64,000 bases of DNA from a virus (taxonomy: Duplodnaviria > Heunggongvirae > Uroviricota > Caudoviricetes): the IMG/VR virus record IMGVR_UViG_3300021255_000128, positions 64,001-128,000 of that record. One strand, written 5' to 3'. Positions 1 to 64,000 of the stretch are shown here, one piece after another (the stretch's first letter is position 1; each line of letters opens with the position of its first letter). Both the position numbers and the translations under genes were made by a program. Below the pieces are notes generated by a model, which saw nothing but the letters and a program-made list of their open reading frames with translations, searched no databases and had not been told where the DNA came from.

Positions 1-327
1 CGTCTTCAGAAAATGAAAAATACTTTTCTGGATCGAGATCCAGATTCAATACATCGCCTTTTAGGTGAACAAATCGAAAAAGTAATGCATCTTGAGTGAG
101 CTAATGCAAGTGGAAAAGTAAAACTTTCTACATCAATGTGTGTAAAGGCTTTTCAGATGGTTTATATGGATAGTAGGTCTCCTTATTTTATAAAGGATAC
201 TGAAGAATGTAGTGTATTTAATTATTATAATGCGTTTACTCAACTTGTTACTGACGATAGCAAAGATATATTAGGAAAGTTTGAAAAAACTCTTCTAGTT
301 GACTCACTATTTAATTTAATTGATTAA
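1..327 (+). CDS. Partial hypothetical protein (5' truncated by window edge), possibly DUF932-like
   Basis: Frame is open from base 1 with one in-frame TGA (97-99) and ends in TAA overlapping the nrdD ATG (TAATG). The C-terminal SVFNYYNAFT loosely resembles the DUF932 C-terminus; weak. Confidence 0.55.
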
Positions 328-2498
328 TGCAAGTAATAAAAAGAAATGGAGAGAAACAAGAATTTGATTTCTCAAAAATTAAAAATGCAGTAAACAAAGC
401 ATTTAACGCGGTTCATAACGCAAACGCTCCTGATGAATTCATTGATTATTTAAACGCAGTTATTCAAACATTTAAAACCGATGTAACGGTTGAAGAGATT
501 CAAAACTTTGTTGAATACTCTTTAATGGGACAAGGTTGATTTGATGTTGCTAGAGCTTATATTGTTTATAGAGAAAAACATGATAATGTTAGACATTGAG
601 TGGAGGATAAAGAAAGTTTTATTAATATGTATAAAAATTCTTTTAATACCGCTGATGCTACAGTTGACGATAATTCGAATGTTGGAGGAAAGAATGTTGG
701 TATTTTAAATGCCGAAATTCATAAGCCAGATAATATTCAAATTTCACGTAAAATGATTATGGATAAACTTAAAGAACTTTATCCAGATTTTGATTCTAAA
801 CAATACGTCAGAGATCTAGAACATCATATTATTTATAAACATGATGAATCATCGTTTGCAGGAGCTATAGCACCATATTGTTGTAGTATTTCTATGTATC
901 CGTTTTTAACAGATGGTATTAAAAATCTTGGTGGACTTTCAGCAGCACCAAAAAATCTTGATTCTTTCTGTGGAATGTATATTAATTTGATATTTGCTAC
1001 TTCTGCAATGTTTGCTGGTGCTGTAGCAACATCCGAATTCCTTCTTTACTTTGATTATTTTGCAAGAAAAGAGTGGGGAGACGATTATTATCTTAAATGT
1101 AATAATAATATAACAACCGATGTTTGTAATAGACACAAAACCATCAAATCTCAGATAGAACAATATTTTCAGCAAGTAATTTACTCTATCAATCAGCCTG
1201 CAGCTGCTAGAGGACTTCAGAGTGCCTTCGTGAACTTTTCTTACTTTGATAAACCATTCTTTGAAGGAATGTTTGGTGATTTTACATTTCCTGATGGCTC
1301 TAAACCTATATGGGATTCACTATGTTGGTTACAGAAAGAGTTTATGCAATGGTTTAATGCTGAAAGACTGCGTTGTATATTAACATTTCCTGTAGAATCT
1401 GTTACACTACTCTATAAAGATGGTGAATTTGTAGATGAAGACATGTTCCAATTTGTATGTGATGAGTATGCAAGAGGACATTCTTTCTTTACATATATAA
1501 GTGATACGGTTGATAGTCTTTCGAGTTGTTGTCGTTTAAAGAACAAGATTCAAACTAAAGAGTTTAATTTTACAAACGGAAATATGGGTGTAATGACCGG
1601 TTCTAAATCTGTTATTACACTTAATTTAAATCGCATCATTCAAGACTGGAGTAATGCGATGTTAAAATTAAATCCTGAGTGAACTCAAGAAAGAGCAAGA
1701 GAGTCGTATCCGGATCTTTATGAATATTTAATAAGTATATTAGATAGAGTGTATAAATATCATACTGCTTATAATGAAGGTCTTTGGGATATGTATAATG
1801 CAGGTCTATTACCTGTTTATTCTGCAGGATTTATTTCACTTAACAAACAATATCTAACAATTGGTTTAAATGGCTTAAATCAAGCAGCAGAGTTTCTTGG
1901 AATTAAATGTAATGACAATAAAGATTATCAAGAGTTCTGTCAATTTATTTTTAGTACTGTAAAAGAACAAAATCAATTACATAAGACTGTAAAAACTACT
2001 TATAATACAGAACAAGTACCTGCAGAATCCTTGGCAGTTAAAAATTATAACTGAGATAAAGCCGATGGTTATTGGGTGCCTTCTGATACAAATCTGTATG
2101 CAAGTTATGTGTTTAAACCAAATGATCCAGATATATCTGTTCTTGAGAAACTAAGATTACATGGTTCTAACTATATTGGAGATTATCTAGATGGTGGTAG
2201 TGCTGCACATATTAATCTTGATAGCCATTTAACATCAGAACAATATCGTAAGCTTATTGAATATGCTGCAAAAGTAGGATGTCAGTATTTTACTTGGAAC
2301 ATTCCTAATTCTGAATGTCAGGATTGTGGTTGAATTGGCAAACAGCCTGTAACAAAATGTCCTAAATGTGGCTCAGAACACATTGATTATTATGATCGGG
2401 TAATTGGATATCTTACTAAAATAAAAGATTGATCTGAAGGACGTAGAATTGAACAAAGGTCGCGTGTTTATACTAAAGAACAAGATATACAATGTTAA
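327..2498 (+). CDS. nrdD: Anaerobic (class III) ribonucleoside-triphosphate reductase, 723 aa with TGA=Trp
   Basis: N-terminal ATP cone (MQVIKRNG..FDFSKI), SSCCRL, EQVPAESLAVK, Zn site CQDC..CPKC and glycyl-radical loop YDRVIGY. Six in-frame TGA (537, 597, 1680, 2052, 2331, 2430) join the ORF-track fragments; ends TAA at 2496-2498. Confidence 0.96.
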
Positions 2499-2989
2499 AA
2501 TACGTTGATACACAAATTGTCTTCTCAGAGATACCGGATGAAGTTACGTTAGCCATAAATATATCCGGATGTCCTAATCATTGTCCAGGATGTCATTCTA
2601 AATATCTCTGGGAAGACATTGGAGAACCATTAAACAAAGAATCAATTTTAGAACTAATTTCAGAAAATGAAGGAATAACTTGTGTTTGTTTAATGGGAGG
2701 AGACCAAGCACCTAATACTATTACGTGGCTTGCGTTATGTATAAAAGAAAAGTATCCTGATTTAAAGGTTGCTTGGTATTCTGGATTAGCAAAGATTCAT
2801 AAAGACATTGACACATCTTACTTTGATTATATTAAAATTGGACCTTATGTAGAAGATTTAGGTCCACTTAATAGTCTAACAACTAATCAAAGACTTTATT
2901 GTAAAGGAAAACATTTACATAAAATGGATGTAAGCAATGAAATGTTTTATGACATAACAGATAAATTTTGGAAAAATGGTACAGATTAA
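2492..2989 (+). CDS. nrdG: Anaerobic RNR activating protein (radical SAM)
   Basis: CPNHCPGC radical-SAM motif, VCLMGGD, KIGPY; directly downstream of nrdD. Confidence 0.95.
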   Translation: MLKYVDTQIVFSEIPDEVTLAINISGCPNHCPGCHSKYLWEDIGEPLNKESILELISENEGITCVCLMGGDQAPNTITWLALCIKEKYPDLKVAWYSGLAKIHKDIDTSYFDYIKIGPYVEDLGPLNSLTTNQRLYCKGKHLHKMDVSNEMFYDITDKFWKNGTD

Positions 2990-3287
2990 AACCTACGAAG
3001 ACCTAGAAAAAGTCAATTCGTTAAATAGTTTGTGCTTTTTAAAAATTGGTGCACCATGATGTGGACCATGTAAAGTTCTAAATAAAGTTATAAATGATGT
3101 TGAAAAAGAACATTCTGATATACTATTTTTAGAAATTAATGTTGACGATTGTGAAGAAGATTTAATAGATAAGTTTGGAGTTCGAAATATTCCTGTAACA
3201 ATTGTATTAAAAGACGGCCAAATACAATCAAAGGAAATTGGAATACAAACTCAAGCAGATATAGAAGATAGACTTTTATGCAAGTAA
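2976..3287 (+). CDS. trxA: Thioredoxin, 103 aa
   Basis: Absent from the ORF track. Reads GAP-W(TGA 3057-3059)-CGPCK, the canonical WCGPC site, and has the FGVRNIP cis-Pro motif. Confidence 0.92.
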
Positions 3288-3496
3288 TTGTATTTGATAA
3301 ATTCTTTAAATGCGTTTATAGACTTCACAAGATTCCTCGGGATTGAAACTTTCTCCAGGTCGCAAAATTATTAGATTTACAACATCCGGCAAATGAATAT
3401 CAGGCCATAAGACTTATGGATGATGCTGAGTTTTGTATAGATGATTATGTATATGAAGATGAAAAGTTAAAACTAACAGACTCTAATTGTAAATAA
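3278..3496 (+). CDS. Hypothetical protein, 72 aa (one TGA)
   Basis: ATG 3278 to TAA 3494-3496 fills the gap between thioredoxin and dut. Confidence 0.6.
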
Positions 3497-3497
3497 T

Positions 3498-3935
3498 ATG
3501 ATTGATGTAAAAATTAAAAAGTTGGATGAGCGTGCTATAATTCCAGAATATAAAACAGAGTTAGCAGCGGGAATGGATCTATACGCTGTATTAGATCATA
3601 CAATTACACTAAGACCACTAGAAAGGACTCTTGTTAAAACAGGTTTATCAATAGCTCTTCCTGCTAGTTATGAGGCTCAAATTCGTCCAAGAAGTGGATT
3701 GGCTCTTAAACAAGGCATCACTGTTCTTAATACACCTGGAACAATAGATGCCGATTATAGAGGTGAAATTGGAGTGATTTTAATCAACCTATCTGATACT
3801 CCTGTTGAAATTCATCCTATGGATCGTATTGCACAAATGATTATTGCTAAACACGAAACTGCAAACTTTATAGAAGTTGATCAATTATCAGATACAGAAC
3901 GTGGTTCTGGTGGATTCGGATCGACTGGAGTATAA
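3498..3935 (+). CDS. dut: Trimeric dUTPase
   Basis: Motifs [25 protein letters not shown] and [10 protein letters not shown]. Confidence 0.97.
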
Positions 3936-3941
3936 AATAAT

Positions 3942-4232
3942 ATGCCTGCAGTACAAAACAAAAAACTAGTATCTCCTAAGTTTATAAAATGAGCAATTGA
4001 AAATTCTAAATTTTGATCTGGAAAGATCGAAAACGATGTTTATTTAACAGAGTATAAATTACATGTTAAATGATTTGAATTGCGATATAAAAATATAATA
4101 ATTGTATTACGAGGAGATTGAAAGAACGAAGATTATTCTGGTGGAAGCATTCAGTTAATCTTTTTAGATGCACCAAAAGAAGATAATGAATATGATCTTT
4201 ATTCTCCTAATATTATAGCTAAAATAAATAAA
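3942..4232 (+). CDS. Hypothetical protein, 96 aa (four TGA)
   Basis: Open from ATG 3942 to TAA 4230-4232 only when TGA is read as sense; fills an otherwise empty 370-bp gap. Confidence 0.6.
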
Positions 4233-4308
4233 AGTTGTTTTAACTCTTTATGAAAGTTAGCTGATATAAGAGAGCCAGTAGTGCCAAAACCTGGAGAAAT
4301 GTGAATAA

Positions 4309-5493
4309 ATGATACAACTTAATGATACAGTTATTGCAAGAGATGCTAAAGGTAAAATTAGAGTTACCAAAATCTCTTGCGAATTTGAAGAATCGATTCA
4401 TGCTTATGCTATAGAAAGACAAAGTGGTCTTCTTGGTGGTAAAATGGTTATTGCTCCAATAATTACTGTTGATCGCGGTAAGGCCAAGCGGAGTTTAGAT
4501 GAACAAGCATTATTACAATATAATAGTGAACTTAAAAAATATCTCGATAAAGGTTATAAAAACATTAAAGATCTTGGAATAGAACATCTTACTCTAGAAA
4601 CTGCTGAGGAAGCATTACCTGAAACCAATACTGATCAAAACGGTTCAATTAAACCAATGCTCTGTAAAGTAATGGATAGAACTAAAACATCTCAAACCGA
4701 CAAACAATGATTGGCAAGCTACAAACACGACGGGGTGAGAGCTCTACTCTTTTTAAAAGATGGAGAAGTTCATACAGCTTCTAGAGGTGGACAAGATTAT
4801 GATATTCCTGCCACATATATTCGTCAAGATCCATATGTAATTCAGATATTCAAAGATAACCCAGACTTAATATTAGATGGAGAAATCTACAGACATTTGT
4901 GGAATCTTCAGACAATCAGCGGACTATGTAGACGTGAAGAACTTGTTGAAGAACATAAAGAATTGGTATTTCATTGTTATGATATCGTTGATACTACGCT
5001 TCCGTTTAAAATTCGTGCACAAAAACTTGGAATGCTCAATGATTCCAGACCAGATAATTCCAGAATTATATTTGTGGAACATCGACCAGTGAAAGGATTA
5101 GATCAAATCATGCAAATGCACGATGAAGCTATTGCAGCAGGATACGAAGGACTTGTAGTACGTGATCCAGAAAAAGAATATAAACCTGGTGCTCGTGATA
5201 ATAGAATGATGAAAATAAAATTGTTTACTGATTCGGAATTTCGAATTGTTGGACTTGTTGAAGGTCTTCGCGATGAAGATATGTGTTTCTTGATGGAAAC
5301 AGAAGACGGTACACAATTTAAAGCAAAACCTATTGGTGATAGAGCACAAAAACAATGATATCGAGATCATTTAAATGAAATAATTGGTAAAATGGGAACT
5401 GTTAAATATTTTGGAATGACTAATTCTGAACACCCTGTTCCAAACCTTCCTTCTTTTAGGACAGTTCGATGGGAATCAGATCTTGATAATTAA
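4309..5493 (+). CDS. lig: ATP-dependent DNA ligase, 394 aa
   Basis: W(TGA)LASYKHDGVR adenylation motif, LDGEIY, YEGLVVR, MMKIK and a C-terminal OB domain. TGA at 4708 and 5356; ends TAA. Confidence 0.93.
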
Positions 5494-5505
5494 TTAAATA
5501 AATAC

Positions 5506-5964
5506 ATGTTTATGAAATATACAGAAAAAGAAATTGAAGCTCTTAGAAATGATCCTTTTGTTAAATTAATGTCACTTCTTTTGGGTGATAAGGATGCTTT
5601 AGATAAAGCAATTAGAGAAGTTGAGAACGAAAGCTCTGAAAAAGAAGAACCAGCTTCTATTCCAGATACACACTGTTCTTTTATATATAATGGTCCGACT
5701 CCTATTGTAAGTAAAGAAACTTATGATAGGCTTGTTGATCAAGTCTTCTTATATAAAAAGAATGTTATAAGCTTGCATGCGCTTGGATTTGACTTTGAGC
5801 CTAGTGTGATGCAAAATATAAATCATCCTTTACTTAATATGATTTCTTTACTATTAACTTCTATCTGGAGTAACGATTTTGCTTCAAGTTTTATTAATCT
5901 TATATTTGATGATAAGGCTTGTAGGAATGATTTTGAAGGACTTTATAAGATGTATTGTGAATAA
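5506..5964 (+). CDS. Hypothetical protein
   Basis: 152-aa ORF in the ORF track, in operon context. Confidence 0.65.
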   Translation: MFMKYTEKEIEALRNDPFVKLMSLLLGDKDALDKAIREVENESSEKEEPASIPDTHCSFIYNGPTPIVSKETYDRLVDQVFLYKKNVISLHALGFDFEPSVMQNINHPLLNMISLLLTSIWSNDFASSFINLIFDDKACRNDFEGLYKMYCE

Positions 5965-6388
5965 ACAAGAATTTATTATACTCATTGATGGAGCAATTCG
6001 ACAAGAAATGCTTCTTGGAATAGCAAGAGATGAACATAGACTTCAAGGTTTAAGAAACATTAAGTCTGATTTCAATTACATCTCTTCTAATAATCCAGGT
6101 TTGGAAACAATAGAAATTCTAAAAAGACTTTATAAAGAAAGAGAAGAGAATACAAACCTGTATGCAAATAGTGATCGTAGAGATTTATGGTTACAAGAAA
6201 ACACCGAGAAGAACATTCTTCAAAAGTGGCTTCCAAAAGAACCCGCTAAAGAGGAGGTAATAAGCTTCCTTAATTCACTTACTGAGATTCCAAAGACAAA
6301 AAGTTCTTTTAAGAAATTTCAGGATGCTTGTTCCGAAAGATTCGGACAAAAGATTGATTCCAAAATTATATTGGAATTTCTTTCATAA
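5957..6388 (+). CDS. YqeY/GatB-like tRNA-binding domain protein, about 143 aa
   Basis: Pattern RLQGLRNIKS..IEILKRLYKEREE..LY..R.DL..E..E..IL.KWLPK..EE matches the YqeY helical family. GTG 5957 start is preferred over 5879 on length grounds. Confidence 0.7.
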   Translation: MNKQEFIILIDGAIRQEMLLGIARDEHRLQGLRNIKSDFNYISSNNPGLETIEILKRLYKEREENTNLYANSDRRDLWLQENTEKNILQKWLPKEPAKEEVISFLNSLTEIPKTKSSFKKFQDACSERFGQKIDSKIILEFLS

Positions 6389-6400
6389 AATTGAAAATTT

Positions 6401-6456
6401 ACGGGTTCTTTTACCATTAGATGTCCATATAGATATCTTCTGGTAGGGGAACCCGT
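6401..6456 (+). other. Long intergenic RNA hairpin (16 bp + 2x2 internal loop + 7 bp)
   Basis: acgggttcttttacca pairs with tggtaggggaacccgt and agatgtc with gatatct. The G-U pairs indicate the + strand RNA is the folded one. No U-tract follows. Confidence 0.7.
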
Positions 6457-6497
6457 TTAGTATATTTAACCTATAAAAATTTGGTTTATTTTCAATT

Positions 6498-7913
6498 ATG
6501 AAACTTATTATTTCAAAAAACGCAAATATTAATTATTTAGCGAAAGTAGTGGAATTAAAAGACTTCCATGATCATCCAGATCCAGAAGTTACTAAATTAA
6601 AATGCACATATGTTGACGGATATAATATCATTGTTGGTATTGACTCTCAGCCCGGTAAATATGTATATTTCCCGACCAGCTCTTGTATCAATCCACAATT
6701 TCTTAGCTTTGCTAACCTCTATCGTCATGGACAACTCAATGCCAATCCAGAACAGACTGGAATGTTTGAAGATAATGGCAGGGTTAAAGCAATTAAACTA
6801 AGAGGTTGTATTTCTGAAGGTTTTCTTTTGCCTTTACAAACGTTATTAAATTGGATTATTGATTCTGTAAACATTAATATCGAAGAATCAGATATTGAAA
6901 ATAATACTGAATTTGATACAGTTGAACATAACGGTAAATCCTTTTGGATTTGTAAGAAATACATTGTTCCAATCCAAACTACTTCTATAAAACAAACTCA
7001 CTATGATCGTAGACAAAAAGGCCTTAGACGATTTAATCGTATTATAGACACACAGTTCCGCTTTCATTACGACACAATTTTAATTAAGAAAATTCCTAAT
7101 GCAATTAAACCTGAGGATTTAATACATATGTCGTATAAAATACATGGAACGAGTGGAATCTCTGCTTATGTATTAACTAAGAAACCTTTGAGTAAGTTTA
7201 ATAGAATATTGAATTGGATTGGAGGTAAAGGATTTAACGAGTGGGAATCAGTTTATGATTATATCTATTCCTCTCGAACTGTAATAAAGAATGCAAATTA
7301 TAATCCAGCTGTTAAGGATGGATATTACGGTTGTGATGTATGGTCAGAAGCAGATAAATATGTAAGACCTTATCTAATCAAAGGAATGACACTTTATTAT
7401 GAGATTGTTGGATTCTTACCCTCCGGTGGATATATACAAAAGAACTACGATTATGGATGTGTTCCTCCAACAAAACCCGATGAATATATTCCAGAAAAAC
7501 ATTTTAAAGTAAGGATTTATCGTATTACACTTACCAATCCTGACGGAATAGTTCATGAATTTTCTCCTAGAGAAGTTCAGATTTGGTGTGAAACTCATAA
7601 TTTAATTCCTGTTGAAGAGTGCTATTATGGATTTGCTGGAAATCTTTATCCAGAGCTTTATCAAGATGTAAATGGACAACCAGTGTATCCAGAAAATTGG
7701 TTCGAACAATTCCTTGAAAAACTTGCTAATGATCCGGAATTCTATATGGAAAAGAATTCACCACATTGTAAGAATAAAGTTCCTCATGAGGGATTAGTAA
7801 TAAAGATAGATAACATGCGTTCAGCTGCCTTTAAACTTAAATGTTTTGCATTTTTAAATAAGGAACAAGCTTTACTTGACGCAGGTGAAGGAAATATTGA
7901 GGATGAAAGTTAA
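6498..7913 (+). CDS. RNA ligase (Rnl2/DRB0094-like) with N-terminal OB-fold-like extension, 471 aa
   Basis: Nucleotidyltransferase motifs YKIHGTS, YYEIVG, EGLVIK and FKLK. The N-terminal DHPD..KL..YVDG..RVKAIKLRG.ISEG segment is typical of DRB0094-type ligases. Confidence 0.85.
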   Translation: MKLIISKNANINYLAKVVELKDFHDHPDPEVTKLKCTYVDGYNIIVGIDSQPGKYVYFPTSSCINPQFLSFANLYRHGQLNANPEQTGMFEDNGRVKAIKLRGCISEGFLLPLQTLLNWIIDSVNINIEESDIENNTEFDTVEHNGKSFWICKKYIVPIQTTSIKQTHYDRRQKGLRRFNRIIDTQFRFHYDTILIKKIPNAIKPEDLIHMSYKIHGTSGISAYVLTKKPLSKFNRILNWIGGKGFNEWESVYDYIYSSRTVIKNANYNPAVKDGYYGCDVWSEADKYVRPYLIKGMTLYYEIVGFLPSGGYIQKNYDYGCVPPTKPDEYIPEKHFKVRIYRITLTNPDGIVHEFSPREVQIWCETHNLIPVEECYYGFAGNLYPELYQDVNGQPVYPENWFEQFLEKLANDPEFYMEKNSPHCKNKVPHEGLVIKIDNMRSAAFKLKCFAFLNKEQALLDAGEGNIEDES

Positions 7914-8542
7914 TGGATATACAACAATTAATAGAAGATAAAAATGTATTGTACATTTATGAGATAGGATTGCAGATACATGGATTATTTACTAATTCTG
8001 ACGATAGGGATTTTCTACTAATTGTATCTGATGATTACATTCCATCAGAAGAACTTAAAAATGATGAACATTTCCAACTTTATTATATTTCAGATTGGTT
8101 TAATAAAGTGTTAGCAAATGAAATGATTGCTTGGGAATGTGCATGTCTTCCAAAGAAATATGTTCTTAAAGAACATGTAAAGTTATTATTGCAAACAAAT
8201 CCTCTACAACTTCGTAAAGAATTTGACTCTATTTATGATTATGTAATAGCTTCGGCAAAAGCACATATACTAAAAGGAAATTCATTAACTGGTCAAAAAC
8301 AGTTGTGAGAATTAGTAAAGTATTTAAAATTTGCAAATCAAATTATAGAAAATCATAAAATTGTAAATTTTAAAGAGGTTGCAGAAGATTATCGTCAAAT
8401 TGTTAATGGACTTACAGATGATTTAGAAACAATAATGGATACATTTAATGAAAAATTATATTATCCGTTACAATTGTTTAAAAAGTATACAGACGGTCCA
8501 TTAAAAGCAAGTAAAATTAAAAAGATTGTACAAAATGACTAA
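7913..8542 (+). CDS. Nucleotidyltransferase-like protein (Pol beta superfamily, degenerate motif), 209 aa
   Basis: EIGLQIHG...SDDRDF resembles hG[GS]x9-13Dh[DE]. One TGA (8306); ends TAA 8540-8542. Confidence 0.55.
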
Positions 8543-8976
8543 TTCTAATGCAAAAGGAGCTCCTGCAATGTTAATATTGCAGGGGCTCCCGTAAACTAGC
8601 TTCTGGAAAATCAACTTTTGCACGTGAGTTTATAAAAGATAAAAAGGATTGAATTATTGTTAATCGTGACTCTATTAGAAGAATGTTTGGAGACTATTGG
8701 ATGGTATCAAGAGAAACTCTTGTAAAAGATAGTGAATATGCAATAATTCTTATTGCATTAACTTCTAAATGGAATGTTATCATTGATGATACAAATCTTA
8801 ATCCAAAATATATTTCTGACTTAACAAACATTGCAAAGAAAACTGGAGCAAAAATAGAATTTAAAAAATTTATTGTACCATTAGATGAATTACTAAAAAG
8901 AGATGCTAACAGGGAAAATCCTGTTGGTGAAGACGTAATTCGTAAATTTTGGGAAAAATATAATGAACGAATATAA
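8535..8976 (+). pseudogene. Polynucleotide kinase / AAA_33 P-loop kinase interrupted by a 7-nt insertion (pseudogene or recoded gene)
   Basis: MLILQGLP then TAA (8592-8594); ASGKSTFARE..W(TGA)IIVNRDSIRRM..VIIDDTNL..RDANR resumes at 8599 in the +1 frame. Start is ATG 8535 or 8568. Confidence 0.75.
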
Positions 8977-9109
8977 TTTCAGAGTATTTATTGAAAATCG
9001 AGTTGAAATAAATACTACATTTCACGCTAAAAATGAAAAAGAAGCTTGAATAATGGTAAGACGTCAATATCCATCTGCAAAAGGATTTAAATACGAATTA
9101 TTAAAATAA
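8963..9109 (+). CDS. Small hypothetical protein, 48 aa (one TGA)
   Basis: ATG 8963 to TAA 9107-9109 fills the intergenic gap. Confidence 0.5.
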
Positions 9110-9110
9110 T

Positions 9111-9395
9111 ATGTTATTTCAAAAGAGAAAAATTAAAGAACATTTAAGCAAAGGTCTTAAAGAAATCGATTTATCAAATTATCCATTTGGTAAAGTGAGA
9201 GAGGTACTTGAAGAATTAGGATATCGATTTAGTGATAGTAAATATGAATTCGTTGAGTTGGATGATTGGGTCAATGGTTGGCAACTTGATTATTGGGCTT
9301 ATATTTTTAAAGACGAAGAATATACTGGTTACTTAATTGAAGGTTCATTCTGGTACGGAACATGTAAAATTGTTTATTATGGCTTATGTGACTAA
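9111..9395 (+). CDS. Hypothetical protein
   Basis: 94-aa ORF, Trp-rich (all TGG). Confidence 0.65.
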   Translation: MLFQKRKIKEHLSKGLKEIDLSNYPFGKVREVLEELGYRFSDSKYEFVELDDWVNGWQLDYWAYIFKDEEYTGYLIEGSFWYGTCKIVYYGLCD

Positions 9396-11143
9396 AGTAA
9401 CTAGAGCTGAATTTGCAACAACTTGAAAAAGAGCATTAAACGCAGCAAGAAGAACTGTTGGTAAAAAGCCTCTCGATAAAGAGCCATCTAAAAGTTGGGA
9501 GGCTAAAATGCTTCTTGCTGAACATTCTCCTATTAGATTAGTTGAATATGATGTAACTTTTGAAGATATTAAACAATGGGTAACTACGCATCAATTAGGT
9601 GCCCTTATATAGAAATATATATTGAATAACCGTGTGAACAATAAGATTACAATTATTGGGTCATAATTGTATGGCTAACGGTGAAAGTCCTTAACTGAAG
9701 GATAACACCGTGATTATTAAATTAAATATGATAGGGATATATAAAATTACAAATAAAATTAATGGTAAAATTTACATAGGACAAAGTAAAAATATAACAC
9801 ATCGCTGAAAAGAACATAAATGAAGATCTAAAAATTGTCTTTATCCAATTCAAAAAGCAATCACTAAATACGGAATCGAAAATTTTGAATTTGAAGTAAT
9901 AGAAGAATGCTTAATTGAAGAGTTAGATGATAGGGAAATTTATTATATTACTTTATACGACTCTACAAATAAAGCAATAGGATATAATATTTCAAAAGGA
10001 GGAGATAGAGGTCCAACAATGTTTGGGGAAAATAATCCAAATTGTGTTATTTCTGACGCAATTGTTTCTGAAATAAGATCGCTTTATTTTAACGGATATA
10101 ATAAAAAAGAGGCTTATGCAGAAATACTTAAACTTCAGCAAATAAATAGTAATACATTTGCAGATATCTGAATTGGTAAAACACATAAACAAGTTGATTA
10201 TTATGTTTATGATGATGAATATAAATCAGAAATATTAGAACTTCATAGATTAAATAAAAGTAAAAATACAATTACTGCTGCAAAACAATATGTTCAAGAT
10301 ATAAGGAATAGTAAAGCAAGTGGTATTCCTATTTCTTCGTGTTATAAACAATATAAAGATAAAATTAGTAAATTTACATTTGATGATATTTGATATTATA
10401 GAGTATATCCATATATTATTCCTACTGTAGAAGATAAGTATGTACCTTTTAAAAAAGCTCCTAAACAGAATCCAGCTGTAGATCAATATGATTTAAGCGG
10501 AAATTTTATAAAAACGTTTAACTGTTTAGAGGACGCTATTGTTGAATTAAAAGGTAAATTTGATAAAAATGTTTCTACTAGAATTAGAAATGTCTGTAAA
10601 GGTATTACTAAATCTGCATGCGGATATATTTGAAAATTTAATAATTGTAACGACTAGAAGTGATGAGTGTAACTTCGTACACCAGAGACGTACTGGTGGA
10701 AGCGCACGGCCTCCAAAAATATGGAGGGTGAGATAGTCTATTCCTAATAGTAATATTAGGTAGTAAAGTTAGTTCGACATTGGCTTGGATTTATTCCATT
10801 TGTACATTCTCAACGTGAAGATCGTAGGAAACTTGAAGTTCCTAGAGATGAACTTCCTCAAGGATCATTAAATGATATGGATTTCTCTGTAAACGCTCAG
10901 GCAATGATAAATATTTCAAGAAAACGACTTTGTAATAAAGCTTCTCCAGAAACAAGAGATGCTTGGCAAAAAGTGGTTAATGCTATTGGAGAAATTGATC
11001 CTATAATGGCAGAAAAATGCGTTCCAAATTGTGTTTATCGAGGTTTCTGTCCAGAAATGGAAACTTGCGGATTTGTTAATTCTCCAAAATTTAAAGAAGC
11101 TCTTGAAAAATATAGAAATACAAATTATGATGAATCCAAGTAA
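9379..11143 (+). CDS. thyX: Flavin-dependent thymidylate synthase-like protein, spliced: exon 1 9379-9591, exon 2 10769-11143 (195 aa)
   Basis: LAEHSPI motif in exon 1. Splicing restores WVTTH|LVRHW...HSQR, followed by NAQAMINISRKRLC..ASPETR..CVYRGFCPE. Confidence 0.85.
9592..10768 (+). mobile_element. Group I intron in thyX (1177 nt) carrying a homing endonuclease
   Basis: 5' exon ends in U; P1 GCAU pairs with GUGC (U.G at the splice site). P4/P5 CTAACGGTGAAA..GATAACACCGTG, P7 GTAACGACTA, S-like TGAGATAGTCT, terminal G at 10768. Exons rejoin in frame. Confidence 0.92.
9728..10657 (+). CDS. Intron-encoded GIY-YIG homing endonuclease, 309 aa (five TGA)
   Basis: MIGIYKITNKINGKIYIGQS..HRW; C-terminal NUMOD1-like VDQYDLSGNFIKTF..CKG..ACGYIW. 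The stop TAG overlaps the P7 GACTA. Confidence 0.92.
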
Positions 11144-11510
11144 AACATGTTGTTATGGTGGATGAATTGCCCCTAATGGTGATTATTATGGATTAAATGA
11201 GGATGATATTGACTATATTCATATTGCATTATCAAATCGTTTAATGCAAGATGGATTAGTTCCTCCTCAATCAAATCCAGATAGATGGCTTGAAAAGAAT
11301 GGATGAATAAAACAACATGGTAATCATATTTGTACACTAGATAGAAAAGACTATGATTATTGTATAACTCAAAAACAATTAGAAACATTAAGAGATATAA
11401 TTGGCCAAGATTATATGTGGCTTGAGTTTGTTAATCAAGAGAAGACGGTCTTTATAAACGAATTATTTGACTTAAACTCATGAGAACTTCATTATCTTCT
11501 TGTAAATTAA
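11127..11510 (+). CDS. Hypothetical protein, 127 aa (three TGA)
   Basis: Open only with TGA=W; contains GW(TGA)IAPNGDYY. Could alternatively end at TGA 11481-11483, which overlaps the next ATG. Confidence 0.65.
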
Positions 11511-12187
11511 TCGCTATTGCTGGACTTAAAAATTCAGGAAAGGATACTGTTTCAGGAATGTTGGAGTACCTTTTAAACGCACCCAAACCATTTAAAACAT
11601 TTTTCTTCTATAATATTTTTAGAAAATGACCTGGTAAATGAAATACAACTGCATTTGCAAAACCATTAAAAGATAGTTTATCTGTAATATTAAATGTGTC
11701 AATTGATAGATTTGATGACAGGTATTTTAAAGAGAATGTATTTGTTGATTTAGATTCAATGTTAATAATTGATAAAAGTTTATTAGATGATGATGATATT
11801 TTATCAGAAAATAAATTTTCTAAATTAATTAAAACAGAAACACCTATTACAGGATATCTTTCTATTAGACAATTAATGCAATATTACGGTACATCTGTTA
11901 TTCGCAAATTTCTTGGAGATAAAACCTGAATCAATTCTACTTTAAATCAATGTGTGAGTAAAAATACAATAGTTTCTGATTTACGATTTAAAGTTGAATA
12001 TGATGAAGTAAAATTAAGAGATGGAATTATTATTTATATAGAACGTCCTGGATGTACACCTGGTTCACATTCATCTGAAAGAGAAGTTTTAGAAATGAAA
12101 GAACAAGGGTTGTTTGATTATACAATTCAAAATAACGGTTCTTTAAAAGATTTGTTTAATAAAATAAAAGACATTATAAATGCATAA
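11480..12187 (+). CDS. Deoxynucleoside monophosphate kinase, 235 aa
   Basis: Walker A IAGLKNSGKDT, AFAKPLK, RQLMQYYGT, KTW(TGA)IN, VSDLRF..E. Three TGA join the ORF-track pieces. Confidence 0.88.
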
Positions 12188-12605
12188 TATTACTTTTAGT
12201 TTGGGTGATCCATGTGGTGATGGTCATGGCCATTATTCAGAATATCACATGGAGTCAAATTATTCTGTAAAAGATATTCAAGGTGCTTATGAAACAGCAT
12301 GTACTATGATTGGATTTGATTTTACTGAAACGATTATGAATGAATATGCGTATGATTGATTTTTAGATCAGGATACAACAAATCTATTTTTAAAATATAA
12401 TTTGATTGATGAATCGGAAGTTAATAGAAATGATGAAAATTATCCTCTAAATTGTTTTTATTTTAACGGATTGGACGATTATTTAAATATTTTTTGCCGA
12501 CTTATACGATTAATCCTTCCTGATTTTATTTTAAGAACAAGAGATTTGAATGAAGAGAGGCTGTCTATATTAGATGGAGCAGCATACGGATTATTTTATG
12601 ATTAA
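12180..12605 (+). CDS. Hypothetical phage protein, 141 aa (one TGA)
   Basis: ATG 12180, LGDPCGDGHG motif, ends TAA. Confidence 0.65.
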
Positions 12606-12606
12606 T

Positions 12607-12837
12607 ATGGAAGAAGCTAAAAAGATAATTGCCCGTTTAATTGATTTAAAATATATTACTGGAGACGAAGCTTTAATATTATTTGAAGCTATAAATAAAC
12701 CAGGAGAGATAAAAATAGAACCTGTTACAGTTCCAATTAATTATCCAATTAATTATCCAACTACACCTTATTATAAACCATTCGAAGTTTGGTGTAATAC
12801 TAATGATACTACAACAAATTATAATACATCGAAATAA
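12607..12837 (+). CDS. Small hypothetical protein, Pro/Tyr-rich C-terminus
   Basis: Last + strand ORF before the convergent terminator. Confidence 0.55.
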   Translation: MEEAKKIIARLIDLKYITGDEALILFEAINKPGEIKIEPVTVPINYPINYPTTPYYKPFEVWCNTNDTTTNYNTSK

Positions 12838-12841
12838 ATAC

Positions 12842-12888
12842 AAAAAGCCCCTGCACCACGTAATGTGATGTAGGGGCTTTATTTTTTT
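12842..12888. terminator. Bidirectional intrinsic terminator between the convergent replication and late modules
   Basis: AAAAA-GCCCCTGCA..TGTAGGGGC-TTTATTTTTTT, flanked by A- and T-tracts. Confidence 0.88.
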
Positions 12889-15800
12889 ATAAGTCTTTGA
12901 ATAGATTAGATAGTTCTCGAGTTGTACCTACAGTTTTTGTCAAACCATAAAGAATGTTGCTATTACCATTAATAACACTTATTGCAGTATTATAATAGTT
13001 TTTTAACATTCCTAGAACAGGAGGAGTACCGTCACCAACAATTGCAGAGAATGTTTGGAATAATGGGCCATCTTGTGCAGCACCATACAATACACCGTGT
13101 GTTCATCTAGGTAAGAAATCTTGTTGATAAATTGGAGTTTCGTCAGTATTCCAGAATAATCTTAATAATAGAGAAATCAACATCAATTCAAATAAATCAA
13201 GCATCGACATATAAAGTTGGGAGCGATATAAAGGATGTTCGTTTCAGAAATCATTAAATTCTTTTGAATCTAAAGTAAATAGATGAGTTGCAACTAATCA
13301 ATCAGTCTGTAATTTACCGATGAATTGATTACCTCCAAGTTGTTTCCAATAGAAAGCACCTCTAGCTCATTCTTCTTCAGTTACTTCATCTTCCGGTTTA
13401 TCAATGAATTCGCCATGTTCAATATAACCAGATGAATTATAAACAGGAATTCTAACCATTTTTTTGCCATCTTTATTTGTAACATCTACTCATGTAAGAG
13501 TATTTGTATAACCCGGCTCAGCAAATCATTGAGCGGCTTGAGCAAGACCATATGTTTTATACTGAAAGAATAGCGAACCTAGTGTTTGTTTCTGTACGAT
13601 TGATTTGGTTTCTTCATCATAATTACCATATAAATCATCAGCAAATTGTTTAACATTTAATGTTTCTTGTGGAGATAGTGCTTGTGGTAACATATCACCT
13701 TCCTTTATTTCAGGATTTACTATTTGTCAAGATTTAATGGCTTGGAGATAATTCTGTTTCTCATTCTGATATTTTCTTCTTGTTTCAATATCTGGAATTG
13801 AGTCTTCATCGTCTCGATATTTTAGATAAGTTTCATATCTCTTATCTTTGGTCATATCATATCTTAAAACGCCATCTTTATCGAGAGAATAAGCATCTCA
13901 AGCACCAACTGTTCTTAAATGTCCTCCAAGAATAGCCATTCTATGAAGGAAGTCTGGACCAGTAGCAGTACTCATACTCTTATCCCCAAAGAATCCAAGA
14001 ACAGTTCACTGATTTACTTTAGATGAATGATTCATTTCTTCAAATGAGAAATTAACCATTCCATAAATAGCATTTAATTGATGGTAAAAACTAAAAATAC
14101 TGAAGTTTGAATGCTCATCTTTTGATGATCCAATACGACTCATTACATCTTCATAAGCTTCTGCAAAATTATCAGATGTTAAAAAACTAGGTCTTCCATA
14201 TCGCTCATGTATATCCATTTGTGAAATAAAACGATTGAAATGTTTTTTAATACCAGTAAGACCTTCTCTAAAGAACGCACGAGTGTTTCAACCTAGAGCA
14301 ATTGAAGCCGTCATGCCTTTAAGCATTCCTATTATAGCGTTTAGTGTTTGATTTTCAGGATCTCGAATATCGTGTCCGAAGAGTTTACTTTGTACAAAGT
14401 TATTTAGTGCTTTTCTAATGTTATCTATATCCAAACCTTGAGTTTTTTGCATATAATCTGCAACAACCATAAATGCAGTAAAGAATTCACAGAATCTTGG
14501 ACCAACCTCGGTTCTAACTCCAGATTGAATAATTGTCAACATTAGTGTATCAAGATTGCGCTCATAATGCATCGGACCATTTTCTTCAAGATGTTGTCGT
14601 CTTTCATTTTCATCAGATCAAGCAACATTTGGAAGATTTAGTGACATTTCAGAAAGTTGTTCTCTGGTTTTTGCAGAAACTTCTTTTCCGAAAACTAATT
14701 CAATTCCTAAGTTTTTAGCCTTCTTTCAAGATGTTTTTAATGCTGCTAAAGGACCCTCTCCAACAAGCATTTCAATACTATCAGCCAAGAATAGAGGCAT
14801 TTCATAGTATTCGTCCTGAAGTTTTGCTTCATCAAGAGAAAGATCTGGCCATCTGTATTTAGCATTGGTTTCTAGTAAGAATTGAAGGGCCTTTTTAGAT
14901 GACTCACCAGCATTTAAATCAGACGGATCAACTAATGTGAAACTAGTATCAATTTTTCCATCCTTATCATGTTTAAATCATTTCTCGAAGAATCTTCAAT
15001 CGTTTCCAATAATACCGGATCAACCCTCTTCTTTATAGGCAGCTTCTAGTAACTTAGATCACTTAGTTTGTTCCTCTAAGAATTTTAATCTTGCAGCAGT
15101 TCGATAATAACTCATCATTTCTGCAGCTTGTCTTGCTAATGGAGAAGTAGAACTACCAAAAGAGCGCATATCAATACCTGTAAGAGCGATACCATTAAAG
15201 ATTCTACCAAGATCTTTTTCTTGAAAAATATGGAAATTATGAATTGCTAGTAAAGCTCTTTCTAGATATGCAAAAGCATCCCATTCAGGTCTTCCGTACT
15301 CTTTATTTCTGATATCGTAGAGGTCTCTGTTTTCAGCACGTAATAAGTCTAATTTACGTTTGATTAATTCTTCAGACATGTCGCGTTGAGTGATAAGAAG
15401 ATTCTTTCGATTCTCGCTCTTTCCATTAATTAAACTTAATGTTTCAATATATTCATCAGCAATATCAACTAATGCATCTGCATCATTCATAAACGTATTA
15501 TATCCAAGATTACGTAATCGTTTACCAGTAGCCTCTTTATATCTAAATGCAAATGCATTTCAATTCTCAATTAAACGCGAATTGTTTTCATCATAAACAT
15601 GAGACTGATGAATGTTCAATGCACGAATAGAAGAGATTTTACGATTTTCTGTAAGCTTTGGATCAAGTGCAACTAAAGCAAGTGCTTTCATTAACATTAG
15701 ATTACCATAAGTTGCTTTCATAATTGTTCTGGTATCTGTTAAAGAACCATCTCTAACAAATGTACCAAGAACACTTGTTCCCAATGGTAATTTTACTTCT

Positions 15801-17377
15801 TTATTGATTTGGTGACCTTCATCAATTACTACAATTTCTAATTTATCACCTTTTGTGAAAAGATATATACCATTAGCATTTAATTTCTCATTTTCTTGAA
15901 AATTCCAGCCACATTGTATATATCTCTTAAAGGTGTGCATAATAGTATTATGATTACCAGGAGCGATATAATCAATAGTGTTTTCAAACTCTTGCACAGA
16001 AGTATCTTGAATTGCGTGTTTTAAATCCTTTCCAAAGTCTAAGAATCTTTGTTGTTTTCTAGCATTGATTTGCTCTACGTATTGTTTTAAAGGAGATTTA
16101 ACAACTTTTCCAGATGCATCAACAGTATCATCTGTTAATTCCGATTTAGTTTTACCATAAACAGGTAAATCGTTTCTAAATCCAGTAATAGTAGATTTTC
16201 TATAAAAAACAAAGCGATATCCTTTTTCGTAAGGTTCTGTATCTGGTCTAACTTTACGAATAATCTTCTCTTTCATATAATCTATATCTACATCTGTTGG
16301 AGTAAGTTCATTTCCAACTTCAGAACCTGGGAATGCGTCTGATAATAGTTTAGAAACTTCACCAAGAGTTGTATTTTCAACTTCAGGAGAACGTGAGAAG
16401 AAATCTCTAGCAACTTTTACATATATATGAGTATTTGGAATTACAATTTGTTCACCAACTGTAATACTATTTACTTGTGTAACTTCATTTTGAGCATTTG
16501 TTGTATAATTTGCCTTAAATGTTGCAAGAACAGCATCACCCATTGTAAAACCAAGGTCTCTAAGAATCTCTCTATAAGATGCTACTTGTGCTACATAAGA
16601 ATTTTTTGTTTGAAGTCAATTAGATGTATCAAGACCAGTAGTTTTAAAATCAATTACATGAACTACACCATTCTTATCAATTATTAATAAGTCTGGAATA
16701 GCTTCAATTGTATTGATTTCATTTGCAAGTCGTTTTAATGCACCAACAGGTTTCTTAGATTCAGATAACTCTTTAATAAGAGCGTTACCAAAGTTTTGAG
16801 TAAACATTTGTGCTTGATAAAACACTTGTTTACTCGGATCCGTTACTCCATATTTGTTATATAAAGATTGTATGAATCCGTGTTCTCCAGTTAACTCCGT
16901 TCTAAGATTTTTAGCTACTTCTGATGAAAAAGTTTTTGGTGTTGGAATTGGTTTGGCTTCAATTAAAGCACCGATCATTTGATCAACTTCTGTACCAACG
17001 TCTGTTCTTTTAATTATACCGGGTTGCGTTGATTTAGTATTATCTTCTTCATAAGAAGTATCATTTATAATACCTTGACCATAGTTTTTATAACGTCCAA
17101 ACTCACTATATAAACTAGTTATGCCAACAGATACTAATCCGGTATCAGGAAAACCACTAATTTTTTTATTAGCGCCCATCTTTTTACCTTTAGCGAGAAT
17201 ATCCTTCATTTTAGAAGAAGCTTCATCTAAAGATGAAAACGAGAATATTTTTCCTGTTCCAGATAATATAGCTTCCAAGGAAGCTGGATGACTATATAAC
17301 CAGTCATCCAGTTCCTCGTCGCTATGTACTGTTTTTACAACCTGATTGTTTAAAATTATTTGTATATTACAAGCCAT
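12887..17377 (-). CDS. Large virion-associated protein with N-terminal PD-(D/E)xK nuclease domain, about 1496 aa
   Basis: Single frame from ATG 17377 to TAA 12887 with 18 TGA. AIPDLLIID..HVIDFKT..W..Q..Y nuclease motif; LFFQYKTY in the C-terminal part; directly downstream of the RNAP gene as in crAss-like phages. Confidence 0.82.
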
Positions 17378-17380
17378 AAA

Positions 17381-20300
17381 TTAAATACATTCATCACTAA
17401 AGGTTATTCTATGATCTTTTAACGTTTGTCTAATCAGTTTATCTTTTATCTCATGGAGTCTGTCATTTAATGGAACTCTATTTATTGCAAAATCATTATT
17501 AAAAATACTAAACGCATTTGTTCCAAATTTATGTAAAACAGAACGTATAGATATATTACCCAATGTTGTAGGATCAAAGTCCTCTGGAATGGAACTATCT
17601 AGAAGTTCATTTAGTATATCAATAGTAATTCTTCCAATATCGCTAGCTTTCATTTCTTGATTTAATCCGTTTCAATTATTTTCAAATTGTTGTTTGAATC
17701 CTTCAGAAAGCATTTCTACTAATGCTTCTTCTTTTATATCAGAACCATTACGTAGATTGTATTTAGTTTTTGTTTTTTCTCAAATGTTTTGGATTATTGG
17801 ATTGGATGAATTTGGTATACTATTTACTAGTTGATAATAAAGCTCTTTATATCTATCATCAAATTTCATTGCTGCAAACACTAAGTGCATCATTTCATGT
17901 ATAGGTGCATCAATAGAAGCATTTGTAACATTTACATAAATTGTTCCATTATGAATAAATGCATCTGCGTTTGACGTTCTATTGAAATCTTCAGCATCTT
18001 CAAAAGTAACACCATATCCATTCTTTCGCATATCTTCCAATTCCGCTTTTGTTATAAGTTGAATAGGGATTCGTCCATTAAATTTAGAGGTAAGATAATC
18101 AACAATATGTTTCAAAATTTCAGTTTTGTTGTAATCTACTGAATTATTCGCAAGATAATAATCTTGTGCAGCACGCATTTTCGTTACATCTGAAACTTGG
18201 TAGTTGAATCTTCCGGACCATCTAAACGGCATATCAAATGTGAAATCTGAAATATTAATATCCATTATTGATTCAGTAGGTCCTTCTTCTCCATTCTCTC
18301 CAATAAAAGCGATTCCAAGTAAATTACCTTGTCTATCTCGTTTTTCCTTTACTTTGAATTTGTAATCAGCATTATCCAAGAACGAAAGTCTCCAACGAAG
18401 GTTTCTTAAGCTGTTATCCGTTCCACTCAATTCTTCTGCAAAGATGTCACGATAATCAAATCCAGGTCTACGAGCATCTAAGTTAGATAATCACCGATAA
18501 TAATTATTTACAAGTGAGAAAGGATTTCCAGAATTGTACATATCTTCAAATAAACGGGTCATACCTTGTGCAGTAAATCCATCTTTACCAACTAACAGGT
18601 TATAAATATAGAACAGATTACCAATTGTTCAAGTACCTTCAGGATCAACTTGTTGTGCTAATTCATTAGGTAATTTTTGATTCATAAGTGTTCTAAAACC
18701 ATTAGATATAGCGTCATATTTTAATTGTAGAGCTGGATTCTTGCTAACTTCAGAAACATTGAAAGGAAGTTGATATTGAATAGCTAATTTATTCATGTGT
18801 TTATTCCTTGTACTACCCGGTTGTAAAGCTTGAATAAATTCGTTATCTTGAAATATTTCTTTTAATCTTGGAATGATGTAGTTATCCATTAAATTCTTAA
18901 AGGTTGCACAACCTTCAACAGAAGATAATGTTACAAATTCGGTAGATAAATCTCCAGTAAGAGGATCTCTTCTATTTGCAATAGGTTTTGTTCAATCAGA
19001 TGTCTGATAATATAATTCTCCTTCGGGAACATAAATATTCAAATGTGACTGATAAGATAGTCATTTAAGAATCATTAAATCACTAACATACTTTTTAGTA
19101 ATTCCAAAAGCCTTAGAATCTAATGATTGTCCATATCCATAGTTAAATTTACCATCTTGTACTTTACCTTGTTTGATAACTTGATCAGCAAGCTCACGTT
19201 CCATTTTTAAAGCAATTGAACGCTCAATTAAATATCTATTTGTTCTAATTGTATCTAACATACTGCGATAATGTGGTACAGATATGGCCATTTGAAGAAC
19301 ATTATAAGTAGATTTTACTTGATTATACTGTTCAATTTGCTTTTGTTGGTATGTTTTTCCATCTGGATATGTGATTGTATTGGATAGGAATTCAATGTAA
19401 TTAAATGGTTCATAATTCGTTAATCCAGCATCCATGTACTTTTTATTTATGAATTTTTCGATTCTTGTAACTTTCGCATATTCTTCATAATCACCAGTAT
19501 CCATACCTTGATTGATACCATAAATTGCACCAAGAATTTGTTGTTCTTTTGTTGCTTGAAGAATATTCTGAAGTTTCTGTAAATCAGATTCATAATTCAT
19601 TGTTTTTGGATCAAGAACGAGTCGATTTAAAACATTATTCTTCGGAATCAAATATTTTCTAACATATCTATATGCTGAAACATAATCCTTTTTCTGAAGT
19701 TCACCATATTCAAAAAATGAATCTGTACGATAATAATCACTTACAGCATCTTCCTCAGAATCAATATAATCCATGTCTTCATTGTAAAGATAATATGCTT
19801 CTGCATCATAATCAACATCATCTTCAGGAACAGAATTTGGTGCATCTTCCGTTGTATTAGCATTATATGCCAATGTGGAAAGCAATGTTTCTTGTGCAAT
19901 CTTATCTTCCCGTAAGAGTTTATAAAGATTCTGAATTAATGTGCTATATTCTCCAGGATTCTCCTTTCGATTATTCACAATGCTGATTATTCTTTCAACC
20001 TGATCTTCTACATTTTGAACAAGAGCGACTCTTGTTTCTGTAGCAATATTTCTTAGAATTGCATCTAATACGTTCTGACCTTTAAACTGTGCTTTATTTA
20101 AAGTACCATTTTTATTAATACCATAAACCAAACGATGAATAAATGATTTGTTTTCATCGGAAATATTGGTAAGAATACTTTCAAATACATAATTATTAAT
20201 ATTTGGAAGTGTTCTCTGATCAAGTATAAATGCTACAGCATTATCAACATTAAATCTTGAAGTGGTTGGATCTAGAATAGAATCCTGAGAATATCTAGAT

Positions 20301-23300
20301 ACCAAATTAAATGTAGATGATGTCATAAATTCAGCAATATCTCCAAATGGTACACCGATCGATGTCAAATATGTATAAATATCGGCATATCTTGCTGTAG
20401 CGTTTAATTTGGCAAGAGCAAGTGTTTTTGCATTGTCTGTAGCTAAGGAAACAATACCTGACAACACCTTGGCTCCATCTTTCGGATTCTGATAGTTACC
20501 GTTAGCAAATTCATTTAAATCGGAGACTAATTGACCTAAATTAAACATAAATTCATCTCCATCTGGTATAATATATGCTTTAAGATTATTCTGCCCTGGA
20601 TCTACTTCATCAGAAGTTATTCTAATAGATAGTCCATCAGTTAACGCTTTTAGTCTTGTTAGATTTAGATTAACAAGCGTTGCTAATCCAGATGCTCCAA
20701 ACTTAGTATCAAATACAATGTCTTTAATGTGTCTGAAGATTACATTATTTACATCTGTACTTCCAGCAATTGGAATTAATTGTTCAATATTAGAAATAAT
20801 ATTATTGAAACAAGCCGTTAGTCCATAGAAAGCTTTTAAGGATACAGCACCAATACCAATAACAGCACGTCCAACCATATTTTCATACTGTAAATTATAT
20901 TTTACAGCTGGATTATCCCAAGTTTTTCCAAATTCTTCTATAGCGGCACTCTTTGGAATATAGTGTTTAAGGTCTGCCATAGCTTCATCAACTGGAACAG
21001 TCATATTATATTGAACGGCAGGACTTCTAAGAACTTTGTTAATCTTATGAACAACAAGATTTCTTAGTCCTGATTCTTTAGTACTCTTTGGAAGATTTCT
21101 ACTACTTTGATGTAAATTTATACGTTCTTCGATTTTACGCATTCTCTCTACATCTGGTAAATTCCAGTAAACACGTGTCGAATCACTATTGAGTATTGTT
21201 TTGATTATATCAAAATCACTTAATGTAGGATCATTGATTTCAATGTCACCCTCATCTTGACTAAATGTAAATGTACGATTGTCTGGAACACGTAAATCTA
21301 ATACTTGAGTAGGAGTATAATATCTATCAAGTTTAGATAGTGTTGCAATTTTTCCATCATCTGTTAACTCATAAGCCATCATCCAACCCTTATCAATATC
21401 AAGGTCAGAACCTTGTACTCACATTAAGAAGTTAGACATTAAAACGGCATTCTCATCAGAATCAAGTAACATTACAACATCAGCCGATGTACAGGATTGC
21501 ATGGACTGTGAAGGAATACGGTCAATAATGATTTTTAATTGAGCATTAAATGCATCTAAACGCTGTCTAGCTAGAGCCTGAATTCTATTCTTTTGTGCTC
21601 TATCTTCAGCACTATTTAAAGCATGACAAACTCAATCTAAATTATCGGAATTAACTTTAATATCATCTACGGTTCCACTAAATACAAAATTACTAATATT
21701 ATTTGGTTCTACATAACCTTTATTATTAATTTTGTGACGATACTGTCTTGCATAAAGTTGTTTCCAGTTAGAAGGCGTATAATTTAATACATGGTTGGAA
21801 TATAGATTTGTACTGAGTAATTCATCAAAATCATTTCAATCATTTATAATAATAACATTATAAATTGTTCCATCATTACCAACGTACAGCCTAAACATCT
21901 TTCCAGAAGCATCACCATAATCAATATCATCTTTCCAATAATGACCTCCAATTAATTTTATATCAGGATCAGAAACCGTTTGTTTAATACGATTTGTATT
22001 ATTGGCAAGACCACCAAGCATTACAAGTGTTTGAGTTCCATTTGAATTATGTAAAACTATATCATACAAATTAGATGGAACACTTAGTAAAGAAGGTCGA
22101 TATTGTAAATGTTGCAATTTCTTTTCAAAGAATTTAGCACCCTGTCGTTTAACATCATTAATTGTATCACCGTTTGTTAAACCTAGTTTTGCAGCAGATA
22201 ATTTGCCGATTGCAATTTCAATTGGAGATAATTGAACAGAATCAACAGTACCACCAGCAAATCCAATTTGTTGAGGAATGACTTCTCCAGAACCATTTGA
22301 AATTCTATCTAATAAAGGTAGCGTTGTATTAATAACTTCCCATTTAAATCGTTTTGTTAAGTCATCGACAATATATGGATCTGTTAAATCAAGACTATCG
22401 ACATCAATTGTTGGAAACGTGTTCCTTATAAGAGCTTTTATTGTTTCTAAATTTTCATCTAAATTAACAGTACCATCTAAAAGACCTCTTGTGTAAGCAA
22501 GTCCTCTAACGGTATCTAAATCCCAGATGGAGAATCTATTTCCTCCAATTGTAAATTCAATTTCACTGCCTCCAAAATCTTTTGGTTTACATTCTCAAAC
22601 ATAAATTTCTTTAGTACGATCTAATTTGTATTTGTAGTATTCAAGTAATTCTGGTCTATCAAGTTTGATTTCATCGCCATCTCATGTTAAATCATCTACA
22701 TTCTTAATTAAGATAGTGTCTCCAAATTTAAGATTATTTCTACTTGTTAACTTGATATATGGATTACTAGGAATTGTTCTATAAGAAGTGGTTCCATCTG
22801 CAAACTCAACTGCTTCTTGCGTAACAATAATTGATTTATCAGATAAAGCATTTAGTGCCTGTTGATAGCCACCACATTCTTTAATAAATTCTGTTCAGGA
22901 TAGTTTATAATCTCCGACTTGATGATATTGAATCATTCCAAAAGAAGGAGTCTGAACACCACCTAAACCAGCATACTTACGTCTAATGGCTTCTTTATTT
23001 AAGAATGATGTAATCGTGGCTTGGAAAGAAGCCTTAATTGTATTAGCGCTATAAGGAATTCTTACATTATAACTCTTATTTTCCAGGTCTTTATTTGCCA
23101 TAGCAACAAAAGCGTGTGCTAATCCAAGTACGTCTTTACTTCCAGAACTAAAAGATCTTACAAGCGCTTCACCAATAATCTTATAGATTTCAGTTTGATC
23201 GTTTCTATCAATTGCAAGATTTAATTGGTCAATTGCTTGTAATGCAACCATACCAATAGATTCGTAAATTTCATTAACTTCTCCAGTTTTTAATCCAGAT

Positions 23301-26300
23301 TGTACCAAAGACGAAATCATCTGAGACATTTCTGTAACACTACTGTGTTCAATATCATGATCAGGATTCATCTGGATACCATAGTGAACCGTTGAAACTT
23401 CCATATAAGTTAATGGAGATGTATTATTCATACTGAATACATCTGGAGGATTTAAATTTCTTACACCAGTCTTAATTGCAGAATGATTTGCAGCAAGAGC
23501 TATAAAATCATCTTTCAGATTCTCTTCACAAACAATAGTAGTTACAATATCATTATTTGCATCTGATCATACGAACTTATTTAACTCATTATCTCATTCG
23601 GAACAATACGCACCACCAAATAACTGATCTAACTTATAAATATTATCAATTCTTATACGATCTGTCGGGTAAGGTTCTCCAATAGGAGTATTCCCCTCAT
23701 TTACAGGCATTCATGTTGCAATCGTATAACCAAGTCTATCAGTTGATACGCTCAAAAGTTGTTCATATTGAAGAGTATTAACATTATATCGGTACAATGG
23801 TTTTGAGAAAGTGATAATATCGCCCTCATCATTAGTTTGTTGTGAATCAAGATTATAATATCTTGAAAGATTTATTTTAGATATTTTTGCATCATTAATT
23901 GAATGCATTAGTCTAAACATTGTTTCTGCACAATAAGGACTATATGGAGAAGACTTGCGTCTAAATTCATTTGTTGTCGTATATTCAGCAAACTTTAATT
24001 CTCCAGCCATTCCAGTTTCAGAATCCCTCCAGTTTGCAAAGGTTTTCTTCTTTTCATTACCGGTTCTTCTATCAAGTAATGAATAGTTTTGGAGTCTTGC
24101 AAAAATAGGAGAAGTATGTGCAGAACCATCTTGTGAATCTGTATCATCACTTGTGCTAACTACATTGAAGACGTGACTCTTCATATCTTTAATTGCAGCA
24201 ACTTTCATTGTCGGAGGAACTCCATATTTCATTCCTTGTGCAAATGTAATTCTAGAAGCACCACCAGATACAGTACGTTTTGCCATATCGGTAAGTCTAG
24301 AAGATTCATCTTCAGCTAAGAATAGAGGATCTGTTACAGGTAATGAGTGTTTTGCTTTATAACCACTAACGTCTCCAAAAATCATATCATTAAACGCATT
24401 AGACAATAAAATGTCTGCATAATAATAAGATTCTAGAATTGGATTATACTCAATTTTACTAAAATCATTAATAGAGATGTTGTTTGCATCATATCAACCA
24501 ACTTCAATTTCTTTTCCGTCATTATCGTAGAGTTTCCACAATTTCATTGTTCCATCAATAGGATCAAACCATGAAGGATGTGCTTCTTGTAAAGATTTAA
24601 AGTGTGCCTGTAAACTGGGATTAGAACTTGGGTCAAATTCAAATCCTGCTACAATTAAATCGCGAACAAATCTAAATTTCTGAACATCGATTCTATTTCT
24701 AAATTTTGCATAATCATCACTAGCGTAGGTTTCTAGTTGGTTCATCATTGTAGGATTTATCATTAAACCAGATTTTGTTTTTACGTAATCTAATTCATGA
24801 TAAATGTCAGCTTTCATACCACCAGATTCTGTTTTAAATCTGGAAATTAAATCCGATTCAGATAAATTAGAAATGATTGAATTGATTGTATCTAAATTTG
24901 ATTTAATCGTTGCATAAGAAGCATCATTAGAAATATCAATATTTAAGCCAAGACCAATAGAATATCTACGAATTAAATTAATTGCTGTAGTTTTTACCCT
25001 GTCGGCTCTACTATTTCTGAGTTCTGATTCAACTTGTGCAATCGCATCAGTTTTATTTCCAAATCCAGAAATTGTTGTAAGAACGTCTTTTAGAGTTTGT
25101 TTACCAAGCTTAATTGCCTTTAAATTGATTTCAATTAAGAAATGTGTTCTTTTATCAGAGTAAGTGATAGGTTGAATCAAAATTGAATCTTCCATCAGAT
25201 TCTCTTTTGTTGGATTACTTGCTCTGCGTAAACGATTGTGCATACCATTTAAATGGAAATAGAAATCGTTCACAATTGCGGCTTGCATAACTTCTTGTGG
25301 AGTTAAATCTTGAGATGCTTTAGATTTATCTCCAACTTTCATATCCGCACGAGTACAAATCAATCCGATGGCATTTGGATTTTTAACTAAAATGTTATTA
25401 GATGCAGCATCTTTTCCAACTGGCATTGATTCTCAAACACCTGTTTCTGGATTCTGTACTTTAATATTAGACGGAGTTTTAAATTTATTATTTATACTCT
25501 GTCAGATTTCTTGTTTTACATCGAATATAGATGTTCTCAATTGAGAAGTAGGTAAATTGTTTCCTTCTGCGTTCTTTAGAACTGTTGCTGCTTCAGCACC
25601 ATAAGCTACACTATAGAAATTTCCAATAGGAACAAATAAATTGTAATAATTATAAAGTTGTAATTCTTGGCCACTAAAACGGAATTTATATGCTTGAAAA
25701 TCATTCATCATATTATCTCCGTTTGGTGTATATTTAGACGCAGAAAGCGTTATCCAAGCTAATTGAGAAAAAGCATCTCACATATTAGCAACTGTATTAC
25801 CAATAGAAGATGGATTGGATGCATCTCAAACGTTCTTATAGTCAGAAGGTAGTGTTAAACCAGTAACATCTTGAATAAAGTTCTTTATGAAGCTTTCATC
25901 AATAAATGCAGAAGGTACATTTGATTCAACACCTGCAAACTTATATGTGTTTCTTAATGTATCAAGCGTAACTTGAATTTTAAAAGGCTTATCTGCATGA
26001 ATCGGTTTCCAACTTGCTTTGAGATAGTTTGGATAATTTCCATTATTATTTATAGAAATTGTACCATCAGCTGAGTTAATACGAATATCGTACTTTTCTA
26101 ACAATCTGGCAAATTGTTCTGGATTACTTCTCAAAGTCAATACTCGATTCTTTATAACGTTTTGGATGTTATAAATTTGTTTATTTACCAATTCAGATTG
26201 TAATAATTCATCAGTAAACCGAAGTTCTGCTGAAGAACCATCTGTACGCATACGATACGCAATATACGAATAACGAACAGAAGTTATAAACTGATTAGCA

Positions 26301-27457
26301 AGAATTCTCTTAATTGATTTATCAAGATTCGATTTACTACCAAAAATTACATCCTTAATTGCTTTTGCTTCAGTTTTTAATGTAGAACGAGATTGAACAG
26401 AGTTGATAAATTCATTTAAAAGATATTCAAGCCCATATTGTGTAAACATAGGCTCACCATCTGATGTAGTTTCTCCAGATAAGCGTTCAGTTTCAGTAGT
26501 TAACATTCTATCAATACCGCCATATAAAGCAGATTGAACGGCTGCGTTGCCATAATTTTCAACTCATTCAAGAACTTTACCAGAAACTGCTGTAAATCCA
26601 TCAAATCCAATTGGAGTACCATCTTCTTTTTTAAGATGTCGTAATAGCAATTTTACAAAATCACTTGAATAATCTTCCGTTCCAGCATCTTCTCTATATG
26701 TTTGATACTTATCTTTATAATCAAACGGACTCATCGATTCGTACATTTCAAGTCCAATTGAATTTACATAAGCTTTTTTCTTTTTAATGAATCCAGCAAA
26801 ATCAACAAGTAAAGTATCAAAATGTGCTAATTTTACGAAATCAAACAAATAATCCTTATAGGCCTCTGGTTCCAGATTCTTAGTCTTTTGATCAAAAGCA
26901 GAAAGTGTTGCTCTAATAAACTTTACAAAGCTTATGTCGTCTTTAAAATCAGGAACCTCATTAGAACCATGTGTAAATTGACGCAAATGTGAAAGTAATT
27001 CTTTTTTATAATTTAAAAGATTCTCATTTACACTATTTGGATTAAGCAATTTTCCATTTTTAAGTATAGCCCGATTAAATATTTCGTCTTCAAATTCGTT
27101 CACACACTGGTCGTATTCGATTCTTCCGTAACCACTTCTTGTTACAAAATCTGCAAATGTACTTAAGTCCTCAAGATCATCTTCAGATTCATACTTTGGT
27201 TGTTCACCTTCATCCACTTCCATTACAGGGTCTGGTTTAGAAGACAAACTTATTAAAAAGGTGGCAACATCCTCTGGTGATTTTAAACCAGAACTAGGAT
27301 CTAAAGGATTTAGGCTAATGCCCTCTAATAGGGCATTAGCTGTATCCTCATCAAACCAACTATTTATGTAATCTATGTAGTCCCCATCCACAAATGCGTG
27401 AATTAGAATATTATCTATCCATTCAGGACTTCATTTATTAGTACCACAACCCGCCAT
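17381..27457 (-). CDS. crAss-like virion DNA-dependent RNA polymerase with C-terminal zincin-like domain, about 3358 aa
   Basis: Single frame with about 23 TGA. Catalytic GSDLDIDK (21392-21406) preceded by RIPSQSMQS; LFGGAYC, SAIKTG, MSQM, GGVQTPS. HEMMH..EE zincin motif near 17885-17899. Confidence 0.92.
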
Positions 27458-27459
27458 AC

Positions 27460-30400
27460 TTAAATGTTACATTTTTCATTATAATTAGTTAATTCTCTAT
27501 AAAATCTTGCTACTTCTGATTCAGGATTTGCTTTCACTCTACCTAATAATTGAATGCTATATATAGTATATGCTGCAACAGGAGCTGTTTTATTTTTCAT
27601 TTGATTTAACATGTATTGGAAATATTCAATATCCTGATTAGATACTTCTGGATTTAGTTTCAATTGTTCCAATTTGTTAAACAAATAATCAAGTGATAAA
27701 GCACTATCTGTCGTAAAAGTAACTTTTCAATCATTGTCTATTTTTACAACCGTTCCATTAACGGTAGTATTATTTAACAAAGTTACTGAAAATTCTGGAG
27801 ATTTCCAAATATTTTTTGAATCAACAACTGTTTCAGGAATATCATTAATACTAATACCTCCATTTGCTTTTAAAATTGCTAATTTTACTGCTGCATTAGC
27901 ACTAGTGTCCTTTGTTAAGAATACAGACTTATTTGCTGTAATAGAAACTTTATAAAAACCATCTAAAGCAAGTATATGATCATTTAAATAAGCATTAATT
28001 GTAGCTTCCAAATTGTTCGCAGAAACAGTTTCTACAAAGATATCAAATCCAGGAAGTCTATCAACAATGTCTTTAAACGCATTCTTGATTTTAGTTTTTA
28101 ATGCTAAATTTAAATCACCTTTAGAATAGAGATTCTCAAACCAAGCATCGATTGTTTTTTCCGTTATATTTGGATTCAGATTATATTGAGTTCCATTAAT
28201 TGTAATCTTATTTAAATTTAAATCAATTAAATTCAATTCTGAATTACCAGTTGTTTCAGGATAATCACTTATTTCAGAAAGAATTGCATTTGATATATTA
28301 AATGTGCCTCCAACTACTTGAATAAATCCATTTGCTTTTACTAAACGAGGATCTCCTGTTCCTTTAGAAAGAATTGCTTTATTAAACAAACCTGCAATTT
28401 GATTAGGATTGACCATTGAAGTAAATGGAATTTCAGTAACAAGTCCTAAATCTGACATTAGTAATAATGATTTATCGGTTACACCCTTAATGAAATACGT
28501 ATCATCTGCTTCTTCAGTTCTTATTGTAACAGTTACTCCAGATTTATAATATATTGAATATTCATCTTCTGTAGTTCCAATATAATTTCCAAATTTATTA
28601 TAATTTGCTACTAATGAATCAATAAAGGGAGCGATACCATCATAATCACCATCCAATACAACTTTAGTTTCACCTAATTTGTTAGAATATAGATATAATG
28701 TGTATTCGTTATTATCAACACTTAATTCGGCACGTCTAATGTCTTCTGTAATATCCCCAACTTTTATTTTAGGTGCAATTTCAGAACCAATAAATTCCAC
28801 ACCATTAAATGTAGCTAAGATTCTAGAATTAGAAACAGATGATAAATTGATTTTATCATGTGTAATTCCTTCCAGCAGGGTCTCAATGTCTTCAGCTTTT
28901 ATTACTTTAGAAACATGTCCTCCAGATCTCTTTCTAAACTGACAAGTAACATTATTTGGTGTAATTGTTATTGAAGTCAAAATGTAACCTTCTGCTGTAT
29001 AAGCATCTGCTACTTCTTTTCCAAATACTTTCTCCCATCTTGGATCATTGCTATCAACATTTAATTGTGGATCAAATATAAGTTTGTTTCCGTTTTGAGT
29101 TACTGTTGTACCAGAGACATCATTGGTTTCATTTGTTCTAAGTGCATTGTAAATTCCAAGATATTGTCCAGAACTGTGATTTTTATCATTATCTGGAGTA
29201 ATTTCGGTTGTTGTTACATCGTATACTGGTGCTAACACTTTAACAATATCTCAAGTAAGTTTATCAAAAGCAACTTGTCCTCTACGCCAAATATCATTGT
29301 TTCCAATATCGTCTTTTGCAGAAATCTGACGATAAATACCATAGGTAAAAATAGAACTTTCTTTAAGAACATTCATAAAATCAGAATCATTCAAGAATCT
29401 TCCAGTCTTTCCGACAGATTTTGGATAGGACACTAAATCTAACAACTTTGATTCAAACGGCGAGAAATATTTAATTACATCTTCACCAACAGATTGTGAT
29501 TCTGTAGTTAAAGATAAACTTAACGTACCAGATTTAATTAAACTATCAATTAAATTATTAGAAAGAGCTTTTTGTTTGAGATCTTTAGAGAAAGCAGTTT
29601 GACTCTTAAGATCTGAATTGTCATAGATAACTTCTCATGCTGCGGCAATGAGTTTTCTATGATCAACACGCATGTCTGTAATAAAAGAATCTCCTTTTAT
29701 TGTACCAATTGCTTTTTCAGAAGATAAACGAATGCCTTCAGCAGTAGATTCAAATATTGAAAATTCAGATAAATCGGAATTTGGAATTATTTCAAATCTT
29801 CTTGTACGATGTTTATTATCATATGCGGTTATTCTAAGTCCAGATGTACGGATTAAGTCTCCACGATTTGCATTAGTATAAACTGATCCTAAAGATGTAT
29901 ATAAATTTTCAGTAAGGTACTCTAATGCCTTTTGATTATGATCCACACAATATTGAATTATAGCAGAAGTCATTAATTCAATTTCACGTCTATACAAAAT
30001 ATTGTATTTAGAACGAATTTTTCCAAATAGTTTAGCATTCTCTATTGCAGATAAATTAGGATCGTTGTGTAACAACACATTGAAATCATTTCTTACTTCT
30101 AATTTATCTACATTAAAGAAATCAGCAACTGTCTGTAAATTTACATCGTTTCCTTCAGAATCAACATTAGAACTAGTTAATATTCTGACTGTTTCGAGAA
30201 CTTTAAAGAATGTAGCGGCATCAATATCTTCTTGAACACCAGCTATTGCAAAAGTACCTTCAGAATCCTTTAAGAAATATTCAATTCTTCCCTGATCATC
30301 TGTTTGAGGATTTCATTGTGCACGAGCTTCATCAGAAGTTAATCCTGATGCTGAAGATAGTCCAACATAAGCATGACCACGATTATCTAAGAAATATTTA

Positions 30401-33400
30401 TTTCTTCTGTTATTAGCAACATCAAGATTATCTTTTGGTGTAAAGATTGCAGTAATTGGATTCTCTCCATCAGTAACGATTTCTACAAAATTACCAATAG
30501 TATCAGAAACTTTTGATCTCTTACGACCATTACTACTAATCGGAATAATTCCAGTCTCTTGTTTAAATGTAATATCTTTATAGAAACGCTCTGTATTAAT
30601 ATCGTTTTGTGAGAGATTGATAATTGTAATAGGAATTGCATATTTATCTGCAAAACAGTAATACACTAACATTTCTGTATCCGATAGTTTCTGTGAGAAG
30701 AATACGCCAGTACTTCTAGAAATCGCATTATAGAGACTATCGCTTACATCAGAATTATAAACATTCCTGTCATTTAACAGTGTACGTAATCGGTTTTCAA
30801 AGTTTTCTGTTCTTTCAGCAGCAGTAGAAGATGTTAAGAAAATACTAGATAAAATCTTTATATGTTTCTTATATGTTTCTATTGAAGCAGGATTAGTAGT
30901 AACAACAGGACTGTATGGTAATTCTAATTTAGAATCAGCTAATCAATCTGCAAATTTATCGGCATCTACAAGATTGTGTTGTCTTTTTGCTAATAAAGAT
31001 TTTCTTCTAATATACTGTCTTGCTTTATATCCTCTAACAGTACCGGAAGTAATTCAGTAATCAGTTAAATCATCAGGTGCATCAGTATCATCAATATCTT
31101 CTGTTGCATCAGAATCAACTTCTTCTAGAATTTCTTCATCAGTAACCTTATCTGAACCATCCCTATTCTTACTTAAATCATCTTCATCAATAGTTTCTTC
31201 TGGAGTCGGTTCTGGCTCTGGAGCCACTGGATTTTCTACAGATTCTTCAGCAGGAATAGCATTTAAGGCCTCTAAACGAGTAGTTTTGTATTGTTTAGCA
31301 ACTTCTGAATCGGGGTCAAAAACAACTTGTGCAGATGCAGTCGGAGAAGGAGCACTTGTAACTTTCAGTACATTTTGTAAACCATTAGAATTCTTAATAA
31401 TACTTCCTTTTCTTGCACGAGTCATTAATGTATAGAATCGCTTAATGTCAAGAAGTTTATTTGTTAATGTATTATTAAAGTCAATATTGATTATTGCATA
31501 GTCATATTCAGATCCTCCAACTAATGTTTCTTGTACGAAAGAAACTTTTGGTTTGCCAGACTCTGTAGTAGCATCTGCATATTTTGCTCTCGAAGCAGCA
31601 AAATCATCATCATTTGGTGTAATAACTACAAGATTTTCATCAGGACCTAACTTAGCAACTAAATTGTCAATTGTTTCATCTGTTATATTAGAAACAATCA
31701 TATCACCACTATTGGTTTCTTCATCATATTCTAGTTTTATTTCCTGATTTAATTTTGGATCAGTAGAAAGAACACGAATCGGATGTGTGGGATTATCCTT
31801 TTGTAAATCTACAGCAATCTTAGCTAATGCACCAACTTTAATGTTGTTTTCATTCTTACCAGCATTTGCAGTACGCATTGAAATGGTTAATTTGGATGTA
31901 CTCAAAGAAACACAATCATCAAGATTAACGCTATTTAATTGACCGTCTCCTTCAACCATTGCACCAGTCTGCATTGTATTACCAAGACCAATAATGGTAA
32001 CTCCTTCTTTCTTTGCAGCATCTACAAGAATTTGCCATTCACCTTCACTTAATTGTGTACACTCATCAATTACAACAACTAAACGCTTATTTGTATCTTT
32101 TCTTGCATTCTTATAAGAAGCATTAGTTTCGATTGGTTCATATGGAATATTTACATCTGGTTTAGAGATTGCTTTAAGTTTTGCACTATGATCTCTATAC
32201 GGACCAATTCATTCTGATTCAACATATGCTTTACCAAGTACATTAGTTAGTAATTGATCTAATGTAAAAACATGATCAGAATCAGCAGCAAACTGAGAAC
32301 CGAGTGCTTGTGCTCTTGATAAATCCTTTGATACTGCAATTGCTTCGATATTATCAGATAATTCAAGTGCAATTTTGGTAATTACGGTTGATTTACCTAC
32401 TCCAGCAAAACCATCAATGATAACGGTATTTCACAACTTAGCTCTATCAGATAGATAATCAATGCTACTTTGTGCAACTTTATCTAGCGTTTTACCATTC
32501 TCATCAACATCTTTAATGACGTTGGTTGAAACAGCATCATCCGTAGATTCACTTATACCATCGATAGCACCATTTATCAAATCGGAGTTATTAATACCTA
32601 AATATGCAAATCGGATAGCTAATTCCTGCCCAAAGAATGGGAATTTGTCTTCTCCTTCAAACTTTGACTTTAACTTACGACCAAATTCATAAGAATCTGT
32701 TCCAACAACAGTTAGTAAATAGGTCATTAAATCGAAATTATCGATATCATCGTTTGAATTGCTTGACAATATTCCATTCTTCATTTTATAGGAATCGTCA
32801 AATGCACGAGCTATATCTGTACCAAGCTCATAGTAATTTGTAACATTTCTACGTACATGATCTCTTATAAGATGTTCAAATGTAGCAAAAGCCTTCATTA
32901 CCTCTACTTGAACCGCAGGATCATCTGATTCCAAATCAAGATTATCACCACCAGCTTGTGACCACAGATTGGCAAAATCAATATCCTTCATTGATTTAGT
33001 CAACTTATCAATTGTTGGATTTTTCTCTCCATCAAGTGTATTATTATCAAGTAATCTGTGAATGACGTTACGATAGAAGTATTTTCTAACATTTATGTGC
33101 TCTCTAACTTTTGCATTCTTATTAAGACTATTTAAATGAAGTAAATAATCTATTTTGTTGGATAGGAAATGAAAATCATCAACATATAAAGAGTATAATC
33201 CTCTATCTATTACCGGCAAAGCTTCCGATTCATCCAAGAATTGATTTGTATAGCGATTGCCATTCAGTGCTGCATCTAGTACAGTTTCAATAATCGGCAT
33301 AAGGCGTTTAGCATATTCCAATTGCACTCTATTAGCGTCACTAGTAATCATGTATTCTGAAGCGGTTCCTTTAGAAACTAAAGATGCTTTTTCCTTTGCA

Positions 33401-36400
33401 ATTGTATCAAGAATAGGAATTTCAACTCCATTTAATTCATAAGAAATTAACTTAGCAAGATCGATTACAGGAGAATGAGTTACTTTTGCTTTAGCATTAT
33501 TTATAGCTTTAACTCTTGACGCAATACGACTAAGTGAATCAGTTAACGTATTTACAGTATTTTCTCTAATTTCATCTTGTCTTATTTCTGCACCAAGTAC
33601 ATCTCTTAAATCGTTTATTTGCTCAATAGCTGTATCTGGATCGGAAACTATATTTGGAATAATTGATTTTAGACGATTTATATATAGTGCTCGTTTAACT
33701 GCATTATCATATAATGGTTCCTGAACACCATATTGTGTATTATAATTAAATGCTTCATCAAAATTAGGATCATCTTCGCTAATACGTTCATTTTGTTTAA
33801 ACCGCTCTGATTCAAGAGCTTGTTTAAATTGCGCATCTAATGCATCAACATCAAAACCTTCCTCTAAAGTATCAGATAATCTAGATAATGCATATTCAAC
33901 CCAATCATCGCCATATTCTGCAATAACCTTATTATCATTAATGTATTTATAATAATTACTAATACTTGTAAGTAGTTTGTTAATAGAATTCGGAGTAACT
34001 GTAGCTGGATCTAAGAACTTGTCTACAATTGGATGATAATCCGTACGATGTGTTCTATTTAAAAGGATTCTTGGATCAATTAAATCGGGGTCTGTAACAG
34101 TATCTCCAACCACAGATTCCGATAAATCGGTTGCGTAATGATATCCTTTAAATTCGTTTACAGTTGAATCAATTACAGGTTTTACAATATTAGAAACATT
34201 TTGGAATAATGCATTAGCAGAATACAATGCATCAACTCCGTTTAATTTCTGATAATCTGCATAATCCTCATCCATAGCAGCTTTTGCAGTATCAGATAAT
34301 GAATCATAAGTAACATGATATTTAGCTCAAGTATAAGAAGCAACATCTAGTACGCTAGGATCGTCTTGCTTGCCAAGTAATTTTGCAACATAAGAACCAT
34401 GGGAAGCAAAATCAGCATATTTAATGTATTGTGAAGTAGCTTTTCCAGAAATAATATCCTCTCTGAGTTTTAAAGCATCATCACGCTTTTTAGTCCATTC
34501 TTTGATAATTTTACTTTTGCTTATTTCTTCATCTGCTTTAGCTCTGTCTGCATCGGTGTATTTAGAAAGAATGCTTGCACGCTCTTCTTCAATTTTGGAG
34601 TCATATTCAAGTGCATCAATTTCAAGATTTCCAATATCATTTAAGATTATATCGGCAAAACCAGTTTTTTGCACAAATTCGGAAAATACATCACGTTTGT
34701 TTAATTGCATGTACTTCTCAGTACTTATTCCTGATTTCTTTGCTTCTTCTTCAATCTCTTGAACAATTCCATTAATGATATCGTTGTCTTTCCCATAAAT
34801 GCCAAGGTTATGCATGGCTGAATCAATAGATTTAATGCGAATTGCCATTAGATTTCGCATTAAATTGTTTTGATTATCATTAGTAGTTCCTTCATCAAAA
34901 ACAAAAGTTTCTTTACCTTTATTCTCTGGATCAACTACAAAACGACCTTTGACACCAAGATTCTTATTTCCTAATTTACCAGCTTTCCAAAGATTATCAA
35001 GTTCCCCTAATACTCTATCAGAACCATAATTTCGTATAGCTCTAATTAATTGTCCATTTAAACCACGTCCTGCATAATCTGCTGTCTTCTTATTTAAGAT
35101 GCGAGTGTTATATCTATCCAATCCTTCAAACACAGCACCACCAATCGCACCACCAACAAAAGAAGTTAAGTATCTTTGAAGAGCATCCTCAACACTTAAT
35201 CCAAAATCAAGTTTCTCTTTGGTTTCATCTTTAAGATTAAAACCAAGACCCTCAAGACCAAGGCTTGTTATTTTTAATACATCAAGTAATTGCTCTTCCA
35301 TTACTTCTTCAATACCTTCATTTAAAGCACGATTTAGATAAACGTTTCCTTCTGCAAATGCAGAACCAGGAGTGATTATATCCAATCCTTTTATTGGAGA
35401 CCAAGATTTTGTTTTCCAAGCTTGTGTTAAAGCATTACTAACTTCTTTAAAGATATTAGTAGATTCGCGTTTAAGTTCTTCTTGTGTAAGAATTTTTGTA
35501 GCATTTGGTTTAGCTGCATTCTGAATAGAATTGATTGCAATTCTTGCAGCCTCCTTGTTATTCTGTCGAAGAATGTTTCTGATTTCAGGAGAACCATTTA
35601 ATCAAGTGCCTTTAAAGAGTTGGTCTTTAAAATAGTCTTTATTCATAAGACGCCAAAGAGTAGTAGCGTATGCAAGTGTAGCAATTCCAGCTGCTCGGTC
35701 AGATAAACCAGCTTCTCTAAATGTTTCAAGAGAATCTTCTGCTGAAGTAGCAGCCATATATCCAAGACTCAAAGCTTGTCCAATTTTTGTAGCTTTTTCA
35801 GTATCTTGCATCTTTAAAAGCCAAGGAATATATGCAAATGTACGTTGCTGGAATAATTGTGCAGCACTTGTAGCAATCATGTCTCCGATATTCTCAAATG
35901 CCCAATTACGATCTTGTGCATTACGGCTTTTTGAGGAACCAAAACGCTCCATATAAGCCTCCATGGAATTCATAGCTTTTCCAAATGAGTTATTGTCATT
36001 CTCATTTGTAATCATTCCATTTACAGACTTTGCTAACACAGGTAATGCTGTCGCTAATCCTTTTACCGCATCAATTGCTCCAAGAACAGGTCCAACATAA
36101 GGAATCAAATAAGGTGCTACTCTTGATGCAGTATTCATAATTACACCACCAACACTCTTATCCAATCCATCATTATCAAAGAAATCAAATTTATTTAACC
36201 AAGAATCATCTTTAGTTAAAGTATCACTAACATGTAGTACTTGCTTACCATAAGTAGATTCTCCTTTCTTAAGTTCTCTGTAAAATGGATTTCCTTCATC
36301 ATCCAATATCGGCTGCCCATTTTCATCTTCTGCTAAAGCTAATGGTGTTCCAAATAAACTCTTAAAAGGATTTCTGAATAAACCAATATCGTTGGCTGTA

Positions 36401-36870
36401 TAATCCAATTTATTTCCTTCTGCATCACGAACGTTATTTGCTTGAGCAACCTCACGAATATCAAAAGATTCCTTTCCCAGAGAGTATACGTTTCCCATTC
36501 CTCGCTGATGTCTCCAAGGATCAGCCAACGAGAATAACTCAGTATCCGTATTACGAATATTTGTATTATTTAAATCAGAAATGTCTTCTCTGGATCTAGG
36601 GATACTAGACATTATGTTTTTAGCAAAATCTGTTTGTGCCCAATCATTATATGATCTACTAACACTATCATAAAATGCATCAAAAGCCGCATCATCAAAT
36701 TCACCATTATCTTTTTTGAACTTATTTTGAACCTGTTTGATATTCTTATATGAATCTTTATCCTTTAGACCAGTGTTATCTGGTGTAAGTCCATAAACAT
36801 AGAAATCAGATAATGTAAAGTTTTCTGGGGCATTTAAATTAGCAGCTAAAAAATCATTTGGCTTATTCAT
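27460..36870 (-). CDS. Giant virion-associated protein with SF1 (RecD/Dda-like) helicase domain and N-terminal hydrophobic helices, about 3136 aa
   Basis: Single frame with internal stops all TGA. Walker A GFAGVGKST (32386-32412), Walker B VVIDE, LGNTMQT, motif VI YTLMTRAR. Gly/Ala-rich hydrophobic segments in the first 600 aa. Confidence 0.85.
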
Positions 36871-38782
36871 CTTTAAATTGTCCTATTTTTGATTTACTGT
36901 AATAATCTGGATCATTGTTTCTTACATGATCTACAGCATCTACAATCATATTATTTGCTTGAACTCGTCTATCAATTCTACTAAGCATATCTTTTGGAAT
37001 ATATTCATTAGATGAAGAATTATATCCATAGAATGCATCAGGAGCAGCGATAAATACATTTCCTCTTCAAAAATCATTTGCAGTAGCTTTCTCAAAACCC
37101 TTATTTACAACAATACCCTTCTTTTCATCTGCATAAATATCATTATACTTTAGTGCTTTGTTATATGGATCTTTCAGAGTACTTCCTTTTGAACGTGTAA
37201 CTTTCTCAAGATAGAGTTTATTATTTGCATCAAATTTTATCGTATCGTCACCAGCATAAGCAGAGAAAGTAACGAATCGCATTGTATTTTTCAATGTGTA
37301 TCCACCAGTTTCTGGATTATAAACCATAGTATTGGCATCTAATCCAAACTTCTGTGCAAGTGTATTTCTTTCAACCGGAGATAAACCTCTGGCGGCATTA
37401 TTAAATTCATTAAATCTAGCAAATAATTCAAAATCGGGAGTATAATGTCCATTTTCGTCTTTATATGGAAGATAAACAGATGTTGTTAAACTTTGTCCAT
37501 CATACATTATAGCAGGTAATTCAGAGTAATCCAAAAGTTTGTTGCCAAAAGTAATATCTGCATTTCTAACAGACGTACCAAGTGCTCATTCCTTCAGAAG
37601 TTTAGGCATATTCATTTGCCCAAGTTGTTTGTTATCCCAATCTTCCATAGGACCAAAATCCGTACCTTGAACGGCCATTGTTGCAGTATCATTGATTTTT
37701 GCAGCAGTTGGAGTAAGTAAAACTTGTACTGGAAGACCTTCTCCATTACCAAATCGAATTTGATAAGTGTTTTGTGTTAATTGCTCACTACCAGTTGAAC
37801 TACCTCCCTTCTTTCCAGTAGTATATGGATCAAAATCAGTAGCCGTTTTATCAAAATCAACTGTTTTAGAATAACTTGGATAATGATACAATGCCTGTAA
37901 AATTAATCTTGTAACGTCCTCTTGATTTTTAGGGTCTCCACCTTCAGCAGCTGTTTTAGCAACTAGTAAATTTCTAGCATTGGGTGTCATTCCTTCATAT
38001 AAGAAATTTATAGCCGCATTTACATCACGTAATTGATCTTGTGTTTTAAATTTATAATAACCATCTGGACCAGCTTCATTTAATAATGCAAGACCTCGAT
38101 TGACAGAATCATTTTTAGTAGTATAACCTCCTAATTCATCTGTTCCAAAAGCTTTTATACTAGTACGAAGATAATCAGTAATAGCCTTCATACCAATAGT
38201 ATTTTGAAGATCGTTTAAAATTCCGGTATCAAAAGCCAATCCATTATCATGTTCCCTATAATAGAGTAATTCATCATTTGTTAGAGCTCTATATTTCTCA
38301 GGATCATATTCAGTTGGTTTTATTCGTTCGATTTGTCCATCTTTGTTGAACGCATACATTAAACCAGTACTTGTTACTGCAACTTCAGACCCAGCAGCTT
38401 CAGATGTCATTTGTTGAACAGCCTTATCGCGTAGATCATTGTTATACTTTACATCATTTACAAGCTGTTGAACCTTCATTAAATCCGATAAATCATAATC
38501 TTCATCTTCTCCTCCAAAAATACTATAATTACTTAAAGCACGAGACTTTAATAAAAATCCATTTGCTGTATCTATTAATGTACTAACATCACTTGGCATT
38601 CCGTTTGCTTTAAGTAAATCTATAATTTCTTTCTTTATCGTACCAGAAATTTTCTCTGGTGAACTTCCCGATGAAGTGGTTCCACCAGAAGTAGAAGTAC
38701 TCTCTTGAGGAGAACCAGCTTGAGCAGGAAGATAAGGGGTGTACACGACACCCCCTACTTGATACTTCCTTTTAATGTACAT
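36863..38782 (-). CDS. Putative capsid cargo/ejection protein, 639 aa
   Basis: ORF-track pieces 37586-38782 and 37067-37534 joined through TGA, ending TAA 36863. N-terminal KYQVGG motif. Confidence 0.75.
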
Positions 38783-41700
38783 TTATTGGTTTTGTTTGTA
38801 ATAACAGTTTAATAATCGCATCATTCAGCTGTTTAACTGCCTGTGCCGAGTCTTTTGAATTTTGTAATAATAATTCCGGATATGGATCTTTTGAATAAGT
38901 TACAGCAGAGCGTTTACCTTCGGAAGAAATTTTAGTTCCAGATTTAGCAATTCTAATATTTCTATCTATCCTATTTCTAAACGATGGTGACAAATTCCAA
39001 TAAAGATTATCATAGCCTAATTCTTGTTTCTTTAATGCTAATCTAGTATTAAGAGAAGCTAATTCTTGAGCCAATGCATCACCTTCTAACTTTCTCCTTT
39101 CTATAGCCAACCTTTCATTACGATACCATTTGTCCAAATCACCAAGCTTCTGTGTATAGGCCCGACTTCCTTCAAGTCCTTGCATTGTTTGATAATTACG
39201 ATTGTATCAATCTTGAGTAGCATAAGCAGCTTGATCGAAGAACTTAGATTTTTCAGCAATATTAGCATTCTTTGCTTGAACATCTTCGATACCATGCTGC
39301 CAACGAAGCTGACCATTCTGATTAGCTATTTCAGTATTACGAAGAATGTTGTTATTATTAAACTCATCCAATCCAGCTTTATATTGACCGTATTCCTGAG
39401 AATCTGCTAAAGCACCTTGTAATTCAAGTTGTCTTGCTTCTTGCTGACGTGAACGCTGCATTAAATCATTTTGCATTGCATCAGACGTAACAGGCTTTGA
39501 CATTCTTGCATTATCAGCTTGGACTCTATATGCATTACCAGTACCAGTATTAATGTATCTTGGAGCATTTAACAGCGGTCCTTGCATTTGATACTTCGGA
39601 CGATTTAAGAAGTTATCTAACTGCTTATCGCTCTGTCTCATCGCATATAACGAACGAGCTCAGTTAAGAGGAACATTTAAATCAGGGTTATATTTTTCAA
39701 CAGAGAATGTACCTTGACTATCATTGTTTGTCAAAGTGGTATGATTTGTATTTCTATTAGAAACAAGGTCAAGATTTATAACATCTTGTTGATTATCGAG
39801 ATATTTTTGCAATTCGTCTCCTTCTTGCGCTCTAACAATTTTACCACCTTTCTTAAATAAAGGCTGCATTACTGCACCAGATGGCTGTTGATCTTGGTTT
39901 CTCTGATAATTTGCCGCAGTAAACGGATTAATTCATTGAGGAAGTGCAATGCCTTGTCTCTGTGTACTAACTTGTCTGACAACTGCTGGAAGATTTGGTT
40001 CAAGTAACATTAATTCTGAACGATTCCCAGAAGGTAGTACGATTTCTTGCCTTAACGCAGGTTCGCCTTGTAATTGTGCTCTATACGCTTTCTGTTTATC
40101 TCCAACACCATATCACCAATCATGCCAGTTATTACCATTAGCCTGTTCAGTAGTTTCTGTCTTAACCGCTTTCTTTTTAGCATTAACTACAATATCGCCA
40201 TCTTTACCACGTACACGTTGTCAAATAGTTTTCTTTTCTCTTAGTAAAGATTCAGCTGCTGCGGCAATATCTTTATCTGCTGCATTAGGTGCCTTTGCTT
40301 TTATGGCTTCACGTAATGCTTTTGGTTGATCCGAAGCAGATAAAACTTTTTTGATTGCAGTATCATCAAGAGTAACATCTGTATCTCCAATCTTAAAGTT
40401 TTCTGAATAGGCTTTTGTTTTTGTAGTTTTTGTACCTTTGCCAAATCCACCAGACTTACCGATTCCAACACCAGCAGTAATAGCATTTACAAGCATATCG
40501 ACATCACGAGCTGTAAATTTCTGTCCAGATGCGATCTTATTTGCAGTTTCAACAACTCCTGCACCAAGTCCATAAACAGATGCTGCTTTAACAATTGTAG
40601 GTAACGCTTTTTTGACAGCATTTGGAATTCTGGCAATCTTTCCTGCACCTCCAAGAATAGGTAATAACATTGTGGCATCCATTCCAAGATTTAACAAATA
40701 ATTAGGAATAGCACCTTTTGTGCCTCTACTTAAATCAGCATATAATCTTGCAGTAGAACCCGTTGCACCAGTAGCAACAGATGCAAGATTTGCGCCAGGA
40801 ATAAATGCAGTAGTAAGAGAACCTAAATCTGCAGCAAGAGCTACCATATCAGCTGTATCAGCATCCGTTCAATTCTTACCTCCTATTTCAGAAACTCCAG
40901 CAGCATTTTTTGGATTAGTGCTTGTAGTATTTACTCTTTTTTCAGTAACCGCTGTTGCAGTTTTAGCACCACCAGCAATACCGCCTTTTTGATCTTTTAA
41001 TATACCGCCGTTCTTTTCAAATTGTGGTGCTGTAACAAGCATATTATCTCTACGTTGAGCACGAGATCCCCTTCTATTATTTCTAATAGCTTCTACAAGT
41101 TGTTTAACTTCTTGCTCTGAGAATCCCATTTTTCTAAACTGATTAGATAAACTACTAAAATTCCAAAATTCGTTATCCCCTTGTCTAAACCCAGATTGTA
41201 CCAATGTAGATAAAGCTGTCATAAAGTTCTTTTTATTTTGAGCATTACCTACAACATTATTTAATCAGTTTGGATTATTTGCAAGGATTTGAGCAACCTC
41301 CTTTGGAAGTACAATATCTTGATTCTCAGTTCCGTTTGCATAAATTTGTGGCATATGAAGAATTACATCTTGATCTGGATTATCTATACTTCTATAGAAT
41401 CTAAATCCAGTAGCTTGTCCATTTTTATCAAGAATGTCTTCATAATAACGATTGTTATATGCACTATTATTTCTTCCAACAGTACGTTTATATGTATTTA
41501 ATCCAGTTTCTCTAGCTTGTCCGTTTTCTAATCGAATTACTTCTTCAGGAGTCAGCTCTCTTTCTAAACCACCTCGATTGTTTAAAAGTGCATACTTATA
41601 GTTATATCTACGATAAGGTCCTTCTAATGAATCATCTCCAAGGTTTACATACTGAATTAACTGTTGATCGTCTGTCATTCCATTAGTGGTAGCAAGTCCA

Positions 41701-42923
41701 GTTAAATCGGAAAAACGATAATTAGGATTTGCTGAAAGAAATGTTGAGTATTGATCAGGCTTTAAATAAGCAGGATTTTCACGAGCAAGATCTGTGAATC
41801 GAGTTAAAATTTGATTATCTGCACCAGTCCAATTACCAGATTTCATCATAGCATTAAAACCTCCATCTGCATTTAAAATTCTAGCTAATGTTGGATTGTC
41901 TAATGCATATAAACGATTGTTATAAAGAGTATAATTCCTATAAGGATCAAAGGAACCGTCTGCTCCATAACGACTGTTAAAGAAATCATCATTAAATCAT
42001 ATATTCCTTCCTTCTAAATCGCCAAGATTCCATCCTCAGGATTCTCCTTCATTTAAAGATATAGAACCGTCATCATTTATGTGTGCTCGTCCACCTAAAA
42101 GATCTGCAAGTCCACCATGGCCAGCATTATTCCATTTTGTTCTATCAGCAGCAGATAGTCCACTTCCAGAAGTTGTTGCAGTTGCTTCATCCGGTTCAAC
42201 AATATTGAAATTGGCAAGAAAAGCTCTATCTTCAGCAGATAAAGTATTTGATTTAGCACGTTCAGCAATAGCATCTAGGCCAGCTTGCCAAGTTTCTGGA
42301 GTATACTTTCCATATAAACCTTGTAATGCAGCAACTCTATCAGGAGTATATCAAGAGCCTAAACGATATGTTTTTTTACCCGCTTCAGGATCTTTTAAAT
42401 ATGATGTAACATCGGCAAGACGTTGTGCAATTGCAATATTTTCACCTGCATTATCCAATCAAGTCTTATTTCCGTCTTTATCTACATCATATTTATACCA
42501 GGTTTTATCACCATAAATATCCTTTAAATTGGAGGTTTTATCTTCCGTTTTATCATTTGGTTGTCAATGAAATGTTCCTATAGCGGTAAGAGCGTTTCTA
42601 AATCTGTGAGCATCTGTATCAAATTGTGCATCCCAGAATTTTCTTCAACGACTTGTATTTGCTCTACGGTTTTCATTTTGTCTATCAGTAATGCCACCCC
42701 ACAATCCATTCATACCAGTAATGGTATTACTTGCACTGTTGTAAGTAAGATTCTCTCCATTCTGAAGAGCATTAGTTAATCCAGCTAATGTTTGTGCATC
42801 AGTACCAGCAACACTACCAATATGATCAGTTAACGCATTGATAAACTCTGGAGTTGCATCATATTTAATTCCATCAATTGTAATGGAACCACCTGATTGT
42901 AGTTTTTTAATAACTTGACTCAT
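38772..42923 (-). CDS. Putative capsid cargo/ejection protein with hydrophobic membrane-insertion segments, about 1383 aa
   Basis: Seven ORF-track fragments in one frame joined through TGA. KLQSGG N-terminus, Ala/Gly-rich hydrophobic region (40221-40850), Gln-rich coiled-coil C-terminus. Confidence 0.78.
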
Positions 42924-42936
42924 TTACATTATGAAT

Positions 42937-42971
42937 TAAAAAACTCGGGACTTGTGTCCCAAATCCCGAGT
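42937..42971 (-). terminator. Intrinsic terminator after the 102-aa gene
   Basis: Minus strand ACTCGGGATTTG-GGACA-CAAGTCCCGAGT-TTTTTAATT. Confidence 0.8.
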
Positions 42972-42991
42972 CAAGTTTCTACTATCTTAAA

Positions 42992-43300
42992 TTATTTTAC
43001 AACAAGTTGAACTGTTGCAGGTTTGCGGGAAGCAATCTTACCACCCTTACCAAATACGGGTTGTGCTTCAGCTTGGCCCTGTGCTTGTTGAATAAGTTCA
43101 AGGAACATTTGTGCACCTTGTGCAAGCATTGAGCAATCTTGTGCTTGTAGGCCCTGCATAAACATTTCAGCAATTGCCATAAGAGGATCTTGTTCTGTAC
43201 CTTGTTCAGGTATTCCAGCCTCAGCGGGCATAGGTTCTGCACCAGGAGCTGCTTCAGGAGCTGCTACAGCTCCACCCATTTGTAATTTACGAAGCTTCAT
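42992..43300 (-). CDS. Small Ala/Glu/Gln/Pro-rich protein, 102 aa, monocistronic
   Basis: Has its own promoter and terminator; begins MKLRKLQMGG and ends ..FGKGGKI.. Confidence 0.8.
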   Translation of the reverse strand: MKLRKLQMGGAVAAPEAAPGAEPMPAEAGIPEQGTEQDPLMAIAEMFMQGLQAQDCSMLAQGAQMFLELIQQAQGQAEAQPVFGKGGKIASRKPATVQLVVK

Positions 43301-43363
43301 ATACTTAATTATTTTAAATTGTTAATATAATGTGTAATCTCTTATTTTCATATCAATCAGACG

Positions 43364-43395
43364 CAAATATACTAAAATAATTCCAATTATCCAAA
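43364..43395 (-). promoter_or_regulatory. Bacteroidota sigma-A-type promoter (-33 TTTG / -7 TAnnTTTG)
   Basis: Minus strand TTTG-N20-TATATTTG(CG), upstream of the 102-aa gene. Confidence 0.8.
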
Positions 43396-43415
43396 TTTTT
43401 ATTATAGAAAATTCA

Positions 43416-43447
43416 TTTGGAAATGTCGATTTTTCTTCTTACCTTTG
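43416..43447 (+). promoter_or_regulatory. Bacteroidota sigma-A-type promoter, antisense to the late module
   Basis: TTTG (43416-43419), N20, TACCTTTG (43440-43447). Confidence 0.75.
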
Positions 43448-43470
43448 TAACCAGAACGATTGGAAAAAGA

Positions 43471-43539
43471 ATGCGAATGACTAAATTTAGTACTGCGTTA
43501 AACAATATTGACCCATATCAGTTCTATTATGCCCTCTAG
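43471..43539 (+). CDS. Candidate small ORF, 22 aa (MRMTKFSTALNNIDPYQFYYAL), or part of an sRNA
   Basis: Lies between the + strand promoter and terminator; ATG 43471, TAG 43537-43539. Coding status is unproven. Confidence 0.4.
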   Translation: MRMTKFSTALNNIDPYQFYYAL

Positions 43540-43568
43540 TGTTAAACTAGGGGGCTTTTTTGTTTTTT
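43531..43568 (+). terminator. Intrinsic terminator of the antisense unit
   Basis: GCCCTCTAGT-GTTAA-ACTAGGGGGC followed by TTTTTTGTTTTTT. Confidence 0.85.
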
Positions 43569-44250
43569 ATACATATTCTGGATCGCGATTGTCTTGTGCT
43601 TTAATCTCATTGAATACATAGCGTCCCAAAGACTTATAATCTTTATCTAATTGAGATAAATAAGCTTTTTTAGCTTTGCGAATTATTACTTTTGTAGCAT
43701 GACGACTAAATATTCTACAACCACTTGCAATTTCAGCCTGTACATTACCATCAGAACCATAAATATAAAGCTTATTAATATTTACTTCTGGATGTTCGTC
43801 TTCTTCAGAATCATCGTCATCTTCTGGTTCAGGTTCTGCTTCTGGTTCATCGTGTAAAGATAGATTTGTATAAGCACCTTGCGGAATTTGCTCAGATTGA
43901 TTCAACTCAATAACTCAATAAATTGGTTCCGATTCTTCAGTTATTAACGTTTCAGAAAGAGGCTCTCCATTATGAGCGGAAATAACAACTCCATCTTTAT
44001 TGATAAATAGAATGCGTAAAGCAATAGTTGTATCTTTCATTCAGAAAGATAAATCATTTTGTGGATTATCAGAATAATCAAATAAAGCACCCTCGTTATC
44101 AGCCATATCATCTACATTTTGTAGACCACGTTGCTTTTCTTCTTCAGAATAAAGATATAATAAATTATATGTTTTGTTTCCTATTGTTACAGGAACCATA
44201 TCGAGTTCTGATTCAAATTGGCCACCTTCACCATAAAGATTAATTTCCAT
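43567..44250 (-). CDS. DUF192-family protein fused to an acidic linker and a C-terminal helical domain, 227 aa
   Basis: EKQRGLQ..EGALF..SFW(TGA)MKDT..LRILFIN..G..W(TGA)VIELN follows the DUF192 pattern (FWMKNT). Confidence 0.82.
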
Positions 44251-45490
44251 TTTCTACCTCCTCTGTTATTTGACCTGTATTATCTTGAGTGTTATCAATA
44301 ATTTCAGCAACTAATAGTTTACCAGCTTCAATCATTGCTTCATCAGAACCGTCTTTCATAAGTTCTTCGATTTTTTGAGTTACTTCAAGACGTAAAACAA
44401 TTTCATCTCGTTCAATCTCAGCAACCTGATTTCCTTGTTCATCTAATACAGGAATACCTTTACGAGTAACTTCTTCTAACTGTTCTCCTGTATCTTGTAA
44501 ATGATTTAATCTAGCATGTAAAGCACCTTCTGGTAAAATGTTAGTATCTGTTCCAATTACTCCACCTTTCTGAAGTTTTTGTTTAGCAAGAATAGCTTGG
44601 AGTTCTTTGCGGGACATTATTTTCATGCCATTCTTTCCTATAGCATGAACCATATAATTAGTGCCAGCATAACGATTAAGATTCTGTTGTGCTAAATCTC
44701 TAGAGTAATCTGATTGTTTACGTAAACTATTTGTACGTCCAATTTCATTAATTAATGAAACCTGATCGTTGGCACCATGAATATAATCATTCATTTTATT
44801 TTGTCCAATTCCAAATAAAGTACGTTTTCCACTAAGTTTTCCAGCAGCGTCAACATCTTTTTCTGAACCAGAATATCCAGCAAGAACAGATTGACCCTCC
44901 CGGTTAAATGTTTGTGCATCAGCTGTTTTATTTGGAGAAAATGCAGCCATTATCAAACTATTTCCAGGAATAGCATTCATAGCATTGTTGAGGAATCTTG
45001 CTCCACCAGATACTCCAGCTCTATTACCAGCAGTTTTATCAATATCATCGATATGGAAACCTGTTGCATCACCAATAGCATCTACTACTTTTGCTGCAGC
45101 TCCGATTGCCATAGCAATAGGATTTCCTGAATTAATTGCAGCAGATGAAATTGAATCTCTAATACCAAGTGTTTGATCCGATACAGTATTATTCATCTGA
45201 GTAAATGCTGGAGATATTGCACTAATACCTTTAGCTATTGGGTTTATAACATTTGGAAAATTTCCTAAACCACCTTGTGTTAAAGTAGCTCAATTTTTTC
45301 TTCTATTCTGTTTTGCCTGTTCTTCTTGATTAGATTTATATTGTGACAAACCTGCCAAACCAGGTGTATTTAAAGGTGATGCCGAAGTATTAAACTGTGG
45401 CATCGCCTTTTTTTGCGCAGATATGATAGGCGCTTCAAGATTTACAGGTTTTATTCCGCTATTTAAATTTTGTTCTTCTCTTGTCGCCAT
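44240..45490 (-). CDS. Putative cargo protein, 416 aa
   Basis: 45290-45490 and 44240-45196 joined through TGA. Gly/Ala-rich hydrophobic region, KLQKGG motif, ILPEGALHAR..AEIERDEI C-terminal domain. Confidence 0.72.
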
Positions 45491-45492
45491 AA

Positions 45493-48400
45493 CTAACTAT
45501 AACTTATATTTTCAAATGTTGTAACGCCATTAATTATGGCTAATCTATCACCTTTATATTTAATTCTAATTTTAATTCATTTATCTCTAAGTTTTGCAGA
45601 AACAAATGGATCTGTTTCTTTAAACTCAGATATATTTGGATTTTTTAAATTAGCATTATATCTTAAAGGTTCTATATTTGTATATCAACCATCCTCTTTA
45701 TATTGGATATTACCTAACCTACGTCCATATGTTTCTAGATTCTTACAAACTTGATTTACAACTAATGTATGCGTATCAAGTACCTTATCGTAATTTACAG
45801 AAGCATTATAAAAAATAGGTTTAAAATTAGAAATATCATAGTTTTCTTTTGTAAACTGAGTTAAATCTTTTCTATAAGGTCTATCTTCTCCAGAATTGCC
45901 ATAAATGTTATAACCATCGTGATAGATTCTAGCCTTATTAAACAGATAATCATCACCAATAAATTCAAATTCTATTTCTATTGGTTGAACATTATTAGAG
46001 ATAATTATTAAATCTTCAAAGATTTTATGTAAGCCAACAGGCTCATTTACTACAAATTCAAACTCAAAAGGATGTTGTTCTCCATATCATAACGTAGGAT
46101 AGAACTGATAATCCACTCCTGTTCTCCCATGCTTTCACATGGTTATATTGTTTTCATTATTAAAAGGAACACATTTAATAGAATAGAACGTATTATTTAT
46201 ATTTCCGGAAAATAGTGGAAGCCAATCATATCTTGTTACTCATAACGCTTGCCTCTCATTATAACAAAGATTTCATTCAATACCTTCATTATAGAATGTG
46301 AACATTACATCACCTTTATAGTTGTTATAATGTGTTTTCACATTTGTTTCTCCAATAATAGTCTGTCTAGTAAGATTTAAATTTATATTATCGTTTAAGA
46401 AACGTTGCAATTTTAAATCAGAAATAGTTTCTAATCCATTTTTATCAGTATATCTTCATATTTTTTTAGCAGAAGTATCTACACCATATATTCCAATAGG
46501 TGTTCTTATCACAGAATCTGGTCATAATGTACCATAATCTTGTGAAATTACAGATAATTGCTCTGGTAAAACACCATGCCCATAAATATGAATAGTTTGT
46601 TCAGTAGTTGTTTGCATTAATGCTTTTTCGTTTATTGGCACGATTGCAATACCATGTTCAAATACGCAGAATAAATTATTACCCCATGGTAATAATTTCA
46701 TGATTGCACCATATTGTTTTGTATAATCTTGATAAGATGCACCTTGGAAAGTTCTATATCCATTAGTAAAAGCATCAGTTACACTAACATTACTAAACAT
46801 TATCCTATTGGCAAAATCATTTCTGTCATAAGGTGTGTCTTGTTTTATTGTATAACGTCTTCTACCAACAGTAGCATTGTATCCGTCATTTAGAAGCATT
46901 GAATCTTCAAGTTTCATTCCTGTAGAAGTAGAAGCTCCAATTAAAGGATAAAAACTTCTTGGATTTCCCATTAATGCCATTTCAGATACATTTGTAGTAT
47001 CTTCTGAACGTAATCCAAGATTACTACTAGCAAGACATTTAAATGTGATTCAATGTCCTAATGAAACTGTATTTAAATCAGAAAGATTTATTTCATCTCA
47101 ATGTGTATAATTATTTCACTCAGATTTACTTGGATCATCTACATAATTAGGAGCAGTTTTGTCATAGCCTTTATAATATTCTGCTCAAGCGTTAGGCTTA
47201 ACTATTTTATCAGTAACAGGTGCAGTAGCATCAATAAAGTTTCTATGCATTCTAAGTGTTACTGTATTAATAAAACAATCACCTCTAAATACATTTAATA
47301 AACCTTCCACTAATTCATATGATCCGTTTAGTGATATTTTATTAGAAACTGCATAAAACTCTGCATAATTATTTGCTCTAGTTATAAAATCAGCCTTATA
47401 ATCATCACTGTGTGGAATTCGAATATTATAAAGTATATTTGGTTCAACATTATTAGATACAGCTCCAATAAAAGGCGTGAATTGACCTCTTACAATGTTT
47501 TCTTCTTCTCCTTGATGTTCAGAATCAAATTGTGGTTCTTCTTCAAGAAAACCGAAAGAACTAACGTTAATTCCGTCTCCAGCTTGAGTAGAAAATCCAA
47601 CATTATCAATATATTTTAATGGTGTGTTTTGAGGAATGTATGTTAATTTAGCATCAGTATTTTCTTTAGAAGTAGATTCATAATTTACTCCAACGAATAC
47701 TATACCGTTACGTTTTAAGGTACATTTGTTAGTTGGATCTAATGTAAATGTTGTTCCGCAAAGTAAAGATTGGATTTCTGGATTTACCATTGCTTCTAAA
47801 GACAATAAACCACTACCGCCTTCTTGTACAGTATCGATAAATCTATCTTTTTCTAAATCCATTCCAACTTGGTCTGAATCAATTTCAGTATGTGTGGTAT
47901 TATAATTGTCTACTGATTTTGGTTCTTCAGAAACTAATGTTACATGAAGTACATTTCTAGCAACTTCTATGCAAGCTTGAATCATTTGCTCTCTAGTAGC
48001 CTTTGTGATTTCCTTTGTGTCAGTATAATATTTATAATCTAGATCTTTTCCTTTTGGCCCAATTAAAGACATTCCTCTAAAGTGCCCTCCAGTTCAAGTT
48101 TTTCAAGTAGCTTCATAAATATAAAAGACCGGATCATTTGTTCCATTTTTAATTACATCCCCATCAATACTAATTTCTTTATATGTTAGTTCTCTATTTC
48201 CAGATGTAATAAAACTTTGAGCGTAATATTTATCATTGTATTGTAACATTGGAATATAACACTCTTTATCAATACCGATTCCAAATCCTTGACAAACAGT
48301 TATAGGCATTCTTTTTTGGCGAACAATAAAATAACCTATAATATCATTATTTTTCAGACGATCGATGACGGAATTGTCCAATTTAAATGTAAAGTATAAT

Positions 48401-50211
48401 GGACGAGCGGTCTCATTATATAATATATTTACATCGGGTGTTTTAAATACACCAGCTATATTATCTAACTTAGTTGTAGTATCAAGGAACAATCCATCTG
48501 TTGGTTTATTACCTTGATATTTTCTATGAGAATCATCCATATTAGTCTCATATAAATCATCAAATCTACAACCTTTTAAGTTAAATGCTTGTGTATATGT
48601 ACCATCAGATTTAATATAAACTATTCCAAACCTATATAATTCATTTGGTCAGTATCCAAGCTTATAGTATATATTTTGAGGATTATAGTATTCTGCATTC
48701 AGTGTATCATTTGCACCTTCCTTTCCAGGCTCATAATTTCAGACATTTACACTACCAATATTTAAATCAGATTGTTCAATTCCAACTTGAATATCGTAAC
48801 TTATTTCTTGTAAAGTTACATTGTTTGGAGAAGAAGTAGAGATATTTCCTAAAAACAACATGTTTTGTTGTTGAGCTATTGCTTTTGCCGAAGAAATACT
48901 GTAATATGCAATGTTCAATTCTTCAACAGATATATCTGTTGTAGATTCAACTCCAGAAATAGTTAATACTTGACTATTACCAGTGATTTTAAAAGGTTCG
49001 ACCAACTCTTTACATTCAGTTAGTCTATATCCATTTAAATCACAATATTCTCTTGTATAGTAAGCATATATTCTAGAATAATTAGTATCAATGTTAAATA
49101 AAGATAATTGTACTAATTTATCAGTTAATTCATTAGAAAATGCACCAGAAATCGTTTTTGGTTCATTAGGAGTTCCTTTAAATATAGATACAATTCCAGA
49201 TTCACAAACAATATCTGTTTTATTTCCGTCATCGTCTCCAAATTTAAAATAGAACGTATAATTACCACCTTTTAATTGTCCACCAGCTTGTACACCATCC
49301 TGTTCTCATTCGCCATTTTTATTATACTTACCTAATTCAACATATGTAAATTTTTCTGAATTATTGATAAGTCTGGTAGTTCTATCAATACTTTCTACAG
49401 TATAATAATTTGTTTTTACACCTTGATTTCGCTTTACAAATTTACCTTTTCCGTTTTCTAAAACAGCAAATCCAGAATTTATTAATCTTGGAACATTCTT
49501 ATCATCAGTTAATATAAGATTTACAGAGCCATCATAAGATGGTTGTACCTCTATTGATAGAGGATGTTTTTCATCGTAATTATTTAACTCCGTTGTTCGG
49601 AATATTTCGGAATTCCCTTCATCTGATTCTAATAAATTATGTAAAGGCCTATAAATAGGTTCAAAAGGTAATTCTAATTCAAGATTATCTCTAATATTAC
49701 TTGGATCAAGTGATGGAAAAGATCCGATTTCAAATTCAGAAGATGGACGTGATTCTATTTTAAAATCGATACCAGCTATATTAGGAAGAATTTCGGTAAA
49801 TAGATTAATTTTTGAGTCTTTGTATAACGGAAGACCTTCGTCAAAAATATTATATAATTCTTCTTCATCTAAACTATATAATTTATCATCAGCTGCCTGA
49901 ATAATAGATGCAATTACCTCTTGTTTATTTGCTCCTTCTTTAAGTGTAGCAGAAGCATACATTGTTTGAGAATTACTTACAGAAACAATGTAAAATATAT
50001 CTCCAAATTCTGTAAATCCTATTGGATAAAAACCATCAGACAAAGAAGTGGTGAATACATTTCCCATATCATTTTGTAATGACAATTCGTTGCCATTATA
50101 TGTTATAAATGTACCATTCAAATTATCTGTAAGTACAGTATTTGGAGTATTCATTGGGTTTAAATCTTTATTTAACCCGTCTTTTCACACATTTGTCGCG
50201 GTTTCTTTCAT
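45493..50211 (-). CDS. Tail stabilisation / muzzle protein (crAss-type), about 1572 aa
   Basis: True start ATG 50211 (..W KDGLNKDLNP..LTDNLNGT..NGNE..LQNDMGN). Contains LGYWPNELYRFGIVY, PTLWYGEQHPFEFEFVV and RDKWIKIRI; ends TAG. All internal stops are TGA. Confidence 0.85.
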
Positions 50212-50749
50212 AACTTACAGGTTCAATTTCTCCGTTTGAATTTCTCTTACAAATGTATTCAGCATATTTAACTGTATAATTCGTCTTAAACATCGTAAAA
50301 CCACAATCTTCTGGATATTTAACTCTGAAAAAATGCTTTAATCTTCTATCAGATGTACATTCTTCTAAAATTTTATAAAATATCATTTTCTCAAAGTGAA
50401 TGTTACGTCGTTTTTTATTATACACAAATTTTAAATTATTAAATATAGTATCATTTAATCCAAAATAATAATATCCTGAATATTGTGTTTTAGCTTTTCG
50501 ATATTTAATTCGAAGTTTTATTTTTCATTTAATTTGAGAGTATTTTAAAAACAATAATGTATTGTTAAATAATTTTCCAAAGTACATTGTGTATTTAGGG
50601 TGTTTTAATAAAACATCTCCCCCATACAAATTTAACATGTATAGTGATGACAATCCATGTTTTATAATTTTATCAACTTGTTTCTTTGATAACTCTGGAA
50701 ATTTTTTAAGGATTTTATCATAATACTTTTCACAAGTAGCTAATTCCAT
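50168..50749 (-). CDS. Conserved crAss tail-module protein (annotated IHF-like), 193 aa
   Basis: 50525-50749 and 50168-50425 joined through one TGA. KFPEL..LNLYGGDV motif; synteny before the muzzle gene. Confidence 0.6.
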
Positions 50750-51192
50750 TAATAATACACTTTACCATTATTTATATAACTGTAAAACAGTTGTTTCATC
50801 TTATCATTAATATATATTGGTTTATCTCGTTCTCCACCTCTATAATTATATGAAAAAAATAATTGATAGCCTTTGAATAAAGAACTAAGAAAATCAATTC
50901 CCATAAATTTACCTCTGGAATATAATTTTTGAAATAAATCTCCATCAAATACTTTTACGTGTATCATTGCGTGTCTATTACCTTTTAAAGGTAATACGAA
51001 TGTAACATTGTTTTCAATAATGTCTAATAATACAAAAAACATATAATAGAGAAATATTTTAGCTAAAAATTCAATTGGACATTCACAATGATATTTATCT
51101 CTATATATTTTTGGTCCTATTCCAAGTTGTTTATAATTCCAATTTTCAAATAAATCTCGAGAAGTAAAACAAAATCCTGTATAATACCTCAT
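50749..51192 (-). CDS. Conserved crAss tail-module protein (annotated IHF-like), 147 aa
   Basis: YTGFCF..LF..DIIENNVTFVLP..GKFMGIDFL.S.F.GYQ motif; TAATG-coupled on both sides. Confidence 0.62.
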   Translation of the reverse strand: MRYYTGFCFTSRDLFENWNYKQLGIGPKIYRDKYHCECPIEFLAKIFLYYMFFVLLDIIENNVTFVLPLKGNRHAMIHVKVFDGDLFQKLYSRGKFMGIDFLSSLFKGYQLFFSYNYRGGERDKPIYINDKMKQLFYSYINNGKVYY

Positions 51193-51881
51193 TACAATAT
51201 TGGTTTTAAACTCTTACCATACTGCTTACGATCTCATCTCACTTTAACGTCTAATATTCTATCCATATCATTTTGAGTAAAGTGTTCCGGAATTCTAGCA
51301 GCATTACATAATCTCAATCAGTCTTGCTGTACAACTTGAGCAAGTTTTATAATATTTCCATCGCGTTTTCTTATACCCTCTTTATTTAAAGCTATATACG
51401 CAACTCAAGCAGCAACAGCAGCTAATTCTTTATCATTTAAAAGTGGTAATTGTGTTTCATCATCCATTAAAATACCATGATAAACAACCATTACTCTTTT
51501 ATAATCATGTGAAAAATATAATACTCCATCACCTTCGTCGTATTTAACTAATTTACCTCTAGTTCAATACGGGTCTTCGTTTCATTTCCAGAAATCGATA
51601 TAACCTTCTGTTCAAAGTGAAGGAATAGCACTAAAATCAGTTGAAGAACTAGTCATTTGAGCATCGGGAATAGGAACATGCACAGATTCTATTACATCTA
51701 CGTTGCAAGGTAATTCTAATTTACCATGTACAACGTCACCAATATAACGATACAATCTTGTATGTTTATTTCCTATTCTACTTCATCCTTCTAATGCAAT
51801 ATCTTCAAATTCATTTTCTGAAACAGATACGCCATAAAGAGTATCTACTAAACTATACGCTGCATTAAAATTATGTAACAT
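51192..51881 (-). CDS. Tail tubular/ring protein, 229 aa (7 TGA, 1 TGG)
   Basis: Missing from the ORF track. Open ATG 51881 to TAA 51192 with TGA=W; C-terminal QNDMDRILDV..WDRK.YG typical of crAss ring proteins. Confidence 0.78.
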
Positions 51882-52549
51882 TATCTAGGTGTTTGAGTGT
51901 TAGGTAATACTTGAGCATTTGCACCTCTATAATATCTAAGTTTTTGCTCAACTAATCTTCTTTTAATTTCATTAGATACGGATCCTAATTCTAAAAACTC
52001 ATGTTTATCACAACAATTAAATTGTTCTAATTGTCTAGGATCTTTAAACACAGCTAATATAGATATATTTTTTACAAATGGAGCATTAAAAATCCATCCG
52101 TCGTACATTCCATTTTCATTTGGTGCTTTTTGAATATAGACATACGGTTTATCTGCACCGCGTTTTTTATACTTACGATATTTTAAACCGTCTAAAGAAT
52201 AATACACATCGTATCTTTGTTTCTTATCGATAGTTCCTAATCATTCCACCGCATCATATCCAAGATCATTCATTAATACTGGAATTTCAAAATGTAAATC
52301 TGAAGTTCCAGATGATGTAACACAGCATTTCGCTGGATCAGCACAATCTACTTCTATACAGTTAAGAGCTAGCATTAAGTCATGGGGTTTTAATATACCT
52401 TTAAGATACCACTCTTTAATGACAGTTTCTCTTGTTTCAATTACTTCGTCTTCAAGTTGTTCAAAACTTATGTTTGGATTTGCATTTACTCCACTTAAGC
52501 CTGCAACAACATCATTATATATAGCAGAAGTTATTTTATCCAATTCCAT
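51881..52549 (-). CDS. Tail ring protein, 222 aa
   Basis: Two ORF-track pieces joined through TGA 52241. Motifs LEDEVI..R and AVFKDPRQL. Confidence 0.72.
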
Positions 52550-52561
52550 GACTATAAAATT

Positions 52562-52597
52562 AAAAAAGAGCGAGCGAGATTTATTCTCACCCGCTCT
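52562..52597 (-). terminator. Intrinsic terminator
   Basis: Minus strand AGAGCGGGTGAGA-ATAAA-TCTCGCTCGCTCT-TTTTT. Confidence 0.82.
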
Positions 52598-52615
52598 AAG
52601 TGAATATTATCTAAA

Positions 52616-53500
52616 CTATTCAGAAGGAACAGTAGGAGTGATTCCGCAAGCGGAAAGAGCTGCATCAAAATCAGCAACTACATCACTCTTAACCCAGTAA
52701 ATATGACGAGTAACAGCGTCAACCTTCTGACCAACACCAGAAAGACCTCCGAAACCAGGACGAGGGGAATCATATGCGAAGGAATACATCGTATAGATTG
52801 CGCCAGGAATAGGCATTTCATCGGAATTGAGAGCTGCATAACGTCTGTTGCCATACGTAGGGAAACGATAGTTCTCGACAAGCTTGTCACCAGTTCCAAA
52901 AGGAACTTTGGTATCAGTGACAGTATAGTCATCCTCTACAAGCTCATACTTATCAAATGAACAACCATCGCATGCACCTTCAACAAGTTTCTCAAGTTTA
53001 GCACCTTCGAATTCCATTCCAAACATGGAAGCTGTAAGAACTACAGAAGTACCAGATTTAGCAACAGAAACAAACTTATTGTTATAAGGGATAGCGTCCT
53101 TAAGAGCTGCAAGAAGTTCATCAGCAAATACACCATCGGACTTGTGAGTAAAACCAACTACAAGTGGTTTACCGAAAGAAGCCCAGTTAGGATATGCATA
53201 CTCAGAAATAGCAGCAGGGTCAAGAAGCTTCACAAAAACAGAGAACTGATAAACGTCACCAGCAGTAAGAGATGCTGGAGCAGTTACAGTAAGAGTTGCA
53301 AGAACACCGTCATAACCAGGAGTCTTAAATACAACACCCTCACCACGAGGGAAGATTAGGTCAGAACGATAGTCACCTGCACGTTCGATAACAAGGTGTT
53401 TTACACCAAGAGCTTCATCATCGTAAGTTCCAATTTTCTTGTTACCAGTTAACGTACCAACGTTATTGTTAATAATAACTTCGTGTGTGTAATCAAACAT
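52616..53500 (-). CDS. Abundant structural protein (auxiliary capsid protein-like), 294 aa
   Basis: Highly-expressed-type codon usage like the MCP, followed by a terminator; MFDYTHEVIIN start; position in the crAss capsid block. Confidence 0.68.
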   Translation of the reverse strand: MFDYTHEVIINNNVGTLTGNKKIGTYDDEALGVKHLVIERAGDYRSDLIFPRGEGVVFKTPGYDGVLATLTVTAPASLTAGDVYQFSVFVKLLDPAAISEYAYPNWASFGKPLVVGFTHKSDGVFADELLAALKDAIPYNNKFVSVAKSGTSVVLTASMFGMEFEGAKLEKLVEGACDGCSFDKYELVEDDYTVTDTKVPFGTGDKLVENYRFPTYGNRRYAALNSDEMPIPGAIYTMYSFAYDSPRPGFGGLSGVGQKVDAVTRHIYWVKSDVVADFDAALSACGITPTVPSE

Positions 53501-53525
53501 AATTTCTAAAAATTAAAAGGTTAAA

Positions 53526-54431
53526 CTATTTACTATCTGTTGTAGGAATTCCTCCAATTGTTTGATTGATTGCAAAATGAGTTTGTAATCTTTGATCACC
53601 GGCATTTTCAAATAAAAGTTTTACAAAAATGTTAATGATTTCATAAGCAACTGGATCTGGAAATTCACAAGCAGCAGTAGTATCTTCAACGCTATGAACA
53701 TCTTCCCAAGTGAGTTGTATAATCTTAGGAAGCTTCAAGTAATCAACATAAACGACATCTGGAGAATATGATTTATTTCTTCCACATCTAATTTCCATTA
53801 GAGTTCCGATACAATTACCATCAGGTGATGGTGTACAACATGGTTTAAGAACAGATTGTAGTTCTGCTTTTCAAGCTGGATTACCACAACTATCGATGTC
53901 GCAAGGATCTAATAAATTTTTAATTCCCAATTCTGTTGATACTTTACCAGCATCTAAAGAAGTATTTATATAAAAATACGGTCTTTGATAAGTTGGTTTT
54001 AAATAAGCGTTATTTATAATATCGGGAAATTGATTTGCAGTCAATCTTCTACATAAAGAGTATATTCCTCCAAGAGAATCATCATCTGGAGGATTACATT
54101 TGTTTAAATCGTCATCGTTACATTTTTTCGCAAAATGTGCCGTACAATTTAATACATGAAAATAATCCGGAGGAAGAATTGTAACATAATTAGCTTCTTC
54201 CATTGGATGTATGATTTTATTTTGTTTATATACATCTAATTCAACACTCCTTTGTAATCATCTAAGATCATCAGAAGATTGCTGATTTAAATCAAATCTC
54301 GCGTATGTTAAGTTTATATATTGAATGATAGCCTTATTGATCAAATAATTATACTCTTCTATTAAAAGAGTTGGAGCCTCATGCTTATTTTGTTCAATTA
54401 AGGCTGCATTATATAAATCCAATTCTGTCAT
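53526..54431 (-). CDS. Tail ring / head-tail protein, 301 aa (two TGA)
   Basis: MTELDLY..NK..APTLL.EEYNYLINKA..DDLRW; C-terminal YLKLP..EFPD..YEII, as in P22 gp4-like/crAss ring proteins. Confidence 0.72.
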
Positions 54432-54454
54432 AGGCTATCTTTATTTTCAATTAA

Positions 54455-55282
54455 TTAATTCTTAGATTTAGATGTTTTAGTTTCGGTTTCCGCAGGTTGT
54501 GCAAACTGAGGGAACGTTTCACGTTTAATTTCCTCGAAAATTGACTTATTACTAGGAATCTTAAAGAATGATATTACTGCATCATCTGTCATTCCAAGAA
54601 CTGTATCACCATAGATAAACACACCATTCTTTTTACGAATAATATTTTTATCTCTTGCTTCAATAAATAGTAGACGAAGGGCAGTATCACCGTTTGTATA
54701 AAGATCAATAATCTGATTAGGATTCTTTTCAGCAACCTGATACAGATAATCTTCTACATCTGAAGATGGTGCATATCTCATATTCTTACCAAGTAACTTA
54801 CACTTTGTAAGACGTCCATCAACAGAATCTTCTTCAACAAATCTGAAAGCTTTCATAATAAGCTTCTTTCTACTTACACTTCTTTCAGATTCCTCACCCG
54901 GTACATCAATATATAATTCAGCGGTACCATATTTCTTTGCATCACCATCAATTAGAAGAACGCCATTTTCATCTCTAGCATCTCTAGAAGGTACAAATAA
55001 GTCGTGGTTTTTAATTGCATTTCAGATATTTTCCTGACGTTTATCAGAAAGATCAAATGTAGTACCATCAACAACTACTACATCAAGATCTTCGGGAATA
55101 AAATATGCAGATTCTGGATTATTTCTTTCTGCATCTGATAAAACCATTTCTGAACGACCATCCAATCCAATTCTAGTTTGTTTTACCCAAGGTCAATTAA
55201 GTCCATTAGGTTGTTTAGTTGGTTGAAAATGATATTCTTTTACCTTATAAACCGATCTAATTGTTATAACTTTATTACTCAT
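54455..55282 (-). CDS. Conserved crAss protein downstream of MCP, 275 aa (two TGA)
   Basis: ATG 55282 joined through TGA to ORF 54455-54856; C-terminal NIIRKKNGVFIYGDTVLG. Confidence 0.72.
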
Positions 55283-55323
55283 ATTATTTCTCAATTATCT
55301 AAAACATTCTATCTAAGAAAAGT

Positions 55324-55350
55324 AAAAGGCCCAGCCCGAAAACTGGGCCT
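55324..55350 (-). terminator. Intrinsic terminator after the major capsid gene
   Basis: Minus strand AGGCCCAG-TTTTCGGG-CTGGGCCT-TTT. Confidence 0.8.
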
Positions 55351-55380
55351 ATAATCTAATATTTTTATTCTATATTAATC

Positions 55381-58300
55381 CTAGAATAAAGGATTACCGG
55401 TATCTTCACCAAGGAAGACAACAGAACGGTAAGGATTGTATAGTGCTAGACCAGCATCTAAATGTTAGCTCTATGTCACCATAGAGAACAGACTATATCT
55501 TTAACTTATTCCACGTATTTAAAAACAAACCCTTTTGTTTGTTTTCTCAATCCCTTTGCTACATCTCTACATTTTGAAAACTCTTTTGCACACTCTCCAA
55601 CAGCATCTCAAACCTTTACAAGATTTCCATCTAAATCATACTGTGCTATTTTTCTTTTTTCTCCACATTTGAGTGGTGAAAGATTATTATAAACCTCTTT
55701 TGATTTAAGGATATCAATTATTTTATTCTTATCCTTTAAGAAGTAATAACCTTTTGCTTGAGTTTTCTTATTTAATGCGGAATAAACATTTGCTCTAGTT
55801 GTATCAAACGCTTTCATTATTTCTGAAACATTGTCTCATTCTCCAACAAGTTCACCTTCAGGCGTGAATTGATAAATTGTTGAAAAAAGATTGAGTTTGT
55901 ATGTAGAAAGATCTAATTTTTCTACTTTTTCATAAGCTCAATAACTATTCCTATAACTTCTATGTTCTGCACAAGCCATTATAAGTGTCATAGGATTACA
56001 ACCAATTTCTTCAGCATGATGTTTAACACCATAAAATTCTCCGAGATAATTCCCTTCAATGTCATATTGATAAATCCATTTCTGAATACATCCTCCATGT
56101 AATCCTCCAGGAATTACATTATAATTATCTCTACGTTTGATAAATTCATAGGTTACAATTTCAGCCTCTTTATTATATGCATCTGTTTCGTTATCAAATT
56201 CATATAATATAGCTCTTCTGAAATTCTTATAACCATATTTTTTTAAAGCATATTGAAATGCAGTTTTAGGATATTTAAGAGAATATCCGATTTCAATTCC
56301 ATTTCCAATATAACCATCGAATACTTTAGGATTTTCTGTTTTATGCACACCTATGTAGATCTTCCCATTGATCAAACATGTAGTGCAATATATAATTCAT
56401 GTCATAATTTTACGTTTTTAAGTTATTCTCTAATTTCCACATTTAAATGTGTACGCCTGAACAGGCTAGTCGTTGAACCTTATTTGGGACTCCCGTTCAC
56501 CGGTTTGTCTTATCCAAATCTTGGCTGCTGATAATCTCAGAGAGACTTCCCAGCAATTAAAAGAATTATTTTTCATTACTATCACTAGTAAGGGGACCTA
56601 TGCTATATTTAAGCCCCATGCCACAATGTGGCTGCCAGCAACGCGGCTTGAAACTTCACCAGAGGAAAGACCATCCTTTCCACCGACACCAACAATCCAG
56701 TTATGCATGAACTGACCACCCTTGAAGGTAAGCATTTCCATAGCAGGTTTGTTAGAAATACCATCCTCAGTAAGGTCAACCATGATACCATAGTTACGAG
56801 TAGGGAATTCTACGTCAAAGGTTCTTTCAACCTTAAACATAACCTTATTTCCTGCAAACTCATAAGAATGATAAGTTGCACCAAGCTCAACATAACCATT
56901 TGCAGCTTTAGAATAAAGAACAGCACCATCAGTCTTGTGCTCAATTAACCAGCGATCAAGAACAGTGTTGATTTCATTCCATAGACGAGTGTTAACCATA
57001 AAGAGATAGGTGTTACCCGTAGGTTTAATTGATTTTGCAACAAGAGTTGCAAGAGCCTTCTGGAAGTAAGCTACAGTAAGCTTAGAGAAGACAAATTTGG
57101 TAGCAAAGCGCTCAAGTTGAGCAATAAGACCATCAGAGGAGATGATAGGACGTCCAGTCTCACTCTCATAAATCTTAGGTTTGCCATTAACATCAACGTT
57201 AGATTTACCCCATACAAGAGCCATATCACGAGCCTCAAGATAATTCTCGATAACTTGCTCTTCAGCTTTCTTTAATGTAAACACAGGGTCATCCTTTCCA
57301 CCATCCTTACCTTCACCAATCTGAATGAATACATCCTCAAGAGGTTTGTACATTGCAGAAAGATCAATGTCATTACGATGGGTAGCGATGAATGTGCGAT
57401 GTTTTTCAGTATTTGACTGATACTTTGTATACAATTGTGTTATCAATATGTTACCATATTGTTCAGACTATATCTTCAATCTAATTTGTATTAACCTTAT
57501 TAGATTGCCCCCCATTTCGGAAATATCCTACTCTACTCACTTCTTTACACAAATATTTCTTTTGTGCTATGTTTTCGATAGTCGTTGAACGTTCCAATTT
57601 ATTGACTTCGCTGCTGATTGTCTCATTGAGATTTCCAGCAATTAAAGGGGTTTATTTAATTTTTCACTTATTTAAAATAAGCGGAGGAGAGCAATACAAA
57701 GTAAAACTTCTAGAAGTTTACCCTCCTCATGAAGCTCAGGCATATAGTTGGTTACAAAGCGAGTCATCTCACCTGCTAGAGCAGTAGGATCGATTGCGGA
57801 AGTATAATCCGAATCGTTAATCTTACCAATCACTAAGAATTCATTGTCACGAAGACGTTGAGGACGATTCATAACAATGATAAGGTCACGAGTCTTCTCG
57901 ATGATAAAGGTGTCGTACTTCTGATAGTAATTCTCAGGGAAGTAGAAAAGGATATCTGCACCGTTGCAACCATCACCCTCAACACGGAGGATAGGAACTC
58001 TCTTAATACGGTTAACAGCAATATTCCACTCTACAACGAAAGAATCAACATCTTTAAAGCCGTTCTTAGCCTTACCTTTAGTATAGATATTCTGAAGTGC
58101 TTCAGTAAGATGCGTAATAGTGTACTGATCGTACATTGTTGAAACTAGACCCAATCTTGCGGGTTTAACAGAAAGGAACTTCATGAACATGTTGTTATCT
58201 TCATATTACTATGAAGTTCAGACTATATCATCACCCCAGTGGGGTGTCCCCCGTTTCGGAATTTCTTCCTACTCTCTTTCGAGATAGTCTTTGAACCTTA

Positions 58301-58483
58301 CTTAATAAAATTAAGTCTTGGCTGCTGATTGTCCTACAAAAGTATGATAAAGTTAGGAGTTTCCAGCAATTAAAGGGATTTGCAAAGTTAGATTACTCTA
58401 ACCTGGGACTTCTATTGTTAATCCTCATAAGTTCTCGTATCTGCTTGATTAGGTCTAATAGTAGTAAAACCTGATATTCTCAT
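55381..58483 (-). CDS. Major capsid protein, spliced from 4 exons (58421-58483, 57720-58187, 56612-57431, 55381-55457), 475 aa
   Basis: Splicing gives TRTYED|FMKFL, PELHEEG|YTKYQSN and VAWG|YAGLALYNPYRS. The total is 1428 nt in frame, matching the crAss MCP pattern. Confidence 0.93.
55458..56611 (-). mobile_element. Group I intron 3 in MCP (1154 nt) with homing endonuclease in the P8 loop
   Basis: P1 GGGGCU pairs with GGUCCC; P10 AUGCU pairs with AGCAU. Core P AATTGCTGGGAA, Q TATCAGCAGC, R GGTTCAACGACTA, S AAGATATAGTCT; terminal G at 55458. Confidence 0.93.
55506..56405 (-). CDS. Intron-encoded GIY-YIG-type homing endonuclease with three NUMOD1-like repeats, 299 aa (four TGA)
   Basis: MTW(TGA)IIYCTTCLINGKIYIGVHK; repeats IYQYDIEGNYLGEF, IYQFTPEGELVGEW and IAQYDLDGNLVKVW; ends TAA 55506. 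Confidence 0.88.
57432..57719 (-). mobile_element. Group I intron 2 in MCP (288 nt, no ORF)
   Basis: 9-bp P1 (GAGGAGGGU with GCUCUCCUC) and 9-bp P10 (AUACAAAGU with ACUUUGUAU). Core AATTGCTGGAAA, AATCAGCAGC, GTTCAACGACTA, AAGATATAGTCT. Confidence 0.94.
58188..58420 (-). mobile_element. Group I intron 1 in MCP (233 nt, no ORF)
   Basis: P1 GGAU pairs with GUCC. Core AATTGCTGGAAA, AATCAGCAGC, GGTTCAAAGACTA, TGATATAGTCT; terminal G at 58188. Confidence 0.92.
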
Positions 58484-58523
58484 ACTTTAACTTATTAATT
58501 AATTATTATTTAAAAACAGATAA

Positions 58524-59654
58524 CTAACCGTAAATATCGAATACTGTTTTAGCCTTCGTTGAAGGTTTCTGATTGCGAGATTTAGGTTGAGTTACCACAG
58601 ACGAATTGTTTTCTTTATTTTTATATTTATCCAATTCTTTTTGTAAACTTGCTTTTTCTTTACGTTCAGTAGCTAAAATATTCTTCCAGTAACGAGTAAG
58701 TCCAGTCAGATTATCACGCTCACGAGTTCTATAATAAGCAAGTTCAATAAGAGCTTTTGGATCCTCTAAGTCTTTTACTAATTGACTCTTTCCATCTTTA
58801 TCTCTTTCGAGTAAATATCTTAACATTACATTTCTGTCTGCGTCTTCAATTTGCAGTGCCATTGCATCCTGACTCTTATCGTCTGGATCTAGCAAGATTT
58901 CTGTGAAATCTGCCATAGCTGCCTGTAAATTATTCTGAAGTTCTTGATAACTTTGAGCTTCAACTTCTTCTTGATGTTTTATTTCATCTTCTTCTTGCTG
59001 CTTTAAAGAAGCTCTAATTGCATTAACTTCTTTTCCGAAAAGATCTTCGTTTAATTTAGCAGATTCAAGTTTTGAATTTAGCTCATCGTCTGTAAAATCT
59101 GGATATTTATTTTTTAAATCAGCTAAATAAAGTTCATCATCGGAATATTCGTCAATAGAATAACTACGATGACGTACTTGATCAGGATTTTCGTTTAAAT
59201 AATCTTCAATAGCTTTCTTCTGGTAATATTCAATTACATCATCAAGTGTTGCATTATTCTTTCTCAAATAATCAACAACTTGTTTTTCGTAATCCGTATA
59301 ACCAGGATCAGCAAGTTCTTTGAGAACAGTTAGCTTTTCTTCATCAGTAAGCGTATTGAAATCCTTTTCAACAATCTTACCATCTTCGTCTTCAAACTGA
59401 AGTTTTGAAGGATCGGCTATACCGTACTCTTTTAAATATGTTGTAATGAGATCAGACGTTCCTTCTGATCCATTATTGTCTTCAGTTTTTTCTTCTTGAT
59501 CATCTTCCTTATTATCATCGTTAGAACCGTGATTATAAAGATCAGATAATCCTAGAGGATCGTCTTCTATAACTTCATCCTCAACTACTTCCTCATCTAC
59601 CTGAACATCGTCATCGGATAATAAGGAATTTAATGTGCTTTCATTTAAATCCAT
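58524..59654 (-). CDS. Acidic scaffold-like protein upstream of MCP, 376 aa
   Basis: Very Asp/Glu-rich coiled coil with a basic C-terminal tail, immediately 5' of MCP. The scaffold role is inferred. Confidence 0.7.
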   Translation of the reverse strand: MDLNESTLNSLLSDDDVQVDEEVVEDEVIEDDPLGLSDLYNHGSNDDNKEDDQEEKTEDNNGSEGTSDLITTYLKEYGIADPSKLQFEDEDGKIVEKDFNTLTDEEKLTVLKELADPGYTDYEKQVVDYLRKNNATLDDVIEYYQKKAIEDYLNENPDQVRHRSYSIDEYSDDELYLADLKNKYPDFTDDELNSKLESAKLNEDLFGKEVNAIRASLKQQEEDEIKHQEEVEAQSYQELQNNLQAAMADFTEILLDPDDKSQDAMALQIEDADRNVMLRYLLERDKDGKSQLVKDLEDPKALIELAYYRTRERDNLTGLTRYWKNILATERKEKASLQKELDKYKNKENNSSVVTQPKSRNQKPSTKAKTVFDIYG

Positions 59655-59683
59655 AATACTTATTATTTCCTATTAAAACTCCG

Positions 59684-59715
59684 CAAATATAAAAAGAATT
59701 TTTTTAAATTCCAAA
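59684..59715 (-). promoter_or_regulatory. Bacteroidota-type promoter for the scaffold-MCP operon
   Basis: Minus strand TTTG-N20-TATATTTG(CG). Confidence 0.82.
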
Positions 59716-59721
59716 TTTATT

Positions 59722-60150
59722 TTAGAATATTGCGAGAAAAATTATTCCCAATACACCTAAACCTGTTGTAAATTCTCAAAATGTTCTTTTTCTATTCACA
59801 CTCTTTACTTGTTTCTCCAAATCGGAGATTACATCTTTACTTTCATCTTTTGTATTTTTTATTTGTAATGTTTGATTCTCAATTATCTTTTGTTGAGAAT
59901 CTATAATATCATTTAATCCTTGATTTTGACTTTCTAAATTGGAAATAAGTTTCTCATTAATTACTTGTAAAGAATCTAATGATTCCAATCTATAAAACGC
60001 AGTATTAATTTTATCTAAATCAGGTTTATTTATTAAAACCATTGTATCTGCTACTTGCGAAGCTACTTCTACACATTTAATATCTTTCGGAAGTTGTGCA
60101 AAACAAGTAAATGATAAAAGTAATAAAAGAATACTAATTAATCGCTTCAT
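59722..60150 (-). CDS. Signal peptide + coiled coil + C-terminal TM protein (spanin-like candidate), 142 aa
   Basis: MKRLISILLLLLSFTCFA-Q signal and heptad-rich middle. The TM segment FTTGLGVLGIIFLAIF lies beyond TGA 59776. Confidence 0.65.
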
Positions 60151-60473
60151 TTTGATAAATTATTTTGTAATCGAACAATCCCTTCTGAAACAGATTTTGA
60201 AACAACTACTCCGTCTTTTTTAACAAGAATCTTATTCTTAACTTTTTGTAATGAATCAATAGTATTCTCTAAATCAGAAATCTCTACTTTATATGTTGAT
60301 ATTTGTTTCTCTAATTCTTTGTTTATATATTTTAGAGAATCAACATGTTCTATATTTTCTATTTTTATTTGATTTATTTGCTTTGATAGTCTATTATATC
60401 TAAAATTACCTATTATCAGTAATATAAGTAATACTCCTGATATAATAGCATATAATAACTTTTTATCGTTCAT
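60138..60473 (-). CDS. N-terminal TM + periplasmic coiled-coil protein (i-spanin-like candidate)
   Basis: TM LLYAIISGVLLILLIIG followed by a coiled coil. TGA at 60147 overlaps the next ATG; TAA at 60138. Confidence 0.62.
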
Positions 60474-60768
60474 TCTTTATATTTTTAAGTGTATCTAATT
60501 CTCAGAATTTTTCTTTAAATCCAGCTTCTTTCTTACCTTCTGGAATTTTGCCAGCTCTAACTCAATTATCAAAAGTAGCCCTACTAATATTCAAATAAGA
60601 ACAGGCTTGATACTTGCTCAATTTGTTCTTTGTATTAGTTACTCGATTTATTGTATCCAAGATCTCTTCTAATTCATCTTCAGTATAATCTGTATTTCCA
60701 TTATCAATAGCATCTACCATATTAAGTAGAGTTCTTTTTAGAGTCTCTTTCTTTAGCATGTTCTTCAT
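60463..60768 (-). CDS. Helix-turn-helix (excisionase/HTH_17-like) DNA-binding protein, 101 aa (two TGA)
   Basis: LSKYQACSYLNISRATFDNW(TGA)VRAGKIPEG..GFKEKFW. Confidence 0.78.
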
Positions 60769-61117
60769 TTTTAATTAAACATCCAATTATTATAAATAGT
60801 CCGGCAAGTAAGAGATAAATAATTAACATTTGTTTACCTATAACTGGAATTCCGATATAAAAGTCTATGATATTAATGATATTAGCAGACAAGGCATAAT
60901 AAATTGGAAGCCTATGTCAGTAACAAAATCCTAAAAAGAATGAAAATGCAAGTAAAGCGATTGTTGGTATAATTGCTAATCCAAACAAATCTGTTAGAAT
61001 AAAGGATTGGATTCCAAAACAAGTTAACATAATTTGCAATAAATATGCCAATCCAATCATTCATGTTCCATACTTAACAATAAATAAGATAAGTTTCCTA
61101 TTTAATTTTCCTTCCAT
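60722..61117 (-). CDS. Multi-pass membrane protein, 131 aa (two TGA)
   Basis: Missing from the ORF track. About four hydrophobic segments; GFCYW(TGA)HRLPIYY. Confidence 0.72.
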
Positions 61118-61313
61118 CTTCGATTATTTTCGGCTTTCCTTGTAAATTGGGGGCCATTTGTACTTTTCCAGCCCTCGGTCTTTTATTTTCTTCTTCAGCG
61201 GCCCTTGAAATTTTCAAAGGCTTCACTGGTGATTCCCTTCTTGGAAGCTCTGTAAAACGCTTCTTTTTAGGGATTTCTGGACTTTTTTGTTTTATTTTTA
61301 TAATTTGTGCCAT
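61098..61313 (-). CDS. Small Lys/Arg/Pro-rich basic protein, 71 aa
   Basis: ATG 61313 sits just downstream of a promoter; ends TAG. Confidence 0.55.
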   Translation of the reverse strand: MAQIIKIKQKSPEIPKKKRFTELPRRESPVKPLKISRAAEEENKRPRAGKVQMAPNLQGKPKIIEDGRKIK

Positions 61314-61338
61314 ATTTATCAACTTTTAACTTTTGCCG

Positions 61339-61370
61339 CAAATATAATAAAAATTTTTTATAAAAACAAA
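61339..61370 (-). promoter_or_regulatory. Bacteroidota-type promoter
   Basis: Minus strand TTTG-N20-TATATTTG(CG); the -33 box overlaps the U-tract of the upstream terminator. Confidence 0.8.
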
Positions 61371-61398
61371 AAAAGGTGAGAAATTTTTATTTCCCACC
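61368..61398 (-). terminator. Intrinsic terminator overlapping a stop codon and the next promoter
   Basis: Minus strand GGTGGGAAAT-AAAA-ATTTCTCACC-TTTTTTT. Confidence 0.78.
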
Positions 61399-61812
61399 TT
61401 TTAATTTTACTCTGCAATGAACACATAAAAAGTTTTTAGCAACTGGAAACATTGCTCTACCAATTTCTCCAGTAAGATACTGATATTCTTCAGAAAATGG
61501 ATCAATTCCATCTCGTTCACAAATATGCATTGCTAAATGACCTTTTTCGTGATCAAATGTATTTTGAAATTCTGCAGGAGATGAAGTTAAACCAATAACA
61601 ATAACAGAACATCTACCTTTTAGATTAGAATATGTCAATCCTGTGTTATATCGTTGCTTTAACAAACTCTCAGCGATTTCATCTAACTTCTTTTCTGTAC
61701 ATCCGATTTCTTCTAATTCTCCCAATATATCATCCATATAATAAGTATCAACAGCATAATATATTGTGACATATCAATCTCAATCTTCAAGGTAGAAATT
61801 CTGTTTAATCAT
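61387..61812 (-). CDS. Hypothetical protein with HExxH-like motif (HEKGH), 141 aa (two TGA)
   Basis: True start ATG 61812 (MIKQNFYLEDWDW); ..FDHEKGHLA.HI..SEEYQYL suggests a metal-binding or zincin-like site. Confidence 0.7.
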
Positions 61813-62222
61813 TATATCATATCTTCTCAAACAATTGGAATTCCCGATCCAATACAATCTGCATAAAATCTAGTAAATGGAAGTTCAGAATAGCCATCTT
61901 GATCGTCGACATAATCTTTAACAAATAATGCCATATGACGTTCATCTTCAATTGAAGATCCCATATAATCAGCCATACACATATTTGCTGCAAAGACATA
62001 ATCATATCCAATTTTGTTTTCAAGTCGAATACTATATCTTTTTAAAATTTCATCAACACTTTCTTTTGAGACAGGGATGATAAAATTTTTCTTTCCATTT
62101 GCATCCTTTTTATACATTCTGGATGTTGCCCAATCGCACATTTTCTTTGAGAAGTGTCAACCGTAAACACTTAGATAATCCTCCATTCCAGAAGGAAACT
62201 TATCTCTTGCATCCAATCTCAT
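61812..62222 (-). CDS. Conserved hypothetical phage protein, 136 aa (two TGA)
   Basis: YGW(TGA)HFSKKMCDWA..YDYVF.ANM..ADY..SS..DE..A..VKD.VDD.D..FTRFYAD..G.PIVW(TGA)EDMI. Confidence 0.8.
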
Positions 62223-62224
62223 TT

Positions 62225-62413
62225 CTAACGATATCTACCCCTACTATCTCTCATTCTATAAGAACGCATTGAACCGCGTTCTCCTAACTCTTCCATTGCA
62301 GCTTCGAAGCCATCTTCATAACCGCATTCATATGCTTCCTCTACAGACTTCTCTTTACGACCCATTCTATAATCGTGATCGTAGCCTTCCCTAATTTCCC
62401 ACATTCTATTCAT
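62225..62413 (-). CDS. Small charged Arg/Glu/Tyr-rich protein, 62 aa
   Basis: AYECGYEDG and C-terminal RDSRGRY motifs. Confidence 0.7.
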   Translation of the reverse strand: MNRMWEIREGYDHDYRMGRKEKSVEEAYECGYEDGFEAAMEELGERGSMRSYRMRDSRGRYR

Positions 62414-62912
62414 GCTTTTGTCCTTTTAATTGCTCAACCAGTAAGGCCATATTTTTAGTCATCTCATTCATTTGTGCACGTAAAGATGCTATTTCTTGCT
62501 GTTGAGCTTGCTTCTCTGCAACTTCTGGATTAAAGTCTGATAGCAACTTATCATATTGCTCAATTAGTGCTTTATGATAACCAATACTATTTATTATTTC
62601 TATACTTTTTTGCTTGGCGCTAACTATTTCAGCGTTCATAGCTTCTCTACTATCAGAAATTACAATATTTTCACCATTACTATAAGAATCAGAAATATCT
62701 GCTTGTGCGGGTAAAGAATTGTAATTAACAGTTGTATCATTTAATTTCACAACTAAATCAACGATCATTTCTTGAGGTTGTCCAAAGTTATGAGGTATTT
62801 GATACTTTGGTTTTGGAATTGGCTGATTAATTACATAACCGGTTTCCAATCTTGCATTATCTCCTTTATGGAGAACATATATTGGACTATTTGGTCTTAC
62901 TGATTGAAACAT
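62406..62912 (-). CDS. Conserved hypothetical protein with C-terminal coiled coil, 168 aa
   Basis: ORF track; MFQSVRPNSPIYVLHK..LNPE-like motif. Confidence 0.75.
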   Translation of the reverse strand: MFQSVRPNSPIYVLHKGDNARLETGYVINQPIPKPKYQIPHNFGQPQEMIVDLVVKLNDTTVNYNSLPAQADISDSYSNGENIVISDSREAMNAEIVSAKQKSIEIINSIGYHKALIEQYDKLLSDFNPEVAEKQAQQQEIASLRAQMNEMTKNMALLVEQLKGQKHE

Positions 62913-62915
62913 AAA

Positions 62916-63248
62916 TTAAACTAATAATTGTAAAACTCCATTGAATCTATCATAAAATACTAAATGAATTCCTTCTTCTAGATCAGCTCCAGTCACTGCA
63001 GCACCACCGAAAGTAGTTAAAGCGATTGTAGTACCAGCAATGCTTGGTACATTAAAACTAACCGGAAGTGTTGTAGTAGTTGGGGTTTCATCAACTCTGA
63101 CAGCAATTAAACCAGAAAATCTTGGAGTAACTGCAGGTGAAGCATTAAAGTTATAAACAGCAGCTGTAGTAGATTCTGTTATACTTGCTACTTCAATACA
63201 AGGAATTCCATTAAGATTCACTCTATTAAATATAAAACTCGTTGCCAT
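62916..63248 (-). CDS. Hypothetical beta-rich protein, 110 aa
   Basis: ORF track; coupled within the cassette. Confidence 0.72.
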   Translation of the reverse strand: MATSFIFNRVNLNGIPCIEVASITESTTAAVYNFNASPAVTPRFSGLIAVRVDETPTTTTLPVSFNVPSIAGTTIALTTFGGAAVTGADLEEGIHLVFYDRFNGVLQLLV

Positions 63249-63271
63249 AGTACAAGCCCCTCCTAAGCTGA

Positions 63272-64000
63272 TTAAGCCCAGATAGAGCCTGTTCCATAAT
63301 AAGGATATCCACCATAGAAACCGTTACCATATAAAGAATATGCAGGAACGGCGGTAAGTTGAGGGTACTGAACAGAAACGGTTGCAGGTTGTGCAGCTTT
63401 AATTTCAGAAACTTCTTTCTGAATTGGAGCAAGCATTGCGGCAACAGCTGCTGTTTGATTAGCATTATCAATCTGTCCTTTAAGGTTGTTATTCTGTGCA
63501 GTAAGAGTATCAATCTTGTTTTGAAGTTCACGCTCTTTAAGTGCACAGAACTGATCGTTCATAGCAATAGTTTGTGCATTAATTGCGTTGATAATAGAAC
63601 CAGTGTTTCTATCAGCTTGTGAACCAAGTTGATTGGTCTGTTCAATAGTTTGGATTCTGGATTCGTAACCTTGCTGTGTGGTTAAGAGGCGATTCTCGCA
63701 GCAACACTCCTGAAGTTTTGCAACTATAGAAGCGTCGCCGGAAAGAATTGCATTTTGAACCTGAAGACCAGTCATACCAGTCTGAGCAGCAACATTTGCA
63801 ATAGCCATACGTGCATCATTAACTGCAGATGACATCGTGTTAAAATCAGAATTAAAAGTAGTAGCTAGCTGACGAACATCAGCATCAGTACCATTAATTG
63901 CCTGAAGGATTACATCGGTATTATTATCGTTATTAAGCATGTTGCCAACGCCATAACCGTTTCCTCCAAATCCACCGAAGCCGCCCCAACCACCGTTGAG
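63272..64000 (-). CDS. Gly-rich N-terminus / coiled-coil ECCCENR protein (5' truncated by window edge)
   Basis: The frame stays open to base 64000 (LNGGWGGFGGFGGNGYG); highly-expressed-type codon usage; ends TAA. Confidence 0.8.
   Translation of the reverse strand, partial: LNGGWGGFGGFGGNGYGVGNMLNNDNNTDVILQAINGTDADVRQLATTFNSDFNTMSSAVNDARMAIANVAAQTGMTGLQVQNAILSGDASIVAKLQECCCENRLLTTQQGYESRIQTIEQTNQLGSQADRNTGSIINAINAQTIAMNDQFCALKERELQNKIDTLTAQNNNLKGQIDNANQTAAVAAMLAPIQKEVSEIKAAQPATVSVQYPQLTAVPAYSLYGNGFYGGYPYYGTGSIWA

Follow-up and report, generated by a model that had tools for sequence, protein, structure and literature searches.

How is a phage kinase made when a stop codon divides its nucleotide-binding loop? 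This question is raised by a 64,000-nucleotide stretch of the genome of a rumen phage (Caudoviricetes; IMG/VR record IMGVR_UViG_3300021255_000128, positions 64,001 to 128,000), here called the window. In it, the Walker A motif of a Pnk-like kinase is split at 8592-8598 by a 7-nt insert, TAAACTA. Frame 0 of the kinase gene reads ATG (8535) ... ATG (8568) TTA ATA TTG CAG GGG CTC CCG (8589-91) TAA (8592-94), and the +1 frame carries the kinase on from GCT 8599 (ASGKSTFAREF...) to a stop at 8974-76. Reading in the +1 frame is possible only from 8575 on, and that frame has no ATG, GTG or TTG ahead of the P-loop. The Walker A pattern G-x-x-x-x-G-K-[S/T] is complete only when 8592-8598 is skipped, and deletion of the 7 nt gives GLPASGKST, the same P-loop found in all intact relatives. 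A 14-bp hairpin (8556-8589) sits directly 5' of the insert. These results agree with the preliminary description of this DNA, which had reported a stop-containing 7-nt insert in Walker A behind a hairpin, a kinase that continues intact in the +1 frame with no alternative start, and a canonical P-loop once 7 nt are removed.

Based on sequence comparison, we consider programmed short translational bypass to be the probable answer, with a probability of roughly 0.75. The tRNAPro would leave CCG, the mRNA would slide by 7 nt, the UGG anticodon would re-pair with CUA, and decoding would resume at GCU to give GLPASGKST. Initiation at AUG 8535 would be coupled to the upstream gene, after which the ribosome would melt the 14-bp hairpin. 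When the A site receives the stop UAA (8592-94), the P site would be occupied by CCG (8589-91), a rare Pro codon, with the 5' arm of the hairpin already outside the ribosome and the 3' arm occupying the mRNA channel behind the P site. Re-pairing of the arms would pull the mRNA forward, the peptidyl-tRNAPro (UGG) would release CCG, and after the 7-nt slide its anticodon would pair again at CUA 8596-98 (C-G, U.G, A-U). Decoding would restart at GCU 8599 and yield a 144-aa kinase, with the junction peptide GAPAMLILQGLPASGK (...LILQGLPASGK) expected from the hop. Non-hopping ribosomes would release a 19-aa peptide, and hop efficiency is therefore proposed to set the kinase dose. In this scheme, we infer that a hop takes place, that the hairpin does the pulling and which tRNA takes part. 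Coordinates of the features are listed in Table 1.

Table 1. Features of the kinase locus and its surroundings (window coordinates).
Feature	Position	Strand	Remarks
RNA-ligase-like gene	6498..7913	+	Weak PHA02142 OB-fold match; counterparts in related loci match Pfam RNA_ligase
Conserved 209-aa gene, directly upstream of kinase	7913..8542	+	No endonuclease gene between
Probable kinase start codon	8535..8537	+	Overlaps upstream-gene stop (ATGACTAA); same ATGnnTAA overlap in intact relatives L001 and L002
AAGGAG, Shine-Dalgarno-like	8554..8559	+	8 nt 5' of internal ATG 8568; partly inside 5' arm
Stimulatory hairpin (proposed role), 5' arm	8556..8569	+	No such arm in intact homologs
Hairpin loop, 6 nt	8570..8575	+	Fold prediction
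Hairpin 3' arm	8576..8589	+	Encodes I-L-Q-G-L and first base of Pro codon; ends 2 nt before stop
Take-off codon CCG (Pro)	8589..8591	+	Rare codon in genome
7-nt coding gap TAAACTA	8592..8598	+	TAA 8592-94, spacer A 8595, landing triplet CTA 8596-98
Resumed kinase frame	8599..8976	+	ASGKST..., 125 aa plus stop; one in-frame TGA = Trp at 8650
Nearest homing-endonuclease gene (GIY-YIG + NUMOD1)	9710..10657	+	0.7 kb beyond kinase stop; no link to hop site shown

The window sequence CCG-UAA-A-CUA (+7) has the arrangement of a stop-hop, in which a stop is flanked by codons that one peptidyl-tRNA can pair with. The take-off codon is directly followed by the stop; CCG makes up 7.5% of the Pro codons in the phage genome, and strain L012 has CCA in its place. 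CUA, the last three nucleotides of the insert, is near-cognate for the UGG anticodon, so the earlier statement that no matched landing codon is present was too strict. tRNAPro(UGG) is known to be prone to shifting (PMC4519876). The phage encodes this tRNA in two gene copies, the second of which looks degenerate, and neither copy was seen to carry features marking a special "hopper" tRNA. A 10-nt Leu-to-Leu hop from CUC to CUA was also considered and rejected, as it would leave the P-loop one residue short and the relatives give it no support. The gap is missing from intact homologs and retained in four strains. Compared with L001 and L002, the window kinase has 8 extra codons after the start, an N-terminal extension that bears the 5' arm of the hairpin. 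The in-frame TGA at 8650 is TGG in other strains.

Upstream hairpins that refold beside a shift site promote forward shifts on 70S ribosomes (PMC6321510), and pairing of the exiting mRNA has been proposed as a driver of forward bypassing (bioRxiv 10.1101/2024.12.09.627546). The window hairpin pairs 8556-8569 with 8576-8589 and includes one G.U. The local fold has an energy between -31 and -34 kcal/mol, with z = -5.1 to -5.3; none of 200 shuffles folded as well. The pairing buries ATG 8568, as had been described, together with the AAGGAG at 8554-8559. Some related cases have SD-like 5' arms and others do not, so AAGGAG is probably a by-product of complementarity to GGGCTCC. The preliminary description had suggested looking for changes in the hairpin among related sequences; C8566T, found in X3, X5 and L012, retains the pair as G.U. 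An outer helix of the minimum-energy fold (8550-8556 with 8617-8623) was dropped, since it is not retained in strain L012. When the whole 175.8-kb phage genome was scanned for coding hairpins ending at a stop, no second site of this kind was found.

Comparison with related sites strongly supports a hop. Scans of IMG/VR and metagenomes gave 53 distinct cases, to which the window and one strain of it were added (55 in all); because many of these are relatives of each other, the counts do not represent independent events. The case genes encode Pnk-like kinases, bifunctional kinase-phosphatase PNKP proteins, other AAA_33 kinases and UvrD-type helicases. All share the anatomy G-x-Pro, TAA, 0-3 nt, Y-Y-N and x-[S/T/C]-G-K-[S/T], followed by at least 100 open codons. 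The scans were pattern-based and required the Pro take-off, TAA and G-K-[S/T], so the constancy of these elements partly reflects the search itself; the pattern placed no demand on the landing triplet, the hairpin or the open frames. Inserts are 6 nt in 41 cases, 7 nt in 8, 8 nt in 5 and 9 nt in one. Sites in relatives include CCG-UAA-CCA (+6) and CCA-UAA-UAU-CCA (+9). Close relatives differ in insert length (6 nt in L017, 7 nt in L102), and one clade contains inserts of 6, 7, 8 and 9 nt. Replacing TAA in the scan pattern with AAA, CAA or GAA returned no real gene, compared with 29 distinct cases for TAA. Because insert length varies among close relatives and sense-codon equivalents are missing, the insert appears not to be decoded.

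Landing triplets were Y-Y-N in 53 of the 55 cases (CTA in 27, CCA in 11, CCT in 5, CTG in 4, and others) but in only one of the 14 chance matches from bacterial genomes. By class, 18 were CCN, 32 CUN, three UUA or UCA, and two other; the last two (ACG and ACA) have no plausible landing triplet. In every case checked, the landing triplet was the first downstream triplet that can pair with a UGG anticodon. The stem ended 1-4 nt ahead of the stop in 55/55 cases. Mean hairpin dG was about -26 in the first 45 cases, in a set for which a threshold of -15 or lower had served as part of the definition, while the 39 intact homologs had a mean fold of -6.3 and none reached -18. The 5' arms paired with their own 3' arms at -21.2 kcal/mol, compared with -9.9 for cross pairing. 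In 36 of 42 cases, folding was stronger for the sense than for the antisense strand, so that the G.U pairs suggest a role of the hairpin at the RNA level.

A 6-nt pattern search of bacterial and archaeal genomes, useful as a negative control, gave 14 matches, all due to chance and with no open frame; no cultured host or prophage was identified. A variable-gap scan gave only chance matches for gaps of 0-2 nt or at least 7 nt after TAA. An exact-pattern search of IMG/VR for near-identical copies found none, and this collection may omit near relatives of the window.

Some features of these sites speak against a hop. CUA is only near-cognate for UGG, with a G.U pair at the middle position. The 6-nt inserts of 41 of the 55 cases are in frame, which taken alone is also compatible with readthrough. 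The nascent chain is short at take-off (19 aa here and 9-12 aa in some relatives), which would favor drop-off. The hairpin covers the SD-like sequence and ATG 8568 and could, instead or in addition, control initiation.

Standard triplet recoding is one alternative, to which we give a small chance of being right. Here it would consist of a +1 frameshift at CCG-U-AAA, and in the 6-nt relatives of stop readthrough, producing the P-loop GLP-KL-ASGKST. The +1 frame is open immediately after the T of TAA, the in-frame inserts would suit readthrough, and the shift-prone tRNAPro(UGG) would suit a frameshift (PMC4519876). However, CCG shifted by +1 becomes CGU and offers no re-pairing of the kind used in a prfB-type +1 frameshift, and the product would have a P-loop two residues too long. 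Three mechanisms would be needed for inserts of 6 or 9, 7 and 8 nt, which coexist within single clades. Tolerance of two extra residues would predict sense-codon versions, and the AAA/CAA/GAA scan found none. No intact homolog has the longer P-loop, and the phage genome has no UAA suppressor tRNA.

It is quite improbable that the 7 nt are removed from the mRNA, whether as a micro-intron, by hairpin-guided endonuclease cleavage with joining by the neighboring RNA ligase, or by editing. The kinase and an RNA-ligase-like gene do lie close to each other, and the hairpin could be a recognition element. Nevertheless, helicase genes carry the same element in phages that lack a nearby RNA ligase, and the kinase would be required for its own maturation. 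The micro-intron raised in the preliminary description found no support: 7 nt are too short to hold the catalytic RNA core of a group I or other self-splicing intron, and an Rfam search of 8000-12000 (E ≤ 0.1) matched neither the hairpin nor an intron around the GIY-YIG gene. Removal would also leave the stop-first insert, the preceding Pro codon and the Y-Y-N end unexplained.

Equally improbable is a hairpin that acts mainly as a translational operator or as a DNA-level protection element, with only a truncated or separately initiated C-terminal product being made. The burial of AAGGAG and ATG 8568 would fit an operator, as would the sole start codon lying inside the hairpin in some relatives, and an endonuclease-like gene is found immediately upstream in about 10 of 35 related loci. 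In the window, though, there is no kinase-frame start codon before Met 8683, and a product without strand beta-1 and G-x-P would have no P-loop. The hairpin keeps its position relative to the stop and not to the start, whose distance upstream ranges from 9 to more than 200 codons, and the G.U pairs of the sense strand favor an RNA over a DNA role.

Very improbable, in our judgment, is an inactive gene, that is, a frameshift mutation tolerated by the phage and unrelated to the hairpin. The kinase is an accessory gene and is missing from many crAss-like phages. Between strains that all bear the insert, however, 19 of 25 variable sites 3' of it are synonymous in the kinase frame (P ≤ 1.4e-5), compared with 4 and 1 of the same 25 sites in the other two frames. 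This contradicts the plain inactivating mutation considered earlier and indicates that the kinase gene is not dead; the downstream frame is under purifying selection and appears to be translated. In the 55 cases, which come from three protein families, the insert is followed by full-length open frames of 118-540 aa or longer, the stop insert and the hairpin always co-occur, and the window and L014 both retain the element despite 52% amino-acid identity. An assembly or sequencing artefact, favored by prior possibility alone and listed as an alternative in the preliminary description, has a negligible chance, because contigs from three independent studies (Logan contigs X1, from the probable source run, with 0 differences; X3, from a 2017 study, with 13 substitutions; and X5, from a 2025 bovine study, with 24 substitutions) and the separate metagenome contig of strain L012 (33 substitutions) cross the site with the identical 7 nt and no gaps or indels. 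Run X4 gave no contig over the site, and a search for RNA runs covering 8440-8760 listed none. The 7-nt insert is real.

For decades, translational bypassing has been studied on T4 gene 60, the byps of yeast mitochondria and a few candidates. The proposed stop-hop shares with T4 gene 60 (Manning & Atkins, bioRxiv 10.1101/2022.08.31.505936; reviewed in PMC5009743) a stop codon right after the take-off codon and an insert within a conserved enzyme motif of a phage gene. Retention of the peptidyl-tRNA with re-pairing downstream, and mRNA structure 5' of the site that aids forward movement, are also T4 features and are proposed for the window. In relatives, homing endonucleases are paired with the element, as in gene 60/mobA, and some have lost the endonuclease and kept the bypass. 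There are several differences. The gap is 6-9 nt across cases (7 in the window) compared with 50 in T4, and it holds no take-off stem-loop, the hairpin lying wholly 5' of the stop. The tRNA here would be Pro and not Gly, the landing triplet is often just near-cognate, and at least three protein families are involved compared with one topoisomerase gene. The stop is reached after just 19 codons here, and after 9-12 in several relatives; pre-stop peptides share no motif beyond that imposed by the hairpin and strand beta-1, and a nascent-peptide signal is unlikely for the window element. Thus, of the earlier suggestion of T4 gene 60 type bypassing, the bypass is strongly supported by recurrence in 55 P-loop genes, the 6-9-nt inserts and downstream selection, whereas the gap stem-loop, the nascent-peptide signal and the adjoining endonuclease of T4 are not found.

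Synthetic "stop-hops" were made in E. coli (Weiss, Dunn, Atkins, Gesteland 1987), and they are described in a review as inefficient constructs (PMC5009743). As described there, they share with the present cases matched or near-matched codons that flank a stop and a short hop (+6 to +9 here), so that 9 nt (10 in the window) specify one amino acid. In contrast to those constructs as reviewed, the present cases are natural and conserved, have a dedicated 5' hairpin and include some out-of-frame hops. No natural stop-hop was known according to the same 2016 review (PMC5009743), and we found no published description of this element class. The gene for the large terminase in Streptomyces phage Hau3 (PMC10732093) likewise has a short frame-disrupting insert that begins with a slow-to-decode codon, flanks that are adjacent in insert-free homologs, and local RNA structure. 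Its candidate 10-nt bypass has mass-spectrometry support, obtained for the UAA version in E. coli (PMC10732093). Hau3 differs in that a rare UUA codon there senses the state of the host, in the gene and motif concerned, in lacking a conserved, directly adjacent 5' hairpin like the present one, and in the few cases known. The mitochondrial byps of Magnusiomyces capitatus, as reviewed (PMC5009743), resemble the present elements in being many short skipped inserts whose take-off and landing sites are often imperfectly matched. In that account they are 27-55 nt long, occur in many genes of one genome and involve an unassigned A-site codon, whereas here there is one site per gene, in one motif, in many phages. 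Upstream hairpins that refold are also known to stimulate frameshifting in the +1 direction and to attenuate it in the -1 direction, as confirmed on 70S ribosomes (PMC3639245, PMC6321510). Like the window hairpin, they abut the shift site with their 3' edge; as proposed for it, they re-form behind the ribosome and favor 3' movement. Those described are engineered or viral attenuators acting on single-nucleotide shifts, and not natural stop hops.

On balance, we lean towards regarding these sites as the first stop-hops from nature. They would make up a widespread family of recoding cassettes that lie in Walker A motifs of phage kinases and helicases and often have a link to homing endonucleases. 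Co-translational refolding of the 5' hairpin would power the slide of 6-9 nt, with C-C-N, or near-cognate C-U-N or U-Y-N, as landing sites for tRNAPro(UGG). If so, a phage can tolerate an insert that breaks a conserved endonuclease target and still make a normal enzyme, at a dose set by hop efficiency. With dozens of short hops built to one simple but variable plan (a hairpin, then a Pro codon, a stop, 0-3 nt and Y-Y-N), the family would also form a compact natural system, usable for testing mRNA refolding behind the ribosome as the driver of the slide and the tolerance of mismatches at landing. Gene callers will truncate or miss such genes, including kinases and helicases of gut and rumen phages, and "frameshifted" genes of this kind should not be counted as pseudogenes or put down to faulty assembly.

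The T4 polynucleotide kinase family falls under Pfam AAA_33, and the window protein matches this profile at 59.8 bits (cut-off 27; E = 4.6e-16; profile positions 9-137). By tblastn, it has about 40% identity to annotated phage polynucleotide kinases. Like T4 polynucleotide kinase (Pnk/PseT), it has an AAA_33 kinase domain, and its gene lies near an RNA-ligase-like gene; from this context, the two genes may form an RNA-repair module. Unlike the T4 enzyme, the window protein would be kinase-only (144 aa after the hop), and its gene is unreadable without recoding. In a profile search, it ended after the kinase domain and had no HAD_PNKP 3'-phosphatase domain. This domain is present in relatives L079 and L115, and L111 is of similar length (289 aa).

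Homing endonucleases offer a possible origin for the insert. By analogy with T4 mobA/gene 60, its original function may have been to shield conserved Walker A DNA from such an enzyme, and recoding would then be tied to homing endonucleases outside T4 as well. No homing-endonuclease gene adjoins the hop site in the window, where the upstream neighbor is the conserved 209-aa gene. The endonuclease is missing at the window site and retained in some relatives. The types found in relatives are LAGLIDADG, in L103 and L111, and NUMOD3 or TnsA-like, in 8 of 35 loci.

The Walker A motif of a small Pnk-like kinase in the window is split by a 7-nt insert, TAAACTA. Frame 0 runs from ATG8535 to CAG GGG CTC CCG and then meets TAA at 8592; the kinase frame restarts at GCT 8599 and, as the preliminary description had stated, lacks a start codon. 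From 8599 onward the translation aligns to Pfam AAA_33 (E = 4.6e-16), beginning at profile position 9; a different frame supplies profile positions 1-8 (strand beta-1 and G-x-P). Identity to annotated phage polynucleotide kinases is about 40%. The hairpin described earlier immediately 5' of the stop is real and is exceptional for A+T-rich DNA (z about -5.2). The strongest hairpin of a genome-wide scan (-33.6 kcal/mol) lies elsewhere, between an ORF end at 6388 and the start of the RNA-ligase-like gene.

Features of the kinase locus and of other loci discussed (window positions unless prefixed; G000:C1, whole-record coordinates; L103 and L111, related loci)
Feature	Position	Strand	Basis
Strongest hairpin of genome-wide scan	6398-6457		
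RNA-ligase-like gene, upstream neighbour of kinase	6498-7913	+	
Conserved 209-aa gene, upstream neighbour of kinase	7913-8542	+	
Small kinase gene	8535-8976	+	ORF reading and Pfam AAA_33 match
Hairpin arms	8556-8569 / 8576-8589	+	Folding
Insert	8592-8598		
GIY-YIG and NUMOD1 endonuclease gene	9710-10657		
tRNA genes	G000:C1:25724-26008 and 41581-41657		
SF2 helicase P-loop	G000:C1:50880-50915		
LAGLIDADG gene	L103:7557-8063	-	
LAGLIDADG gene	L111:8709-9341	-	

The source record is complete (175,847 bp, direct terminal repeats; the window is bases 64001-128000), originates from ruminant gut metagenomes, and combines a G+C content of about 31% with crAss-like giant ORFs. TGA is a sense codon throughout the genome (long ORFs hold 360 in-frame TGA and 246 TGG), and the phage encodes a UCA-anticodon tRNA, which fits TGA = Trp. 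Long ORFs stop at TAA (49) or TAG (12). There are 19 phage tRNA genes, including two copies of tRNAPro(UGG), the second A+T-rich with an acceptor-stem mismatch; the tRNA loci listed in the table are outside the window. CCG is a rare codon in this phage (7.5% of Pro codons).

An assembly error, one of the explanations offered earlier, is not borne out: three independently built contigs cross the insert without a gap (0 substitutions in the probable source run, 13 in a 2017 study, and 24 in a 2025 bovine study), and metagenome contig L012, a fourth strain, differs by 33 substitutions over 2.4 kb with no indel. A plain inactivating mutation fares no better. With strains pooled, 19 of the 25 variable positions 3' of the insert are synonymous in the kinase frame, whereas the two alternative frames give 4 and 1; under neutrality, at least 19 would be expected with a probability of 4e-9, or 1.4e-5 counting transitions only. 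One strain change is TGA8650 to TGG. Because the insert is kept across strains with mostly synonymous downstream changes, the substitution pattern indicates that the frame 3' of the insert is translated in phages that all carry it. The hairpin change C8566T, present in three strains, turns a C-G pair into U.G, and the Pro codon before the stop (take-off codon) is CCA in L012, vs. CCG in the window. Divergence between the window and L012 is uneven over 6618-9063, with 18 differences in 375 nt (4.8%) in the kinase part and 5 in about 1.3 kb (0.4%) in the RNA-ligase-like gene, which suggests that recombination has made a mosaic of the kinase region.

Uninterrupted kinase homologs at 34-59% identity (L001-L010, L013, L015, L018-L066) begin with M-(S/A)-K-I-I-...-G-x-P-x-S-G-K-S-T, and they lack both the hairpin and the 8-codon N-terminal extension that holds the 5' arm in the window. 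Three metagenome loci have the same anomaly as the window: L012, L014 (52% identity; CCG TAA CCA GCA), and L017 (54% identity; CCG TAA CTG GCA). All three form strong hairpins, with 5' arm sequences that differ and are complementary to their own 3' arms. IMG/VR was then scanned for G-x-Pro, TAA, 3 or 4 nt, and x-[S/T/C]-G-K-[S/T]-T, giving 35 and 8 loci, respectively, nearly all real genes. Letting the gap vary brought in inserts of 8 and 9 nt, the remaining lengths giving chance matches only, and scanning for CCY at the Pro position brought in CCT cases.

Duplicate removal left 55 distinct cases, among them the window and L012; they are phylogenetically related, so these counts overstate independence. 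Inserts are 6 nt (41 cases), 7 nt (8), 8 nt (5), or 9 nt (1). Take-off codons are CCG (32), CCA (13), and CCT (10), although Pro, TAA, and G-K-[S/T] were required by the scan patterns and their constancy is partly selected for. The last triplet of the insert is CTA (27), CCA (11), CCT (5), CTG (4), CCG (2), TTA (2), TCA, CTT, ACG, or ACA (1 each); it is Y-Y-N in 53 cases, and two have no plausible landing triplet. By the motif after the insert, 20 cases are Pnk-like kinases, 18 other AAA_33 kinases, and 17 UvrD/Rep-type helicases. Pfam scans of representatives confirm these groups, some Pnk-like members being bifunctional kinase-phosphatases (PNKP), and downstream frames are open over the full protein (118 to >540 aa). 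The 6-nt pattern gave 14 matches in 596 Gb of bacterial and archaeal genome sequence, none with an open frame and one with Y-Y-N. Replacing TAA with AAA, CAA, or GAA gave one match and no real gene, vs. 29 distinct TAA cases with the same Lys codon.

The hairpin ends 1-4 nt 5' of the stop in all 55 cases, for which dG <= -15 over 62 nt was a criterion of entry. Mean dG is about -26 kcal/mol (last 80 nt, first 45 cases), compared with a mean fold of -6.3 in 39 intact homologs, none of which reaches -18. A 5' arm pairs with its own 3' arm at -21.2 kcal/mol and in cross-combinations at -9.9. In 36 of 42 cases the sense strand gives a better fold than the antisense, as expected if G.U pairs matter and the structure works at the mRNA level. 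The hairpin tracks the stop and not the start codon, which lies 9 to >200 codons upstream, and some 5' arms are in the untranslated leader. In the 8-nt class (L115, L122, L131, L136, L142), the leader 5' arm holds an AGGAGG ribosome-binding site and the only start codon is within the hairpin, which may couple hopping to initiation.

Readthrough or single-base frameshifting does not fit these features, whereas an insert that is not decoded by the ribosome does. All three frame classes are represented among the insert lengths of close relatives, the stop is obligatory with sense-codon versions absent, Pro precedes every stop (as the scan required), and Y-Y-N precedes the resume codon in 53/55 cases; each is consistent with non-decoding and not with the other two. 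In the window, peptidyl-tRNAPro would leave CCG, land on CUA, and resume at GCU 8599. The preliminary description saw no matched landing codon; CUA is indeed mismatched to CCG, but it can pair with anticodon UGG through a middle G.U. UGG pairs fully with C-C-N, with C-U-N via the middle G.U, and with U-Y-N via a first-position G.U. The first downstream triplet able to pair is CUA at +7 in the window, CUG at +6 in L017, and CCA at +6 in L014, and landing there yields exactly the canonical P-loop in all three. In Escherichia coli, tRNAPro(UGG) has a known tendency to shift (PMC4519876).

When the P site holds CCG, the 3' arm would fill about 13 nt behind it, within the ribosome, and the 5' arm would already be outside; if the arms re-paired, the mRNA would be pulled in the forward-hop direction. 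The bypass proposed earlier is favored by comparison as regards non-decoding, and the pull of the hairpin is inferred. Such a role agrees with experiments in which a hairpin that refolds right next to the shift site raises +1 and lowers -1 shifting, also on 70S ribosomes (PMC3639245; PMC6321510), and with reports that pairing of exiting mRNA may drive forward bypassing in T4 gene 60 (bioRxiv 10.1101/2024.12.09.627546), and that phage Hau3 terminase has a 10-nt bypass with mass-spectrometry support (PMC10732093). Stop-hops have been demonstrated in synthetic constructs, natural occurrence not being known in 2016 (Atkins and colleagues, PMC5009743); the present Walker A candidates, in contrast, are natural genes known from sequence comparison. 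Full-text literature searches did not find Walker A stop-hops described.

A tree built from 58 Pnk-like kinase domains places the interrupted genes in about four clusters, at least two being required by well-supported branches. Insert length varies inside clusters: 7 nt in the window and 6 in L014; 6 in L017 and L086 and 7 in L102; 6 in L079, 7 in L103, 8 in the L115 group, and 9 in L111. L016 (2415-2525), sister to a hop-bearing cluster, has an intact kinase with the N-terminal extension retained, no insert, and a decayed hairpin (-10.7 kcal/mol), which is what insert loss would predict; it may represent a precise loss.

In the T4 mobA/gene 60 cassette, the insert shields the DNA of the element itself against the nuclease, and the bypass persists in some lineages that lost the nuclease (bioRxiv 10.1101/2022.08.31.505936). 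Similarly, about 10 of 35 non-redundant interrupted genes have homing-endonuclease-like upstream neighbours (NUMOD3 4, TnsA-like 4, LAGLIDADG 2), and in the PNKP loci L103 and L111 only about 50 nt separate the end of the LAGLIDADG gene from the start of the interrupted kinase. The landing triplet of L103 (ACG) is one of the two that are unmatched. Unlike the T4 cassette, the insert in the window has no adjoining endonuclease gene, the nearest being the GIY-YIG gene 0.7 kb beyond the kinase stop. By analogy, the insert may have arisen as immunity to a homing endonuclease. The GIY-YIG gene has five in-frame TGA codons, and an Rfam search of its region (8000-12000) found no intron family at E <= 0.1.

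A second P-loop gene needing recoding is present in the same genome, an SF2 helicase about 13.1 kb before the window start. It reads ...ACA GGG TTT C GGA AAA ACT, and ACTGF|GKT needs a +1 shift at UUU-C, where tRNAPhe can re-pair on UUC; the A site holds the rare codon CGG, and TAG follows in the zero frame three codons on.
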